Of a DNA stretch of 64,000 bases, positions 1 to 64,000 are shown in pieces. The position numbers and the translations under genes are program-made. Every line of letters starts with the position of its first letter. Position 1 is the stretch's first letter. The notes below the pieces were generated by a model, which worked only from the letters and a program-made list of their open reading frames with translations, had not been told where the DNA came from and did no database searches. This DNA is from an uncultured Gammaproteobacteria bacterium (GTDB lineage Bacteria; Patescibacteriota; Microgenomatia; JALYQM01), in assembly GCA_964525495.1 (NCBI GenBank), contig CAZGHS010000001.1, positions 102,263 to 166,262 on the forward strand. Direction: 5' to 3'.

Positions 1-115
1 TTAATCAATATACGGAATAATTTTGAACTTTGCAAGAGGTTATCCACAATTTGTTATAGTTATTTAATTAGGAATAGTTGTTTAATTCTGGCAGTCAAAA
101 ATTTGAGTGATAAGT

Positions 116-739
116 CTAACCGAGGTGCGCATGGTCATTCCACGTAATCAATTTCCAACTCCCCTTCTCATCCACCTCACACAGCGTAATCCCGGTATTA
201 TTCGTAGTCAAAAAATATGAAATATTCAAATGCATATCAGGTACCAGCGCATCCCCAAGCATCATCACACCTATTAACATCCTCAGAAAAGTTCCATGCG
301 TCACCACCAGCATCTTCTCACACTCCTGATGTCGCAAATATTCTAACGCCCGTATCGCCCGATTCCGCACATCAAAAAAATTCTCCTCATCGCTATAATG
401 CCAGTTCTCTTCAGATCGATGCGATCGCATCTCGTGACGTACAGCCAAAACATCATCCGAATCAGTCTTCTTCCCAATTATTTCAGAAGGGATCACCGCT
501 TCTTTCAGCAATTCCGTAAAAACTACTTCCTTCTTCGCTACTTTATTAATTATCAAAGCAGTCTGTTCAGCCCGCAGATAATGACTAGATAAGATCACAT
601 CAATATCAATTTTCTTAAACCGTTTAGCAACTGTCCGCGCCTGGATCATTCCCGTCTCAGTCAAACCCACTTCCGGAACATCATGAATCCTGGACACATT
701 ACTGTGACTCTCGGCATGTCGGACAAAATATACTTTCAT
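116..739 (-). CDS. histidine phosphatase superfamily protein (phosphoglycerate-mutase-like)
   Basis: 207-aa ORF; N-terminal VRHAES (RHG-type catalytic His motif) and a downstream conserved His (VVTHGTF), typical of branch-1 histidine phosphatases. Confidence 0.7.
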   Translation of the reverse strand: MKVYFVRHAESHSNVSRIHDVPEVGLTETGMIQARTVAKRFKKIDIDVILSSHYLRAEQTALIINKVAKKEVVFTELLKEAVIPSEIIGKKTDSDDVLAVRHEMRSHRSEENWHYSDEENFFDVRNRAIRALEYLRHQECEKMLVVTHGTFLRMLIGVMMLGDALVPDMHLNISYFLTTNNTGITLCEVDEKGSWKLITWNDHAHLG

Positions 740-740
740 A

Positions 741-1214
741 CTAATCTTCTTTCACTAAGAGCATTTTCTGCTCCACAAATCCCAAACGTTTATACAGTCG
801 CAACGCATCAGGATTCTGTACATCACAACTTATCTCAATATATTTCACACCTTGTTGTGTAAAGCACTCACACAATGACTCTATTAACTTCGTACCAATC
901 CGCTTTCCCCGCTTATCTTCAGCAACAAAAATATTATCCACCTTACCCACACGATCTACAGACAGCTGCGGATTTCGGCGAACAATATATCCACTCACAA
1001 AACCGCAAATCTCTCCGTTTATCTCTGCAACAAAAAACAAACACTCACGCGCCATCAAATCATGCACATGAGCAAGCAATTGCTCCTCTCCATCCTGTTT
1101 AACCGAATAATATGCATGAAACGGTTCGTGATGCAAGCTCAGCTTATACCAGAGTTTGGCGACTGGCTCAATATCACTCTCCTGTATACGTCGAACAATA
1201 AGATTTTCTATCAT
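741..1214 (-). CDS. GNAT family N-acetyltransferase
   Basis: 157 aa; acetyl-CoA binding motif region (NIFVAEDKRGKRIGTKLIE ... LRLYKRLGF) characteristic of GNAT fold. Confidence 0.75.
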   Translation of the reverse strand: MIENLIVRRIQESDIEPVAKLWYKLSLHHEPFHAYYSVKQDGEEQLLAHVHDLMARECLFFVAEINGEICGFVSGYIVRRNPQLSVDRVGKVDNIFVAEDKRGKRIGTKLIESLCECFTQQGVKYIEISCDVQNPDALRLYKRLGFVEQKMLLVKED

Positions 1215-1266
1215 TCTCTAATTATACCTGCTTTACCTATTTTCCCCTAGACTTTATCATAAACAC

Positions 1267-3378
1267 ATGGATATTCTGCCCCTTATCAAACCACGTTCCG
1301 TGGCGGTAATCGGTGCGTCTCGAGACAGTAAAAAAATCGGCGCACAGATTGTACACAATCTCGTCAAAGCCGGGTACGAAGGCATCATTTATCCCCTCAA
1401 TCCGAAAGCAGAAACAGTCCAAGGCATCCAAGCCTTTGCCAAAGTCAAAGATATCCAAGGTGAGATCGATCTCGTGGTCATCGCAATTCCTAAACAATTT
1501 GTTTCAGATGTCATCAGCGAATGTATCGAGAAAAAAGTCGGATCCATCATCATTATTAGTGCAGGTTTCAAAGAAATCGACAAAGAAGGTGCAGATCTCG
1601 AACGAGACATTGCCCGCAAATGCAAAAAAGCAGATATTCCTCTCTTGGGACCAAATTGTCTGGGTATCATCAATCCGACTATCAAGCTCAATGCTTCATT
1701 CACAGCACAAATGCCGCCTGTCGGACCAATCACTTTTATATCCCAATCAGGAGCATTTGGCACCGCAGCTATCGACTGGGCAGCCAAACACCAGCTCGGG
1801 TTCAATTTATTTGCATCGCTCGGCAACAAAGCCTTATTAAATGAAAACCATTTCCTACAGACTGTGCAATCCGGCACCAAAGCAGTAGCTATGTATCTGG
1901 AGGATATCGCAGACGGTGCACAATTTCTCGACCACGCGTCATCGCTCTCACAAAACACACCGGTCATATTGCTTAAACCAGGCAAAAGCAAAAACGCCCA
2001 AGAAGCAGCCAAATCTCACACTGGTGCACTGACAGGTTCAGACAGTGTTGTCTCAACTGCCTGTAAACAAGCTGGCATTATACGCGCACAAAACTCACAA
2101 GAACTGTTCGACTTGATCAAAGCATTCTCTTTCCTCGGGGAACTAAAAGGCAACAAAATTGCCATTATCACCAACGCAGGTGGACCAAGCATCATGGCCA
2201 CAGACGCACTAGATGAAGAAGGGCTCGAACTCGCATCACTCCCAGAGCAAACACAAAACATGCTGCGCCAATATTTGCCGCGTGAATCAAATGTCCACGA
2301 TCCAATAGATCTCATCGGCGACGCTAAAGCCGACCGCTACGACCACGCTCTCGAAATTGTACTAAATGAAAAAAATGTCGACGCCTGTCTGGTACTTCTC
2401 ACTCCACAATCATCAACCGAGATCGAACTCACCGCAGAACACATAGTCAAACACGCCAAAGCCAGCGGTAAGCCAGTCATAGCTTCCTTCATTGGTGGTG
2501 TGCATTTAGAAAAAGGTATCCGCATACTAAACACACACCAAATCCCCTGCTACGAATACCCCGAGCAAGCAGTCAAAGTGCTCGGCAAAGTCTGGCAATA
2601 TTACAGTTCTCGAAATAAAACACAAATCTCACCATCGCAAGCAACGGGATCATTTGTTCCGCACCCAGTGCAACAAAAAACTATCCAGACAGCTATCCAA
2701 GAAGGCCGTCACACACTCAGCCAGGAAGAAGCCGAGAGCTTACTGAAAGAAGTTGGCGTCCACACACCACAGCGCAAAAATGTTGATTCAGAAGAATCTG
2801 CATGGCAAGCAGCCCTCACACTCGGTACTCCTGTTGTAATGAAAATCTCATCACCGCAGATCGTACACAAAACAGAGTCACACGCAGTCGCACTTAACCT
2901 CATGCACGAAGAAGAAGTAACCGATGCGTACCAACGCCTCGAACTAATTCTCCAAAAAGCAGGCGGTCAGGGCACTATCTATGTCCAAAAACAAATTCCC
3001 AAAACCCTCGAGCTCCTCCTCGGTATGAAACGCGATCCTATCTTTGGTCCAGTCATAGTGTTCGGATACGGTGGAATTTATACAGAAATTTTCAAAGACG
3101 TCAGTTCACGCATCGCCCCACTCAGCCGCAACTCTGCATCAGAAATGATTCAGGAAACCAAAATTGCAAAGATTCTCGAAGGCTACAGAAACGAAGAAAA
3201 ACACGATCTCACACCACTCGTCCACGCACTCACTGGACTCGCCAACATTGCCAGATCATACCCAGAGATTCAAGAGATCGATCTCAACCCAATCGTCCTC
3301 TTCAACAACCAACCGATCACCCTCGATGCACGGGTAATTTTAAAAATCAGTAAAACACAAAATCAAGCAACCAGTTAA
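1267..3378 (+). CDS. acetyl-CoA synthetase (ADP-forming), fused alpha/beta (acetate--CoA ligase, ACD type)
   Basis: 703 aa; N-terminal CoA-binding Rossmann (KPRSVAVIGASRDSKKIG ... IDLVVIAIP ... ISAGFKE) plus succinyl-CoA-synthetase-like middle and C-terminal ATP-grasp (PVVMKISSPQIVHKTESHAV), matches archaeal ACD alpha and beta subunits in one polypeptide. Confidence 0.85.
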   Translation: MDILPLIKPRSVAVIGASRDSKKIGAQIVHNLVKAGYEGIIYPLNPKAETVQGIQAFAKVKDIQGEIDLVVIAIPKQFVSDVISECIEKKVGSIIIISAGFKEIDKEGADLERDIARKCKKADIPLLGPNCLGIINPTIKLNASFTAQMPPVGPITFISQSGAFGTAAIDWAAKHQLGFNLFASLGNKALLNENHFLQTVQSGTKAVAMYLEDIADGAQFLDHASSLSQNTPVILLKPGKSKNAQEAAKSHTGALTGSDSVVSTACKQAGIIRAQNSQELFDLIKAFSFLGELKGNKIAIITNAGGPSIMATDALDEEGLELASLPEQTQNMLRQYLPRESNVHDPIDLIGDAKADRYDHALEIVLNEKNVDACLVLLTPQSSTEIELTAEHIVKHAKASGKPVIASFIGGVHLEKGIRILNTHQIPCYEYPEQAVKVLGKVWQYYSSRNKTQISPSQATGSFVPHPVQQKTIQTAIQEGRHTLSQEEAESLLKEVGVHTPQRKNVDSEESAWQAALTLGTPVVMKISSPQIVHKTESHAVALNLMHEEEVTDAYQRLELILQKAGGQGTIYVQKQIPKTLELLLGMKRDPIFGPVIVFGYGGIYTEIFKDVSSRIAPLSRNSASEMIQETKIAKILEGYRNEEKHDLTPLVHALTGLANIARSYPEIQEIDLNPIVLFNNQPITLDARVILKISKTQNQATS

Positions 3379-3871
3379 ATAATATAAACAAATAACTATA
3401 CGGCAAAGTTGCAGCGCAGAACAAGTGGACTTTAGAGAAAGAAACAAAAAATTTCTTTAAAAATAAAAGTGCCGACACAAATGGCATAAATATAAAACTA
3501 GCTAGCATAAAGAAAGTAACCCAATTTGGCGTAAAGATTCTATATCCGCCACTATATGAAACGTGGCTTGATGGTACAAAAAACTTAGAAAGTAGATACG
3601 AAAGTATTAGAGCTAAAATCAGTCCTAAAATATAAGACCCCGTTGAAACCAATAACAATTTTCCAACAAACCGCCAATCTTTTTTACGAATAACCATCAC
3701 AATAATACACACAATACTTACTAAAACCAAAATCAGCATTGCGGAGTTTAGAAGTTCAAAATATCCTATTGCTGGATCCGCAATACGATAGGAAAGCGAA
3801 GTATTAGAAATAGCCGAATCCGTCGCGCGAAGTTGAAAACTTGTAGCTCTTATAGCAAGTTCATTATTCAT
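3347..3871 (-). CDS. hypothetical membrane protein (about 4 TM)
   Basis: ORF 3347..3946 trimmed to internal Met to avoid overlap with divergent gene at 3900; strongly hydrophobic segments; no recognisable family. Confidence 0.35.
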   Translation of the reverse strand: MNNELAIRATSFQLRATDSAISNTSLSYRIADPAIGYFELLNSAMLILVLVSIVCIIVMVIRKKDWRFVGKLLLVSTGSYILGLILALILSYLLSKFFVPSSHVSYSGGYRIFTPNWVTFFMLASFIFMPFVSALLFLKKFFVSFSKVHLFCAATLPYSYLFILFNWLLDFVFY

Positions 3872-3899
3872 ATATCTGCTTTTAGTATATACTTGAACC

Positions 3900-4928
3900 A
3901 TGAAGAGTAAATACTCTACCAAAGAATTAGTCCTCATAATAGCCATACTCGCAGTAAGCTCTATCTCAACATTCGTTGCAGGCTATTTCATCAACGACCT
4001 CCTCCATCCAACAATTCCAAACACATCACCCCAAGCATCAACTGACCCTAACACCCCGTCTACAAACCTTAACTCTTTCTTGCCCGACAAACACTACATG
4101 CTCGATACGATCATGGTCATAAATAAAGAAGAACCACACGAAACACTCGTCGCAAGCGTAGGCAGGGCCCAAGGCAATATACGATACAATCAAAATACGC
4201 GTGTCAGCTATTTCGACGGCAAAAACTGGATGCGCGAAATCCGCGACGACAGCAACGACTCTCTCTCCATATTCAGCAACAATATAGTCAAAAAATGGAA
4301 AATAGACATCAACCCAACACGAGTTCTCAAGGAAAAAGTAACTGGACAAATCACTATCAAAAATAACCAGGTAGATTTCGCTACGCAAGAATTCCAAAAC
4401 GAAATTGGTATGCGCAGTCTCCCAGGATATACCAAATTCATGTCGCGGACCGATGGAACAATACAAACAAATGGCAAAACCAGCGATGCATACGTTCTAT
4501 ACACGCGCATCTTCTCTCTCAATGCCTCAGATATTCAGTTCTACGGAGTGCCACTTGGAGTTACGACCGAATGGCTTGGATTTTGGGACACCAAAAATAA
4601 TTTTTATCATATTGATAAAACCAACGTGGTTCGAAAAACAGATATCTACGAATCTCACGAAATCGGAGTCAAAGTCGATCCCAACACCACCGTTTCCAAA
4701 ACTTTCTCAATTAGCTCACAGCGAGATAACAACAATGATCCTAAACAATTCACTTTCGGATTCGGAAACCCTATCAACGACACCATCAAAGTAAACCGTC
4801 TGAACATGAACAACAAAGCCCCTACTCCACTCACCATCTGGCAGATGTCCCAAGTCTCAGGCACAGTCACTACACCACAAGGCGAAACCATAAAAGGTTT
4901 TGGATTATTGGAATATATTAAAGACTAG
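3900..4928 (+). CDS. hypothetical exported protein with N-terminal signal-anchor
   Basis: 342 aa; N-terminal TM (LVLIIAILAVSSISTFVAGYFI) followed by Thr/Asn-rich soluble region; no family recognised. Confidence 0.5.
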   Translation: MKSKYSTKELVLIIAILAVSSISTFVAGYFINDLLHPTIPNTSPQASTDPNTPSTNLNSFLPDKHYMLDTIMVINKEEPHETLVASVGRAQGNIRYNQNTRVSYFDGKNWMREIRDDSNDSLSIFSNNIVKKWKIDINPTRVLKEKVTGQITIKNNQVDFATQEFQNEIGMRSLPGYTKFMSRTDGTIQTNGKTSDAYVLYTRIFSLNASDIQFYGVPLGVTTEWLGFWDTKNNFYHIDKTNVVRKTDIYESHEIGVKVDPNTTVSKTFSISSQRDNNNDPKQFTFGFGNPINDTIKVNRLNMNNKAPTPLTIWQMSQVSGTVTTPQGETIKGFGLLEYIKD

Positions 4929-5099
4929 AGTTATTTAAGCCGCTGAAGAAATATTTTAAAATTGACCTTCTTTGACATACAATTTGTCAAAGCAGAGTTT
5001 CTACGCGCATATGTTGCGCGAAACGCGCCTTGGCTGAAAGCCATAAGTACTCTTGGAGTGTGTCAATGTAAAATATTTCAAAAGAAGGCTTAAACGTAT

Positions 5100-5393
5100 T
5101 TAAAACAGCGGCCGCTCTGGATGAATCATCTTCAGCACCACACCTACACACACTGCAATTATCACAAGCACAACAACCGCATACCCAATTCCCTTCCATA
5201 TAGATTTCTTACTCATCCGACTCCACAGCGCTCCTGCACCTAAAGCAGGAACAGAAAACCCCGCTATCAACACAGCTAAGATCTTTGCAATCGGAATAAG
5301 TATCAGAGCAGGAAGGAATATGATTCCATACGAGTTTTCAGGTACAATAAAAGCAATACAGAGAAACGCAATCGCAAACACGAGGGAATACAT
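5100..5393 (-). CDS. hypothetical small membrane protein
   Basis: 97 aa, two hydrophobic helices; abuts start of divergent gene with zero spacer, so real status uncertain. Confidence 0.3.
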   Translation of the reverse strand: MYSLVFAIAFLCIAFIVPENSYGIIFLPALILIPIAKILAVLIAGFSVPALGAGALWSRMSKKSIWKGIGYAVVVLVIIAVCVGVVLKMIHPERPLF

Positions 5394-6743
5394 ATGGATA
5401 ATTATAAACTATACACCGGCGGATTAGCAGAGACTGTTCCCAATCCCTCACTACTCACATACTCCTTTCTCAAGCACTGGTTCAACACTAACAACAGCCT
5501 TGGCCGAGCATTAGATATTCTTCAATTACCACACCTCAAGTCCGACGAACCAATCATCACGCGCATAGACACCCAACTATATATCGATCTCCAAAAAGAA
5601 GAATCGGTACTCTATCGACCAACCATATTTGCATACAAAAACAGTTCAAACCCATCTCTCACTCCCCAACTAACTATCAGTCCGCTCAAAATATTTTCCA
5701 TCAAAAACTTGAGCAACACACTCAAAATTCTCACCAAACAATCCGAGTGGATCGCCCATCCTGAAAAAGTAATTCAAAAAGCACAAGAACTCGACCAAGC
5801 AGTCTCACCCGTAGTTCAACCTTCCAACGAAAAAACTGACCAATATCTTTCAGAAGTAGCTTGGCCGCACACCATAGCCATCGGCATGCTCGCTGAGTTC
5901 TATACTCATCTCCTCAACTCATACAAATTGCCAACAGAAGCCAAAGAAAAAATCACACAATATATTACACAACAAACATCTCACACCGATTGGATTATTC
6001 AGTCGTTACGAGACATGGCAAAAGTTAAATCAGGCGAGTTCGCCCTAAATCAATATATGCACGAATATGGTTTACGAGCAGACCAAGACTACGAACTCGC
6101 TACGCCTCGATGGATTGAACAACCAGACCTCATGCAACAACGAATCGACCAAAGCACGCGATTCTCTGAATCACCAACCATCGAATTATCTTTACCAGAA
6201 AATATTCAAAAAATAGTTGAAACAATTATCACACTACAAACACTCCGCACATCAATCCGCAAAAAAATGCTCCCGCATATTAATCAACTCAGACTTGCAG
6301 CGCTCAAAAAATACGGCCCTAAATACGATTTCAACACCACCACTCGCGAATTATTATTATTCAACCAATCCAACACCCAGACCGACGAGATTCCAATTAC
6401 TCAGCCAATCCTCACCTCTTACGAACAACAAGGAAAGGGTTTAGAAATATCGGCAGGTATTGTCCGAGCCAAAGTAAAACACATTACTAATTCACTAGAA
6501 GAAATTCCCGCGCAAACCATCTGCATTTTCCCCAATGCCAGTCCAGAATTTTCTATTCAGTTCCCAAAGGCCATGGGCATCATATTCCTCATCGGCGGAC
6601 AAACTTCCCACGGAGCAATAGTCACACGCGAATACAAAATCCCAGCACTCGCCGACGCAAACGCTAAAAACATCCCAGACAATACAGAAATAGAAATAAA
6701 CGGAACAACCGGAGATTGGAAAATTATTCCACCACGCAGTTAG
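5394..6743 (+). CDS. PEP-utilising-enzyme mobile (phosphohistidine) domain protein
   Basis: 449 aa; C-terminal GGQTSHGAIVTREYKIPAL matches the swivelling phospho-His domain of PEP synthase/PPDK/rifampin phosphotransferase; N-terminal 350 aa not recognised. Confidence 0.6.
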   Translation: MDNYKLYTGGLAETVPNPSLLTYSFLKHWFNTNNSLGRALDILQLPHLKSDEPIITRIDTQLYIDLQKEESVLYRPTIFAYKNSSNPSLTPQLTISPLKIFSIKNLSNTLKILTKQSEWIAHPEKVIQKAQELDQAVSPVVQPSNEKTDQYLSEVAWPHTIAIGMLAEFYTHLLNSYKLPTEAKEKITQYITQQTSHTDWIIQSLRDMAKVKSGEFALNQYMHEYGLRADQDYELATPRWIEQPDLMQQRIDQSTRFSESPTIELSLPENIQKIVETIITLQTLRTSIRKKMLPHINQLRLAALKKYGPKYDFNTTTRELLLFNQSNTQTDEIPITQPILTSYEQQGKGLEISAGIVRAKVKHITNSLEEIPAQTICIFPNASPEFSIQFPKAMGIIFLIGGQTSHGAIVTREYKIPALADANAKNIPDNTEIEINGTTGDWKIIPPRS

Positions 6744-7461
6744 TAAAAATCTTCACCTTTGGCAAATCTTTCCATAAACGCGCCGGTATCTCAGCAATCT
6801 TGCCTTCACCAAACGCGCGTTTTAACACAGCTTCTTTTTCAGCACCAGTCACGTACACAAAAGAATAATCTGCCTGCTCCAATGCAGCCAGCGTCAAAGT
6901 GATACGCTCGGGATATTGATTCTTATCACCCACATCATACCCAACTACAAATTGAGAAGTAGTAAGAAACGTTTCCTCAAAAAAGTTCATATCTTCAGGA
7001 TAAGGAAACATTCCCGCTGTATGCCCATCTGTACCCATACCCAAAAGTGAAATAATTACGCCTTCATGATCTTGAATATCTTCAATCAAATCTTTAATCT
7101 GTTCCTCATATCTATCAGCGACAGCAATCAAACCGTCCTTCACATCTCCTATGTCAACCAAAGTTGCACCCCGCTCCATAAACAATCGCGCTGACTCCAT
7201 CTCAGCAAAAGCTTTTGCATTCGAGTATTGAATATCCAAACGCTCATCCAGTGGAGCAAAAATTACCTGATGCAGATCGACATCCACTAGAGCTTCGTAC
7301 AAATACTGCATCACTTTCAAACCAGAACCACCCGAATATAAAACTAAAACAGGCTGAGATTCCGCACCACGTATAATCTGTGCAATATTCTGAGCACAAC
7401 GTCGCTGAACTTCCTGTTCGGATTCGAAGTAAAATAATTCCATATACTGAGTATACCGCAT
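6724..7461 (-). CDS. 6-phosphogluconolactonase / glucosamine-6-phosphate deaminase family protein
   Basis: 245 aa; LYSGGSGLKV ... FAPLDERL pattern of the NagB/6PGL sugar-phosphate isomerase fold. Confidence 0.6.
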   Translation of the reverse strand: MRYTQYMELFYFESEQEVQRRCAQNIAQIIRGAESQPVLVLYSGGSGLKVMQYLYEALVDVDLHQVIFAPLDERLDIQYSNAKAFAEMESARLFMERGATLVDIGDVKDGLIAVADRYEEQIKDLIEDIQDHEGVIISLLGMGTDGHTAGMFPYPEDMNFFEETFLTTSQFVVGYDVGDKNQYPERITLTLAALEQADYSFVYVTGAEKEAVLKRAFGEGKIAEIPARLWKDLPKVKIFTNCVVE

Positions 7462-9275
7462 TATGCGGCTGGCGGAGTTTCAGGAGTAGCACTACGCGCT
7501 TTATTGGTTACACGATAGTGCATATACTTTCCAAGCATCAAACGAGTCTGTGCATCAAGCGCTGGCAACGTTCCATACGTCAAAATCATAAACGGCACCA
7601 ACAACCACTGCAAAAACACAAATACATGCTGGTACCATTTCCAACCCTTAGGTCGTGGAGGAATAATTTTCTCATGCATATAGACAGTCAAAAACAAACT
7701 CAAGAATGCCAATGTCAAAATATACGATGAGATTTTAGGAAGATTCTGAGCAGCAGTAGTCTTATCAAACTCAGGATTAAAAATAGGAATGATCATACCA
7801 CCAAATGTCACAATCAATGCCAAAGTCGCCCATGATCCATACGACCACAACACGAAAAATAATTTACCGGTCTTATCCATAAAAGGCGTTTCAGGAGAAC
7901 GAAAATACGACTTCACAATAAACGGAATATGTTCCACACCATAAGCCCAACGTCGAAACTGCAAATACTGATTCTGTAGTGTCTTCACAAGCGTCACGTC
8001 CTGCACGGCGTCAGCAGAAATAGGCAAAAAGTGCGGTATTACTTTATAGTCACCGTTAAAATGATAATACGCTTTCCAATAGAATCCCGAGTCATCGTTA
8101 ACTTTATCCGGCATCCACAAACCTAGTTCCCACATTGATTTAAAACTCATAGTCAAAGAAGCAAAGTTAATATATTTGTCGCTGAAAGCCATTTCAGACA
8201 ATTGCCAAAAAGCAGTTGATACGGCAATTACACGCATAGGTGCCGGTGTCGTCCAATAATTATTGTTGTATAAAAACGCACCAGTAAACGATCTCTTATC
8301 TCGTTCGTGCACAGGCAAAGATAAATACGAACAGGTCGCAGCTGCAATGAACTGTGGATGCACTACAAAATCCGCATCAAGTGTCGTAACCAAAACATCT
8401 TGCAATGAGATACCAAGTTTATCAAGTTCTGCCTTAGCATTTCGTAAGGCAGTGTTTCTATTTGTGGCCGGCCCTTGCAACTCACCTTCCTTCAAACGAT
8501 TCACCGATACAAAAAACCCACCAATCTTATCACCGTACTTCGCCACCAAATATTCTGCATTCTTCGGACCAATCTCCTTATCTTTCTCTTCTAATCCAAG
8601 AGCAATATAAATCTTTTCTTTAGGATAATTTAACTCTGAAATCGCCTTAATATTTGGCTCTAACACTTCCAAACTCTCTTTGTACGTTGGAATCGCAAAC
8701 ACATGATACAAACGATCTACATCCTCTGGAAATTCTTCTTCCAGCTTTTTTCTCCAGTCTATCTGCTCCGCAGCTCGCATCTTCCGATACCCTACCACAA
8801 CAAATATCGCGATGCGCATTGCCTTAAAAAACCAAAACACGTTAGCAGCAATCACCAAGTACACCAGCATCGTAGGCAAACGAAGCGCCAATAAAATAGG
8901 CGAAGCCAAAACCAAATAAGTTAAAAATCCAGGTAAAATCTCCAATCCTCGATTAATCTGACGATGATAACGATGAGCTACCGACAACTCACGATCCTGC
9001 GAAACCAAAAAGCCTTTATAAAGAACATGGTGCACCACAATAGATAAACCAAATCCATAAAAAGCTAAAGGTAATAATGAAGAGAAGATAGGGTTAGAAC
9101 CACCCTGACCAAATATGCTAAAAAACACACCCAGTACCAGGATCATAGCCCCAAGATACGAGTAACGATAATCCCTCACCCGATCCTTCATACGCTCAAA
9201 AAGTCGCCGTATAAACAAATCTGTCAGGAAAAACCCTACAAAGAAAGTAAAAGTAAATACAAAAATTCCAGCCAT
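7461..9275 (-). CDS. integral-membrane processive family-2 glycosyltransferase (cellulose/hyaluronan-synthase-like)
   Basis: 604 aa; N-terminal and C-terminal TM bundles; central GT-A domain with TLDADF (DXD) and LQFRRW (QxxRW motif of processive beta-glycan synthases). Confidence 0.7.
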   Translation of the reverse strand: MAGIFVFTFTFFVGFFLTDLFIRRLFERMKDRVRDYRYSYLGAMILVLGVFFSIFGQGGSNPIFSSLLPLAFYGFGLSIVVHHVLYKGFLVSQDRELSVAHRYHRQINRGLEILPGFLTYLVLASPILLALRLPTMLVYLVIAANVFWFFKAMRIAIFVVVGYRKMRAAEQIDWRKKLEEEFPEDVDRLYHVFAIPTYKESLEVLEPNIKAISELNYPKEKIYIALGLEEKDKEIGPKNAEYLVAKYGDKIGGFFVSVNRLKEGELQGPATNRNTALRNAKAELDKLGISLQDVLVTTLDADFVVHPQFIAAATCSYLSLPVHERDKRSFTGAFLYNNNYWTTPAPMRVIAVSTAFWQLSEMAFSDKYINFASLTMSFKSMWELGLWMPDKVNDDSGFYWKAYYHFNGDYKVIPHFLPISADAVQDVTLVKTLQNQYLQFRRWAYGVEHIPFIVKSYFRSPETPFMDKTGKLFFVLWSYGSWATLALIVTFGGMIIPIFNPEFDKTTAAQNLPKISSYILTLAFLSLFLTVYMHEKIIPPRPKGWKWYQHVFVFLQWLLVPFMILTYGTLPALDAQTRLMLGKYMHYRVTNKARSATPETPPAA

Positions 9276-9309
9276 AAATCAACTTACGTAAGGGACATTA
9301 TACCAAATT

Positions 9310-10893
9310 TCACAATCCCAACCGATTACTCATCTCACTACCAGTCTCGAAAAGCTCAGGGTCGCTACCACCGTCTTGCTGAACCCGTAATACATTATCC
9401 GGATCTTCTAAATACGTCGCAATCTTATAGTCAGTACCATCCGAGCGGAAGAAATAACCAGCTACAACTTCTTCACCAGCACTATTAATCATAGTCTGAC
9501 CATTCAACGGATCAACAGGCAAAGTAGCCAAATAAGAACTCAAATCAAGCTTAATCCATCCCTTACCTTTTGCATCTCGCAAAGTTGCACTCTCCGTGGC
9601 AGCAATAGAAGAACACGCAGTATTAGTTTTGGCACCACGACATACTGGAAGGTTTACTATAGTCGTAGTAGCTATCGTAGCATCTATAGCCTTACGCAGC
9701 GTAACCAAATCAGTCAATCGAACTGAGTCCCGAGACTTTTTCATCAAACTCGATGAACTATCATTTTGCATAGTCTGCATATATTCTTGTGTTATCTCTT
9801 CGATAGTTTTGGCGTCGGTCGGAGCAGTAATATTCATAGGCATATTATAATTCTTGAATCGAGCTGAAATAGCTACCGATCCCGATTGTGCTGACATTTC
9901 TTTATCATCTATCCGAATAATCGTCTCAAACTTATACAAATAGTCATCTTTTTTATCCAACCACAGATGAAAATCTGTTTTCCCGATCAATGCCAAAGGC
10001 TCATCAAGTGTCTGTAATTCATATTCCGGAATAGCTGAATCAGTAATAATTGGATAAACCTCAGTCAAAAACTGCTTAAATACCACAGGATCAATCCGCA
10101 CAACATAATGCACTGCAGTCTTACCATCAATCACTTCATCAGGGTTACTCGTATCAAACTTCATAAACCTATGCTTCGCATAAATTAATTTAATAGTTTC
10201 CTGATTTTCCCTTAATTTCGCAGCGCCAGACGCATCACGCAGAGAACCAAAAGAACTTGTCGAAGGATTAGTCGCAACCCCCAACATACTATAATTAGAT
10301 GCCTCTTCCGGTATTGCAATCCATTTACCTTTAAACAAATCGAGCTGTGTCAAATCCATACCCAAGTTAGGTAATGAATTTAATTTCACATATACTTTTT
10401 TATCCTTCACAATTCCCTGACCATCAAACATATATTCTGGTTGATTAGGCACATTAATCCGAGCACCAAATGCCAATGCTGAAGCAGGGTTCGCTTTATC
10501 GTTCAAATCAGATTGGCCTCTCATCGTCAACTCATACCGCCCACCCTCACCTGCTGCCTGCAAAGGATCCACTGACAACATCTCAGAAAATATTCCCTTA
10601 TCTGAGACTTGTGTTTGCGAACTTGAAGAAGCATCCACACTTACTTTAATCTCTCCTTCATACTCGATAGACTTCATGTTCTCCAAATGAAGCAACGCAT
10701 TTTCAATTTTCTTCTCTGGCGAATTAACGAGATAAAAATATGCAGCTACACTTCCTACTCCCACCAAAACAAAAACAATAGCAACGATCACAGCTATCAA
10801 GCCTTTTTTAGAAGATTGTCGAGGCGGTTCCGGAGTATACGTAACCTGTGAATAAGTAGTGGACGGTGTTGGTTGTAATGATTCTGTATTCAT
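9310..10893 (-). CDS. secreted/anchored protein with C-terminal type-IV-pilin-like domain
   Basis: Start moved to Met at 10893 because an intrinsic terminator and a promoter lie inside the 5' extension of ORF 9310..11016; signal-anchor (LIAVIVAIVFVLVGVGSVAAYFYL); C-terminal RDSVRLTDLVTLRKAIDAT ... 2 Cys ... resembles the globular part of pseudopilins. Confidence 0.55.
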   Translation of the reverse strand: MNTESLQPTPSTTYSQVTYTPEPPRQSSKKGLIAVIVAIVFVLVGVGSVAAYFYLVNSPEKKIENALLHLENMKSIEYEGEIKVSVDASSSSQTQVSDKGIFSEMLSVDPLQAAGEGGRYELTMRGQSDLNDKANPASALAFGARINVPNQPEYMFDGQGIVKDKKVYVKLNSLPNLGMDLTQLDLFKGKWIAIPEEASNYSMLGVATNPSTSSFGSLRDASGAAKLRENQETIKLIYAKHRFMKFDTSNPDEVIDGKTAVHYVVRIDPVVFKQFLTEVYPIITDSAIPEYELQTLDEPLALIGKTDFHLWLDKKDDYLYKFETIIRIDDKEMSAQSGSVAISARFKNYNMPMNITAPTDAKTIEEITQEYMQTMQNDSSSSLMKKSRDSVRLTDLVTLRKAIDATIATTTIVNLPVCRGAKTNTACSSIAATESATLRDAKGKGWIKLDLSSYLATLPVDPLNGQTMINSAGEEVVAGYFFRSDGTDYKIATYLEDPDNVLRVQQDGGSDPELFETGSEMSNRLGL

Positions 10894-10902
10894 AGTAGCT
10901 CG

Positions 10903-10930
10903 ATAGTACATGCCTACAAAAAGCTGGTCA
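10903..10930 (-). promoter_or_regulatory. sigma70-like promoter (TTGACC-N16-TACTAT) immediately upstream of ATG 10893 (leaderless-type)
   Basis: -35 ttgacc (rc of 10925-10930), -10 tactat (rc of 10903-10908), only 9 nt to the start codon. Confidence 0.4.
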
Positions 10931-10936
10931 ACACCA

Positions 10937-10965
10937 TCAAAAAAAGGACGGCATCTCTGCCGTCC
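10937..10965 (-). terminator. rho-independent terminator of ppa
   Basis: 8-bp GC stem aggacggc/gccgtcct with 6-nt loop followed on the minus strand by T6-7. Confidence 0.65.
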
Positions 10966-10987
10966 TTTTAATATAATCAAATCTAAG

Positions 10988-11515
10988 CTACTTATTCGCC
11001 GCAATTCCTTTTGCAACTTCTTCCAAAGCCACGTCTACACCTTTCCAATCCCGAATCTTAATCCACTTACCAGGTTCAAGCTCTTTATAATGCTCAAAGA
11101 AATGCTTCATCTTGTTTCGCAAAGCTTCTGGAAGATCTTCCACATTCTTATACACACCAAACACTGGATCAATCTTAGCGGTAGGCACAGCTACCAGCTT
11201 CGTATCAACACCCTCTTCATCTTCCATCTCAAGCATTCCGATTATCACAGAAGGAATTACGACGCCTGGAGCAACAGTTTTATCTGACAGTACGAGCACA
11301 TCCAAAGGATCACCATCATCAGCCATCGTACCTGGTATAAAGCCATAATTAAACGGATACGCCATCGATGTATAAAGGAATCGGTCTACAAAAATGACCC
11401 CAGACTCCTTATCCAACTCATATTTAATCGATCCACCCTGCGGGATCTCAATAAACACATTAACGATTTTTTTCTCTTCCTTATTCCAAGGTTTAAGCGA
11501 AAGAACTCCAGACAT
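10988..11515 (-). CDS. ppa: inorganic pyrophosphatase
   Basis: 175 aa; family I PPase signature DGDPLDVLV and overall E. coli Ppa-like sequence. Confidence 0.9.
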
Positions 11516-11585
11516 AAATATCTCCTTGATATTTCTAATACTATGGATTATATTAAATGCCCATTAATAAAACAATTACTTGAAT

Positions 11586-11747
11586 ATGACAATAAAAGAA
11601 CAAGAGATCCAACCACGCATCACAGACTCAAACTTTGAGAGAGGTCGATGGGACGGCTTACGCCGGCTTGAAGCTGCAGCAGATAAAGCTAAACCAATAA
11701 TAAAGTCAATAGATCGTCACAAACGAAAAATTCAAAAAACAGCATAA
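11586..11747 (+). CDS. hypothetical small protein (53 aa)
   Basis: Unlisted short ORF MTIKEQEIQPRITDSNFERGRWDGLRRLEAAADKAKPIIKSIDRHKRKIQKTA; stop overlaps start of next ORF (TAATG). Confidence 0.3.
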   Translation: MTIKEQEIQPRITDSNFERGRWDGLRRLEAAADKAKPIIKSIDRHKRKIQKTA

Positions 11748-11974
11748 TGGAATATAAACGTAAACCTCACACATTTGAGTGCAAGCACGTAACATATCAA
11801 CTTCCAAACCAAGAATTATTCGATAAAGATCCTGAAGCCTGGTTTGTGCAAAGACACCCTGACGCTCCAGAAAGTTTTTCCAAATTAGGTGCAAAAATAA
11901 TTCGCAAAGTAAAAGAAGAAATAAAAACAGAAAAAGAATCTCTAGTTAAACGCCGTCGCACCCGCTCAAGATAA
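11747..11974 (+). CDS. hypothetical small basic protein (75 aa)
   Basis: ORF translationally coupled to the preceding 53-aa ORF; Lys/Arg-rich C-terminus; no family recognised. Confidence 0.35.
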
Positions 11975-12952
11975 ATACCGCTTTCCCAACTCAGTCACAA
12001 TTCTTCCTCGCGGCGTCCTCTGTATAAACCCCTTCTGCAATAAATACGGCTCAAGTACCTCTTCCACTGTCCCAATATCCTCAGACAACGAAGTCGCCAG
12101 TGTCTCTATCCCCACAGGTCCTCCACCAAACTTCTTAATTATCACTTCAAGCACTCGTCTATCGCTCGCATCCATCCCCTCCTCATCCACATCCAACAAT
12201 CGCAATGCATCCTTCACGATCGCCACTGTTATCTTGTCACTATCGTGCTTCACTTGGGACACATCACGCACTCGTTTCAACAACCGATTCGCAATGCGCG
12301 GCGTACCTCGACTTCTTCGCGCCAATTCTCGAGCAGCTCCTTCCTCTGTTTCAATCCCCAACACCTGAGCTGCCCGACCAATTATCTTAAAAAGCGCATT
12401 ATCATCATAAAACTCAAGTCGATGAATAATCCCAAATCTATCACGCAAAGGCGATGACAACAATCCCACACGAGTCGTCGCACCTATAATCGTAAACTTC
12501 GGCAAATCCAATCGCACATTCCTCGCTGACGGTCCCTTACCGATCACAATATCCAACGCAAAATCCTCCATCGCCGGATACATCACTTCTTCCACCACGC
12601 GACTCAGTCGATGAATCTCATCAATAAACAAAATATCGCGTTCCTGCAAATTAGTCAGAATAGAAGCCAAATCTCCAGCTCGCTCAATCGCCGGCCCAGA
12701 CGTCACTTTAATATTCACTCCCATCTCACGCGCTATCACATGAGAAATAGTAGTCTTACCCAAACCAGGAGGTCCATAAAACAAAAGATGATCCAAAGAC
12801 TCACCCCGCTGCTGAGCGGCCTGCAACGAGATCAACAAATTCTCTTTCATTTTATCCTGACCAATATAGTCTTGCATTCGCTGGGGTCGCAGCGACGCAT
12901 CCAATTGCTCATCTTCAGGAGTTTCCACTTTTGTCGAAGTCACTACACTCAT
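11966..12952 (-). CDS. ruvB: Holliday junction branch-migration ATPase RuvB
   Basis: 328 aa; Walker [14 protein letters not shown], sensor and winged-helix C-terminus typical of RuvB. Confidence 0.95.
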
Positions 12953-12955
12953 ACA

Positions 12956-13543
12956 TTATTTCCCTAAAAATCCTAACATCTGCTTAATCTGTTTCTGAAT
13001 AGGCGCTTCTTTATCTATCTGTTTAATATACGGATAAACTTCCTTCTCCGAATACCCCAATACCATCAACGCATTCACCAAATCATCCGATGCAGACACA
13101 TCCATCGACATATCTTGCCCATTTACCAACATTACACTCATACCATTCACTTTGTTCTTTAAATCTATCACAATTTTAGCCGCGCCCTTTTTCCCTACTC
13201 CCGACACACTCGCAAACAATCGCTCATCGTCTCGCTGAATCGCCGAAATAATATCATCCGAAGAATATGCAGACAATATACCAATACCCGCCTTAGGACC
13301 CACACCATTTACACTTATCAACAACTTAAAAATTTCCAAATCCTGCACATTCATAAACCCAAACAAACGCAAATCATCTTCTCGCACATGTTGGTACGTA
13401 TAAAAACGTTGCATAACACCTTTTTGAATTTGGGAAAGCACCGAAATCGGCACAAATACTTGATACCCTACTCCTGAAACATTCACATACACAGAGTCAG
13501 AAGTAACATGATCAACAGATCCATCAAGAAAAACTATCATCAA
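12956..13543 (-). CDS. ruvA: Holliday junction DNA helicase RuvA
   Basis: 195 aa; N-terminal OB domain (GVGYQVFVP), HhH motifs (VNGVGPKAG, VSGVGKKGAAKIV). Confidence 0.9.
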   Translation of the reverse strand: MMIVFLDGSVDHVTSDSVYVNVSGVGYQVFVPISVLSQIQKGVMQRFYTYQHVREDDLRLFGFMNVQDLEIFKLLISVNGVGPKAGIGILSAYSSDDIISAIQRDDERLFASVSGVGKKGAAKIVIDLKNKVNGMSVMLVNGQDMSMDVSASDDLVNALMVLGYSEKEVYPYIKQIDKEAPIQKQIKQMLGFLGK

Positions 13544-13603
13544 AAATCAAGATAGCATGCTGTTGAATATTACGCAAACATAACCCAAAACAGAAAGACG
13601 AAC

Positions 13604-14095
13604 TTACCTAACTGTCACTCCATGCGTATACGCTATGGCCAGTGCATCCGCAGCGTCATCAGGCTTGGGAATTTCTTTCAATGCCAGCAACATTTGCACC
13701 ATTCTTTGCATCTGCGCTTTCTCTGCTCGTCCGTATCCAGTCAACGCAACCTTTACCTGCAATGGTGTGTATTCAAAAAAAGGAACTTTAAAATGCTGTG
13801 CAGAAAGCAGTATCACGCCTCTCGCCATGCCCACAATCAATGCAGTCGAAACATTTTTATTAAAGAACAGCTCTTCAACCACAAAAGCATCGGGCTTATG
13901 CTCCCGCAACAACTCAGTCAAACCTGTATAAAGAAGCTCTAATCGCTGCTCCAAAGGTACACCTGCCTCAGTATAAATACACCCATAATCCTTCATTACC
14001 AGTTCTTGCCCTACTTTTCCAGGCTTACCCCGCTCCACCACTCCCCAACCAGTAATCGCAATCCCAGGATCAATTCCTAAAATAATCATAGACAA
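13604..14095 (-). CDS. ruvC: crossover junction endodeoxyribonuclease RuvC
   Basis: 163 aa; [16 protein letters not shown] RNaseH-fold start and catalytic acidic residues; completes ruvC-ruvA-ruvB operon. Confidence 0.9.
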
Positions 14096-14146
14096 AACAT
14101 AGCACGTTTCTTGAAAGTTCTCAAATATTAAATAGACCTATAGTAT

Positions 14147-14175
14147 TTGACTTTTCAGGCTAAATGTGGTATTAT
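14147..14175 (+). promoter_or_regulatory. strong sigma70-like promoter TTGACT-N17-(TG)TATTAT
   Basis: ttgact at 14147-14152, 17-nt spacer, extended -10 tgg-tattat at 14167-14175; reads into a 320-nt non-coding leader. Confidence 0.5.
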
Positions 14176-14399
14176 AGAAGATGCTCAGTTGAGTTTTGAG
14201 CTCGTTTTCGAGCTTATAAGCTTAAGTGAGCGTGAGCTCAAAAGGTTCACTAGATCTTTAAAAGAAAGACAATAGCAGTGTATGAGTTGAGCCCGAGCTC
14301 AGCCGACGCACAAAATCTACGTCTTTCTGAACCCATACAGCTCACCCCATACTTTTTTCGCCATTTATTTTTCTGATCTACCTTTACCGCACTGTCTGT

Positions 14400-14451
14400 G
14401 ACTGCGGAATAGTGGAAATAACTTCATTGTTGTTCCTACTGTTCCGCAGTC
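14400..14451 (+). promoter_or_regulatory. RNA hairpin (10-bp stem gactgcggaa/ttccgcagtc, 32-nt loop) in the 5' leader of the small secreted-protein gene
   Basis: perfect inverted repeat read directly from sequence; lies about 50 nt upstream of the GGAGG SD of ORF 14507. Confidence 0.45.
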
Positions 14452-14506
14452 TGCAGAAATATCAGCGATGTGCTGAATACGCAGAGCGGTAATGTGGAGG
14501 TGTCAA

Positions 14507-14899
14507 ATGACACGTATCTCTTCTTTTCTCGCGCTCATCCTCGCCGCAGCAATCCTTACCAGCAATCCGACACCAGTTTTGGCTGACGGAGATTTCTCCG
14601 GAACCGAATCGGTCACGTTTGTTGGAGCGGAGAACGTTGTGGTGAACTGTAAGAAAAGTAACTGGGCAAGGATAACTGTCACGTACAACTCCTTTCCCGG
14701 GGACAATCTTGTCATCTCTGCAAGCGATGCTCGACCAAGCGACAACGCGAACCGAACCTATTACTCCATCATCATCGATGAGGAGCATTCAGGGAAGGGT
14801 AGTCGCAGCGTCGATATTCAACTCACCGATGAGCCAACCTACTTCTGGGCAACGCTCGGCAGCGCACAGGACATCAAGTCCCTACGATGCGCTAACTAG
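14507..14899 (+). CDS. small secreted protein (signal peptide, 2 Cys), GC-richer than surroundings
   Basis: Start chosen at Met preceded by ggagg-N7; MTRISSFLALILAAAILTSNPTPVLADG signal peptide; about 100-aa mature beta-rich domain; local GC about 50% vs about 40% genome. Confidence 0.5.
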   Translation: MTRISSFLALILAAAILTSNPTPVLADGDFSGTESVTFVGAENVVVNCKKSNWARITVTYNSFPGDNLVISASDARPSDNANRTYYSIIIDEEHSGKGSRSVDIQLTDEPTYFWATLGSAQDIKSLRCAN

Positions 14900-14905
14900 C
14901 TAACT

Positions 14906-15028
14906 CAGACAATCAGAAAGCCAATGGCGAAACAGACCTTCGATACATAGAATATATTTAAACCTCTGCTTGCAGTGGTGGCGATATCCTATATGTATTT
15001 ATTGTCTGGCCATTGTCTTTCTGATTGT
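14906..15028. repeat. 20-bp inverted repeat (acaatcagaaagccaatggc / gccattgtctttctgattgt, 1 mismatch) with about 75-nt spacer
   Basis: seen directly; sits between the small secreted-protein gene and the HTH-protein gene; spacer itself contains a direct near-repeat (cgatacatagaatatattt / cgatatcctatatgtattt). Confidence 0.5.
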
Positions 15029-15106
15029 TATACAGTAAACGATTCTGTATCTGACGAAGGCGAATTGAAGCCGAAACAATCAAGCTAAGTATGTTATATT
15101 CTCTCC

Positions 15107-15700
15107 ATGCATTACGAAGAATTAGCTGACACATTAGGTCTCGATCTCCACGGACGCATCAATTATCATGACGCACTTGAACGCACCACAATGCTCTTAG
15201 TCCAAGAAGCCCAACAAGGTACATGCCCTCATACTCTCCGTCGTGTCCTAGATCTTTTACCCGCGGCACATACTTTCCAGCAATTCGATCCTCTAGAGCG
15301 TCAAAGACTTCGATCAGTAAGTGTCACTGAAACTAAAGCAACTTTGCTTTACGATTCACTTCTTCGCCGAGTACATGTAGGAAAACTGACTAATCGGATT
15401 GAATTAAATCCCGATCAAACAGAGGTACTGAATGCAGTATTTCAGTTTCCAGGTGAACCATTCTTTTCTGGAGACATAGCAGAAATTCTATACGGCACTA
15501 CAAAAGGAAGATGTATGACGCTAGCGACCACACGAATCCAAGATCTAGCACAAACTATTGAAAAGCCTGATCAATTCTTCTTTATTACTGACATTGAATC
15601 ATACCTATTTGGGGATCCAGATAATTTCTGGAAAAGTCGTATCACGATCCCCGACCGACGTCGAATTTACCAAACCAAACAAAAACCTATAGTAATTTGA
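15107..15700 (+). CDS. hypothetical protein with C-terminal LuxR/sigma-70-region-4-like helix-turn-helix
   Basis: 197 aa; C-terminal DQTEVLNAVFQFPGEPFFSGDIAEILYGTTKGRCMTLATTRIQDLAQ fits the LT-REV-L...S-EIA..L.-S..TV pattern; N-terminal part unrecognised. Confidence 0.45.
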   Translation: MHYEELADTLGLDLHGRINYHDALERTTMLLVQEAQQGTCPHTLRRVLDLLPAAHTFQQFDPLERQRLRSVSVTETKATLLYDSLLRRVHVGKLTNRIELNPDQTEVLNAVFQFPGEPFFSGDIAEILYGTTKGRCMTLATTRIQDLAQTIEKPDQFFFITDIESYLFGDPDNFWKSRITIPDRRRIYQTKQKPIVI

Positions 15701-15902
15701 TTTTAACCTCAAAGCATGCTCTAATAATAGAATATTGAGCGGAAACTAGTCTTACGAGTCTATACTTCACCTCAATTTTTTAATATCCTGTACGTTTACA
15801 TCTTGTGGAATAACTCACTTAGCTACACTCAAAGCATCTCATAATATGGGGCATTTCGAGTGTTGCTAAGTGCAACTTTTTAGAAAAAAAGGGGGGGCTA
15901 TC

Positions 15903-16121
15903 ATGGAGGCAAGTTCAATAACTGTCGGACAAGAGCTACGCTACAACGCGGGTTTTGGACCATGGAATGTCCAGGGAATTGTACGAGTAACCGAGGCCAA
16001 AGCCAACCATAGTGTTATCAAGGTCCAAATTATCAGTATGTCAAAGGACCGCGGGGAAAAAGAATTTTATAAGCCAGGCAAGGTCATAGATGCGGTGGCG
16101 AGCGAACTCTTCCCCAAATAA
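15903..16121 (+). CDS. hypothetical small protein (72 aa)
   Basis: Start taken at MEASS preceded by aggggggg SD-like run; no family recognised. Confidence 0.35.
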   Translation: MEASSITVGQELRYNAGFGPWNVQGIVRVTEAKANHSVIKVQIISMSKDRGEKEFYKPGKVIDAVASELFPK

Positions 16122-16257
16122 TCCACAAGATAACATCTTACAGGACGGCACTAAGGAAAAAGTGTAAAGTGCATGAAGCAGCAGAGTTGTATTGCGAAAG
16201 CGATATACTTTGAGACTTTTATGTAACTACAACCACACCTTAGTGCCTTTTCCGTAT

Positions 16258-17226
16258 TTACCCCAACAATCCACTAGCACCCTTTTCCAGCTCTTCGTTC
16301 ACTCTCTGAATATTCCTCACCCCATATTCCTCAAGCCATATCCGCAAACCATCTTCCCCACCAGTTCCAAACGCAGCAATTCCATCCTGCCATGTCGCCC
16401 GTCCACACAACACTCCGTTATATTTCACACCGCCTTCTCTCACCAATGCAAGAGATTCTAAAAACGAATCAATAGTCACACCAGCACTCAGATAAATAAA
16501 CGGCAAATGTGTCGCTGTTGCAGTATTTTTAATATGTTGCAGTGCTTCAGCTCGAGTATACGCATACTCTTCACCAGCAACACTACTCCCTTGCACATAT
16601 TTTATATTTATAGGTATCTCAACTTTCAAAACATCGATACCATATCGCGCATCAGAGAACTCTTTCATATACGCAGCAACAATTTCAGGCTTTCGCTTAG
16701 CAAATTCCAAGCTCTTCTCGTCCCCTATAGTGTCAGAATATGACACCACTTCAAAAAAGAACGGCATCTCTTCCCGTTTACACTCCTCACCCACTCGTGC
16801 AACAAAATGCCGTTTCTGGTTATTAATCTCATCAGTATCAAACGGATCATAATAAACCAGCAGCTTCACCGCATCAGCACCTTCTTCTCGAAGCTTAGCC
16901 ACAGAGTATCCATCCAACAAATCTGGCAACCGACCTGCCATAGTCGCATCATATCCAGTTTTTTCGTACGCAAGCAACACACCAGCAGTTTCAGATTTCT
17001 TCTCCAAAGCAGGCAGACCATACTGTGAATCTAGCAACACAGCACTCGCATACGGAGTCAAAACCTCGACACACACAGATTTAAACAATGAAATCTCATC
17101 AGCAGTAGCCTCTCGTCCTAAAGACTTAGTCAAAGCCTTACCAAGAGAGCCGCGTTGGTCTATAGCCATTGCAGCCACAACACCATTATCATTTGTTAAT
17201 TTTTGTAGTCGTTCTTTTTTTGTCAT
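16258..17226 (-). CDS. class I aldolase of the tagatose-1,6-bisphosphate aldolase (LacD) family
   Basis: 322 aa; N-terminus MTKKERLQKLTNDNGVVAAMAIDQRGSL ... ELTPYASAVLLDSQYGLPA closely parallels LacD. Confidence 0.75.
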   Translation of the reverse strand: MTKKERLQKLTNDNGVVAAMAIDQRGSLGKALTKSLGREATADEISLFKSVCVEVLTPYASAVLLDSQYGLPALEKKSETAGVLLAYEKTGYDATMAGRLPDLLDGYSVAKLREEGADAVKLLVYYDPFDTDEINNQKRHFVARVGEECKREEMPFFFEVVSYSDTIGDEKSLEFAKRKPEIVAAYMKEFSDARYGIDVLKVEIPINIKYVQGSSVAGEEYAYTRAEALQHIKNTATATHLPFIYLSAGVTIDSFLESLALVREGGVKYNGVLCGRATWQDGIAAFGTGGEDGLRIWLEEYGVRNIQRVNEELEKGASGLLG

Positions 17227-17238
17227 AAGTATATTGAA

Positions 17239-17901
17239 TTAAAGAATAAATGGTTTCTCATCGTCATTCACTACAAAACTATCATCCACAGGCTTATTCT
17301 GCAACTCTTCGTCAATCGCCCGCAGTTCACGCAACGCCTCCTGAGGTGAATCCACGATTGTAAACACATTCAGCTCTTCGTCGCGAATACGCATACTACG
17401 AGTGATAGCCGCAATAATGTCATACCATTGTTTGCCACACAAGATAAGTGGCTTATGATGGCCATAATATAAACGAGCCATAGCCCAGGCCATACCAAAT
17501 TCTGACAAAGTCCCCGTTGCTCCGAGGAAAATCATGTAAACCTGGCCATATTCAAGCAATCGCAAAGTACGCTCTAAATAATTTTTAGTCACGATCTCTT
17601 CATCCATTACATTCGCAGTAGATTTACCTTCGAAATTGCTCGCATTCTTTGGATAAAAGGTCACTCCAATTGTTCGTCCTCCACCAGCTTTCGCACCAGA
17701 AGAAGCAGCGCCCATCACACCAGGTCCACCACCATCTACTACAATATATTTATTCTCTGCAACCAATTTTGCAGTATCAAACGCAAACTTGTACTCTGGA
17801 TCCTCTTTTGTCGAATCCGCGAATCCAAAAAACGCGACCCGTTCGACCTTGCGATGCGGAAAAACTTTCTTAGTATCTAATTGAGCCAGTTGAATCGCCA
17901 T
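17239..17901 (-). CDS. LOG family protein (cytokinin riboside 5'-monophosphate phosphoribohydrolase-like, TIGR00730)
   Basis: 220 aa; VVDGGGPGVMGAASSGAKAGGGRTIGV and PGGxGTxxE-like (GATGTLSEF) motifs. Confidence 0.8.
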   Translation of the reverse strand: MAIQLAQLDTKKVFPHRKVERVAFFGFADSTKEDPEYKFAFDTAKLVAENKYIVVDGGGPGVMGAASSGAKAGGGRTIGVTFYPKNASNFEGKSTANVMDEEIVTKNYLERTLRLLEYGQVYMIFLGATGTLSEFGMAWAMARLYYGHHKPLILCGKQWYDIIAAITRSMRIRDEELNVFTIVDSPQEALRELRAIDEELQNKPVDDSFVVNDDEKPFIL

Positions 17902-17903
17902 AT

Positions 17904-18545
17904 TTACATTCCTTTCAATAAGCTATATTTCTCTATAACATTTTCATCAGATAAGTACGAAGTACTGATCAGATGAGTTGCACCCGCCTCGATGATAGCA
18001 GGTGCAGTCAGATTATCAACATGTCCATCAGCAGCGATAGTTAAAGCAGGAAGCCACGAACGCACTTTACGAATTTGTGTTAATTGATCTTCCTTAAATG
18101 GCATACCGGAAAAACCTAAATTAATAGTCATAATCATTATATGATCAAAACGACCGAGCAAATCATGATTCACAATATCTTGACCACGTTTAAAAACCAA
18201 ACCAAACTCCATACCCAAAGCATGCACATGATTTTGCGCCTGCAATGCAGCTACATACGACCCACTCTCAATTGCATCCAAATGTACCAAGACGCGAGAA
18301 AACCCAGCCTGCTTACAAACATCAAAATATGAATAGGGATCTTCTACCATCAAATGAGCTTCAAAAAAACCACCGGGCAAAAACCCAAGCTCTTCTACAC
18401 TGACTGTAGTATTTTCGACATATTTGCCATCAGCAATATCAATGTGAAATCCATCAACACTCTCTCCAAACAAGGAGATACGAGAAAAAACGTCATCGAC
18501 GCTTTTAGTTAATATTCCGGGATAAACAATCATACTAGCGAACAC
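17904..18545 (-). CDS. rpe: ribulose-phosphate 3-epimerase
   Basis: 213 aa; HIDIADG and HLMVEDP motifs, TIM-barrel Rpe pattern. Confidence 0.85.
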   Translation of the reverse strand: MFASMIVYPGILTKSVDDVFSRISLFGESVDGFHIDIADGKYVENTTVSVEELGFLPGGFFEAHLMVEDPYSYFDVCKQAGFSRVLVHLDAIESGSYVAALQAQNHVHALGMEFGLVFKRGQDIVNHDLLGRFDHIMIMTINLGFSGMPFKEDQLTQIRKVRSWLPALTIAADGHVDNLTAPAIIEAGATHLISTSYLSDENVIEKYSLLKGM

Positions 18546-19002
18546 CTAGCTCTTCGATTTTCAAAACTTTCTCAGTCATCTCGATCTTCTTCAACCGTTG
18601 CATATGTCTCGCCTCACCACTAAACGCAGTATCAAGCCAGACACGAACTATCTCAGTTAATTCAACGGGACTGTTAATATGAGCCCCAAGCACTAACACA
18701 TTTGAATTGTTATGCTCACGAGATTTCTGAGCCATAAATATCGAAGTACACAGAGCAGCTCGCACGCCTCGCACTTTATTTGCGGCAATTGCCATGCCAA
18801 TTCCAGTATCACAAATAAGAATTCCTTGACCATAGCCTTTAGCAACACGTACAGCTACTCGTTGAGCATAGTCTACATAATCGTCGCCAGGAATCAAGAC
18901 CTCAGCACCTAAATCTTCAAAAGGAATTTCAATTTGATGAAGCATCTCTTTCACAAGATCTTTCGCTTCAAAACCTGCATGATCAGCACCGAGGAATAAC
19001 AT
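18535..19002 (-). CDS. rpiB: ribose-5-phosphate isomerase B
   Basis: ORF 18535..19224 trimmed to Met at 19002 (MLFLGADHAGF is the canonical RpiB N-terminus); ICDTGIGMAIAANK motif. Confidence 0.85.
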   Translation of the reverse strand: MLFLGADHAGFEAKDLVKEMLHQIEIPFEDLGAEVLIPGDDYVDYAQRVAVRVAKGYGQGILICDTGIGMAIAANKVRGVRAALCTSIFMAQKSREHNNSNVLVLGAHINSPVELTEIVRVWLDTAFSGEARHMQRLKKIEMTEKVLKIEELGVR

Positions 19003-19027
19003 ACTATCACCACTGTAGCAAAATCTA

Positions 19028-20374
19028 ATGCCAGTGACAACATCAAGAGAATTCTCTAAACTAAGAGTAATGCAAAAAATTATTCTCACCACTGTTCCTA
19101 CGGGACTCGGCCATATTCGTGTCACCAAAGCTCTAGCGAAAGGTCTGCCTGCAAATATCAACCCGACCATACTCGGAGTCCAAGACGAAACTACAGCCAT
19201 GCTGTATCGCATCATCAGTACCAATTTTTATCTACGTTGGTTACTCGAGTTCACTCAGACCAATCCGATTGTTGAAAAAACTTCGACAAATATTCTCAAC
19301 TTCATCCAAACTTCAGATACAAAAAGTACTGAAATAATGCTCAGAGAATTTATCGGTGAGGATCCAGAGACTAAAATAATAATCGTCTCCACCCACGCCT
19401 TTATTGCCCAAAAAATTCAAAAGATAATAAACAGCAAAGTGATTCCAAACCCCATATTTCACGCAGTCATCATCACGGATGACTCGCCACAACGTTTCTG
19501 GATGGTCGACGCAGATATTATCTTTGCTCCCAGTCACTTCACTAAAAATACTCTAGAAAAACTTTACAAAAAAGATAACCGCAAGGCGCCCCTCATCAAA
19601 GTAAACCCATATCCCATCAATCCAGAGTTCTGCGAAAAGATCAGACCAGAAGTGCTCTACAACAAAATCGAACAGTTGCATCCAGAAAATCCACAAAAAG
19701 CTCGCATCTGCATCCCTGTCAGTGGAGCAGCGGTCCAATTGGATTATTACACCATCCTCATCGAAGAACTTCTCGCAGAAGATACCCGCAATCCGCACCG
19801 CGAGTTTACATTCTCAATAGTCACCAGAGAGGGAAACTACACACAACCGTTTATCAGTCATTTCCGTGAAGAGCTTGAGGTTTCATTCCATATCGGTGCT
19901 AACGACGAACAAACGGTCGAACTCTACGACCAGCTCTATCATCAACCAAACCCACCCGCGATCGAGATCACGAAACCATCAGAACAAGCGTTCAAAGCCC
20001 TCACTACTCCCGACACGGTCGGTGGACCGATACTGCTTCTTACCGACCCTGTCGGCCGACAAGAATACGATAATCTTAATTTCCTTGAGCGCCACAGTCT
20101 CATGCCTTCACCCCATGAACAATTAGAAATACTCGAAGCTTTCGCAACAGGCAACAAAGAAAAACTCGAAAATATGAGACAAATGGCACACACATGGCGC
20201 TGCTTACGCCTACCATCAGACCCCATCCAAGCATCACAATTCATAATAAAATGTTTTAAGCACGGAATATTTATAGCCATGCAAGACTACAGAAGATACA
20301 CCCACACCGACGAACTCGCACCCGACGGCGTCAAGCAGATATGGGAGACTGTATTACTTTCAAAACCGCTGTAG
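19028..20374 (+). CDS. hypothetical protein (possible GT-B-like glycosyltransferase)
   Basis: 448 aa (alternative start 19067 MQKIIL); N-terminal TTVPTGLGHIRVTKALAKGL resembles the G-rich loop of MurG/MGDG-synthase-type GT-B enzymes; weak. Confidence 0.4.
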   Translation: MPVTTSREFSKLRVMQKIILTTVPTGLGHIRVTKALAKGLPANINPTILGVQDETTAMLYRIISTNFYLRWLLEFTQTNPIVEKTSTNILNFIQTSDTKSTEIMLREFIGEDPETKIIIVSTHAFIAQKIQKIINSKVIPNPIFHAVIITDDSPQRFWMVDADIIFAPSHFTKNTLEKLYKKDNRKAPLIKVNPYPINPEFCEKIRPEVLYNKIEQLHPENPQKARICIPVSGAAVQLDYYTILIEELLAEDTRNPHREFTFSIVTREGNYTQPFISHFREELEVSFHIGANDEQTVELYDQLYHQPNPPAIEITKPSEQAFKALTTPDTVGGPILLLTDPVGRQEYDNLNFLERHSLMPSPHEQLEILEAFATGNKEKLENMRQMAHTWRCLRLPSDPIQASQFIIKCFKHGIFIAMQDYRRYTHTDELAPDGVKQIWETVLLSKPL

Positions 20375-20375
20375 A

Positions 20376-20430
20376 TGATATTTTAAGAAAACATTTGCGA
20401 TTAGGATGTTTTTAAAAAATATCATCAAAG
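20376..20430. terminator. AT-rich nested inverted repeat between convergent genes (bidirectional terminator candidate)
   Basis: gatattttaag ... aaacat-N11-atgttt ... ttaaaaaatatc between stop of 19028..20374(+) and stop of 20445..21647(-). Confidence 0.4.
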
Positions 20431-20444
20431 AAGGTTTTGGATAA

Positions 20445-21647
20445 TTATACTGTAAACTGTCCCTTCTCATAGATAACCTTCTCACTCCCATCAGGCAACA
20501 CCGCTGTCACAGTCCTATCCTCGATCGAAAACACATCGGTATGCACAGCACTATCATTAAAGCCCATTTCATCCCACTTTTCCTTTGGGGTCGAAGCTAC
20601 TTTACCCACATACGCATCTTTATACGCCATACCAAAAGCCACATGCGTATTCCCGTACTCTCCACCATAGTTCTCATCATACAAAGTCTGCCCCATGAAC
20701 CGATCGATACGAGACATTCGTTTATCCGTCAAAGAAAATTCACCAATCTTATTCGCGTTAACCACAGATATCATATCTTTCAGTAGTTGCTCATTCTCAT
20801 ACGCACTCGCCGAAACAACTTCTCCGTCTTTAAACGTCACATCAATATCACTCACTTTATTCCCATATCTAAAAAGCGGTACATTAAATTTAATTCGTCC
20901 ATTTGTCCCTCTCCAATCAGGTGAAGTAAACACTTCAAACGAAGGGATATTTCGTCCACTTCCTCCCAACCACTGGCGCGTAGATCCAAGCTGCACCCAC
21001 AAATCCACATTTTCAGACTTCACATGCACTTTCTCAATCTTCATATCATTCAAAGTCTTCTTCAACCGCTCCTGCTCGTGAAATATCTCTTTCCATTTAG
21101 CTATCGGATCGTCCAAATCTAAGTAACAAGCTTTAATTATCTGACTCCAATACTCCTCATGACTCATCCCTGCATCCTTCGCCTCAAGCTCAGTACCATA
21201 ACTGGCCAAGGTCCACGTAAGTTTCCTTTCTCCTTCTTTCTCAAATCGCCAATCCTGATACGGTTTCATAGCTTTACTATGCGTCATTAATTTTTTACTA
21301 TCCACGCCCTGCAGCTCATATTTATCCGCTTCTGACAAAATCCGCATTGTATGGTCAGCCTGATCCACGATCCCGCGATAATATTTATCTGCAAAAAAAG
21401 TTAATTGCTCCTCGCTTGCCAATTCATAAAACTCACGTGCACCTACATCATCAAAGTAATTCATAAATATAGCATGACCACCGGCTTCCAACACGGCTCG
21501 TCGCAAAAACCGCACCATAGCCTTTGCAGATTCAGGCACTGCAATTACAACCACCTCACCTTTTTTAATTCCCTCTCCGCCACCCAGTGCGAACTTAATC
21601 AGCAAGTCAGAATACTTTTTCAAAACATCATCAGATGGAATATACAT
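20445..21647 (-). CDS. aminopeptidase, M29 family (AmpS/PepS-like)
   Basis: 400 aa; full-length collinearity with thermophilic-metalloprotease M29 aminopeptidases including C-terminal NTHVAFG ... NDSAVHTDV. Confidence 0.85.
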   Translation of the reverse strand: MYIPSDDVLKKYSDLLIKFALGGGEGIKKGEVVVIAVPESAKAMVRFLRRAVLEAGGHAIFMNYFDDVGAREFYELASEEQLTFFADKYYRGIVDQADHTMRILSEADKYELQGVDSKKLMTHSKAMKPYQDWRFEKEGERKLTWTLASYGTELEAKDAGMSHEEYWSQIIKACYLDLDDPIAKWKEIFHEQERLKKTLNDMKIEKVHVKSENVDLWVQLGSTRQWLGGSGRNIPSFEVFTSPDWRGTNGRIKFNVPLFRYGNKVSDIDVTFKDGEVVSASAYENEQLLKDMISVVNANKIGEFSLTDKRMSRIDRFMGQTLYDENYGGEYGNTHVAFGMAYKDAYVGKVASTPKEKWDEMGFNDSAVHTDVFSIEDRTVTAVLPDGSEKVIYEKGQFTV

Positions 21648-21699
21648 ACGCGGCCTCCAATCTCATTAATTTAAACTCATTGTACTATAGTATGGTAAA

Positions 21700-22689
21700 A
21701 TGAATTCAATGAGCAAAACAGAGCACCCTCTCAGCTGGCACGCAATAGCGCGCGTAGTTATAACAATATCCGCAATTTATCTCGCCTGGCAGCTTTACGG
21801 CACCTTACTAATGATATTCGTATCAATCATGCTCGCCGCCGCTTTCTATCCTATCGTTATGAAGCTAGCCGAGAAGCGGATTTCTATAACTCTTTCATCA
21901 ATATTTGTAGTTCTTACGCTCATATTGCCGATCATAATTATTCTCTTCACGATTCTTCCTGGAATCGTTCAGCAATTCCCAGAAATAGTTAGAACAGTCG
22001 ACAGAGCAGTCAAAGAATCCACCGTCCTTCCACCAACCTTGCGCGATATTGACCTCACTCAATACGCACAAAATGCTGCAAGTTACGTAGTCCAATCAAC
22101 ATCAAAAATCACAAACTTCGTGGGAACGTTCTTTACGATTATATTCTTAACCCTATATTTCCTAATCGACTCCAAACGTCTTAATGAACTCATCCTTTCC
22201 ATAATTCCAGAGGGCAGTCGCACCAAAGCAGAAAAGCTCACGGAAGAGCTCACTAAAATTAACGGTCAATATATTCGAGGGAATCTTCTTATCTCACTAG
22301 TCTGCGGAATATCTATATTCATTGGACTATTACTTATCGGCGTCCCTTATGCTGCTCCACTCGCTCTCTTTGCCGCCCTTGTTGATATGCTTCCACTGAT
22401 CGGCGCAATCATCGGTGCGATCCCAGCTATCATCATCGCGTTCGCAGTCAACCCCACAGCTGGAGTTCTGACACTCCTACTTTTCATCATCTATCAACAA
22501 ATTGAAAACAATATTCTCTCACCTAATATCTATAACAAAGCTCTTAACCTCTCTCCAGCACTTAGCTTCATTGCCGTACTGATAGGTGGATCAATAGCAG
22601 GTATAGTCGGCGCATTTATAGCTCTTCCGATTGCAGCAAGCATTCCAACAATAGTTAAATATGTACAAAATTATGATGAGGTTAAGTAA
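21700..22689 (+). CDS. AI-2E family transporter (PerM/UPF0118)
   Basis: 329 aa, 8 TM; conserved ALVDMLPLIGAIIGAIPAII segment. Confidence 0.8.
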   Translation: MNSMSKTEHPLSWHAIARVVITISAIYLAWQLYGTLLMIFVSIMLAAAFYPIVMKLAEKRISITLSSIFVVLTLILPIIIILFTILPGIVQQFPEIVRTVDRAVKESTVLPPTLRDIDLTQYAQNAASYVVQSTSKITNFVGTFFTIIFLTLYFLIDSKRLNELILSIIPEGSRTKAEKLTEELTKINGQYIRGNLLISLVCGISIFIGLLLIGVPYAAPLALFAALVDMLPLIGAIIGAIPAIIIAFAVNPTAGVLTLLLFIIYQQIENNILSPNIYNKALNLSPALSFIAVLIGGSIAGIVGAFIALPIAASIPTIVKYVQNYDEVK

Positions 22690-23549
22690 CGACTCTTCTG
22701 CCCACACTCCACACTACATCCACCCTGGAATTTAGTATCACATGCTTCACAACACACGATCTGCTTATTGCACAACACATTGGAACAGTTAATCATCCGC
22801 GCGCTCTTTTCTTCACAATGCACACAAGTTGAAACAAGCACTTCCTTATCAGGAGAATTTACGTCCACGGCAATTCGTTTATCAAACACATAACACTTAC
22901 CCTCCCAACCATCGTCTGGGAACTCGTTGCCGTACGTCACAATTCCACCATGCAACTGTTTCACATCCTCGAAACCCATCTTCTTCATCAAAGCTGAAGC
23001 TTTCTCACACCGCACGCCACCAGTACAATACGTCACAATCTTTTTCTGTTTCAAATGAGCCATCTCAACAAGCGCTTGTGGGAAATCACGGAAATTATGA
23101 ATATCTGGTGTGATCGCATTACGAAATTTTCCTACCATCGACTCATAATTGTTGCGCGCATCGACCAAATAATATTCCTCACCGCTGTGCATCAAAGCAT
23201 TTAACTCTTCGGGACTAATATATTCAGCAGCTTCATCAGCACTCACAGTAGTACCTACACCCAACGTCACTATTTCTTCCCGTACCACGACACGCAATTT
23301 AGGAAACACCTGTTCCTCTGAGTCGCTCTCCTTGAACTCCATATCAGCGAATCGCACATCGGCACATATCTCGCGCTTATACTCTTCACATGCTTCCACA
23401 CTCCCACAGACAGTACCATTCAATCCTTCTTCAGCAAGCAAAATACGTCCATGTAAGCCAAGACGTTCACAAAGCGCAAACTGACTATCCCGCAAAGCTT
23501 GCGGATTTTCAATTTTTACATATTTGTAATACAACAGTACGCGAAACAT
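22671..23549 (-). CDS. rhodanese-domain protein of the YceA/TrhO (tRNA U34 hydroxylase) family
   Basis: Start at MFRVLLYYKYVKIENP (matches YceA ISFYKYFHIADP); rhodanese active-site YCTGGVRCEKAS; C-terminal Cys-rich zinc-ribbon-like tail. Confidence 0.75.
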   Translation of the reverse strand: MFRVLLYYKYVKIENPQALRDSQFALCERLGLHGRILLAEEGLNGTVCGSVEACEEYKREICADVRFADMEFKESDSEEQVFPKLRVVVREEIVTLGVGTTVSADEAAEYISPEELNALMHSGEEYYLVDARNNYESMVGKFRNAITPDIHNFRDFPQALVEMAHLKQKKIVTYCTGGVRCEKASALMKKMGFEDVKQLHGGIVTYGNEFPDDGWEGKCYVFDKRIAVDVNSPDKEVLVSTCVHCEEKSARMINCSNVLCNKQIVCCEACDTKFQGGCSVECGQKSRYLTSS

Positions 23550-24112
23550 TATTTTCCTCCTAAATACCACAGAAGCGTTTCATACTCTTTCCACTGTGGT
23601 ACTAGCCGATCATCACGTTCATAAATCATTCTTCCAAAGTCATTCTGTGTTACCAATTCCAAACCATTCATCTCCTGTGTATCAAACTTAAAATCAAACA
23701 GATTTACATCGCTCTTCCAAATATATACATCATGAAACTCGTTATTGATATACTCAGGTATTTTTTTCGTTGAACCCTTAAAGCTCGTCTTATCCGTCAT
23801 CAGAAACTCTAACTGGTCAACAGGAATCGTAAGCCCGACCTCTTCCATAGCCTCTCTGACCACAGTCTCTTCAGCAGTCATACCAGCTGAAATATGTCCG
23901 ATCACTGTCGCTTCCATCAGGTTCGGCTTAAGATAAAAATCTGCAGATCGTTTTTGCAAAAATATATCACCGTAGGTATTCACGATCCACAAATGGACTG
24001 TCCTGTGCCAAAGACCCTCAGTATGCACTTCGATTCGATTCTTAACAACACCGGTATTCTGACCGCGCTCATCCAAGACATCTAGCTGTTCAGTAGAACT
24101 ATTCATCGCCAA
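23549..24112 (-). CDS. NUDIX hydrolase
   Basis: 187 aa; Nudix box GHISAGMTAEETVVREAMEEVGL. Confidence 0.75.
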   Translation of the reverse strand: MAMNSSTEQLDVLDERGQNTGVVKNRIEVHTEGLWHRTVHLWIVNTYGDIFLQKRSADFYLKPNLMEATVIGHISAGMTAEETVVREAMEEVGLTIPVDQLEFLMTDKTSFKGSTKKIPEYINNEFHDVYIWKSDVNLFDFKFDTQEMNGLELVTQNDFGRMIYERDDRLVPQWKEYETLLWYLGGK

Positions 24113-24131
24113 ATTATACTAAAAAAAGGGA

Positions 24132-24539
24132 TTATAACGCCAGTAGCGCGCCAAGCAAGCTACCTACGACCGCTATACAGACAAAAAGCAGCACCAAAAA
24201 CGCTGGAGAATCATAAAAAGACTCTTTTTGAGGATGCTGGATAATATGATCCTCCAAAGAATCAAGCGAGGATTGATTGACCTGAGGCTTCACATAATGT
24301 GTCTGAGTAGGCATACACCTACTGTAACCCGAGCAAAAATATGAGTCAATAATCACAAAAAGTACATCAAACTTGCTAACTTCTTTCACTCCAGGTAGAA
24401 TCCTACCTACGATGACTACAGAATCACCAACATTCAGACCTGGAGCACTCTGCAAATTTAGGGAGACATGCAGTAATTTGGGACATTGCCAGCTCGCAAC
24501 AACTCTCAACCATGAAATAGTAACCGGTGCAAAAAGCAC
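24132..24539 (-). CDS. hypothetical membrane-anchored protein
   Basis: 135 aa; C-terminal TM (LVLLFVCIAVVGSLLGALLAL); no family. Confidence 0.35.
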   Translation of the reverse strand: MLFAPVTISWLRVVASWQCPKLLHVSLNLQSAPGLNVGDSVVIVGRILPGVKEVSKFDVLFVIIDSYFCSGYSRCMPTQTHYVKPQVNQSSLDSLEDHIIQHPQKESFYDSPAFLVLLFVCIAVVGSLLGALLAL

Positions 24540-24677
24540 GGTACAAAATGAGTTAAATAAAGAGTCGTGTAATCATGCGACCTTAATACTTGCAAGACAT
24601 GCAGCACAGCGCCGTCTGAAAGAACCTATTGAGCAAAATTCAAACCAAAATCTGCTTCGTTAAGGTATAATAGACCT

Positions 24678-26453
24678 ATGAACATCAAAACCTCCTGGGA
24701 TTTTTCCTCATACTATAACAGCGACTCCGATCCAAAGATTGAAACAGACAAACAAGAGCTAATTAAGGAAACAGACAAGTTCGTCACTAAATGGCAAAAT
24801 CGTACTGACTGGCTTGAAAATCCAAAAACTCTCAAAGAAGCTCTCGATGATTACGACGCATACAACGACCATTTCGGCACATATGGCAAACCAGGAATAT
24901 ATTTTCACCTCCGCACTCAGCAGGATTCAATCGATACAAATCTCAAAGCAAAAGAAAACCAGATCACAGAGCTCGCACACAAACTTGGAAACGATACACA
25001 ATTCTTTACGCTTCGATTAGCTAAAATTCCAACAACGAAGCAGCAAGAATTTCTGCAGTCACCTGAGCTTGCACTATACAAACATTTTCTTGAAAAACTC
25101 TTTGACGTAGCCAAATACACATTGTCCGAAGCTGAAGAAAAAATTCTGACTCTCAAATCAGCACCTGCTCATTCCAATTGGGTACGCATGACTTCAACGT
25201 TCATATCAAAAGAGGAAGGCGAAGTCCTTCTCGAAGACGGCAACAAGGAAACAAAATCATTTGAAGAAATCCTCACCCTGGCATCGATGTCTTTAAACAA
25301 AGAAGTCCGTGATATTGCAACCAGTCAGTTCAATCACATTCTCCAAAAACACGCTGATGTTGCTGTAGAGGAAATGAACTCCATACTCCAAGATAAAAAA
25401 ATTAACGACGAGCTTCGCGGAGCAGATCGTCCAGATACTATGCGCTTAGTTTCTGAAGACATCTCACCTGAAATAGTCGACACGCTTATCCAAGCAGTTT
25501 CAGAAAACAACCAAATCGCTCATGAGTTTTATCAGCTCAAAGCGAAACTTATGGGAGTCGACAAACTTGCATACAACGAACGGAACGTTCCATACGGTGA
25601 CGTAGATAAAAAATATACTTTTGAAGAATCAGTCGAACTTGTCCACAAAGTACTCCACAATCTCGATCCTGAATTTGCAGAAATTTTTACGCGCATGATC
25701 GAAAACGGCCAAGTCGATGCATTCCCTAAAAAAGGCAAACGCGGCGGCGCGTTCTGTGCATATTACGGACCATCCACTCCAACCTTTGTGTTCCTCAACC
25801 ATACAGAACAATTATCTGACGTGCTCACCATCGCACACGAATTCGGTCACGCCATCAACGGCGAACTCATGAAACAAAAAGAAAATTCACTCAACTACGA
25901 CACGCCAATGGGTACAGCCGAGGTAGCAAGCACATTCATGGAAGACTTTGTGCTCGAAGAACTACTCAAAGAAGCCGACCCAGAACTCAAAAAGTCACTT
26001 CTCGTCATGAAGCTCAACGACGATATTTCCACCATTTTCCGTCAAATAGGTTGCTATAGGTTTGAACAAGAACTCCACAAACAATTTAGAGAAAAAGGAT
26101 ATTTATCCAAAGATGAAATTGGTCAGATCTTCCAAAAACATATGACCGAATACATGGGTCCAGCTGTCGATCAACCAGATTGGGCACAGTATTGGTGGGT
26201 ATATTGGTCACACATCCGTTCATTCTTCTATGTGTATTCCTACGCCGGTGGGTTACTTATCTCAAAATCGCTTCAAAACAGCGTCCGCAAAGACAAAGCA
26301 TTCATAAAAAACGTTAAGGAATTCCTCAAAACAGGTAGTTCCGAATCGCCTCAAGAAATCTTTAGTAAAATGGGCGTCGATATAACGGACAAAAAATTCT
26401 GGCTACAAGGAATTGAAGAAATAAAAAGTTTATTAGAGGAGGTGAAAAAATAA
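24678..26453 (+). CDS. pepF: oligoendopeptidase F (M3B family)
   Basis: 591 aa; HEFGH zinc motif and overall PepF length/layout; a TATAAT box ends 8 nt before the ATG. Confidence 0.85.
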   Translation: MNIKTSWDFSSYYNSDSDPKIETDKQELIKETDKFVTKWQNRTDWLENPKTLKEALDDYDAYNDHFGTYGKPGIYFHLRTQQDSIDTNLKAKENQITELAHKLGNDTQFFTLRLAKIPTTKQQEFLQSPELALYKHFLEKLFDVAKYTLSEAEEKILTLKSAPAHSNWVRMTSTFISKEEGEVLLEDGNKETKSFEEILTLASMSLNKEVRDIATSQFNHILQKHADVAVEEMNSILQDKKINDELRGADRPDTMRLVSEDISPEIVDTLIQAVSENNQIAHEFYQLKAKLMGVDKLAYNERNVPYGDVDKKYTFEESVELVHKVLHNLDPEFAEIFTRMIENGQVDAFPKKGKRGGAFCAYYGPSTPTFVFLNHTEQLSDVLTIAHEFGHAINGELMKQKENSLNYDTPMGTAEVASTFMEDFVLEELLKEADPELKKSLLVMKLNDDISTIFRQIGCYRFEQELHKQFREKGYLSKDEIGQIFQKHMTEYMGPAVDQPDWAQYWWVYWSHIRSFFYVYSYAGGLLISKSLQNSVRKDKAFIKNVKEFLKTGSSESPQEIFSKMGVDITDKKFWLQGIEEIKSLLEEVKK

Positions 26454-26454
26454 G

Positions 26455-26646
26455 ATGCCGCGCATTGAACGAGATCCCAGAACCCTACGAATAGAGCTTC
26501 AGCTTATGTATACGCTTAGAGTATGCAAATACCAAAACCCTGAAGCGCCACTCTCACCAGTTGAGAAAAGAAGAATAAAAAAGACGGCAAGAGACGTTAT
26601 TAGAGAATTAAACAAAAACGCGAAAACTACAAAACCGAATCAATAA
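26455..26646 (+). CDS. hypothetical small basic protein
   Basis: 63 aa, starts 1 nt after pepF stop; Arg/Lys-rich. Confidence 0.3.
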   Translation: MPRIERDPRTLRIELQLMYTLRVCKYQNPEAPLSPVEKRRIKKTARDVIRELNKNAKTTKPNQ

Positions 26647-27784
26647 CTCCACCACCAAGTAAAACCCTATCCTTATACATCACAGCACTCTGCCCTGGAG
26701 TTATCCCTCGCTGTGGAGTTTTCAACTTCACGACATACGTCCCATCGCGATTCTCGATTACCGCTGGATTAAAACCACCCATATGTCGCAATCGCACATC
26801 ACACTCCGCGCCATCATCAATCACATCAGCAAACGTATGAGAATGAACCGTGAATTCTGCCCGCTCAGTCTCCCCACCCTTTCCCACAATCAATTGGTTC
26901 TTCTCTTTAATAAAACCAATTACGTAATACGGAACAATTTTATTCGTAGTAAAACCACGTCGCTGTCCGATTGAATAGAACGGCAACCCTTCATGCTTGC
27001 CTATCACCTCACCAGTAGTATCGACCACTTCTCCCGGGTTCACATACTCAGGCATATGTCGCATCAAAAAATCTCGGTAATTATCTCCCGGTATAAAACA
27101 GATATCAAAACTCTCTTTGGAAGTAGCTACCGGCAAATTCCAATCGACAGCCAGTTTTCGCACATCATCCTTCACCATCTCACCTAGAGGAAATACTAAA
27201 TGAACCAAGTCTTCTTGCTTCATCGTATATAAGAAATACGACTGATCCTTCTTCTCATCATCACCCATCATCAAAAACATCGGGTCGTGCTCTGGATATT
27301 TCTCCAATATTTCTCGTCGCTTCTCCATATCATCAAACTTCACTGAATTATATTGCTCGCCATTTTTCTCAACCAGCTTAATATAATGCCCAGTCGCAAG
27401 CATATCAAAACCCAAACCTTGCACATATTTCACCAATCGTCCAGTCTTAATTTTTCGATTACATACCACACAAGGATTCGGCGTGCGCAGTTCCTTAAAC
27501 TCCTTCAAGAAATACTCCACCACAGTCTCTTTAAAGATATCTTCAAAATTAAAGGTATAAAAAGGGATTCCAAGCATGTCACATGTCTTGCGAGCAGCCA
27601 TCAAACTCTCAGTAGAGCAGCACTTATTCTCACGGCCCATCGACGGGTCATACTCTGCCCAAAAATGCAGATGCACCCCAGCCACATCATACCCAGCATC
27701 CACAAGAAGCTTGGCCGATACGCCAGAATCGACCCCACCAGACATCCCCACTGCAACCTTTAATTTTTTATTCATGGAATACAT
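26627..27784 (-). CDS. mnmA: tRNA-specific 2-thiouridylase MnmA
   Basis: 385 aa; PP-loop VAVGMSGGVDSGV, catalytic Cys region, C-terminal beta-barrel typical of MnmA. Confidence 0.9.
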   Translation of the reverse strand: MYSMNKKLKVAVGMSGGVDSGVSAKLLVDAGYDVAGVHLHFWAEYDPSMGRENKCCSTESLMAARKTCDMLGIPFYTFNFEDIFKETVVEYFLKEFKELRTPNPCVVCNRKIKTGRLVKYVQGLGFDMLATGHYIKLVEKNGEQYNSVKFDDMEKRREILEKYPEHDPMFLMMGDDEKKDQSYFLYTMKQEDLVHLVFPLGEMVKDDVRKLAVDWNLPVATSKESFDICFIPGDNYRDFLMRHMPEYVNPGEVVDTTGEVIGKHEGLPFYSIGQRRGFTTNKIVPYYVIGFIKEKNQLIVGKGGETERAEFTVHSHTFADVIDDGAECDVRLRHMGGFNPAVIENRDGTYVVKLKTPQRGITPGQSAVMYKDRVLLGGGVIDSVL

Positions 27785-27817
27785 TATACCAAACGGCTAT
27801 AATAAGCCAAAAACGAA

Positions 27818-28837
27818 CTAGCTACTCCACCCATTCGGATGCTTTTTGTACCAAGTTTCAAGAGCTCGCACACTATCTTCAAGCGATCGTGAAGCCTTCC
27901 ACCCAAGCTTAGAAGAAACTTTGGTAGTATCAGCAACAATCTTCTCAGACTCACCTTTTCGGGCTTCACCCTGTTTCAGATCAAACGACACACCAGTTAT
28001 TTTCTGTACTGCTTTCACAATATCCAAAACCGAGCTCCCTACTCCAGTTCCCAGATTAAATAAATCGCTCTCCCCACCATTACTCAAATACTTCAGAGCA
28101 GCCATATGCGCGCCAGCCAAATCAACTACATTAATATAATCGCGAATCGGCGTTCCATCAGGCGTATTCACCTTTCCGCACGTCAATTCAAAAGGTTGCA
28201 AGCCCAGCGCACCCCGCACCGCATTCTGCACCAACAAAGAGGACGGTCGCTTCGAATCGCCAAGCTCACCACTCTCAAGCGCCCCACACACATTAAAGTA
28301 GCGCAAAATTGTGTAAGAAATACCAAACAATTTACCATACCAATGGATTACTTGTTCAGCAATCAACTTTGACTCACCATACGGACTCTCGGGATGAGTC
28401 GGATGCTTTTCATCAACTGGCATGTATTCTGGACTTCCGTACAAAGCACACGTCGAAGAGAACACAAACCGCTTTACTCCTCGGTCCTTCATTATTTCAA
28501 GCAAATTCAGAGAGCATAAAACATTGTTAGTAAAATATTTATAGGGATTTTCAACAGATTCATTCACACTGCACGAAGCAGCAAAATGCATTACAGCACT
28601 AATACCAGATTCCTTCTCAAATACCTCCACAACCCGAATCTTATCAGTCAAATCCACATCATAATATCGAAATTTCTCTTTTCCAAATACGCTCTCTAGA
28701 TATGCTAAAGGCTCTTTATATCCTGTCGAGAAATTATCTATTCCAACAACTTCATAACCATTTTCAAGCAAGACATGCGCTGCATGAGAACCAATATACC
28801 CACCTGCCCCTGTTAGCAATATTTTTTCACTATTCAT
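27818..28837 (-). CDS. galE: UDP-glucose 4-epimerase
   Basis: 339 aa; TGAGGYIGSH NAD-binding motif, YxxxK catalytic region (YGESKLIAE). Confidence 0.85.
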   Translation of the reverse strand: MNSEKILLTGAGGYIGSHAAHVLLENGYEVVGIDNFSTGYKEPLAYLESVFGKEKFRYYDVDLTDKIRVVEVFEKESGISAVMHFAASCSVNESVENPYKYFTNNVLCSLNLLEIMKDRGVKRFVFSSTCALYGSPEYMPVDEKHPTHPESPYGESKLIAEQVIHWYGKLFGISYTILRYFNVCGALESGELGDSKRPSSLLVQNAVRGALGLQPFELTCGKVNTPDGTPIRDYINVVDLAGAHMAALKYLSNGGESDLFNLGTGVGSSVLDIVKAVQKITGVSFDLKQGEARKGESEKIVADTTKVSSKLGWKASRSLEDSVRALETWYKKHPNGWSS

Positions 28838-28864
28838 AACTATGAATCATATCACAAGAACAAG

Positions 28865-29020
28865 CTAGTTTTTAGACTCTCTTCGAGGCTCCTCCTGGAT
28901 CGGCTCCAAAAAAAGAAATGAGTGAGAGGGCTGATCTAAACCAGCGCCTTTTGTCTCCTCCTGCATATCAGCTATGATTTCCGCAATCTCTCGATCGCCA
29001 TGAACGTCATCATTGTGCAT
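28865..29020 (-). CDS. hypothetical small acidic protein (51 aa)
   Basis: Unlisted ORF MHNDDVHGDREIAEIIADMQEETKGAGLDQ... preceded by gggaggag SD; lies between the SOD terminator and galE. Confidence 0.25.
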   Translation of the reverse strand: MHNDDVHGDREIAEIIADMQEETKGAGLDQPSHSFLFLEPIQEEPRRESKN

Positions 29021-29047
29021 AATAATAGGCTCCTCCCTGAATAAGAC

Positions 29048-29072
29048 AAAAAAAGAGCGACCTCTCAGTCGC
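29048..29072 (-). terminator. rho-independent terminator of the SOD gene
   Basis: 5-bp GC stem gcgac/gtcgc, 6-nt loop, followed on the minus strand by T7. Confidence 0.5.
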
Positions 29073-29110
29073 CCTGCTTATTCAATTCAAGTATAATAAA
29101 AAATCTCGCT

Positions 29111-29788
29111 TTAATGACCACAATTGCCTCCACAGCCACAACCTTCACCTCCACACGCACAGCCTTCTTCAGTTTCATCACACCCACATCCAACAACAAT
29201 TTCCCAATTCTCTTCTACCTTTTTCCAATCCAAATTCTTCAAAAATGCTTCAATATACTTTGCGCGAGCTGCACCATGATCAATAAAATAAGCATGCTCA
29301 TATGTATCTAAAGCCAAAACAGGAGTCGCGTTCCATACAGGGAATGTATTCTGCGCATCGCCCAGATAGTTAAACAAATATCCATAATCATGATCATACG
29401 CAAGCCATACCCAGCCTCGCGCACCAATAGCAGTCGCTTTCAAATCCTTTTCCCAGTTCTCAAATGAACCAAAGTCTTTAACAATCTGGTCCAACAGTCC
29501 ACCTTCTGGTCGACCACCAGCTCCACCTAAATGACTGAAATAAATCTCATGATTCTTAACGCCGCCGATTGCAAACGTAAGCTCCATTTTCAATTCACGG
29601 ATCAACGAATAAACCTGATTTGCAGCTGCATAATCCTCATCTGTCAAAGCCTTCAATTTCTGAGTTATCTCATTATATTTCTTTACATAGCCTTCATACA
29701 GTTTGTAATGTTCGGTCATAGTCTTTTCGCTAATACCGTCCATTTTCAAACTTTCTTCGCGCAATTTCATTGGTTCCAGCGTTTTCAT
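29111..29788 (-). CDS. Fe/Mn superoxide dismutase with C-terminal Cys/Gly-rich tail
   Basis: Start trimmed to MKTLEP (ggagga SD) from ORF 29111..29914; conserved LEP, GG..NH, and D-x-x-EHAYF-x-DH metal ligand region; 25-aa tail CGCDETEEGCACGGEGCGCGGNCGH. Confidence 0.8.
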   Translation of the reverse strand: MKTLEPMKLREESLKMDGISEKTMTEHYKLYEGYVKKYNEITQKLKALTDEDYAAANQVYSLIRELKMELTFAIGGVKNHEIYFSHLGGAGGRPEGGLLDQIVKDFGSFENWEKDLKATAIGARGWVWLAYDHDYGYLFNYLGDAQNTFPVWNATPVLALDTYEHAYFIDHGAARAKYIEAFLKNLDWKKVEENWEIVVGCGCDETEEGCACGGEGCGCGGNCGH

Positions 29789-29902
29789 AAATGCTCCTCC
29801 AGTAACAACATTTGTTATTATCATAATAACAAATTTGACGGCAAACTTGCAACAAGGGCTGTCGTATTGAACAATGTGAAGAAAAAACTTATAGTAGATA
29901 CA

Positions 29903-32900
29903 ATGAAGAAACATTGCCTAAAATACACACATGAACCAATCAAAAAAGTAACATTTGCACTAAAAAAAATCGCTAACTTTTTGTTTAAAAAACAGATGGT
30001 AATTTCCCGAATACGATTTAATTTGTTTGGTGCAGTAATGTTATCGATTGGAGCAATAATCGGCTCATATGTAACTGTTACAAAAATATTAATCCCATTT
30101 GCATTTGCTTCAGACTCTACACAATCCTGGAATTTTTCCACAAGTGGTGACTATACCCTCTCTGACACATCATTAGCCGAAGTAGCAGGATCTAGTGCAA
30201 AACTAAAAGTACAAAATTATTCTGATGCAGCAAACACTGCAGCTCTTTTTCACTTTGATGAGTCCTCCGGAAACCCCACTGATTCATCGAGCAACGCCAA
30301 CGCAGCAACAGCCAGCAATCTAACTTTTGCTACAGGAAACTTTAACAATGCGGCAGATTTTAACGGATCGACATCAAGCGTATCGGTTGCCGATTCAGCT
30401 TCACTTTCACTAAGCTCGTCAAATACTGTTGAGGCTTGGACAAAGTTTGATTCTTCTTTTTCGGCAGGCAGTCACTCACAGCGCCAAGGTGTAGTCGACA
30501 AAGGCCAATACCAACTTTACTACGACAATGAAACAGGTAAATTAACCTATGAATTAGCTAATTCATCTGCAACATCCTGGACCCAAGTAGCTGGAAATGA
30601 TGTCAATGGAAGCTGGGATCTCGATGGTCAGTTAGCAGCGCATGCAATGACTTCAGTTGGGACAGATTTGTATGTAGGGCTAGGAAATGCTACTGGTGAT
30701 GCTGAAGTCTGGCGCAGAAGTGGTTCGACTTGGACTAAGGTGGGTGGAGATGGACTTAACTCTGGCTGGGCGTCTTTGACTTTTGAAAGCGTGCTATCCC
30801 TGGCCAGCGATGGAACAGATGTCTATGCAGGTTTGGGTATAACTGCGGGTGACGCTGAGGTCTGGAAATATGATGTATCCGAAGGAACGTGGAGTAAAAT
30901 CGGTGGCGACGCAGTTAACTCATCTTGGGCGGTTAATACATATGAAGGTGTGTACTCACTCGTCTGGCAAGGATCGACCCTCTATGCTGGGCTTGGACTA
31001 ACTGCTAACGATGCAGAAGTGTGGTCGTGGAATGGTAGTGCTTGGACCAAGATTGGTGGCGACAGCACCAACTCTGGTTGGACTACTAATTTTGAATATG
31101 CTTACAGTATGGTGCACGATGGCACATACTTATACGCAGCTTTGGGCGCGACGGCTGGAGATGCTGAAATCTGGAGATGGAATGGAACTGCTTGGACACG
31201 AATCGGCGGAGACGCAATTAATTCTAGTTGGGCAGATGCGACGTATGAATTTGGACTAAGTATGACGTATGTTGGAGGCATCCTGTACGCTGGACTGGGG
31301 ACGACGGCTAACGAGGCAGAAGTGTGGTCATGGAATGGTTCTGCTTGGACACAGGTCGGTGGAGATAGTTTGAACTCTGGCTGGACTACTAATTATGAAG
31401 GTGTCTACACGCTTAAGAATGACGGTACAGATGTGTACGCTGGTTTGGGTGCTTCTGGAGGAGACAATGAGGTATGGAAACTCACTGTAGGGACCACTAC
31501 TTGGAGCAAAATTGGTGGAGATGGCACAAACTCCAGCTTTACCAGTACTACTCATACTATCGTTGACACCATGCATTTTATTGGCACGACTCTGTATGCA
31601 GGTATTACCTCAGGAAATGCTGGGCGCACCGGCGAAGTATGGAGCTTTGCCAGCGGCAGTTGGACGCAAATTGGCGGTGACTATATCAATTCGAGCTGGG
31701 GATTTAGAGGATTGCAGGCTGCTAATGTCATGACAGTTTCTGGTTCTTATTTGTATGCAGGTACTGGTACAACTGGCAGTGCTGGTAACGCCTTAGTTTG
31801 GAGATATGATGGAAGTACTTGGACCTTGATTGGAGGACAAGGCATAAATAGCAGCTGGACAGCCAATACGTACGAGGATGTGCTCTCAATGATCAGTCAT
31901 AATGGCACACTGTATGTTGGTCTTGGCTCTTCGGCTAATGAAGCTGAAGTATGGTCGTGGAACGGTAGTGCTTGGACACAAATTGGCGGCGATAATTTGA
32001 ATTCCGGATGGACGACTAACTATGAAGAAGTAAATACATTGGCGACCGATGGAACCTATCTGTATGCTGGACTTGGATTGAGTGCCAATGATGCTGAAGT
32101 CTGGCGTTGGAATGGTACTATATGGGGGAAAATTGGTGGAGATAGTACAAACTCTGGATGGACTACTGGCTTTGACCGAATTACATCAATGGCCATGTAT
32201 GCGGGTCAGTTATATGTTGGACTTGGTTTGACCGCAGGAGAAGCAGAAGTCTGGACTTGGAATGGATCTATTTGGGCGAAGATCGGCGGAGATACGGTGG
32301 GTTCCAGCTGGGATTCAAGCAATTTTGAGCATGTCGACAGCATGATCCCTCTGAATGGTGTGCTGTATGCTGGTCTTGGAACTGGCACGGGAGATGCTGA
32401 GGTTTGGTCATACAATGGAAGTACCTGGACTCAGATTGGTGGAGATGATTTAAATTCTGGATGGACATCGGGAACTTACGAGCGCGTCAGAACTCTTGTT
32501 GCTTACAACGGCGATCTCTACGCAGGCATTGGAAACGGCACCGGTGAAGGTGAGGTCTGGAGATACCGAAGTGGAACTTGGTCTCAGATTGGTGGAGACA
32601 GCTTAAACTCAGGATGGGATAACATTGTTGAAGAAGTTCAGAGTTTTAGTGTGTATCAAGGAAAACTGTACGCAGGATTGGGCAATACACAAAATGTTGA
32701 TGCAGCAATCTGGTCCTATGGGAATAATGCGTACATGCAATCAAGCACCGCTTCTCAAAATACAAGCTGGCACCATGTTGCAGCTACTTATAACGGATCG
32801 ACCATGAAAATCTTTATTGACGGAGTTCAAGACAACTCGACAAGTGCCTCAGTCACCATTCCGGACACTGCGCATAGTTTGCTGCTTGGCACTACCTATG

Positions 32901-35821
32901 CCAGCCGAGAATCCGGTAAGGCACAAGGCTATTTCCAAGGACTGATTGATGAACTTCGCCTTTCTGACACAGCACGAACTACATTTACGACTTCTCCTTA
33001 TACTGCAGCAGCTCAAACTGTCCAACCAACGGCCGCAGTTTTTACTTCAGGAGTTGAAAACTTTGATGACTTTACCGTGTCAGAAACTACCAATGGTGGA
33101 TCAATAAATTATAGATTATCCATTGATGGCGGCACTACTTGGAAATATTATAGTGGAGGTACTTGGACAACATCAGCTTCAACGGCGCAAGTAAATGATG
33201 CAAGCACCATCGATACAAATATTAGTACACTGACTGCAGGCTCAGGAGGTATTCTGTGGCAAGCGGTACTAGATGGTGATGGCACGCAACAAGTTACGCT
33301 CAATAGCGTTTCAATTGGCGCAGTGCATGACTCTACTGTTCCCGTTGCACCTGATACATTAACGTCTTTATCTGCATTAGCCGGTTCAGCCATTACTACA
33401 AATACATGGTATACGCATAGTGGTCCTTATTTCTCATGGAGTGGCGCGACCGACACTGACGGCTCTGGTATTTGGGGATATTATGTTTATTTTGGCACTG
33501 ACAATACAGCAGATCCACAAACAGCAGGAAATTTTCAAGTTGCATCAACATTTACTGCATCAAGTTTATCCAGCGGATCTACCTATTATTTGAGAATCCG
33601 AGCTCGTGATAATGCACAGAATGTGAGCTCTATCTGGTCTGCCTTCACATACAAGTTTGATAGCACTGCTCCAACAAATCCTGCATCGATTACGATAAGT
33701 CCTGCCGGATACTCGGCAACTAATGATTTTACCTTTTCTTGGCCAGCAGGAACTGACGGTTCGTCTGGAATTGCAGGCTATCAATACAAAACTGCAACTG
33801 CGTCAGGATCGCTATCTGACTGGTCGTCAACGACAGCATCAACCAGCATTAATATTCCGAATGCTGCATATCAAACTGATGCAAATACTTTTTATCTAAG
33901 AACGATTGATACTTCGGGTAATATTAGCTCCGAAACTACTGCAACCTACTACTTTGGCGGCGAAGGTCCTTCTCTACCTCAGTTCTTAGCGGTTACACCC
34001 TCTTCAAGTACCACTAACTCATTTGCATTCTCCTGGGATCCTCCTATTACCTTCTCTGGGGATGAAGATGAATTAACCTATTGTTATACAGTCAATACCT
34101 TGCCGACACTTAACTCGTGTACATTTACCAGCGAAGGCGCGACATCACTTTCTGCAAGTTCGTTTGCTACTCAAGTCGGACTTAATACATTTTACTTGGT
34201 GGCAAAAAACCCTGCAACGGCAGGCGGCTCTATTAACTATGGCTCCTATACAAGCGTTACCTTTACTGCCGATACCTCGGCACCTGGAATTCCACAGAAT
34301 CTAGATATTGGAGATATCTCAATTAAAAGTTCTGAAACATGGCGACTAGCGCTATCTTGGAATGCACCTAGCGATACAGGATCAGGTATTTCAAGTTACA
34401 AAATACATAGATCGACAGATGATTCAACCTATTCTTTAATCTCCTCGACAACAGGCCTGTCTTACGTAGATACTGACTTAGAGGAAGAAGAATATTATTA
34501 TAAGATTAAAGCCTGCGATAGCGTTGATAACTGTGGCGCGTTTTCAAGTTCAGTCTCATTGGTACCAACTGGCAAGTATACCGAAGCTGCTGGATTATCT
34601 TCTGGTCCAACGGTTTCAGCTATTACTACCAAGAAAGCGGTGATAAGTTGGGTCACAGATCGCGATTCTGACTCAAAAATTGCATATGGTACAACCTCAG
34701 GATCATACTTCACTTCTGAACCATCAAATTCAACTCAAACAGACGATCACTCAATTACTTTATCTGAACTAACTCCTGGAACAACCTACTACTACAAAGC
34801 TAAATGGACAGACGAAGACGGTAATACAGGAATATCCTCCGAAAAAACATTCGCTACTGACTCAGCACCAACAGTAACTGATCCCAAACTAAAGCGAGCA
34901 GGTTTGACCGACGTAGACTTAGAGTTTAAATTGAAAGGCTCATCAAAAGTGAAAGTGTACTATGGAATCACAACTGCGTTTGGAGGTGTAAAGGAATTAG
35001 CTACCTCTACGTCAGAATCCACCTACACCTTGAATATTGATACTCTTCTATATGGTACTAAGTATTTTTATAAGATTAACGGATTTGATAACGAAGATAA
35101 TGAATACGAAGGAAGTACATTAAGTTTTGAAACACTTCCCCGCCCTAAGATTGCAAATGTACGTATTCAAGAAGTCCGGGGAACCGCCCAAACGACTGCG
35201 CTAATTACCTGGACTACCAATACTGAAACATCCTCAATAGTTACCTATTATCCAAGTGATGATGCAGGCGCCGCTCGAGACGAAGTTAATGTCACCCTAG
35301 TGAAGCAACACCGAGTGGTATTGCGTAATCTGCTACCAAAGCGCGACTATAGCCTAGTAGTAAAAGGACGAGATAAATCTGGAAACGAAGCTGCATCCGA
35401 ACCTCAAAAATTCACAACAGCAACAGATACTCGCCCACCACAGATCCAAGATATGCGCGTCGAAGGCAGCACTCAAGCAGTTCGTGGTGGAAGCTCTCAA
35501 GAACAAACTGCACAATTAGTTGTATCATGGAATACGGATGAGAATTCAACCTCACAGGTCGAGTTCGGTGAAGGCACGGGTACCACATATAGCCAGAAAT
35601 CTCAGGAAGATACGAACCTTACTACAAATCACGTTATAGTTATATCTGGGCTAACTCCATCACGTGTCTATCATCTTCGTGCCCTATCTAAAGACTCAGT
35701 GGGAAATGCGGGAAGCTCCGTTGATACAGTTACTATTACACCAAAGGCGTCAGACAGTGCACTAGATCTAGTTATAACAAATTTACAAGGAATCTTTGGA
35801 TTTATTAATGCACCAAGGTAA
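29903..35821 (+). CDS. giant cell-surface protein: N-terminal signal-anchor, LamG-like domain interrupted by about 13.5 W/G-rich 52-aa repeats, then multiple fibronectin-III-like domains
   Basis: ORF 29531..35821 trimmed to first Met downstream of the divergent SOD gene (alt. start 29996); TM LFGAVMLSIGAIIGSYVTV; LamG_3-like halves (LFHFDESSG...TVEAW and SWHHVAATYNGSTMKIFIDG...GLIDELRLS) flank the repeat array; FN3/PKD-like modules with SW...G...Y.Y motifs in the C-terminal 900 aa. Confidence 0.85.
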   Translation: MKKHCLKYTHEPIKKVTFALKKIANFLFKKQMVISRIRFNLFGAVMLSIGAIIGSYVTVTKILIPFAFASDSTQSWNFSTSGDYTLSDTSLAEVAGSSAKLKVQNYSDAANTAALFHFDESSGNPTDSSSNANAATASNLTFATGNFNNAADFNGSTSSVSVADSASLSLSSSNTVEAWTKFDSSFSAGSHSQRQGVVDKGQYQLYYDNETGKLTYELANSSATSWTQVAGNDVNGSWDLDGQLAAHAMTSVGTDLYVGLGNATGDAEVWRRSGSTWTKVGGDGLNSGWASLTFESVLSLASDGTDVYAGLGITAGDAEVWKYDVSEGTWSKIGGDAVNSSWAVNTYEGVYSLVWQGSTLYAGLGLTANDAEVWSWNGSAWTKIGGDSTNSGWTTNFEYAYSMVHDGTYLYAALGATAGDAEIWRWNGTAWTRIGGDAINSSWADATYEFGLSMTYVGGILYAGLGTTANEAEVWSWNGSAWTQVGGDSLNSGWTTNYEGVYTLKNDGTDVYAGLGASGGDNEVWKLTVGTTTWSKIGGDGTNSSFTSTTHTIVDTMHFIGTTLYAGITSGNAGRTGEVWSFASGSWTQIGGDYINSSWGFRGLQAANVMTVSGSYLYAGTGTTGSAGNALVWRYDGSTWTLIGGQGINSSWTANTYEDVLSMISHNGTLYVGLGSSANEAEVWSWNGSAWTQIGGDNLNSGWTTNYEEVNTLATDGTYLYAGLGLSANDAEVWRWNGTIWGKIGGDSTNSGWTTGFDRITSMAMYAGQLYVGLGLTAGEAEVWTWNGSIWAKIGGDTVGSSWDSSNFEHVDSMIPLNGVLYAGLGTGTGDAEVWSYNGSTWTQIGGDDLNSGWTSGTYERVRTLVAYNGDLYAGIGNGTGEGEVWRYRSGTWSQIGGDSLNSGWDNIVEEVQSFSVYQGKLYAGLGNTQNVDAAIWSYGNNAYMQSSTASQNTSWHHVAATYNGSTMKIFIDGVQDNSTSASVTIPDTAHSLLLGTTYASRESGKAQGYFQGLIDELRLSDTARTTFTTSPYTAAAQTVQPTAAVFTSGVENFDDFTVSETTNGGSINYRLSIDGGTTWKYYSGGTWTTSASTAQVNDASTIDTNISTLTAGSGGILWQAVLDGDGTQQVTLNSVSIGAVHDSTVPVAPDTLTSLSALAGSAITTNTWYTHSGPYFSWSGATDTDGSGIWGYYVYFGTDNTADPQTAGNFQVASTFTASSLSSGSTYYLRIRARDNAQNVSSIWSAFTYKFDSTAPTNPASITISPAGYSATNDFTFSWPAGTDGSSGIAGYQYKTATASGSLSDWSSTTASTSINIPNAAYQTDANTFYLRTIDTSGNISSETTATYYFGGEGPSLPQFLAVTPSSSTTNSFAFSWDPPITFSGDEDELTYCYTVNTLPTLNSCTFTSEGATSLSASSFATQVGLNTFYLVAKNPATAGGSINYGSYTSVTFTADTSAPGIPQNLDIGDISIKSSETWRLALSWNAPSDTGSGISSYKIHRSTDDSTYSLISSTTGLSYVDTDLEEEEYYYKIKACDSVDNCGAFSSSVSLVPTGKYTEAAGLSSGPTVSAITTKKAVISWVTDRDSDSKIAYGTTSGSYFTSEPSNSTQTDDHSITLSELTPGTTYYYKAKWTDEDGNTGISSEKTFATDSAPTVTDPKLKRAGLTDVDLEFKLKGSSKVKVYYGITTAFGGVKELATSTSESTYTLNIDTLLYGTKYFYKINGFDNEDNEYEGSTLSFETLPRPKIANVRIQEVRGTAQTTALITWTTNTETSSIVTYYPSDDAGAARDEVNVTLVKQHRVVLRNLLPKRDYSLVVKGRDKSGNEAASEPQKFTTATDTRPPQIQDMRVEGSTQAVRGGSSQEQTAQLVVSWNTDENSTSQVEFGEGTGTTYSQKSQEDTNLTTNHVIVISGLTPSRVYHLRALSKDSVGNAGSSVDTVTITPKASDSALDLVITNLQGIFGFINAPR
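30640..32720 (+). repeat. in-frame tandem repeat array, 156-bp period, about 13.5 copies (consensus ...LYAGLGxTAxDAEVWSWNGSAWTxIGGDxxNSGWTTNYExVxS...DGT)
   Basis: visible at DNA and protein level; several copies nearly identical (e.g. around 31010, 31320, 31945). Confidence 0.8.
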
Positions 35822-35832
35822 TTAAAAATTGT

Positions 35833-36609
35833 ATGGATAGTATCATTCAGGTATCACATATTGCGAAATCGTTTCACCTTGGAGTACAGGAGCTTCCTGT
35901 CCTAAAAGATATATCTTTCGAAGTAGAGCGTGGAGATTTTACGCTTATTCTCGGACCCTCAGGTTGTGGAAAATCTACATTGCTCCATACAATTTTAGGA
36001 CTAGAACCACCTTCAACTGGCGATGTGTTCATACTAGGTACAAATCTATATCAAGAACACCCCACAGAAGACGACCGATCTATATTTCGTAAAAAACATA
36101 TTGGAATGGTCTATCAGCAACCAAACTGGATTAAATCATTAAACGTCATGGAAAACGTAGCGTTCCCGTTAGCTCTTGTTGGCATGAATAAAATTGAAAG
36201 CGCTAAAAAAGCATGGGAATTACTGAGTATAGTAGGTATGCAAAATTGGTTAAACCATAAACCAACCGAACTATCTGGAGGACAACAACAACGTGTGGCA
36301 CTTGCCCGCGCCCTGATTAATGACGCCGAGATTATTATTGCAGACGAACCTACAGGTAATCTTGATTACGAATCTGGTCAGCATCTCATGACCATGCTGG
36401 CAGATTTATCAAAAAAAGGAAAAACAATTATCATGGTTACCCACGATCTTGAATACACCAAATTTGCACGAAGCGCAGTCCGTATGTTAGACGGCAAGGT
36501 TGTAGACGTAGTCAGTGGCGATGCGAAATTGAAGTTAGACAGCGAAGTACACGGTAAAAGAGGAACAGATACTCTAGAACCCGTTAAGAAAATCGAGGTG
36601 TCAGGATGA
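35833..36609 (+). CDS. ABC transporter ATP-binding protein (MacB/LolD/FtsE-type)
   Basis: 258 aa; Walker [10 protein letters not shown], signature [15 protein letters not shown], Walker [13 protein letters not shown]; starts 12 nt after giant-protein stop. Confidence 0.9.
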
Positions 36610-38642
36610 GAATTCTATCATTTCTAAAAAAAACAGGACTCATTGTTCTTAACCTTTTGACGTTTCAGTTTCTTCTAGCAGCGTATCTCCTAAATTCATT
36701 GCTTGTCGTAAACATTCTCCGTATGCCATTCCTACCCAAAAAACTTATTGCTCTAATCGAGCGAATTATCGGTCGGTCATACGATCAAGCAATTAAATTG
36801 TTTGACCGACCAGGTAAGGGAACCATTATGCGCTCTGATTTAATTGAATTAGCAATTCGCAACATGCGTTCAAAAATTACTCGCTCCATTATTACAATAA
36901 GCGGCATGTCGATCGGAATTGGTGCAATAGTTTTTCTAGTATCAATAGGATATGGGATTCAAAACTTGGTAACTACACGCGTTGCACGTCTTGATGAAAT
37001 GCAGCAAGCAGATATCGTTCCACAACCAGGTGGAAAAGTCCAAATTAATGACAAAACCATCTCTGATCTCGAAGCATTACCTAATACAAAACTTGTTCTC
37101 CCACAAATATCAGCCGTAGGAAAAATAACTTTTAATAATGCTGTTTCAGATATGGCAGTCTATGGGGTAACCGCTAGCTATCTCAAACAATCAGCAGTAC
37201 AACCAGTTGAAGGTAAGATATTTGAAAGCAACGATCTAGTTTCTGCGGTATCAACGTTGCCAGACAACAAAGATATAAAAGAATCAAGCGCAAGTGGAGT
37301 TCTCGGAGATTCAATACGAAAAGTCTCGTTTCAAGTATATCCAGATGTATGGGTAAAAATCCGCGAAAAACCAACAAGCACATCACGAATACTTGGCTAT
37401 GCTCGAAGATCAGAGGAAATAACTTACGGCAGTGAGGTCTGGGGCGATTATTACCCTGACGACACATCTCCTAATACAGATGATAATGGAAACAAACTAA
37501 GTAGATGGATATCCGCTGAAATAGAGATCTGGGACAACAAAGCCTGCAGTGATACTGAAACTGGATGTGTTGATGGAAAATATTTAAAACGGGTTGATAC
37601 AGATGGCTTTGGAAAACGCGTTGCAGGATACGTTGCATCCACTTTTTTAGCAGTTTCAGAACCGAATCCAGATGATCCTGCTGTTTTAGGTGTGACCTTT
37701 TCTGAAGTACTTGCCGAGTCTACTGGATCAGGTAGTCTCACGGAAACGCAAGAATCAACGGCATCCGGAGATGCTGCCATCATGGCTCAATTAGCATCAG
37801 AATCTGGAATACTATCAGAAAAACCAGTTAAAAAGATTGCTCTTTCATCTTCTTCGGTAAAAGAAGCCGTTGTTAATTATGCAATGTTAAAAGTCCTAGG
37901 ACTAAAGGAATCCGAAGCAGTAGGTAAAACATTTGACGCATCTTTTGTCTTAACAGGCAACCAGCTTGACGGTAAAGATGATAAGGCAGAATCAGTGCCC
38001 GCTCCCTATAAAATAGTCGGTGTTATCCCTGATGATAAAACGCCATACTTCTACGTACCATTCGTAGATCTTCGTAATCTAGGTGTAATCAATTATTCAC
38101 AGATAAAACTTGTTGCTAAAACTCAGGAAGATCTTCCTAAGCTACGCAAACAAATAGAAGGGTTGGGATATGGTACGCAATCGGTCGTGGATACAGTTGC
38201 CCAGATTAACAGTATATTCGGTACAGCACGAACTATTTTAGCGTTACTTGGAATGGTTGCACTTTCAATTGCGTCGCTTGGCATGTTTAATACATTAACC
38301 GTATCTCTCCTTGAACGTACACGAGAAGTTGGACTCATGAAAGCAATGGGAATGAGATCATCCGAAGTTCGAGAACTATTTCTTACGGAATCAATGATGA
38401 TGGGTATTTTTGGAGGATTATTTGGACTATTAACTGGCTATGTTGCAGGTGAAGGTTTAGGAGTTATTTTGAGTCTTATAGGATTATCAAAAGGAGCAGG
38501 ATATCTAGATATTGCCTATATCCCTCCATTCTTTATAACAATAATTGTTGTGCTCTCACTAGTAGTAGGAATTGCAACAGGAATTTACCCTGCACGTCGA
38601 GCTACAAAAATATCTGCGCTAAACGCATTACGATACGAATAA
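36606..38642 (+). CDS. ABC transporter permease, MacB/FtsX-like with large extracytoplasmic domain
   Basis: 678 aa; ATGA start/stop overlap with ATPase gene; MacB-type N-terminus (LIELAIRNMRSKITRSIITISGMSIGIGAIV), about 400-aa periplasmic insert, C-terminal FtsX 3-TM module; possible extra N-terminal TM if 36606 start is real (alt. start 36831). Confidence 0.85.
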   Translation: MRILSFLKKTGLIVLNLLTFQFLLAAYLLNSLLVVNILRMPFLPKKLIALIERIIGRSYDQAIKLFDRPGKGTIMRSDLIELAIRNMRSKITRSIITISGMSIGIGAIVFLVSIGYGIQNLVTTRVARLDEMQQADIVPQPGGKVQINDKTISDLEALPNTKLVLPQISAVGKITFNNAVSDMAVYGVTASYLKQSAVQPVEGKIFESNDLVSAVSTLPDNKDIKESSASGVLGDSIRKVSFQVYPDVWVKIREKPTSTSRILGYARRSEEITYGSEVWGDYYPDDTSPNTDDNGNKLSRWISAEIEIWDNKACSDTETGCVDGKYLKRVDTDGFGKRVAGYVASTFLAVSEPNPDDPAVLGVTFSEVLAESTGSGSLTETQESTASGDAAIMAQLASESGILSEKPVKKIALSSSSVKEAVVNYAMLKVLGLKESEAVGKTFDASFVLTGNQLDGKDDKAESVPAPYKIVGVIPDDKTPYFYVPFVDLRNLGVINYSQIKLVAKTQEDLPKLRKQIEGLGYGTQSVVDTVAQINSIFGTARTILALLGMVALSIASLGMFNTLTVSLLERTREVGLMKAMGMRSSEVRELFLTESMMMGIFGGLFGLLTGYVAGEGLGVILSLIGLSKGAGYLDIAYIPPFFITIIVVLSLVVGIATGIYPARRATKISALNALRYE

Positions 38643-38644
38643 GA

Positions 38645-40042
38645 CTAACCGACGCTGCCTTCCATGTCCATTTGAATCAACCGATTCATTTCAACAGCAT
38701 ATTCCATTGGGAGTTCTCGCAAAATAGGCTCAACAAAACCCTGAACAATCATCGCAGCAGCTTGGTCACCAGATAATCCACGAGACATTAAATAAAACAA
38801 TTGCTCTTCACCAAGTTTTCCAACACTCGCCTCATGTCCGATTGTTACATCCTGCTCATCAATATGCATCGTCGGATACGTATCCGAAATAGAATGATCA
38901 TCCAAAACCAACGCATCACACTTCACGGTCGACTTCACATTCTTACAATTTTTATTCACCTTCAAAAGTCCACGATACGTTGTACGTCCACCATCCTTAC
39001 AAATAGATTTAGAAGTTATTAACGATGTAGTATTTGACGCCAAATGCACAGCCTTTGCGCCAGCATCTTGATGTTGTCCTTTACCAGCAAAAGCTAAAGA
39101 CAATACTTCACCGCGAGCACCTTCTTCTTTCAAATACACGCTTGGATACTTCATAGTCAATTTTGAACCTAAGTTTCCATCAATCCACTCCATAGTCGCG
39201 TCTCGATACACAAACGCGCGTTTTGTGACCAAGTTATACACATTCTGTGACCAATTCTGAATTGTCGTATACCGCACACGTGAACCAGCTAAACAGACAA
39301 TCTCAACCACTGCAGAGTGCAAAGAATTAGTCGTGTAAATTGGAGCGCTACATCCTTCAACATAATGCACAAACGATCCCTCATCAGCAATAATCAATGT
39401 TCTTTCAAACTGTCCTGCGTTCGCTGCGTTAATTCGGAAATATGCCTGCAAAGGAATATCTACATGTACACCTTTGGGCACATAGATAAACGAACCACCA
39501 CTCCACACTGCAGTATTCAACGCCGCAAATTTATTATCTCCAGGGGGAATAATCGTGCCAAAATATTTCTGAACAATTTCAGGATATTCTTTAACTGCGG
39601 TATCTGTGTCAGTAAATATGACGCCCTTATCTTCCCACTGCCCCTTCAAATTATGATAGACGACCTCTGAGTCATATTGTGATGAAACACCCGCTAGAAA
39701 CTTTTTCTCGGCCTCTGGGATACCAATCTTATCAAAGGTCCGTTTAATATCGTCCGGCACATCTTCCCATTTGCGTTCTGTCTTATCCGAAGCGCGCAAG
39801 AAGTAATGAATGTCTTGAAAATCTATTCCAGACAGTTCTCCACCCCACGAAGGCATTTTCTTATTCAAAAAAATCTCGTAGGCTTTCAACCGTATCTGCA
39901 ACATCCAGTCAGGTTCGTTCTTATACTTGGAAATCGCTTCCACTACTTCGCGCGACAAACCCTTCGGCAACTTCACTGAATAATTCTCATCACTCTCAAA
40001 AAAACCGTATTGATATTGTCCGACTGGATTTTGATTACTCAT
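38645..40042 (-). CDS. sufB: Fe-S cluster assembly protein SufB
   Basis: 465 aa; full-length SufB layout including C-terminal [23 protein letters not shown]. Confidence 0.9.
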
Positions 40043-40742
40043 TATTAACCACCTTAATACGCCGCTTGGGAACTTTTTGTAAAGAAACGGACATATTTTT
40101 TACTTCATTAGTATGTGGTAATAGCAAATATTCTGATAAATTTACTAATTCACCTGATTCATCCTGAAATCCCGTAGTTGATTCACTATAACCATGTTCA
40201 AACACCTCCACGCGCGTTGGCAAAAATGCTAAATCTCTCCCCTGAGGAATCCAGATATTACCTGTCAAATCCGACTCACCAGTGGACGCGGCATTGCCAA
40301 GTAGTCTACGTGGAATATTAGAAAACTCAACCTTCATCAAAAAATAAGCTGGATTAAGCGTAACTTCTCTAGTGCGAAGATCAGCTTCCATAATTGATCT
40401 AAATCCAAGCGGCGCGTAAGGAGCAATCTCTGTAGCCCTTTCATCAAAGGATGAAAAATACCGTGCTAGGAACAATGATGGAAGAGGTGCAACAGTTAAT
40501 CGAAGATCACCAACACTTTTAGGACCGTTACCATATTGAAATGGAATATCTACTCTATACATTAATTCAGGATCAACTGGATATTGGTTATCTACGGCAT
40601 CAATAAACGTAGAAGCCACACGTCTCAATTGATTCCATTTTGATGGAGGCATCGCGTAAAGTGGGTACGCCTGTCCTTCTGGAAAATCTAACCGCATTGA
40701 GATATCAAAACTATCTTTATGTATCAAAACATTTTCGCTCAT
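40035..40742 (-). CDS. hypothetical protein embedded in suf operon (divergent SufD-like?)
   Basis: 235 aa; 4-nt overlaps with both neighbours; no clear SufBD C-terminal motif, so SufD identity is unproven. Confidence 0.45.
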
Positions 40743-41212
40743 ATATGTACCAATTTCTTAATTGCTTGTAATGATAACGGCCTACAATTATCTGTATCCA
40801 ATGAAGTAACCTCTATCCATTCAACAATTTCCGATTCTCCATTTTGTAAAATATGTTCAACATTTCTATCACCCAAAGCCACTACTTTATAAAAATCTAT
40901 CTTAGAATCAAAATATATATTATTGTCGACATCAAAAAAATTATTTCTTACTTCAAGTATAGGCGTTAGATCAACATTGACTACTGAATAGCCTGTTTCC
41001 TCTTCAAACTCTCGATTAATAGCTGTCGCCACATCTTCACCAGATTCTATTTGCCCGCCTGGCACTTCCCACTTATCAGAACCTTCCGGTCTAACAACCA
41101 AAACTCGACCATCCTGTATACAAACACCACGAGCAGAAAACCGCTGCTTCACGTCACAACCATCAGGTTTAATATGCTCATTTCCAAATTGATCTTTAAA
41201 CAATTCCCTCAT
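40739..41212 (-). CDS. NUDIX hydrolase
   Basis: Nudix box VPGGQIESGEDVATAINREFEEETG; overlaps sufC 3' end. Confidence 0.7.
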   Translation of the reverse strand: MRELFKDQFGNEHIKPDGCDVKQRFSARGVCIQDGRVLVVRPEGSDKWEVPGGQIESGEDVATAINREFEEETGYSVVNVDLTPILEVRNNFFDVDNNIYFDSKIDFYKVVALGDRNVEHILQNGESEIVEWIEVTSLDTDNCRPLSLQAIKKLVHI

Positions 41213-41939
41213 ACCCTTTATCTTCCACATATTCGCTTAATTCTCGTCCACCTTGTTTTATATTTCTACCATTGGAAACAATCGTCACGACATCAGGCTC
41301 AAGAAATTTAAGAATTCGCATATAATGGGTAATTATCAAAACAGAAGATTCTGGATTCGCTTCTTTATACTCTTTCACACGGTATGCAACGCTCTTCAAC
41401 GCATCCACATCCAAACCGCTATCCACTTCATCAAGTATCACAAGCTTTGGCTTTAACACAGCCATCTGCAAGATCTCGTTCCGCTTCTTCTCACCACCAC
41501 TAAATCCTTCATTCAAGTTTCGCTTCTGCATTCCCACATTCATTCCCAACTTCTGGACCTCTTCTTCCAAAGCAATTTTAAACTTCAGCAAAGTCAAAGG
41601 TTTCTCGTCTCGTCCTTGGGCGATCTCACGAGCTGCTTGTCGTAAAAAGGAATCTACAGGCACTCCAGGAATCTCCTGGGGATACTGGAAGCTCAAAAAC
41701 AAACCTTTTTTCGCCCGCACATCAACAGCCATCTCTAGTAAATTCTCACCCTGAAACTCTACTTCACCCTCGGTCACAGTATAACGAGGATGTCCAGCCA
41801 AAGCATACGCCAGAGTCGATTTGCCTGAACCATTCGGTCCCATGATTGCATGAACCTTACCGGCATCAACCTGCAAATCTAGACCCTTCAATATCTCTTT
41901 TTTCTCAACAGAAACATGTAAATTGCGTATTTTTAACAT
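41196..41939 (-). CDS. sufC: Fe-S cluster assembly ATPase SufC
   Basis: Start trimmed to MLKIRNLHV; Walker A GPNGSGKST, ABC signature, SufC-like length. Confidence 0.9.
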   Translation of the reverse strand: MLKIRNLHVSVEKKEILKGLDLQVDAGKVHAIMGPNGSGKSTLAYALAGHPRYTVTEGEVEFQGENLLEMAVDVRAKKGLFLSFQYPQEIPGVPVDSFLRQAAREIAQGRDEKPLTLLKFKIALEEEVQKLGMNVGMQKRNLNEGFSGGEKKRNEILQMAVLKPKLVILDEVDSGLDVDALKSVAYRVKEYKEANPESSVLIITHYMRILKFLEPDVVTIVSNGRNIKQGGRELSEYVEDKGYEGIV

Positions 41940-42020
41940 ATCCACAAGATTATACAAAAAAGGCATACAAAAGGCCACCTTGTTCTTATGGGTAAGGAGG
42001 CCTAACTAAATATCAATATA

Positions 42021-43619
42021 TTGAACTCAAAAGCACAAGTCAACATCAGGTATAATAAAAAAGTGATGCTAAAAAAACTCTATAATAACCTTCCAAATAT
42101 CTTCATAGCCATAATAACAATCCTCTATATTCTTCTAGCACTACTCAGGCATTACCACTTCATGACCTATGGATACGACCTTGGTATCTATGACCAACAA
42201 GTCTGGCTCTACTCCCAATTCCAAAATCCTTTTATCACTATTGAATACAAATCCGCTCTCCTAAATCACTTTTCACCAAGCCTCGCACTCTTCGCACCTC
42301 TCTATTGGATTTGGAATAATCCACAAGTCTTACTTATCGTGCAAGCACTTATGGTAGGACTCTCAGCAATCCCTCTGGATATTCTCGCAAAGCGTAAACA
42401 ATTTCCAATTTATCTGCGTACCATGCTCATAATCTCCTATCTACTTTTCTATGGGTATCAATTTGCAATAAATTACGACGTTCATTCTGTTGTTTTTGGC
42501 ACCGCCCTAATCCCGTGGCTCCTACTCTGTCTCGAAGATCGTAAATATAAAAAAGCAGCGGCATTACTACTCATAATTCTAGGGATGAAAGAAAGTTTCC
42601 CTATAACCATAACATTAGTTGGAATTGTATATTTTCTAAAGGGCAGACGCCGCTTGGGAGCAGCCTTAGTCGCCATTTCGCTCTCATTCCTATTCCTTGC
42701 ACTCAAAGTCATACAACCTATAATCGAACACTTCACCCACGAAAGCTATCGATTTTCCTCTTCCTATCCCCATTCAATTCAGGATGCATTTATGCAATTA
42801 ATTAACTCGCCAAAAAAACTCGAAGTCTGGCGCCTAAGTTTCCTCTGGTATGCCTTTATACCACTTGCTGCGCCTATTACAGTAATCGCAGCCATCGGCG
42901 ACATCGCCTTCTATTTTATCCTAGGAAATAATCACCCTGAAACACTTTCAATATATATGCACTATAGATCATCACTCGCACCACTGTTAGCTTGGGCAAC
43001 CATAGACGGATGTACAAACATTCATTCAAAATTTACACAAAACAAAAAATACATATATCCAGTAATTACGCTCATGCTATTCAGCAGCTTCTGTTTCATT
43101 CAATATTCGTACCATCTCCCCCTCAATTCACTGAGTAAACCATACTTGTATCAATTCAATAATGATATTAATGACAAAAACGAACTACTAAAAAAAGTAC
43201 CACCAAACATTCCAATCGCCGCGCAAAACAATCTCATTCCCAGACTATCAGCACGCAAAGAAATCCATCTTCTTTGGCCATACAAAGAGCGTAATGGCTA
43301 TCTTAGGTTTCCGATCTGTAAACCTGCATTAATAGAGGCAATGCAAGGACTTAACCACAATCGAAAAAAGTTAAATGACACCTGCACAGAACCAAAAATT
43401 TCTTCACCTTGTGGCGCAGAACGCTGTTTCATACTGCAGTTCCACGAAAACGCAGACTATTTAGTAACTGACGTCACTCCAGGTCAAAATGCAGTCGAGC
43501 TCCTTATGGAAAATGAGCATAAACTTAAGGAAGGACTCACCAACCTTGAAAAAACGGGCATGATAACGCTTCAAGTGCAAGTTGGCGACGCACAATTATG
43601 GAAAGTCAATAGGTATTGA
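42021..43619 (+). CDS. polytopic membrane protein, DUF2079-like
   Basis: 532 aa, about 12 TM; N-terminal YGYDLGIYDQ motif that I associate with DUF2079 membrane proteins (recollection, not verified). Confidence 0.5.
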   Translation: MNSKAQVNIRYNKKVMLKKLYNNLPNIFIAIITILYILLALLRHYHFMTYGYDLGIYDQQVWLYSQFQNPFITIEYKSALLNHFSPSLALFAPLYWIWNNPQVLLIVQALMVGLSAIPLDILAKRKQFPIYLRTMLIISYLLFYGYQFAINYDVHSVVFGTALIPWLLLCLEDRKYKKAAALLLIILGMKESFPITITLVGIVYFLKGRRRLGAALVAISLSFLFLALKVIQPIIEHFTHESYRFSSSYPHSIQDAFMQLINSPKKLEVWRLSFLWYAFIPLAAPITVIAAIGDIAFYFILGNNHPETLSIYMHYRSSLAPLLAWATIDGCTNIHSKFTQNKKYIYPVITLMLFSSFCFIQYSYHLPLNSLSKPYLYQFNNDINDKNELLKKVPPNIPIAAQNNLIPRLSARKEIHLLWPYKERNGYLRFPICKPALIEAMQGLNHNRKKLNDTCTEPKISSPCGAERCFILQFHENADYLVTDVTPGQNAVELLMENEHKLKEGLTNLEKTGMITLQVQVGDAQLWKVNRY

Positions 43620-43737
43620 CAAAAGCATAATGAGCGTGATAAAAATAGCTATCATGAATTATAGTTTTTCAAACATTTTTGTCCTTCTTATTACCCACTT
43701 CTAAGGCGGGTCGGCAAAATGTATGAAAAAAGTCCAA

Positions 43738-43767
43738 GACCCGCACACAAGCGGGTTTTTTCGTTTT
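43738..43767 (+). terminator. rho-independent terminator
   Basis: acccgc-acacaa-gcgggt hairpin followed by tttttcgtttt, about 120 nt after stop of 42021..43619. Confidence 0.65.
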
Positions 43768-43888
43768 AGACGGTATTAGGTTCAAAACATAATACTCACT
43801 AAGGCGAAAAACAAGCCGCACGAGCGGATGGAGGAACGACCGAATGTCGGATTCTGTAAGAATTTCACAACAATACGGAGGGAATCCC

Positions 43889-44047
43889 ATGCAACTGATC
43901 GCAAAACTCTGCCTACTACTCATCGTCGCTGGCATCCGTCTCGAAGACGGGTACAACGACCATTGGCAGGACAAGAAGCCCAAATCTGCAACAAAAACAG
44001 CATCGACTTCCAAACAGACTACAAAAACCAAAGGCAAAGGCAAGTAG
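43889..44047 (+). CDS. hypothetical small membrane protein (52 aa) with Lys/Thr-rich tail
   Basis: start at MQLIAK preceded by ggaggga; one TM (LCLLLIVAGI). Confidence 0.35.
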   Translation: MQLIAKLCLLLIVAGIRLEDGYNDHWQDKKPKSATKTASTSKQTTKTKGKGK

Positions 44048-44092
44048 CCCAAACCAATTCACGGAGGGTCGCTCCTCTCATATTCTTTGATA

Positions 44093-44146
44093 GTTTCACC
44101 GCCAAGACGTTTTGTCTTTGCAGTATTTCCGCATTGGCGGTGAAAC
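44093..44146. repeat. perfect 13-bp inverted repeat gtttcaccgccaa / ttggcggtgaaac with 28-nt spacer
   Basis: read directly; intergenic between convergent small genes; no flanking T-run. Confidence 0.6.
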
Positions 44147-44296
44147 ATATCTTATCGTGCAACGCACTCGCAGGGACAACACTTTGTAAAATATATCCAA
44201 GAAAAACGATTAAGTTTTTCCCACGTATATTTATACATACCTAACTCATCCCTGCAGTGCAAAAGATTTATATATTTAAAACGTAAACAAAGAACC

Positions 44297-44662
44297 CTAT
44301 TTCTTCTTACCTTTTTTTCCGCTACTCTTCCAATCATCAGGATTAAAGCTTCCTCTTCGCTCTTCCGACGGGATGGATATCCTTCCACCGATTGGTCTAA
44401 TTGGTTCAACTATTGGCAATACCCGCTGTGTTTCTTCAGCAGGAAGCCCTCTATCGGATCGCTGGACACCATCACTAATCAACTTCTGATCACCAACTTT
44501 TCTAAATCTATTCTTAGCTCTAACTTCGTCGTTAGGATCAAGAGGACGCATTGGTTTCATTCGTGCATCTCTATCCTGTGCACCTCGACTACCACGATGT
44601 TCAACACCAAGTTGTCGTCCCTTATAAACAGTTTTATCACCTTCTGGATCAGCACCTCGCAT
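44297..44662 (-). CDS. hypothetical basic low-complexity protein
   Basis: 121 aa, Arg/Lys/Gly/Asp-rich, disordered-like. Confidence 0.35.
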   Translation of the reverse strand: MRGADPEGDKTVYKGRQLGVEHRGSRGAQDRDARMKPMRPLDPNDEVRAKNRFRKVGDQKLISDGVQRSDRGLPAEETQRVLPIVEPIRPIGGRISIPSEERRGSFNPDDWKSSGKKGKKK

Positions 44663-44731
44663 ATAATATCCCTCAACAATTTTTATGCCTCAAATTGTAC
44701 TGCTATAGAAAAATTTTGCAAACAGGAGAAA

Positions 44732-45280
44732 TTATTTATTCAGTTCAATCACAATAAACGTCGTCATATTATCAGGAGAATTCGCAAGACCTGTAGCCAA
44801 CACATCAAGGCCAAATATCTTTGCCGCCTCTTCACTCGCAGTCACTGCACTAGTCATATCTTTACTCTCAACCACAAATTTCGCAGCACTCGCATTATCT
44901 ACAGACAACACTTGTTCTATCTCTGGATGACTCGCAAAAAACATCGAACATTGTAAAAACGATTGATGATGTCCATGCACACGACGAATATTTTCAAGCT
45001 TTGCCCCAGGTAGTCCAAGCAAAGAATGTGGAATCGGCATATCTACTTCCCCCACTATTCTTACCGGATATGTACTCAATAAATCCTGCACACCTACCAC
45101 CACACCAGCAACCGCATTTTTAAACGGTATCACGCCATACTGCACATCACGATTAGCCACTCCCTCAAAAATATCCCGCAGACTTGGCTTCCCAAAATAC
45201 TCACCGCGTTCAACAAAATATTGTCGCGCAGCAAAGTAACTATAAGAGCCCTCTAGTCCAAAAAATCCGATTGTATCCAT
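44732..45280 (-). CDS. prephenate dehydratase catalytic-domain protein (no ACT domain)
   Basis: 182 aa; IGFFGLEGSYSYFAARQYF start typical of PDT domain (xGxxGSxS), periplasmic-binding-like fold length. Confidence 0.65.
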   Translation of the reverse strand: MDTIGFFGLEGSYSYFAARQYFVERGEYFGKPSLRDIFEGVANRDVQYGVIPFKNAVAGVVVGVQDLLSTYPVRIVGEVDMPIPHSLLGLPGAKLENIRRVHGHHQSFLQCSMFFASHPEIEQVLSVDNASAAKFVVESKDMTSAVTASEEAAKIFGLDVLATGLANSPDNMTTFIVIELNK

Positions 45281-45364
45281 ATACCTATATTATTACACTA
45301 CCATCTATGTACAACGGGTCAATAACCAGTGGCACTTCACATTCACTCACGATACAATCTGGCT

Positions 45365-46663
45365 ATGGACACATATAGAGAGTTATTAAACAAGTTCATC
45401 TCCTTCAGGAGTATCTCTACCGACCCTCAATTCGCACAGCACATTGAAGGCATAGTCTCATGGCTCTCCGAAACATTTCAAAACCACGGTTTCACTGTCA
45501 AAAGATTTGACGGGTACAACAATCCTATCGTTCTCGCATCATACGAAACCGATCCTTCCTACAAAACATGCCTCATCTACGGACATTACGATGTTCAACC
45601 GGCCTCAATAGAAGAGGGTTGGACAAGCGAACCGTTCGAAGTCCACGAGGACAACGAACGCATTTACGCTCGAGGTGCTGTAGATAACAAAGGACAAGTA
45701 CTCGTGCACATCGCAACAGTTTTTGATCTCATTAAACAAAATAAACTCCAATACAACATTAAATTCCTCATCGAAGGAAATGAAGAAACTGGTTCACCGA
45801 AAATCGCCGACTGCATCAAAGATAACCATCACATGCAATGCGATTTTGTCCTCATCTCTGATGGTGAAATTAACAACGATACTCCAGTCATCGAACTCGG
45901 CTTCCGAGGTGGAGCCAACACAACTCTCACCATTCAAACAGCCACCAACGATCTACACTCCGGCATTTATGGTGGAGCCGCACCAAGTGCTGCTCATGAA
46001 ATTTCCAAATTTATTGCTTCACTCCACGACCAAGACCGTCACATCACTATCCCTCACTTTTATGACAACGTGGATCCCATAGACAAAGCTAAACCAATTC
46101 CTTTCGATAAAAAAGAATACACCAAGATCACAGGCGCAAAAGACACAATCACCGAACCAGACTACGACGTCCATACACAGATCGGACTACGACCTACTAT
46201 TCAAGTAACCGGCATTCAAACTGGGTACACTGGTGATGGCTACCGCAATAGTATTCCTGCTAAGGCAACAGCAAAAATTAACTTTAGATTAGTAAAAAGC
46301 CAGGATCCCAACAAAATAATGGAGCAATACAAGAAATATATTAAAGACACACTTCCCGACTACGTTACCCACGAACTCCAAATCACCGATCCATACGAAG
46401 GAATCAAATTGGATGTAAACAACGAATACGTCAAAAAGGCAGAGCAATTACTTGAAAAGTCTTTTGGCTCTAAACCGATACATAAATATAGTGGAGGAGG
46501 TCTTCCTATCGTTACACTATTTCACGAGCTTCTCAGAGTCCCACAAGTACTCATTCCACTCGGCAACGAAGACTGCAACATGCACGGTGCTAACGAAAAT
46601 TTTGATAAAGATATTCTTAAAAAAGCACTCGACTTCAGCCAACAGTTTTTTTCAAAGGACTAG
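45365..46663 (+). CDS. M20 family metallopeptidase (dipeptidase-like)
   Basis: start at MDTYREL (alt GTG 45329); HYDVQP, GAVDNKG, EGNEETGS metal-binding motifs of M20/ArgE/DapE/PepV family. Confidence 0.8.
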   Translation: MDTYRELLNKFISFRSISTDPQFAQHIEGIVSWLSETFQNHGFTVKRFDGYNNPIVLASYETDPSYKTCLIYGHYDVQPASIEEGWTSEPFEVHEDNERIYARGAVDNKGQVLVHIATVFDLIKQNKLQYNIKFLIEGNEETGSPKIADCIKDNHHMQCDFVLISDGEINNDTPVIELGFRGGANTTLTIQTATNDLHSGIYGGAAPSAAHEISKFIASLHDQDRHITIPHFYDNVDPIDKAKPIPFDKKEYTKITGAKDTITEPDYDVHTQIGLRPTIQVTGIQTGYTGDGYRNSIPAKATAKINFRLVKSQDPNKIMEQYKKYIKDTLPDYVTHELQITDPYEGIKLDVNNEYVKKAEQLLEKSFGSKPIHKYSGGGLPIVTLFHELLRVPQVLIPLGNEDCNMHGANENFDKDILKKALDFSQQFFSKD

Positions 46664-46704
46664 AGCCTTGAACTAAGTGTATCCAATCGATACGATGTAA
46701 ATGC

Positions 46705-47283
46705 ATGAACACTCAGCTAGTATTACGAATAGTTTCAGCCTCCGCTGTCTTATCTGTTGGAGAGCTATTAATTCTTGCAGGACTACCTTGGTTTAGTTCA
46801 CCAATCCGGTCTAGCTATGTAATTCCTGGATTAATATTAGGCATAATTGCAATCACCTATCTTTGTTTTGGATTACTAAATGACTCTAAAATAAAAATCA
46901 TGGTAAGAGTAATCATTAGTATTATTCTGGCAATTATCGGCACGATCTCCGTCGTCGCACTATCCTTTAATCTAGAATTCAATCACTTTCTTCTCGATGG
47001 AACCATATATGACATAGATAAAGTAGTGAGTATCTTTAACCTTATTCTGTTTCATATAGTCCTAATGCAAAAAAAAATCACCCAATCAACTGTCATTCCG
47101 ATTTCAATCTCTCTAATATTATGTTTTATTTTTATCATAATTCTCGACAAAACTTTTGGAGAATTAGTTAGTTCATTTCCAGTAGATGATTTTGGTATAA
47201 AAGGGTGGATTTTAACAGCAATCTACACGCCAATTCTCTGGCTAACTGCATTTCGAGTTACAAACCAGTTCAAAGCTTCGTAA
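46705..47283 (+). CDS. hypothetical membrane protein (about 5 TM)
   Basis: 192 aa hydrophobic; no family. Confidence 0.5.
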   Translation: MNTQLVLRIVSASAVLSVGELLILAGLPWFSSPIRSSYVIPGLILGIIAITYLCFGLLNDSKIKIMVRVIISIILAIIGTISVVALSFNLEFNHFLLDGTIYDIDKVVSIFNLILFHIVLMQKKITQSTVIPISISLILCFIFIIILDKTFGELVSSFPVDDFGIKGWILTAIYTPILWLTAFRVTNQFKAS

Positions 47284-48199
47284 CTTCTCGAATTATATAC
47301 CCCGTCTTGCCACTAGCAGCAAAATATCCTCGCACCACAATATCCGCTATCAATCCACTTACAATCAGTTGAATCCCCAAAGTAAACATCAAAAAAGAAA
47401 ATATTATCCATCGCTGTGTATCCCATAAACCGAAGTCAGTGAATACATGAAACACACTCACGAACAACGTAACGAAACTCACACAAATCACCACAATACC
47501 CACCCCTCCCAACAAATGCAACGGTCGAGCTGAGTATTTTCCCCAAAACGCAACAGCTACCATATCCAAAAAGCCCTTTACTCCCCTTTTCCAAGAATAT
47601 TTGGACTTACCATACTTTCGTGGCCGGTGATTCACAACATATTCACCTACCCGATACCCTCGCACCTTAACTATCGAAACAAAAAACCGGTGCATCTCAC
47701 CATACAATTCCAGTCCATCTAAAACCGAACGTCGAAATACTTTTATTCCACACCCAGCATCATGAATACCATCATGCAACAGCGCTTGCCGGATACCAAA
47801 TGCGATCAACGAAGGAATCTTCTTATCCCACCCATCATGCCGTCGTTTCCTCCATCCCACCAACATATCTAGCTTATTATTATCCATAAACTGCAGCATC
47901 CCATGCAAGTCCGATGGATCGTTCTGTAGATCACCATCGAGTGTCGCAACCACATCACCAGTCACCACTCCAAAACCAGCGCTTAAAGCCGCAGTTTGGC
48001 CATATGATCGAAGCAATGTAATAACCGTACATTCTTGTAGTTCAGAAAAAACCTGCTCACTGCCATCAGTAGAACCATCATTCACATAAATAAGCTCATA
48101 GTCGAAGCCTATTTCACGCACAGTCGCAAGCAACTCTTCATGAAGTTTTACAATATTTTCTCGTTCGTTAAAAAAAGGAATAACAACTGATAAACGCAT
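47270..48199 (-). CDS. family-2 glycosyltransferase with C-terminal TM pair (polyprenol-phosphate sugar transferase, DPM1/GtrB-like)
   Basis: 309 aa; VVIPFFNEREN ... YVNDGSTDGS ... LDGDLQNDP (DXD). Confidence 0.8.
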   Translation of the reverse strand: MRLSVVIPFFNERENIVKLHEELLATVREIGFDYELIYVNDGSTDGSEQVFSELQECTVITLLRSYGQTAALSAGFGVVTGDVVATLDGDLQNDPSDLHGMLQFMDNNKLDMLVGWRKRRHDGWDKKIPSLIAFGIRQALLHDGIHDAGCGIKVFRRSVLDGLELYGEMHRFFVSIVKVRGYRVGEYVVNHRPRKYGKSKYSWKRGVKGFLDMVAVAFWGKYSARPLHLLGGVGIVVICVSFVTLFVSVFHVFTDFGLWDTQRWIIFSFLMFTLGIQLIVSGLIADIVVRGYFAASGKTGYIIREVTKL

Positions 48200-48256
48200 A
48201 GGTCTAATTTCTTTGTCAAAGTAGGTTTAGAAAACTCATCCTACTAATGAATTAGA

Positions 48257-48688
48257 CTATTTTACCTCAAGTAGCTCAATTTCAAAAACCAAGACCGAAT
48301 TAGGAGGAACTTTACTTCCAGATCCCTTAGCACCATAGGCTAATCCAGGGGGAATAATCAAACGTCGAACTCCACCAACTTTCATACCAGGAACACCAAT
48401 ATCCCATCCCTGAATCACCTTACCCTCACCCAATTTAAACTCATAAGGTACAAAGCGATCGCGCGAACTATCAAACTTTGAACCATTCACAAGCGTCCCT
48501 ACATAATGAACCTTAACAGTACTGCCATCTATAGCTTCGGTTCCTGAACCTTCTTTAATATCCTGAATCTCAAGTTCATCAGTAGAAGCATACTGACTCA
48601 TATCAGTATTTTGCGCAGTAGATTGTGAACTACAGGCAGTCAAAAATAAACATCCAAATAATAGTGCACCAATTGAAAAATATCTCAT
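48257..48688 (-). CDS. FKBP-type peptidyl-prolyl isomerase, lipoprotein
   Basis: 143 aa; lipobox LFLTAC; FKBP core GEGKVIQGWDIGVPGMKVGGVRRLIIPPGLAYG. Confidence 0.8.
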   Translation of the reverse strand: MRYFSIGALLFGCLFLTACSSQSTAQNTDMSQYASTDELEIQDIKEGSGTEAIDGSTVKVHYVGTLVNGSKFDSSRDRFVPYEFKLGEGKVIQGWDIGVPGMKVGGVRRLIIPPGLAYGAKGSGSKVPPNSVLVFEIELLEVK

Positions 48689-48723
48689 ACTCTATTTAAG
48701 ACACAGTTCGACAAAAATTGCAA

Positions 48724-49011
48724 TTATTTCAATACATCAGGGCGATCAGCTTCAGAAAGTTGTTCTAAAAGAGGTTCCGCAGCTTCTTTGCATATTTCAA
48801 TTGAGGCATTTCCAAACAAACGAGCATATTGAGTAACTAAATTTTGAAGTATTTGCTTATTGTCACCATCAAACGTAATATCCTCCGCGTTGTTTACATG
48901 CAATCCCATAACTTTGTTCGCCTCACGTAAAGCAATCGGCCCGATAATATTCTGTTGTTCTTTAATTATTCGTGCAGCAATCTCAGCATACACGTTCATA
49001 TTAGTCCTCAA
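48724..49011 (-). CDS. hypothetical small protein
   Basis: 95 aa helical; overlaps next gene start by 11 nt. Confidence 0.4.
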   Translation of the reverse strand: MRTNMNVYAEIAARIIKEQQNIIGPIALREANKVMGLHVNNAEDITFDGDNKQILQNLVTQYARLFGNASIEICKEAAEPLLEQLSEADRPDVLK

Positions 49012-49804
49012 AATATTTAAAGGATATTAATCCTATAGACATTATAAAATAAGATGTCGCATAAAGTATATCATTATATCCACCATTACTATAAGTTTCT
49101 GAACTTACAGCGTACAAAAACAAATATTCAGTCAAAAACTGGAACGTAAAAGCAAAAACCAAAAACAAAATCCGGTTACGCATAATACCACCGGACAATT
49201 TTTTCGAGATAAGCAATATAAATAAAGCTACAGATACCGGTAAAATTTCACCAAGTGGATATCCATAATCAAGAAATGCTTTTATTGGATCAGAAACATC
49301 AAAACCAATATTTCTCACAAATAAGAAGTACGCACTCAAAAGCATCAATAACGGAATAACAAAAACCATCGCTTGACCATGTTTCGTGCGAAGCGAGAAT
49401 TTACCGCCCACAGCCTTAGCAAACATTAAAGCACCTAAAGTATAGAAAGGAATCAAAGCAAAATAACCAAGATCAGCCATCGAAGGATAAGGCACTTCTA
49501 CACCTGCGATCAAATTGTAGTAAGTCCAAATCTGCAGCCCCATCACCTGACCAAGTAAACCAAGTGAAATGAAAATCAATCCTCGACCAATCGCACTCTT
49601 ATATCCTCCCCAATGAGAAGCGATAGAAAAAATTCCATACAAAGCACCAATTAAAGGAGGGAAACCATACGACCAATTAAACAAATACACTTCTGAATCA
49701 AATCCAACTCCTATGAGATTAATTTTTAACCACCACAAGAGAATACCAGCATAAAGTGCAATGAGAAGGAGAGCAATCTTATCTTTAAGTATAGTTGATA
49801 GCAT
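49001..49804 (-). CDS. hypothetical membrane protein (about 8 TM)
   Basis: 267 aa hydrophobic; no family. Confidence 0.5.
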   Translation of the reverse strand: MLSTILKDKIALLLIALYAGILLWWLKINLIGVGFDSEVYLFNWSYGFPPLIGALYGIFSIASHWGGYKSAIGRGLIFISLGLLGQVMGLQIWTYYNLIAGVEVPYPSMADLGYFALIPFYTLGALMFAKAVGGKFSLRTKHGQAMVFVIPLLMLLSAYFLFVRNIGFDVSDPIKAFLDYGYPLGEILPVSVALFILLISKKLSGGIMRNRILFLVFAFTFQFLTEYLFLYAVSSETYSNGGYNDILYATSYFIMSIGLISFKYFED

Positions 49805-49838
49805 TTAATACAAGTTTAATCATCTACCTATACTAAAG

Positions 49839-50699
49839 TCAAGCAGATTTTTTACGAACGCGTATAAACATCATACCTTCATATCCCCGAAAAGGATGTG
49901 CAGTTATCGAACGAATTACTATTTTTGAAATATCAAAACCGTTTTCCCCCAGGATCGTAATCATGTCGCTTTCATCAATCTTAATTGCAGGAAACTTTTT
50001 ACCATCTAACATATAGTATTTAGAGTTTTTTAAGCTGGTAATAAACAAATATCCCTTTGGCTTAACCAAGGCACTAATATTCCTAATCGCCTGCTCCCAT
50101 TCATCACGTTTTGATGTAATAGACTCTGGAACAAAGTTAACGCTTACCACATCATATCGCTTAAATTTATTATGTTTAAGCGAAAATTTACGAAAAGCAT
50201 TACACTTTACAACTTTCTTAAGTTTACTTTTGAGCAATTCCGCACGACGATAAACTTGTCCTGGAGTTACTTTCTTCTGACCTTCAAGTTCAAGTGCGCG
50301 ACGGATAAAATGATTCCAATTAAATGCTCGCTTATGAGCACGAATCCACTTACGAATTTCATGACGATTATGCTTTAAGTATTCTGAAAAATGAATCTCT
50401 GTAACTTTTGAAGCAGCACTTATCAAAGAGTATAAAGTAGGACCACCACCAAACTCCAGTACAGTCTTAACATTGCGTAAATGCTTATAATTTTTAGCAA
50501 AGAATGCGAGAAGCGCGTCATTTTCTTGATCAATAACGGAGTAATACTCTCTTAGGTAAGCTAACGAACCAAAAGAGTCAAATGACTCAAATTCTGAGTC
50601 TAGTGAATTAAGCTCTGATACGGTCGAACTTGAGCTCATAATACCGTACTTAACCTGGCTAGAATTCATAAGTTTTGGGAGTATAACACAAAAAACCAT
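49839..50699 (-). CDS. NNMT/PNMT/TEMT-family SAM-dependent N-methyltransferase homologue
   Basis: 286 aa; collinear with nicotinamide N-methyltransferase: AYLREYY (cf. DYLEKYY), LEFGGGPTLYSLISAA (LIDIGSGPTIYQLLSA), SEYLKHNRHEIRKWI (TDYSDQNLQELEKWL), LVKPKGYLFITS...KYYMLDGKKF (LLKPGGFLVIMD...SYYMIGEQKF). Confidence 0.7.
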   Translation of the reverse strand: MVFCVILPKLMNSSQVKYGIMSSSSTVSELNSLDSEFESFDSFGSLAYLREYYSVIDQENDALLAFFAKNYKHLRNVKTVLEFGGGPTLYSLISAASKVTEIHFSEYLKHNRHEIRKWIRAHKRAFNWNHFIRRALELEGQKKVTPGQVYRRAELLKSKLKKVVKCNAFRKFSLKHNKFKRYDVVSVNFVPESITSKRDEWEQAIRNISALVKPKGYLFITSLKNSKYYMLDGKKFPAIKIDESDMITILGENGFDISKIVIRSITAHPFRGYEGMMFIRVRKKSA

Positions 50700-50806
50700 T
50701 TTTGTAAATACTATAGGTTACATTTAAAAACTACTCCCCTCTTACATATGTAATACCTTCCTGAACAGATTGTACACCTAAACAATATGCTATACTATTT
50801 TCAATT

Positions 50807-51172
50807 ATGGCTATATCCTCGGCCGCCACAATAGTACTGATTATTGTCCTCTCCCTTATTTCAGGACTTGGTGATGCGTACGGATTCACACACGCAGCAA
50901 AAATCTGGCAAGGAAACAAATTTATACTTGCTGAACTCATCAAGTCTGCACTTGGGTTCGCAGTCGGCATCAGCATCTATTGGATCGTTATCAAATTCAT
51001 GAATCAGGTAGGAATTAGAACTGCAGAAATACAAACAGCTATCTGGTTTGCCACAACCATGATTGGCGTAAGTCTACTAAGCGGCGAGTTTGCCCGCTGG
51101 GAAAACTACAACAAACTAGTTGCGGTACTGATCCTCATTGGAATCGGCTGGTTATTAATGCACGAGAAGTAA
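50807..51172 (+). CDS. hypothetical small membrane protein (4 TM)
   Basis: 121 aa hydrophobic. Confidence 0.5.
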   Translation: MAISSAATIVLIIVLSLISGLGDAYGFTHAAKIWQGNKFILAELIKSALGFAVGISIYWIVIKFMNQVGIRTAEIQTAIWFATTMIGVSLLSGEFARWENYNKLVAVLILIGIGWLLMHEK

Positions 51173-51175
51173 GAG

Positions 51176-53947
51176 CTACGGTGCCTTCGGCAGACTAAAC
51201 GCAAAGGTACTCCCTCTACCCAGTTCAGACTTCACATCAAACGTACCTTTCATTGCCTCAACATACTTCTTGCAGATATACAATCCAAGCCCAGTCCCTG
51301 TTGTAGCAGCAACGGTAGACAAACTACTATCAAGGCGGCCAAATTTCTTAAACAATTTCGGCATATCCTCCGATGCAACTCCTCGGCCAGTGTCAGCTAC
51401 ACCAATACGAATTTGCTGATCATGTTCTTCTATTGTAGTGATAATAGAACCTTTATCTGTAAATTTCAGTGCATTACCAAGTAAGTTTGTTATAACTTCA
51501 CGGGTTTTATCAGGATCACCGCTCACTTTTATACTTGGTGCAGCAGAAGTAAAAGAGAAATCAAGTTTTTTTTCATCAGATTTAATCTGCAATTCCTCAT
51601 AAACCGACTTCACCATATCCACAATATCAAAGTCAGAAATTGCAATTTGCACTTTACCAGATTCAATACGCGAAACAGACAACATATCGTTGACCAAATT
51701 GATTAAACGTTGTGAAGATTGTGAGACTCGCTCCAAATAATATCGCTGCTTTTCGGACAAATCTCCGCCTTTACCTGCAAGCAACATCCAGACATATCCA
51801 TTGATAGCTGTCATCGGGGTACGCAACTCATGAGACGCAATCGATACAAACTCATCTTTCATTTTGTCTAAGCCCACAAGCTCTTTGTTTGTTTCATAAA
51901 GCATTGTGTTTACAGACCGTGCTTCTTCATACAAATAGGCATTCTCAAGCGCAATCGCAACTTCATCCATAAACGCATCAAGAATATTATGTTCCTCAGC
52001 AGTTACATCGTGCGGATTCTTATGTAGCGCTAACGTCAACACTCCAAGCGGTTGATCCTTAGACATAATCGGGTAAATAATCACGCCTTTCATTCCAATA
52101 ATTTTCTGAATTCCATCCGAAATAATACGCGGTAAAACAGGTTCAAACGCATCAGCCAATGATGCAGTAATAACTTTCGTTTTCAGCATTAAAGATTGAA
52201 CAGCAAGTGATTTCTCTGAGTTCAGAGGCGTCTGATATTCGGAAATAGAACGAGGCACAAGCTTCAAGGATTTATCAATCAAAGGAGTTTTAGACACCGC
52301 CGTAGGAATAATAACGCTCTTCTTATAATCAACAATACTGATTATCGCGCCATCATATCCTAACTCCCACGCAATAGTATCTACTATCTTTTGAGACATC
52401 TCTTTTGGATCCAAAGTAGTCATAATAATTGAGTCCATTTTCCGTAAAATCTCAAGGTTTTTATTTTTCTGCTGAAGCTGTGAAGTGGCAATCTCTACCT
52501 CACTTTTAAGGCGTTCATTAAAATCACGAGAATGCATAAAAAGCATCACATTTTCAATTCCTATAGCCGCCTGCAAAGCAAAGGCCTCAAGCACATCCAT
52601 ATCCTGTGCCGAATACGAATCTCCCGAAAGTTTATGACTGAGCAAAATAAGCCCCATAACCTCGTTTTTAATGAGCAGAGGCAATATTACAACAATATTA
52701 TTCTTTGACATCCATTCAACAGTTTTTCGTTTGCGGGAATTATCCGTATTGGCCAATTCATCACGCAGATCATCGATAACCACGGCCTTATGATCTTTCT
52801 CAAACTGTCTAACCAGCATCTCACAGTCTGAAGCCTCAATATGCTCGGTATTGAACGTATACAACGCAAACTCGCTCGAACGAACGAGAACACGCGGCAT
52901 ATTATCCTGATTTTTAATCTTAACCGCAAAAACCATTCCCTTCGTGTGTAAGTTTTTATTCAACAAATCATAAATATTTTTTAAAGTCTCCTCAAAAGCC
53001 ACAGTAGTCGTAAGCGTTTGACCCAACTGATACAACAATTCAGCTGGAGTATACGCAGACTTATAAAAAAACTTATCAGTATACTGAGTAATAAGTGTTT
53101 TAAATGGATGAAATGTACTAGCGATTACCAAAGTGATACCCGCATAAACAAACAGCGATCGATAATCTACTTGTCCCTGCAGAAATACCACACTTGCGAT
53201 CAACCCAAGCGCAGCATAGATAACACCAAGCGAACTTAACAATAATGTATAAGCCACTGACCGCGCAGCAAACAAACGAATATCCAAAAACCGATGCCGT
53301 ACGATTGCATAGGCAGTCATAACCACGAAAGTAGGAACTAAAATATTCCCATACGGTGCTATAGGTATCTGGTACCACAACAAATAGTTTGTAACTCCTC
53401 CCGCAAAACTTATCAGCAACCCCCAAAACATATACTGAGATTGCTGTCGGCGAGTACCTGTTAATACGTTCCTATTAGCATAAAGTAAGTATGTCGGATA
53501 AATAACATAAATCATCCAAAGAACCACAAAAATATGAAACATTGGTCCAGGTACCGGCCAAAATGCAAAATCAAGTCGAGGTACCACATCACTCACAAAT
53601 AAATCCGTGAACAAGTTTAAGATAAGGAAAATGAAATACATCACTCCGCTAAGCTGCAAGAATCTCATTTTTTTCTGTAATAAACCCAAGAAAGCATATA
53701 CAAAAGTTAAATATGCGATCGGAATAAAGATAGCAAAATGCATTAATAGCCGTGTGTTATGCAAGGCATCTGCATGAGTAGTAGAAGTCTGCCAGAAAAA
53801 ATAGAACAAACTCCAAAAAGCAACTAAAAATGAATAAATTGCAAACGTTAAGCTAACCTTAGTCCTCTTCACAATGATGACAAATACACCAATCGCAAAA
53901 GTGGTTATAAAATTGATAAGCGCAGACAAGCTATAATACGTAAACAT
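51176..53947 (-). CDS. sensor histidine kinase with N-terminal 7-8 TM sensor, two GAF-like domains, HisKA and HATPase_c
   Basis: 923 aa; HisKA H-box FVSIASHELRTPMTAI; N, G1, G2 boxes (NLLGNALKFT, GVADTGRGV, GTGLGLYICK). Confidence 0.85.
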   Translation of the reverse strand: MFTYYSLSALINFITTFAIGVFVIIVKRTKVSLTFAIYSFLVAFWSLFYFFWQTSTTHADALHNTRLLMHFAIFIPIAYLTFVYAFLGLLQKKMRFLQLSGVMYFIFLILNLFTDLFVSDVVPRLDFAFWPVPGPMFHIFVVLWMIYVIYPTYLLYANRNVLTGTRRQQSQYMFWGLLISFAGGVTNYLLWYQIPIAPYGNILVPTFVVMTAYAIVRHRFLDIRLFAARSVAYTLLLSSLGVIYAALGLIASVVFLQGQVDYRSLFVYAGITLVIASTFHPFKTLITQYTDKFFYKSAYTPAELLYQLGQTLTTTVAFEETLKNIYDLLNKNLHTKGMVFAVKIKNQDNMPRVLVRSSEFALYTFNTEHIEASDCEMLVRQFEKDHKAVVIDDLRDELANTDNSRKRKTVEWMSKNNIVVILPLLIKNEVMGLILLSHKLSGDSYSAQDMDVLEAFALQAAIGIENVMLFMHSRDFNERLKSEVEIATSQLQQKNKNLEILRKMDSIIMTTLDPKEMSQKIVDTIAWELGYDGAIISIVDYKKSVIIPTAVSKTPLIDKSLKLVPRSISEYQTPLNSEKSLAVQSLMLKTKVITASLADAFEPVLPRIISDGIQKIIGMKGVIIYPIMSKDQPLGVLTLALHKNPHDVTAEEHNILDAFMDEVAIALENAYLYEEARSVNTMLYETNKELVGLDKMKDEFVSIASHELRTPMTAINGYVWMLLAGKGGDLSEKQRYYLERVSQSSQRLINLVNDMLSVSRIESGKVQIAISDFDIVDMVKSVYEELQIKSDEKKLDFSFTSAAPSIKVSGDPDKTREVITNLLGNALKFTDKGSIITTIEEHDQQIRIGVADTGRGVASEDMPKLFKKFGRLDSSLSTVAATTGTGLGLYICKKYVEAMKGTFDVKSELGRGSTFAFSLPKAP

Positions 53948-54072
53948 AGACGTAGTCTAAGTATAAAGTTATAAAATTACCTTATACAAGTGCTACGTCA
54001 AAAACACGCTCAATTTGACTTTCTCAACTATAAAAAATATAATCTATTATTATAGGATATTAAAACAAACTT

Positions 54073-54309
54073 ATGGCAGAAAAATTAAGAAAAACACCTT
54101 TAGAAGAATTCGAGGACAAACTTAGTCCAGGACAGAAAGCAGCCCTCGCAGGGGCTGGAGTTGTAGTTTTATATGCCACGGCAGGTATCACAATGGCAGC
54201 TGGAGCAATTAAAGATCGCATGTTTGGATCAGAAACATTTGTACTTGGAGAACCTAAAGATACTAAAGGAAATAGTCAAACAAATCTGACTCGCCGCCGA
54301 ACTCAATAA
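54073..54309 (+). CDS. hypothetical small protein
   Basis: 78 aa; one hydrophobic Gly/Ala-rich helix. Confidence 0.35.
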   Translation: MAEKLRKTPLEEFEDKLSPGQKAALAGAGVVVLYATAGITMAAGAIKDRMFGSETFVLGEPKDTKGNSQTNLTRRRTQ

Positions 54310-54313
54310 AAAG

Positions 54314-55645
54314 TTATTCTGCCCTTCCCTCTAAACACACAAACGACTGATCCATTTGCACGCCACACGATGGAAGAACAATCACACGAGTTAACTCGGT
54401 AGGTTTCCATCCGCCTTTCAAATGTGCCTCCACAAACTCGGCAGGAGTAGCTTCATACATCGTATACCAATCAAACCATGCCCTCAAAACTTCTTGTCCC
54501 GTATAGGAATGACCGTCCATATTAGATAATCTCGCAATATTTGCGTTACAATATGGAGCACCTGGCTTAAGATATTGTCTAATTGCTCCGGCATAATCTG
54601 CTTTAGATACAGAATTACGCACAAAGTTATGAGCATCGTCCACCCCACCATCAAAATAATCCGCCAAACCAACGGTTGTACAAATATCTAAACGGGTTTC
54701 AGGTGTTAATAATGGATGTCGTCCACTCATAAATGGGTCGTGTGGGTTTCCTAAATTAGCATAAACCGGCTCAATGTATTCCGAAACACCGTATTGTGCA
54801 GCAAGTGCGGCAATATATTGTAAACCGCCCTCACTAACATCAAGAGCAAACAGTTTAAGTGGAATCTTTGTTTCGCCTTGCTTATTTAATCCATCACCAA
54901 ATTTCTCACGCCACTCAGGATGCGCTTCAAATACTTTTTCTACAGCCTGAATAGCATACCGAAAGCTTCCTGCTGCAAAATCAGCGCCAAGTACTGCTTC
55001 TTGGGATTCTGAATTCAATCGAGTCTGTAATATTTCAGTTAAATGCTCTATATAAAAATTTTCAAAATGCCTAGCACGCTCTCCCACACCAACTGCAACT
55101 TCCCAAGTATCAAATACAGCAACTTCATCTCCAATTTGAATATCGCGCAGACTCAACTGTTCACCCATACGAGTACGGCGCATTGGCTTTCCTTGAGGAT
55201 GATAATCCAGCCAATCAAATTTGCCTTCACCTCTTGCACCATCAATCCCAGTGCGAGCAGCATTTTTCCGTAATGCTTGAGCTCCAGTAATAATCGCTTC
55301 CATCACTTCCCACGAACTTTTATGGCTAGCTATCCATGCAAGCAAAGGATACCGCTGAAATACTTCTTGTCTATCAAGCCGACCACCCATCAACTCATCC
55401 GAAATCCGAGATATCTCGTGTGAGGCATCAGTATTACGAGCATAATTTGTATCTGGACTCGCAAGTGAATAATCAATGACAGTTGGAACAACTACGACCC
55501 CGTATTCCTGACTGTTAACAACAATTGGAGGCAATTCCTGAAACCTAAACTCTGACAATCTGCGCAAAGGGAAATCAAGAATCCTAGCTTGATTTTGTTC
55601 AGGTTCAACTAATCGTAATGATGTTTCATTCGCACGTAATTCCAT
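54314..55645 (-). CDS. hypothetical protein (443 aa), unknown family
   Basis: long ORF with normal composition; preceded by a promoter and an SD-sequestering hairpin leader (see below). Confidence 0.6.
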   Translation of the reverse strand: MELRANETSLRLVEPEQNQARILDFPLRRLSEFRFQELPPIVVNSQEYGVVVVPTVIDYSLASPDTNYARNTDASHEISRISDELMGGRLDRQEVFQRYPLLAWIASHKSSWEVMEAIITGAQALRKNAARTGIDGARGEGKFDWLDYHPQGKPMRRTRMGEQLSLRDIQIGDEVAVFDTWEVAVGVGERARHFENFYIEHLTEILQTRLNSESQEAVLGADFAAGSFRYAIQAVEKVFEAHPEWREKFGDGLNKQGETKIPLKLFALDVSEGGLQYIAALAAQYGVSEYIEPVYANLGNPHDPFMSGRHPLLTPETRLDICTTVGLADYFDGGVDDAHNFVRNSVSKADYAGAIRQYLKPGAPYCNANIARLSNMDGHSYTGQEVLRAWFDWYTMYEATPAEFVEAHLKGGWKPTELTRVIVLPSCGVQMDQSFVCLEGRAE

Positions 55646-55674
55646 AAAAAAAACGCCTCCACAATGTGGAAGCG
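55646..55674 (-). terminator. hairpin + U8 immediately 5' of the ATG of 54314..55645; stem contains the GGAGG SD (attenuator/terminator-like)
   Basis: minus strand reads cgcttccacattgtggaggcg-tttttttt-ATG. Confidence 0.5.
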
Positions 55675-55753
55675 TCCAGATTAAAATCCGACAACAATAA
55701 AAATAAGACTATAAGCTCTACAAAAAAGTAGGTCTTTCATAAATAGGAAGGAG

Positions 55754-55782
55754 ATAATAGCACAAACAGACTTTAGTGTCAA
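55754..55782 (-). promoter_or_regulatory. consensus sigma70 promoter TTGACA-N17-TATTAT on minus strand
   Basis: rc of 55777-55782 = ttgaca; rc of 55754-55759 = tattat; about 100 nt upstream of ATG 55645. Confidence 0.5.
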
Positions 55783-55820
55783 TACTATAAGACATCATCT
55801 CTCCTTTTACTAATTACAAT

Positions 55821-55849
55821 AAAAAAATACCTACTCCATGGAGTAGGTA
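55821..55849 (-). terminator. rho-independent terminator (22-nt perfect palindrome tacctactccatggagtaggta + T7 on minus strand)
   Basis: read directly; downstream of minus-strand gene 55976..56263. Confidence 0.6.
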
Positions 55850-55975
55850 TTAAACTCAAAAACATTAATTCCAGCCATATAAAGCTGGTCGCACATGTGC
55901 ATTCTAATTCGTTTAAATATATATAACATTTCTAAGCACAGTATAATCTTAACCAAAGCATCACGCAATCTTAAT

Positions 55976-56263
55976 TTATTTTATAGGCTCATATAAACCC
56001 ACTGCATGATCATTAAAATTTCGATTTGCAGGCTGCCCCAGTTTCCATCCTTGTTCCACTAAATCCCACAAATCTTGATTTGGGTCTGCATCACCTGGCT
56101 CATACGGCCATGAACCATCTGGAATATACAAACTATCCGACCACCATTTATAGCCTTTTTCTAAAGCATTCACCGGGGTTAATGTAGTATCAATAACTAT
56201 TTTTTTCATAAATTTAGAGGTAAGGTGATATACCTCAAGGAGTAAGTATATCACCTTAAACAA
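55976..56263 (-). CDS. hypothetical small protein
   Basis: 95 aa; Trp-rich C-terminus; no family. Confidence 0.4.
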   Translation of the reverse strand: MFKVIYLLLEVYHLTSKFMKKIVIDTTLTPVNALEKGYKWWSDSLYIPDGSWPYEPGDADPNQDLWDLVEQGWKLGQPANRNFNDHAVGLYEPIK

Positions 56264-56289
56264 ACAATAAGTCGATCGCTTATCTTATT

Positions 56290-56595
56290 CTAATCGTCAT
56301 CTCGTGTCCTTCGTGCTTTCGGGCCTGCGGATCCTGAACGGTGTGTTTTCGGATCATAAAAATCATGTTGCCCTGAGTGCTCACCCCGGATATATTTCCG
56401 ATTCACTTGTCCATCTCGTTCCCGATAGTTTGTATGCACGCTCCGTCGTGACTCCTCCCTCTCATTCCGTCGGCGCTGTCGCTCCTCTTCGATCTCCCGA
56501 TCCACATACGACTTGAACAATTCGAACTCCTGGTAATCACCATAGTGCGACCTGCCCTTGTACGAACGTTGCTTCGGCCGGTACTCGAGTCCCAT
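56290..56595 (-). CDS. hypothetical highly charged Arg/Glu-rich protein
   Basis: 101 aa low-complexity (EEERQRRRNEREESRR). Confidence 0.4.
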   Translation of the reverse strand: MGLEYRPKQRSYKGRSHYGDYQEFELFKSYVDREIEEERQRRRNEREESRRSVHTNYRERDGQVNRKYIRGEHSGQHDFYDPKTHRSGSAGPKARRTRDDD

Positions 56596-56784
56596 GGACT
56601 TCCTCCGTTCGATTAGATTAAGGTGCGGATACGACTCTAGAGATTTAGTGTAAGAAAGAAATAAACATCAATTGTTTATACTTTCAAATGACTAAATTCT
56701 ATGAGTACTTATATTCAATCTAAAGGAGGAAATGAATGACAAAGCTGTCAGGATTTCTGCCAATATCGGCAAGTGAAAATATGA

Positions 56785-57417
56785 TCAATCTCCGTGATCT
56801 TTAAATACAGCCAAAGGAGTCATAATAAGGATTTTAATATCCATCAAAATGTTCCATTGTTCTGCATACTGAGCATCAAGCCGAATTCGCTCATCAAACT
56901 GTACATGGTTACGACCAGAAATTTGCCACAAACCAGTAATACCTGGTTTTACTGTCAAAGCCTTCTCAATATGATGTTTACTATCAGGATAGCGTTCTCC
57001 TTGCTCCTGCAACTCATTAGGTTTATACGCACGAGGACCAACAATACTCATTTCACCATTCAATACATTAAAAAATTGAGGGATCTCCTCAATATCATAC
57101 CGTCGCAAAATTCGTCCCACTGAAGTAACACGCGGATCGTTTCGCAACTTATACCCATTCTTTTTATATTCTTCAAGAAGCTCAGGGTGCGCTTTCCATA
57201 AGTACTCATCTGCATCGACACGCATCGAACGCACTTTATAAATCCGAAAAAGTTTTCCATTCAAACCAACACGTTCGTGAGAATAAATTAAAGGCCATCC
57301 AGACTCTAAATAGAGAGCAAGCATGCCGAGGAGAGTAAAGGGACTTAAAACAATAAGCGCAGCAAGTGAGCCCACAATATCTAACAATCGTTTCAGAAAA
57401 ACATTTAGCGTACGCAT
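56785..57417 (-). CDS. bacterial sugar transferase (small PglC/WbaP-C-type polyprenyl-phosphate phosphoglycosyltransferase)
   Basis: 210 aa; N-terminal re-entrant helix KRLLDIVGSLAALIVLSP, MSIVGPRAY and PGITGLWQISGRN motifs. Confidence 0.85.
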   Translation of the reverse strand: MRTLNVFLKRLLDIVGSLAALIVLSPFTLLGMLALYLESGWPLIYSHERVGLNGKLFRIYKVRSMRVDADEYLWKAHPELLEEYKKNGYKLRNDPRVTSVGRILRRYDIEEIPQFFNVLNGEMSIVGPRAYKPNELQEQGERYPDSKHHIEKALTVKPGITGLWQISGRNHVQFDERIRLDAQYAEQWNILMDIKILIMTPLAVFKDHGD

Positions 57418-57468
57418 TCGTAACCTTAACTATACTAATCAAAAACACCTGTTTCAACTAGTGTACTA

Positions 57469-58518
57469 CTAAGACGGAATATACCGCTGCAATGATACAA
57501 CATATCCCGAAAGCTGATCCACCAGTCCTGCTTCCCGAGTTCGAAATGCAATTTCTTGAGTTCCCATTTGCACCCCAGATTCAACAAAATTATGTGAACC
57601 AAACATTGCTTCCTTGCCGTCAACAATAAGTAGCTTAGCGTGAATCTTACGATCAAGATGTATAAACCGAATGTGTTTTCCATGTCGTTCCAGCGCTCGT
57701 TTAAAAACAATATAAAAATAGCGCAAAGGGAATTTGGTAAATGTCACATCATCTTCATTCGAGGTATAAATCGTCACATTCACCCCCTGCTTTGACTTAC
57801 TCAAAAGTAGTTCGAGCATATAATGCTCAGGCACCATCTGCGAAACAAAAACTATTTCTTTTTGCGCTTCGGTCACCAGTTTCACTGCCTCTTTATAAAT
57901 CAAAGATCTACCTTTTATTCCGCTATCCACCAATACTGTGCCGTATTTGTCCACACTAAAACTATAATCTTGAGCCGGACGTTTATCATTTACCTGTACG
58001 AACTGAGTTGCCAAAGCCTGAACCATATCAGCATTCTCAAACCGCACCATAAAATCAAGATTTTTAAACGACGCATCAAAAAAATTCATCCCACCCATCC
58101 AAGCATGATCGTCTACAATATATATCTTTATGTGATTCCGCCCCATCACAGGCAAAAAATGAATACCCATGAGAGGTTTGTTAACCTCAACAAAATGTAC
58201 ACCTCCTGCTGCCAATCGAGCAAAGAGCGCTTTAGTTTCATTCCGTACCGCATCTTCTTCAGCTAACAATTTATCATTAAAAGTCGGCAAAAGCCGTATG
58301 TTTCCATGCAAATACCGCTCAGTGACCCAATCATGATAGATACGGACATCAACGCCTCGCCCAGCAGCATCCAAGAGCAACGGCTCCAGAGAACTAAAAA
58401 CCTCTCCCGTCTCCATCACCATAGCCTGAAGCCAGATCCGCTTCTCAGCACGGGGTATTCTCTCCTTCAAATCAACAAGAAATTCTGAGGGATTTTGAAC
58501 TAAGGTCGGAAATTCCAT
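57469..58518 (-). CDS. phospholipase D-family protein with two HKD motifs (cardiolipin-synthase-like)
   Basis: 349 aa; HIKIYIVDDHAWMGGMN and HAKLLIVDGKEAMFGSHN. Confidence 0.8.
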   Translation of the reverse strand: MEFPTLVQNPSEFLVDLKERIPRAEKRIWLQAMVMETGEVFSSLEPLLLDAAGRGVDVRIYHDWVTERYLHGNIRLLPTFNDKLLAEEDAVRNETKALFARLAAGGVHFVEVNKPLMGIHFLPVMGRNHIKIYIVDDHAWMGGMNFFDASFKNLDFMVRFENADMVQALATQFVQVNDKRPAQDYSFSVDKYGTVLVDSGIKGRSLIYKEAVKLVTEAQKEIVFVSQMVPEHYMLELLLSKSKQGVNVTIYTSNEDDVTFTKFPLRYFYIVFKRALERHGKHIRFIHLDRKIHAKLLIVDGKEAMFGSHNFVESGVQMGTQEIAFRTREAGLVDQLSGYVVSLQRYIPS

Positions 58519-58545
58519 ATTATAAGATTATACTATAAAAAGGGA

Positions 58546-58761
58546 TTATTCTATCTTACGGGTATTAAGATCGGGATAAGCTTCTTGTTCTCTACTACTA
58601 GAACCGACAGACTCTTTAAATCGTCTTATACCTACACCATTGTTTTTAACTATGAAAGCATAGTCTCCTTTTATGCCATCTAAGACTGCCTCGATAAGAG
58701 GATAACCCGCTACTATAGCGTCTTTAACTGTACGTGATCTAATTAACCGTTTTTCTGACAT
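58546..58761 (-). CDS. hypothetical small protein
   Basis: 71 aa; no family. Confidence 0.3.
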   Translation of the reverse strand: MSEKRLIRSRTVKDAIVAGYPLIEAVLDGIKGDYAFIVKNNGVGIRRFKESVGSSSREQEAYPDLNTRKIE

Positions 58762-58955
58762 ATATTGACAACAATAAAAAAGGTAGTAAACTTAACTAAA
58801 ACGTGGAGTCTATCCCAATAGACAATTTGATTATAAAAATCAAAACGTTGCATGCGTTAAAGCAAAATTATAGCATAAACATGTCAACCTAGCCAGTTGT
58901 AAAAACGGCAAATAAGATCGCAAATGCGATGAAACAAGGTGGTACCACGACTAAG

Positions 58956-59010
58956 CTCGTCCTTGTAGAGAAAAGAGATTACTCTTTTGTCTGCAGCGAC
59001 GAGTTTTTTT
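58956..59010 (+). terminator. long imperfect hairpin (outer ctcgtc/gacgag, inner 11-bp AU-rich stem) followed by T7, ending 13 nt before ATG 59024
   Basis: read directly; no plus-strand gene upstream for 1.5 kb, so likely 3' end of a small RNA or an attenuating leader. Confidence 0.45.
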
Positions 59011-59023
59011 GTACAATAAAAAT

Positions 59024-59557
59024 ATGATAAACATAATATTCGAGTCTCATAACACCACAGTAGACAACGAAAACAATCGTGCGTCAGGTCATTATGATGT
59101 TGAACTCTCAGAAAAAGGCAAACAGCAATCCAGAGCTTTAGGGGAAAGATATAAGGGCACCCAAATTGACGCAATCTTCTGCTCTGATATGCAACGCTCA
59201 TACAAAACAGCCGAAGGCGCTTTTCCTCACAGAGATATTCCCACCTTCCGAGATGAGCGTCTTCGCGAATGTGATTATGGCGATATGACTCGAGCACCTA
59301 AAGACCAGGTTGAAGGCGAGCGCATGCAACGTATCATCACGCCTTATCCCAACGGTGAAAGCCTTCAACAACGAACACAGAAAATGAAATCATTTTTAGA
59401 TGAAATAAAAGAACAGTATGATGGGAAGATCATCATGATAATCGGTCACCGTGCAACTCGCTACGCACTCGAGCACTATTTAAATAATAAATCATTAGAA
59501 CAAGCAATCTCAGAGCCCAATCAATGGCAACCAGGCTGGAAGTATTATTTACAGTAA
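59024..59557 (+). CDS. histidine phosphatase family protein
   Basis: start at ATG 59024 (ORF call began at TTG 59009); IIFESHNT ... IDAIFCSDMQRSYKTAE ... IIMIIGHRATR pattern of PGAM-like phosphatases. Confidence 0.6.
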   Translation: MINIIFESHNTTVDNENNRASGHYDVELSEKGKQQSRALGERYKGTQIDAIFCSDMQRSYKTAEGAFPHRDIPTFRDERLRECDYGDMTRAPKDQVEGERMQRIITPYPNGESLQQRTQKMKSFLDEIKEQYDGKIIMIIGHRATRYALEHYLNNKSLEQAISEPNQWQPGWKYYLQ

Positions 59558-59569
59558 GGAAAGCCTATT

Positions 59570-59785
59570 ATGCAACCAAGCGAAGTACCCAAACAAAGCA
59601 CCCCAAACGATATAGCTACCTGTACTGTAGAAACATGCATTTTGACAAACCAAAGGGAGCCAGATAGACCACATTGCCTCTGGATTCAAGGGCAAATTGT
59701 CGCAGCAAACCCATCACCGGAGTATATTCAAATGATCAGGAAACAATATGCAAACTGTCCAAGATTACGAAAAACAATAAATTAA
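59570..59785 (+). CDS. hypothetical small protein
   Basis: 71 aa; several Cys/His (CTVETC ... HC) could be a small zinc-binding motif; weak. Confidence 0.3.
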   Translation: MQPSEVPKQSTPNDIATCTVETCILTNQREPDRPHCLWIQGQIVAANPSPEYIQMIRKQYANCPRLRKTIN

Positions 59786-59801
59786 AAAAAGGAAAACACA
59801 T

Positions 59802-61238
59802 ATGGCACAAACATTCGAAAAAAAAGGCGTCACCAAAAAGTCAGAAAACATCTCTGACTGGTATATCGACGTCATTACCAAATCTGGCATGGCCGACTAC
59901 TCACCTGTTAAGGGATGTATCGTCTACCGCCCGCTCTCCTACGCTATCTGGGAAAACATCCAGCACTTCATGAATGCAGGCATGAAAGCCATGGACGTCG
60001 AGAACTGTTACTTCCCTCTTTTTATTCCAGAATCGTTTCTAAAAAAAGAAGCAAGCCATGTCGAAGGCTTTGCTCCAGAACTCGCAGTAGTCACTATAGC
60101 AGGTGGCGAAGAGCTCGAAGAAAAATTAGTTGTCCGTCCAACATCCGAAACCATCATGTACACCATGTACAGCAAGTGGATCCAGTCTCACCGTGATCTC
60201 CCACTCAAACTCAACCAATGGAATAACGTCGTCCGATGGGAAAAGCGCACCTATCCATTCATCCGCGGAGCAGAGTTCCTCTGGCAAGAAGCACACACAG
60301 CGCATGCCACACATGAGGAATGCTGGCAGCAAGTGCTCGACGCTCTCGATCTCTATGCACGCACATACGAAGAACTCATGGCACTTCCAGTTATTAAGGG
60401 TCTCAAATCTCAATCTGAGAAATTTGCAGGCGCGGTCAACACCACAACCTGCGAAAACATCATGCCAGACGGTAAAGCTCTCCAGTCATGTACATCACAC
60501 GATCTCGGACAAAACTTTTCGAAAGCCTTTGATGTTATGTTCCAAGACAAAGAAGGTCAAAACCAATACGTCCACCAAACCAGCTTTGGCTATTCCACTC
60601 GCTCTCTCGGCGGACTCGTCATGGTTCATGGCGATGATCAGGGGCTCGTCCTCCCACCTCGCGTCGCACCAACTCAGGTAGTGATCATTCCAATCGGACA
60701 AGAAAACGAAGTATTAAAAGCTGCAGAAAATATCAAACTCGCACTCGAACAAAACTTTATCAGAGCTAAACTCGATGTTCGCTCAGAGTACTCACTCGGT
60801 TTCAAACGCAATGAACACGAACTCAAAGGGACACCTGTACGACTAGAAATTGGACAAAAAGAACTCGAGTCAGGGATGGTTTCAGTATCAATTCGCCACA
60901 ATTCTCAAAAGGAACAAACACCAATCGAATCAATTAGTACATACATGCCAAACCTACTGACCATTATTCACAACGATATGTTCGAAAAAGCTAAAAAAAT
61001 GCAGCATGATCTCACATCAGTTGCAGACACTTACGATCAATTCAAACAAATCATGGAAACCAAAAAGGGATTTATCTATGCTCACTGGTGCGAAAATGCA
61101 GAATGCGAAGCCAAAATCAAAGAAGAAACCAAGGCAAACACACGATGCTTACCCTTCGACCAAGTAGGAGAGAAAGGTTCATGCATCTATTGTGGCAAAC
61201 CATCAAACCACAAATGGCTCTTTGCACAAGCATATTAA
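59802..61238 (+). CDS. proS: proline--tRNA ligase, archaeal/eukaryotic-type
   Basis: 478 aa; class II motifs, no bacterial-type insertion/editing domain, C-terminal zinc-binding CxxC ... CxYC extension typical of archaeal-like ProRS. Confidence 0.9.
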   Translation: MAQTFEKKGVTKKSENISDWYIDVITKSGMADYSPVKGCIVYRPLSYAIWENIQHFMNAGMKAMDVENCYFPLFIPESFLKKEASHVEGFAPELAVVTIAGGEELEEKLVVRPTSETIMYTMYSKWIQSHRDLPLKLNQWNNVVRWEKRTYPFIRGAEFLWQEAHTAHATHEECWQQVLDALDLYARTYEELMALPVIKGLKSQSEKFAGAVNTTTCENIMPDGKALQSCTSHDLGQNFSKAFDVMFQDKEGQNQYVHQTSFGYSTRSLGGLVMVHGDDQGLVLPPRVAPTQVVIIPIGQENEVLKAAENIKLALEQNFIRAKLDVRSEYSLGFKRNEHELKGTPVRLEIGQKELESGMVSVSIRHNSQKEQTPIESISTYMPNLLTIIHNDMFEKAKKMQHDLTSVADTYDQFKQIMETKKGFIYAHWCENAECEAKIKEETKANTRCLPFDQVGEKGSCIYCGKPSNHKWLFAQAY

Positions 61239-61288
61239 ACAACTTGATTACTTAAGCATCTAAGGTGTACGCTAGAAGCAGGGAAATT

Positions 61289-61891
61289 ATGGACAAAACA
61301 CTTCTCAAACAATTAGCAGCTGAGTGTCTCGGCACATTCACACTCTCATTTGTTGTACTAGCATCAATCAACAATCCATCCTTCCCTATTCCGACACCAT
61401 TTCTTGCAGCACTCACTTTGGGAGTGTTTGTCGCAACAATAGGAAAAATATCTGGGTGCCATATTAATCCGGCAGTTACACTTGCACTATTATCAATCAA
61501 AGAGATAACTCCACATAAAGCACTGCGATACATCATTGCACAAATACTAGGTGCGGCACTCGCAAAAACAATATTAACAATGCTCATTCCCAATCTAGTA
61601 TCAGCAACGGCAACAACATCTGTCCAAGCCGCAGTATTTGAAACACTCGGTTCAATGATATTTATCTTTGGTATCGCATCTGTGGTATTCAAAAAAACAT
61701 CAGAAAATATAGCGCCACCAGTCATCGGTCTCTCTTTATTACTAGGTATCTCAACAGCTGCACTCGGATCAAACGCAATTCTCAACCCAGCAGTGGCACT
61801 CGCAATCGGCTCGACCAACCTAATTTACATAATTGCACCAGTTGTCGGTGGAATCATCGCGATGCATAAATATAAGTGGTTAGTAAAGTAA
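61289..61891 (+). CDS. MIP family channel (aquaporin/glycerol facilitator-like)
   Basis: start at MDKTLL (aggga SD); two NPA boxes (HINPAVT, LNPAVA), 6 TM. Confidence 0.8.
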   Translation: MDKTLLKQLAAECLGTFTLSFVVLASINNPSFPIPTPFLAALTLGVFVATIGKISGCHINPAVTLALLSIKEITPHKALRYIIAQILGAALAKTILTMLIPNLVSATATTSVQAAVFETLGSMIFIFGIASVVFKKTSENIAPPVIGLSLLLGISTAALGSNAILNPAVALAIGSTNLIYIIAPVVGGIIAMHKYKWLVK

Positions 61892-61892
61892 A

Positions 61893-63284
61893 CTAGGTCC
61901 TATTCTTCACATCGTAACTAAACTCACTTCTTCTCTCAGCCAAATCAATCGGATACTCTCCATTAAAACACCCCGTATACAGTTGATCCTTCGGCACGCC
62001 CACAGCTCTGACCATCTCATCAAAAGGTAAAAACGTTAAACTCGTCGCTCCAATCTTAACTCGCATCTCTTCTATCTCCATATGCGCAGCAGATAAGTCT
62101 TTCTGTGCAGGCAAATCTATTCCATAAAAATCTGGAAACAAGATCGGCGAAGAAGAGATCACCAGGTGCACCTCTTTCGCTCCAGCATCAAATATTCGCT
62201 TTACTATCCTCGGCGCCGTATTCAATCGCACAATCGAATCATCCACCAAAACCACTTTCAAATCCTTCACCGCTTCCGACACCACGTTATACTTCATATC
62301 TGCTGATCGATCACGTAAATACGTACTCGGCATGATAAACGTCCGATGAATATATCGATTCTTCACAATTCCCATCCGCAACGGTATCCCCTTTCTTTCG
62401 GCAAAACCCTCCGCCGCAGGCACCGCAGAATCTGGTACAGGCACCACCACATCAGCATCTACGTTCAAAATATCAGCCAAAGACTCACCTAAGCGTTTCC
62501 GCACAGAATAAACCCGTTCTCCCAGCAACATACTTTCCGGTCGTGCGAAATACACAAATTCAAACAAATCCAATTTCTGAGTTCCCTCAACTAATTGCTC
62601 ACTGCGCAAACCAGATTTATCTATCACTACCATCTCTCCTGGTTTTACATCCCGCAAAATCTTTGCCTGCACAGTATCAATCGCACACGTCTCTGACGAC
62701 ACCACGTAATGATCATTCCCATATACACCTACACTCAACGGTCGTATCCCATACCCATCCCGCACTGCAACCAAAGTATCTTTAGTCAAAACAAGCAAGG
62801 AAAACGCACCTGTGAATAATGGAAAAGAATTTCTGACTGCTTCATCAAGTGAAGCACCCTTATGCACATAAAAGCTAATCGCCTGATACATCAATTCAGA
62901 ATCATTCAATCCTTCTGTAGCCAAACCATGTTCCGCACAAAACTCCAACAAGAGTTCTATACTCGGCAAATTACCATTATGAGCAAGAGCAACATCTCTA
63001 TAAAACGAAACCGGCTGCAAATGCCCATCTCCACCAGATGTTCCGTACCTATTGTGTCCTATCGCAACATTACATCCAGCCAATCGCGCAAAATCCTCTT
63101 CCGAATACACATGGCTGACTAAGCCCTTACCTTTATGAGTCTGAATCTCTTTACCATCCGCGGCAGCAATCCCAGAAGACTCTTGTCCGCGGTGCTGTAA
63201 CCCAAACAAGCCAAAAAAAGTCTGACGGGCAGCGTCAGAACCATTAAACACACCAAATACTCCGCACTTTTCGTGAATATCCAT
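61893..63284 (-). CDS. purF: amidophosphoribosyltransferase
   Basis: start at MDIHEK-CGVFGV (short propeptide before catalytic Cys); Ntn glutaminase domain, PRTase motif VVLVDDSIVR, C-terminal Cys cluster. Confidence 0.9.
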   Translation of the reverse strand: MDIHEKCGVFGVFNGSDAARQTFFGLFGLQHRGQESSGIAAADGKEIQTHKGKGLVSHVYSEEDFARLAGCNVAIGHNRYGTSGGDGHLQPVSFYRDVALAHNGNLPSIELLLEFCAEHGLATEGLNDSELMYQAISFYVHKGASLDEAVRNSFPLFTGAFSLLVLTKDTLVAVRDGYGIRPLSVGVYGNDHYVVSSETCAIDTVQAKILRDVKPGEMVVIDKSGLRSEQLVEGTQKLDLFEFVYFARPESMLLGERVYSVRKRLGESLADILNVDADVVVPVPDSAVPAAEGFAERKGIPLRMGIVKNRYIHRTFIMPSTYLRDRSADMKYNVVSEAVKDLKVVLVDDSIVRLNTAPRIVKRIFDAGAKEVHLVISSSPILFPDFYGIDLPAQKDLSAAHMEIEEMRVKIGATSLTFLPFDEMVRAVGVPKDQLYTGCFNGEYPIDLAERRSEFSYDVKNRT

Positions 63285-63383
63285 AACAAGCACCCTTACT
63301 GTAGGAGTATCCCGACCTAAATGCAATCGCGAAATCCATATACCCATTTCTTACCACAGACAATGTAATATAATTCACAAAGC

Positions 63384-63890
63384 ATGTTCAATTCAGACAA
63401 AAAAGAATCTCCTGTCCCACTCACAATTTCGCTCAAAAAGCTGGCAATCCTCTCGGTCACCAGTCTCGGATTCTACGACTTCTACTGGTTCTATAAACAG
63501 TGGAAAGCTCTTCAGCACATCAAAAAAAGCAACATTTCCCCCATCGGACGAGCCGTATTCTCAAAAGTATTCGCTTATTTGCTCTTCAAGGAATACTTTA
63601 AACTCGCAAAACAAGAAACACATCAAACCTATCCTTGGCCATCAGCGCTTGCTTTCGCATACATCATCCCTGGACTATTAAGCCAATATGGTCGCATATT
63701 CTGGATATTCACCTTCGCCAGCGCAATTCCTCTCATACCTGCCCAAAAAGCTATCAACGACTATGCCAAAGCGAAAAATCCAGCACTTCATGTCAGTGAT
63801 ACCTTTAGCTGGTACGAAAAGGGTATAATACTGACTGGAAGTATTCTTATCCTGCTCGCATTAGTAAAAATAGGACAAAGCCTTCTATGA
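63384..63890 (+). CDS. hypothetical membrane protein
   Basis: 168 aa, 3-4 TM. Confidence 0.45.
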   Translation: MFNSDKKESPVPLTISLKKLAILSVTSLGFYDFYWFYKQWKALQHIKKSNISPIGRAVFSKVFAYLLFKEYFKLAKQETHQTYPWPSALAFAYIIPGLLSQYGRIFWIFTFASAIPLIPAQKAINDYAKAKNPALHVSDTFSWYEKGIILTGSILILLALVKIGQSLL

Positions 63891-64000
63891 AAAAAATTGC
63901 GATAGCTTTCTCACTCTTTCTGTTATTCTTGTCACCTTCTCAAGCATTCGCTGAACAGATAAATTCATACGATGTACAGATAAATATAAACTCTGACGGC
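63887..64000 (+). CDS. secreted protein, 5' fragment (continues beyond window)
   Basis: MKKIAIAFSLFLLFLSPSQAFA signal peptide; ATGA overlap with upstream gene. Confidence 0.4.
   Translation, partial: MKKIAIAFSLFLLFLSPSQAFAEQINSYDVQININSDG

Follow-up and report, generated by a model that had tools for sequence, protein, structure and literature searches.

The gene of a 443-aa protein at 54314-55645 (minus strand) of the window, as the whole analysed stretch of 64,000 nucleotides is called here, is preceded by a compact module of promoter, short leader ORF and terminator, and nine distinct copies of this module were found in related metagenome-assembled genomes. Judged from its layout and conservation, the module is, with somewhat better than even confidence, a ribosome-coupled leader-ORF transcription attenuator. 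Most likely it adds a new case to a known class of regulation and is not a riboswitch. The main features were the following:

55777-55791, minus strand: motif 1, CTTATAGTAT, at 55791-55782, abutting and overlapping the −35 element
55782-55777, minus strand: −35 element TTGACA, read directly and scanned
55762-55754, minus strand: extended −10 element, TG at 55762-55761, c, and TATTAT at 55759-55754, with a 17-nt spacer to the −35 element
55681-55740, minus strand: ORF2, the leader ORF, from ATG 55740 to TAA 55683-55681, 19 codons, MKDLLFCRAYSLIFIVVGF
55706-55715, minus strand: motif 2, CTTATAGTCT, a direct repeat of motif 1, 76 nt downstream
55677-55646, minus strand: predicted intrinsic terminator (folding and consensus structure), stem-loop 55677-55651, loop ATT 55665-55663, U8 55653-55646
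54314-55645, minus strand: regulated gene, 443 aa, an N-terminal region of no assigned fold and a predicted C-terminal class I SAM-dependent methyltransferase domain (about 185-443)

The original prediction had placed a consensus TTGACA-N17-TATTAT promoter at 55754-55782 (minus strand), and the promoter is indeed present there, scoring 11/12 with the TG included and being the joint-best promoter-like site in 53500-57500. The sequence TGYTATWRT was kept in all nine copies, with a fixed spacing to the −35 element. The transcription start, derived from the spacing to the promoter, is predicted at about 55747, within an invariant TCC (55748-55746), and the leader would then extend for about 102 nt to the gene ATG at 55645. 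This agrees with the leader of about 100 nt that had been expected, and the promoter, leader and terminator form a genuine unit. The leader fold was more stable than all of the 200 shuffled sequences (z = −4.7). Neither the promoter-like sites (14 vs 12.3 expected) nor the terminator-like sites (7 vs 3.1 expected) in the region were far above chance in number. The unit as a whole is beyond chance, because only one of the 55 gene starts of the window, that of the 443-aa gene, has a terminator directly upstream, and because the same architecture recurs in nine diverged copies whose stems carry compensatory changes.

The nine copies, drawn from about six genomes of a single lineage, do not count as independent, and two of them (L002b and L019b) are 95% identical. 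In the loci L002 and L019 the module is present twice in tandem. Invariant blocks persist in the leaders although the kinases and the cargo genes, as the genes downstream of the module are called here, have diverged. Absence of a conserved leader from homologous genes would have spoken against the original prediction; the nine copies share the whole architecture. The covariance model R1, run over the window and the fetched loci, found only the nine known copies. The genome scan gave 14 loci, 11 of which were chance matches to a strong promoter without the leader features. The sequences of L014, L020 and L021 were identical to those of L001 and L016 over 520 nt and therefore added no new information.

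Also the predicted GC hairpin with a U8 tract and an ATG straight after it was confirmed (55677-55646, then 55645). The hairpin, GGACGCTTCCAC-ATT-GTGGAGGCGTTT, has 12 pairs and a folding energy of −16 to −17 kcal/mol, and its 3' arm includes GGAGG at 55660-55656, followed by T8 at 55653-55646 and the ATG at 55645. All nine copies have a stem of −14 to −23 kcal/mol followed by T5–T9. RNAalifold analysis of the nine leaders produced an 11-pair consensus stem, in which five pairs were changed on both sides in a compensatory manner. The stem cells were paired in 90.9% of cases against 76.4% in shuffled alignments, none of the 500 shuffles reaching 90.9%, and when the register of the stem alignment was slid only 33-65% were paired. 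The GC-rich stem-loop, the U-tract and the compensatory changes are those expected of an intrinsic terminator, and this pattern indicates that the stem is under structural selection.

The covariation analysis of homologous leaders suggested in the original prediction thus gave a positive result for the terminator stem and for no other helix: RNAalifold found no further consensus structure in the nine leaders. The approximately 65 nt before the terminator are AU-rich and poorly conserved and showed no conserved pairing, and the small upstream hairpins seen in folds of single sequences varied in position among the copies. No conserved antiterminator was detected when each leader was folded without the 3' arm; the 5' arm then paired weakly and differently from copy to copy. 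These results bear on the proposal of an OFF-switch riboswitch, or of some other ligand-binding RNA, in which the terminator would serve as expression platform. A 100-nt leader ending in a terminator that holds the Shine-Dalgarno sequence, together with the stability of the fold, would suit such an RNA, but an aptamer would have to be formed by the poorly conserved AU-rich part, where no helix is conserved among the nine homologues and the hairpins shift. The Rfam scan that had been recommended was run on the whole window and on the region and gave nothing meaningful: there were no matches at gathering thresholds in the window, and in 55400-56100, searched at E up to 10, the best sub-threshold matches were ≤23 bits against cutoffs of 39-100 (for Phe_leader, 23.3 bits against a cutoff of 55). 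A riboswitch is therefore regarded as highly improbable.

The leader ORF, with its stop codon abutting the terminator stem, had been overlooked in the original prediction. ORF2 lacks a Shine-Dalgarno sequence, and its ATG would lie at about +8, leaving a 5' UTR of about 7 nt. The frame is open in all nine copies (0 stops in 191 codons, against 14 in 182 and 22 in 190 in the other frames), its length being 13-20 codons. L001 and L004 are without a near-5' ATG and have an internal ATG only, giving ORFs of 13-14 codons. The probability of an open frame by chance is 0.14-0.34 per copy, and the product of about 5e-7 is to be read with the copies being from one lineage and not independent. In all nine copies the stop codon lies 63-67 nt from the predicted transcription start and 0-9 nt before the terminator stem (3 nt in the window), two of the stop-to-stem distances having been adjusted by eye for an extra small hairpin. 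The distance of 9 nt in L002a is at the edge of plausible occlusion.

Codon position 3 of ORF2 was no more variable than positions 1 and 2, and the open frame is therefore the only coding-type evidence for the ORF. A conserved peptide product was considered and found no support in the variability of the codon positions. Only the residues Y-S never vary, and each of the two has just one codon in the ORF; radical replacements (I/N/M) occur at positions that are kept at the nucleotide level. None of the nine peptides includes a run of one codon, and no tandem repeats were seen by eye in the nine leaders. As the peptide is not conserved as a protein, the ORF fits a cis-acting role.

In seven of the nine copies the gene ATG is situated 0-15 nt past the T-run, a distance too short to hold a further promoter, and none lies in between, so that the cargo must be reached by read-through. 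It seems that transcription can enter the 443-aa gene only through the terminator, and the element is therefore a transcription attenuator by its architecture. The same position of the cargo ATG argues against a stand-alone gene of a trans-acting sRNA of about 100 nt, with the downstream gene expressed independently or by incidental read-through. A strong promoter and a strong terminator do bracket about 100 nt, and an analogous small unit lies immediately upstream, but the leaders have no conserved structure or single-stranded seed besides the terminator, and the reading frame is kept open. While such an sRNA gene is considered very unlikely, an attenuator might itself release a terminated RNA with a role in trans, and to that extent the two readings are compatible. 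The 100-nt sRNA ending at the gene boundary, which the original prediction had named as an alternative, would be this terminated RNA of the same unit.

The original prediction had proposed attenuation of both transcription and translation. Its transcriptional part is supported by the architecture, whereas masking of the Shine-Dalgarno sequence holds in the window and is not conserved elsewhere. In the window, GGAGG is the only Shine-Dalgarno-like sequence for the 443-aa gene and is located at a usable spacing of 10 nt from the ATG. In the other copies a Shine-Dalgarno sequence is either missing, located away from the hairpin, or at too great a distance from the start codon. Sequestration was accordingly rejected as a conserved principle, GGAGG being present in the 3' arm at Shine-Dalgarno distance in the window only. 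As a separate observation, the use of Shine-Dalgarno sequences is low at the gene starts of the window, which is atypical of Gammaproteobacteria.

According to the proposed mechanism, the strong sigma-70-type promoter (55782-55754) would start a transcript at about 55747. The first approximately 60 nt of this transcript would consist of the short ORF at 55740-55681, which would begin about 7 nt from the 5' end and stop 3 nt before the strong terminator at 55677-55646, itself ending at the ATG of the 443-aa gene. With no ribosome close behind the RNA polymerase, the hairpin would form and transcription would stop in the U8 tract, giving an RNA of about 100 nt and leaving the gene off. A ribosome keeping pace to the end of ORF2 would cover the 5' arm of the stem and block the hairpin, and read-through would turn the gene on. 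An additional effect, confined to the window, would be that this ribosome frees GGAGG and so couples translation of the 443-aa protein to that of the leader. The input signal could be translation capacity or coupling; alternatively, a factor could act at the conserved CTTATAGT motifs. Among the weak points of the attenuator reading are the ATG at +8 without a Shine-Dalgarno sequence, the very short 5' UTR and the lack of codon runs of the amino-acid type. Not all bacteria couple transcription and translation tightly.

Coupling-dependent attenuation without an antiterminator is known from pyrBI and pyrE (rph-pyrE) of E. coli. As in these operons, the leader ORF of the module ends at or in a terminator just before the structural gene, the leader is U-rich and there is no antiterminator helix; also the proposed control is the same, read-through being set by a ribosome near enough behind the RNA polymerase to block the hairpin. 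The module differs in that its downstream genes are methyltransferase-like, ThiF-like or acyltransferase genes and not pyrimidine genes, and in that its ORF is near-leaderless without a Shine-Dalgarno sequence, shows no sequence similarity and is accompanied by an extra conserved pair of DNA motifs. The pyrBI attenuator is discussed in PMC4824070, where termination at tR2 in E. coli fell from about 90% to less than 10% once a stop codon was placed 5 bp instead of 28 bp before it. In pil1 of S. gallolyticus, read-through occurred when the leader peptide ended within the hairpin or 4 bp ahead of it, and termination when it ended at least 28 nt ahead (PMC3894217). The stop codons of all nine copies lie 0-9 nt before the stem, inside the range of about 10 nt that these two studies (PMC4824070, PMC3894217) associate with coupling, and their geometry is that of the read-through configuration of pil1. 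The pil1/pil3 loci share with the module the order of promoter, leader peptide ORF, stem-loop terminator (−18.7 kcal/mol in pil1/pil3) and first gene (PMC3894217). However, phase-variable GCAGA repeats switch the stop codon of pil1 (PMC3894217), whereas the module has no repeats and the position of its stop is fixed; regulation must therefore act on translation or coupling and not on the length of the ORF.

More distant similarities were found to the amino-acid leaders trpL, hisL, pheL, ilvL and leuL, which likewise have a short leader ORF, a terminator and a first structural gene, and the ORF2 peptide is rich in the hydrophobic residues I, L and F. Unlike these leaders, the module lacks both tandem regulatory codons and a conserved 2:3 antiterminator, and the downstream genes are not amino-acid biosynthetic. 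In mycobacteria, very short or leaderless upstream ORFs are reported to attenuate operons in cis, with polycysteine tracts sensing cysteine (bioRxiv 10.1101/834739). The near-leaderless short ORF of the module, also proposed to act in cis, resembles them, and the module differs from them by having no codon run and an explicit intrinsic terminator.

The original prediction had also overlooked the repetition of one motif beside the −35 element and inside the leader. The block CTTATAGYRTTGAC was present in all nine copies, and the distance between motifs 1 and 2 was 76 nt in eight copies and 75 nt in one, with variable sequence between them. Motif 2 lies inside ORF2, at about +33, and encodes (A)-Y-S-L; its TATAGT is invariant in all nine copies, the synonymous codons never being used. 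A literature search for the motif strings gave only unrelated primer sequences. A relaxed pattern of motif plus promoter had two matches in the window against 0.03 expected, the second of them 5 kb away:

50667-50717, minus strand: second promoter module, CCTATAGTATTTACA at 50717-50703, 17-nt spacer, (TGt)TATACT at 50685-50680, cCCAAAactt, ATG at 50669

The second promoter has motif 1 beside its −35 element and no motif 2. The ATG at 50669 is the in-frame Met-11 of an ORF for an NNMT/GntF-like methyltransferase (49839-50699; NCBIfam NF041360, 116 bits against a cutoff of 60), and NNMT structures align from about residue 31-42 of the query, compatible with translation from either Met-11 or Met-21. 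Because this module of promoter, CCAAA and near-5' ATG precedes a genuine enzyme ORF, its ATG coinciding with the in-frame Met-11, also the near-5' ATG of ORF2 may be usable as a start site.

The motifs could alternatively indicate that control is mediated by a protein acting at the CTTATAGT repeats, the ORF being incidental or secondary. A DNA-binding regulator would then act on motifs 1 and 2, or an RNA-binding protein on CUUAUAGUAU in the nascent leader would alter termination. In the DNA-binding version the regulator might be the partner of the histidine kinase encoded downstream, and would work by activation, repression, DNA looping or a block to the polymerase. Such control would account for a 10-nt motif kept at the nucleotide level without synonymous variation and for the constant spacing of the pair in all nine copies, and the recurrence of motif 1 at the second promoter suggests a small regulon; a histidine kinase also follows the cargo in every locus that is long enough. 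However, no regulator gene is conserved beside the element, the second promoter is without motif 2, and both the open frame in nine of nine copies and the stop codon always abutting the stem are left unexplained. Protein-mediated control in place of the attenuator is considered unlikely; as it could form an additional layer, it does not exclude the attenuator.

The original prediction had described the 443-aa gene as lacking a recognisable family, and no Pfam or NCBIfam family was found for the protein at the sequence level, but its fold is recognisable. AlphaFold2 was confident in the C-terminal half only (core pLDDT 80-94), and Foldseek matched the model to CouO, NovO, FPP-MT, SgvM and TleD in the PDB with a probability of 1.00 and E about 1e-7; the modelled protein folds like a class I SAM methyltransferase of natural-product type. 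A word-index search with the protein found only itself. Only three remote homologues were present among 1.84 billion representatives, and a profile search for more family members added nothing. The N-terminus aligns with the three remote homologues, and the SAM motif G-x-D-x-A-A-G is kept in the four homologues. The cargo proteins were 26-32% identical in the search and 22-27% in the four-way alignment, and for a cargo protein of 304 aa only three clusters were found. The cargo differs among the genomes, including methyltransferases, a FabD-like acyltransferase and, in two genomes only, a ThiF-like protein, which had weak matches in the PDB to generic E1-type enzymes (SUMO E1, Uba4, MoeB). All loci with a sufficiently long contig have a 7TM-GAF histidine kinase after the cargo, and these kinases are 46-59% identical among the copies.

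The mccA-mccB intergenic terminator and the lantibiotic hairpins of the nisA type are terminators of structural genes in peptide natural-product operons, and such hairpins set a high ratio of peptide to enzyme mRNA. The module has in common with these operons a tiny ORF with its own promoter, a hairpin and then enzymes, including the ThiF-like one in two genomes. ORF2 could by analogy be a small peptide gene for a precursor or signal, with a leaky terminator setting the high ratio, the variable enzymes modifying the peptide and the 7TM-GAF kinase sensing it. The order of small ORF, hairpin, enzymes (methyltransferases, FabD-like, ThiF-like) and sensor kinase, the natural-product type of the enzymes and the tandem modules of L002 and L019 are in line with this possibility. 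Against it, the peptide is not conserved as a protein, with its I/N/M swaps and no excess of changes at position 3, its tail does not covary with the type of cargo, and its start codon has no Shine-Dalgarno sequence. ORF2 as a peptide gene is accordingly held to be rather improbable. An MccA/MccB-type unit in particular found no support: only two of the nine peptides end in Asn, and without a conserved C-terminal Asn the peptide is not MccA-like, and the weak, generic E1-type matches of the ThiF-like protein provide no specific similarity to MccB. Also the stop codon always abutting the stem distinguishes the module from mccA-type operons.

A second small transcription unit, likewise overlooked in the original prediction, is present upstream of the module, and a further ORF overlaps the promoter:

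55819-55968, minus strand: upstream small transcription unit, promoter-like TTGCGT at 55968-55963, 17-nt spacer, TATACT at 55945-55940
55929-55831, minus strand: ORF0, 32 aa, in the upstream unit
55888-55871, minus strand: GC hairpin of the upstream unit
55851-55826, minus strand: invariant hairpin CCTACTC-N4-GAGTAGG of the upstream unit, followed by a T-run
55718-55808, minus strand: ORF1, strong Shine-Dalgarno sequence AAAAGGAGAG at 55808-55799, ATGATG at 55798-55793, 26 aa, MMSYSIDTKVCLCYYLLPIYERPTFL

The promoter block and the stem of the upstream unit were kept in all seven copies that have the unit, and the pattern of the invariant stem is unique within the window. In all seven, the ORF from the first ATG has at least 24 codons, the chance of which is about 0.1 each. 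The stem can be read in one frame as coding Y-S-[IVM]-E-stop; this reading was rejected because the frame is that of ORF0 in only two of the seven copies. ORF1 is uncertain as a gene. Its frame runs across the promoter, whose motifs fix most of the codons. By eye, an ATG is found just 5' of motif 1 in eight of the nine copies and the frame is open to motif 2 or near it in seven of the nine, while in L002b and L019b the ORF is cut to 7-10 codons.

Taken at its widest, the locus could be a portable control cassette of several tiers, in which two tandem units of promoter, near-leaderless micro-ORF and terminator share an operator-like motif (beside the −35 element and in the transcribed leader) and gate swappable enzymes that modify small molecules, before a conserved 7TM-GAF kinase. 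In its furthest version ORF2, and perhaps ORF0, would be both a cis-acting attenuator and the precursor of an enzyme-modified signal sensed by the kinase. This is a speculative and improbable reading; if true, its furthest version would amount to a peptide circuit akin to quorum sensing, in a lineage that is uncultured.

Attenuators with a leader ORF and a terminator are well known in model bacteria, and to our knowledge few attenuator families have been defined purely from metagenome-assembled genomes. The present module family is absent from Rfam. It provides a compact example of about 150 nt, in which the terminator is the only conserved RNA structure and a ribosome on a near-leaderless ORF of 19 codons would be its only plausible antagonist, and the module would therefore be a clean system for the regulatory reach of transcription–translation coupling alone. 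The CTTATAGT motif and the invariant upstream hairpin are specific baits with which a regulator could be fished for. The genes marked by the module would form a small regulon, with methyltransferases of natural-product type, an acyltransferase and a ThiF-like enzyme beside a 7TM-GAF histidine kinase, and this regulon offers a handle on when these orphan enzymes are expressed.

All parts of the module that the original prediction had placed before the gene of the 443-aa protein were present on the minus strand of the window, both the promoter TTGACA-17-TATTAT and the hairpin carrying GGAGG in its 3' arm, followed by U8 and the ATG at 55645:

55791-55782, minus: motif CTTATAGTAT beside the -35 box, in 9/9 copies
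55782-55777, minus: -35 box TTGACA, as read in the sequence
55759-55754, minus: -10 box TATTAT with extended -10 TG before it, 17-nt spacer to the -35 box, 11/12 matches
55740-55681, minus: leader ORF (ORF2), encoding MKDLLFCRAYSLIFIVVGF
55715-55706, minus: motif CTTATAGTAT inside ORF2, in 9/9 copies
55677-55651, minus: hairpin GGACGCTTCCAC-ATT-GTGGAGGCGTTT, -16 to -17 kcal/mol
55660-55656, minus: GGAGG in the hairpin 3' arm, as read in the sequence
55653-55646, minus: U8 after the hairpin
55645, minus: ATG of the 443-aa ORF, after U8

The fold of the window leader was better than those of 200/200 shuffled sequences (z = -4.7). Taken alone, the counts of promoter- and terminator-like sites across the region were unremarkable; of the window's 55 crude gene starts, however, only that of the 443-aa gene has a terminator directly upstream.

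Copies of the element were gathered from the contigs of homologues and by scanning two collections with a pattern requiring the -35/-10 block only. The nine distinct copies, from about six related genomes, comprised the window, the loci L001, L004, L015 and L016 of related metagenome-assembled genomes, and two tandem copies (a and b) each in L002 and L019; L014 was collapsed as identical to L001, and L020 and L021 to L016. The other eleven genome hits were chance strong-promoter matches with every leader feature absent. Wherever the contig was long enough, a HisKA_7TM-GAF histidine kinase of ~923 aa followed the cargo genes behind the leader, and PLD-like, FKBP and hybrid HK-RR genes recurred as neighbours across the loci, indicating that the loci are orthologous. 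The kinases were only 46-59% identical between loci; intergenic DNA evolving neutrally would not be expected to align at such a divergence. Despite this the nine leaders have invariant blocks in common.

Cargo genes between the leader and the histidine kinase
Window, L001 and L004: 443-aa family alone
L002b and L019b: FabD-like acyltransferase, then UbiE-like methyltransferase, then 445-aa protein
L002a and L019a: 64-66-aa protein
L015 (3667-5819) and L016/L020 (10001-12119): 304-306-aa protein without family, then ~400-aa ThiF/E1-like protein

The ThiF-type cargo of L015 and L016 is driven by the same leader and precedes the same kinase, and the cargo slot looks cassette-like. L016 additionally encodes, upstream, a 355-aa protein whose N-terminus is HTH-like and part of whose C-terminal region resembles, by eye, part of the 304-aa protein. 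In the window, a 78-aa gene (54073-54309, plus strand; promoter TTGACT-17-TATAAT, 54015-54043) lies between the 443-aa gene and the kinase. Because of this intervening opposite-strand gene, and because the gap between 443-aa-type gene and kinase is only 28-55 nt in the other genomes, simple co-transcription of the window kinase with the 443-aa gene is improbable.

For the 443-aa protein, neither a Pfam or NCBIfam family nor a close relative among 5.8 billion clusters was found. Exhaustive searching of 1.84 billion representatives with HMMER produced three remote homologues of similar length (26-32% identity), having in common with it the motifs G-x-D-x-A-A-G, S-S-G-x-x-D-Y and related ones. 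The AlphaFold2 model was confident for residues ~185-443 only. Foldseek aligned the C-terminal half with CouO, NovO, FPP-MT, SgvM and TleD (E about 1e-7, probability 1.00), and as modelled this half resembles class I SAM-dependent small-molecule methyltransferases. The earlier statement that the gene has no recognisable family thus stands for the family databases and not for the C-terminal fold.

RNAalifold analysis of the nine leaders detected one conserved helix, the terminator, and none besides it. The covariation looked for in homologous leaders was therefore confined to the terminator stem, where 5 of the 11 pairs had changes on both sides. The terminator cells were paired in 90.9%, compared to 76.4 ± 3.0% in shuffles (0/500 reached 90.9%), the covariation score was 0.556 vs 0.289, and slid registers of the stem were 33-65% paired. 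When an antiterminator was sought by folding the leaders without the terminator 3' arm, pairing of the 5' arm was weak and different in each copy. The Rfam scan of the leader gave no match. Since no helix beyond the terminator is conserved and Rfam has no match, neither the riboswitch originally suggested nor a classical two-structure attenuator, which also has no consistent partner for the 5' arm, is supported; the riboswitch is essentially excluded. Of the predicted Shine-Dalgarno (SD) sequestration, the GGAGG in the 3' arm of the window was retained, but the other copies have no SD there; judged from the sequences, sequestration is real yet specific to the window's lineage. A stand-alone sRNA is very unlikely, and would not be exclusive of an attenuator.

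Each of the nine leaders is traversed by ORF2, whose frame reads the invariant TAT-AGT as Tyr-Ser. Its ATG lies 4-7 nt from the predicted 5' end in seven copies, where the ORF is 19-20 codons long; in L001 and L004 the only ATG is internal, with GGGAG or GGA before it, and the ORF has 13-14 codons. No stops were present among the 191 codons of this frame, compared to 14/182 and 22/190 in the other two. The chance of an open ORF2 was 0.14-0.34 per copy, the nine-copy product of about 5e-7 overestimating significance because the copies are related. The stop codon is located 63-67 nt from the predicted transcription start and 0-9 nt before the terminator stem in all copies. Third codon positions were not more variable than first and second ones (0.92 vs 1.11 bits), radical replacements (e.g. 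I/N/M) occurred at nucleotide-conserved positions, and the peptide is evidently not conserved as a protein. Openness and position have been kept and sequence has not, which fits a cis-acting leader ORF. A trans-acting ORF2 peptide combined with a leaky terminator is unlikely: besides the lack of peptide conservation, there is no conserved C-terminal Asn, and the ThiF-like protein has no specific similarity to MccB.

The two copies of CTTATAGTAT are 75-76 nt apart in all nine leaders, with no synonymous variation. A near-copy is found 5 kb away at 50703-50717 (minus), beside the -35 box of an NNMT/GntF-like methyltransferase promoter. That the motif also accompanies this second promoter points to an operator, which may serve a small regulon, or to an upstream promoter element. 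A regulator working through the motifs is not very probable as the explanation of the element; it would be compatible with an attenuator and may be an added layer. Further features were located upstream and at the second promoter:

55808-55799, minus: strong SD AAAAGGAGAG, then ATGATG
55798-55718, minus: ORF1, 26 codons, running over the -35 and -10 boxes of the leader promoter
55968-55940, minus: conserved promoter-like block TTGCGT-17-TATACT of an upstream unit
55929-55831, minus: ORF0, opening at the first ATG in the predicted upstream transcript
55851-55826, minus: upstream-unit terminator hairpin, stem CCTACTC/GAGTAGG identical in 7/7 copies
50717-50667, minus: second module, with near-copy of the motif beside the -35 box, extended -10, CCAAA and ATG

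An ATG is present just 5' of the first motif in 8/9 copies. ORF1 is regarded as unproven, because in L002b and L019b it is cut short at 7-10 codons and promoter motifs dictate the majority of its codons. The upstream unit was found in seven copies (55819-55968, minus, in the window). Its ORF0, with a start codon at the predicted 5' end or close to it, is 24-45 codons long, at least 24 in 7/7 copies (chance about 0.1 each). The stem CCTACTC/GAGTAGG is invariant amid unalignable surrounding sequence; coding was rejected as the cause, the stem being in the ORF0 frame in 2/7 copies only.

A relaxed module pattern matched exactly two places in the window (0.03 expected). In the second module the ATG (50669), about 10 nt after the -10 box, is the in-frame Met-11 of the NNMT/GntF-like ORF (49839-50699, minus), an NNMT/PNMT-like N-methyltransferase scoring 116 bits (cutoff 60) with NCBIfam GntF, the guanitoxin pre-guanitoxin N-methyltransferase. 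The longest-ORF start at 50699 falls inside the spacer of its own promoter, and ATG 50669 is more likely the true start; consistent with this, NNMT structures align from query residue ~31-42. Near-leaderless starts may be usable here, and the mRNAs from several window promoters seem to be leaderless or nearly so; SD-like motifs precede 13/55 crude starts. Elsewhere, a stretch of about 1.1 kb (43620-44730) has locally higher GC (0.45-0.47 vs about 0.39) and no Rfam or tRNA match; the ORFs overlapping there on either strand translate to odd Arg/Ser/Pro-rich sequences, and none is convincing. No tRNA, rRNA or any Rfam family was detected at gathering thresholds in the 64 kb (1-64000).

In E. coli, termination at tR2 fell from about 90% to under 10% when a stop codon 28 bp before the terminator was shifted to 5 bp before it, and uncoupling translation from transcription abolished the suppression effect (PMC4824070). 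Read-through in S. gallolyticus pil1 occurred with leader peptides whose end was 4 bp before the hairpin or within it, termination with those ending at least 28 nt upstream (PMC3894217). The geometry of the element, with transcription start, translation and termination all as inferred here, matches this experimentally characterised ribosome-dependent suppression of intrinsic terminators. Because of this match in stop-to-stem distance, a ribosome that completes ORF2 while closely following RNA polymerase is proposed to cover the terminator 5' arm and so prevent termination; with no such ribosome, transcription would stop in the U-tract. In the window only, such a ribosome would in addition release the GGAGG of the 3' arm. 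The proposed working mode is that of the coupling-type attenuators pyrBI/pyrE and pil1, but neither sequence nor Rfam comparison links the element to them, its cargo genes differ, and it includes neither a regulatory codon run nor an antiterminator. It belongs to no family described so far, while the kind of regulation is already known. Since the downstream ATG is only 0-15 nt after the T-run in 7/9 copies, a separate promoter would have no space, and transcription seems to reach the cargo by read-through alone.
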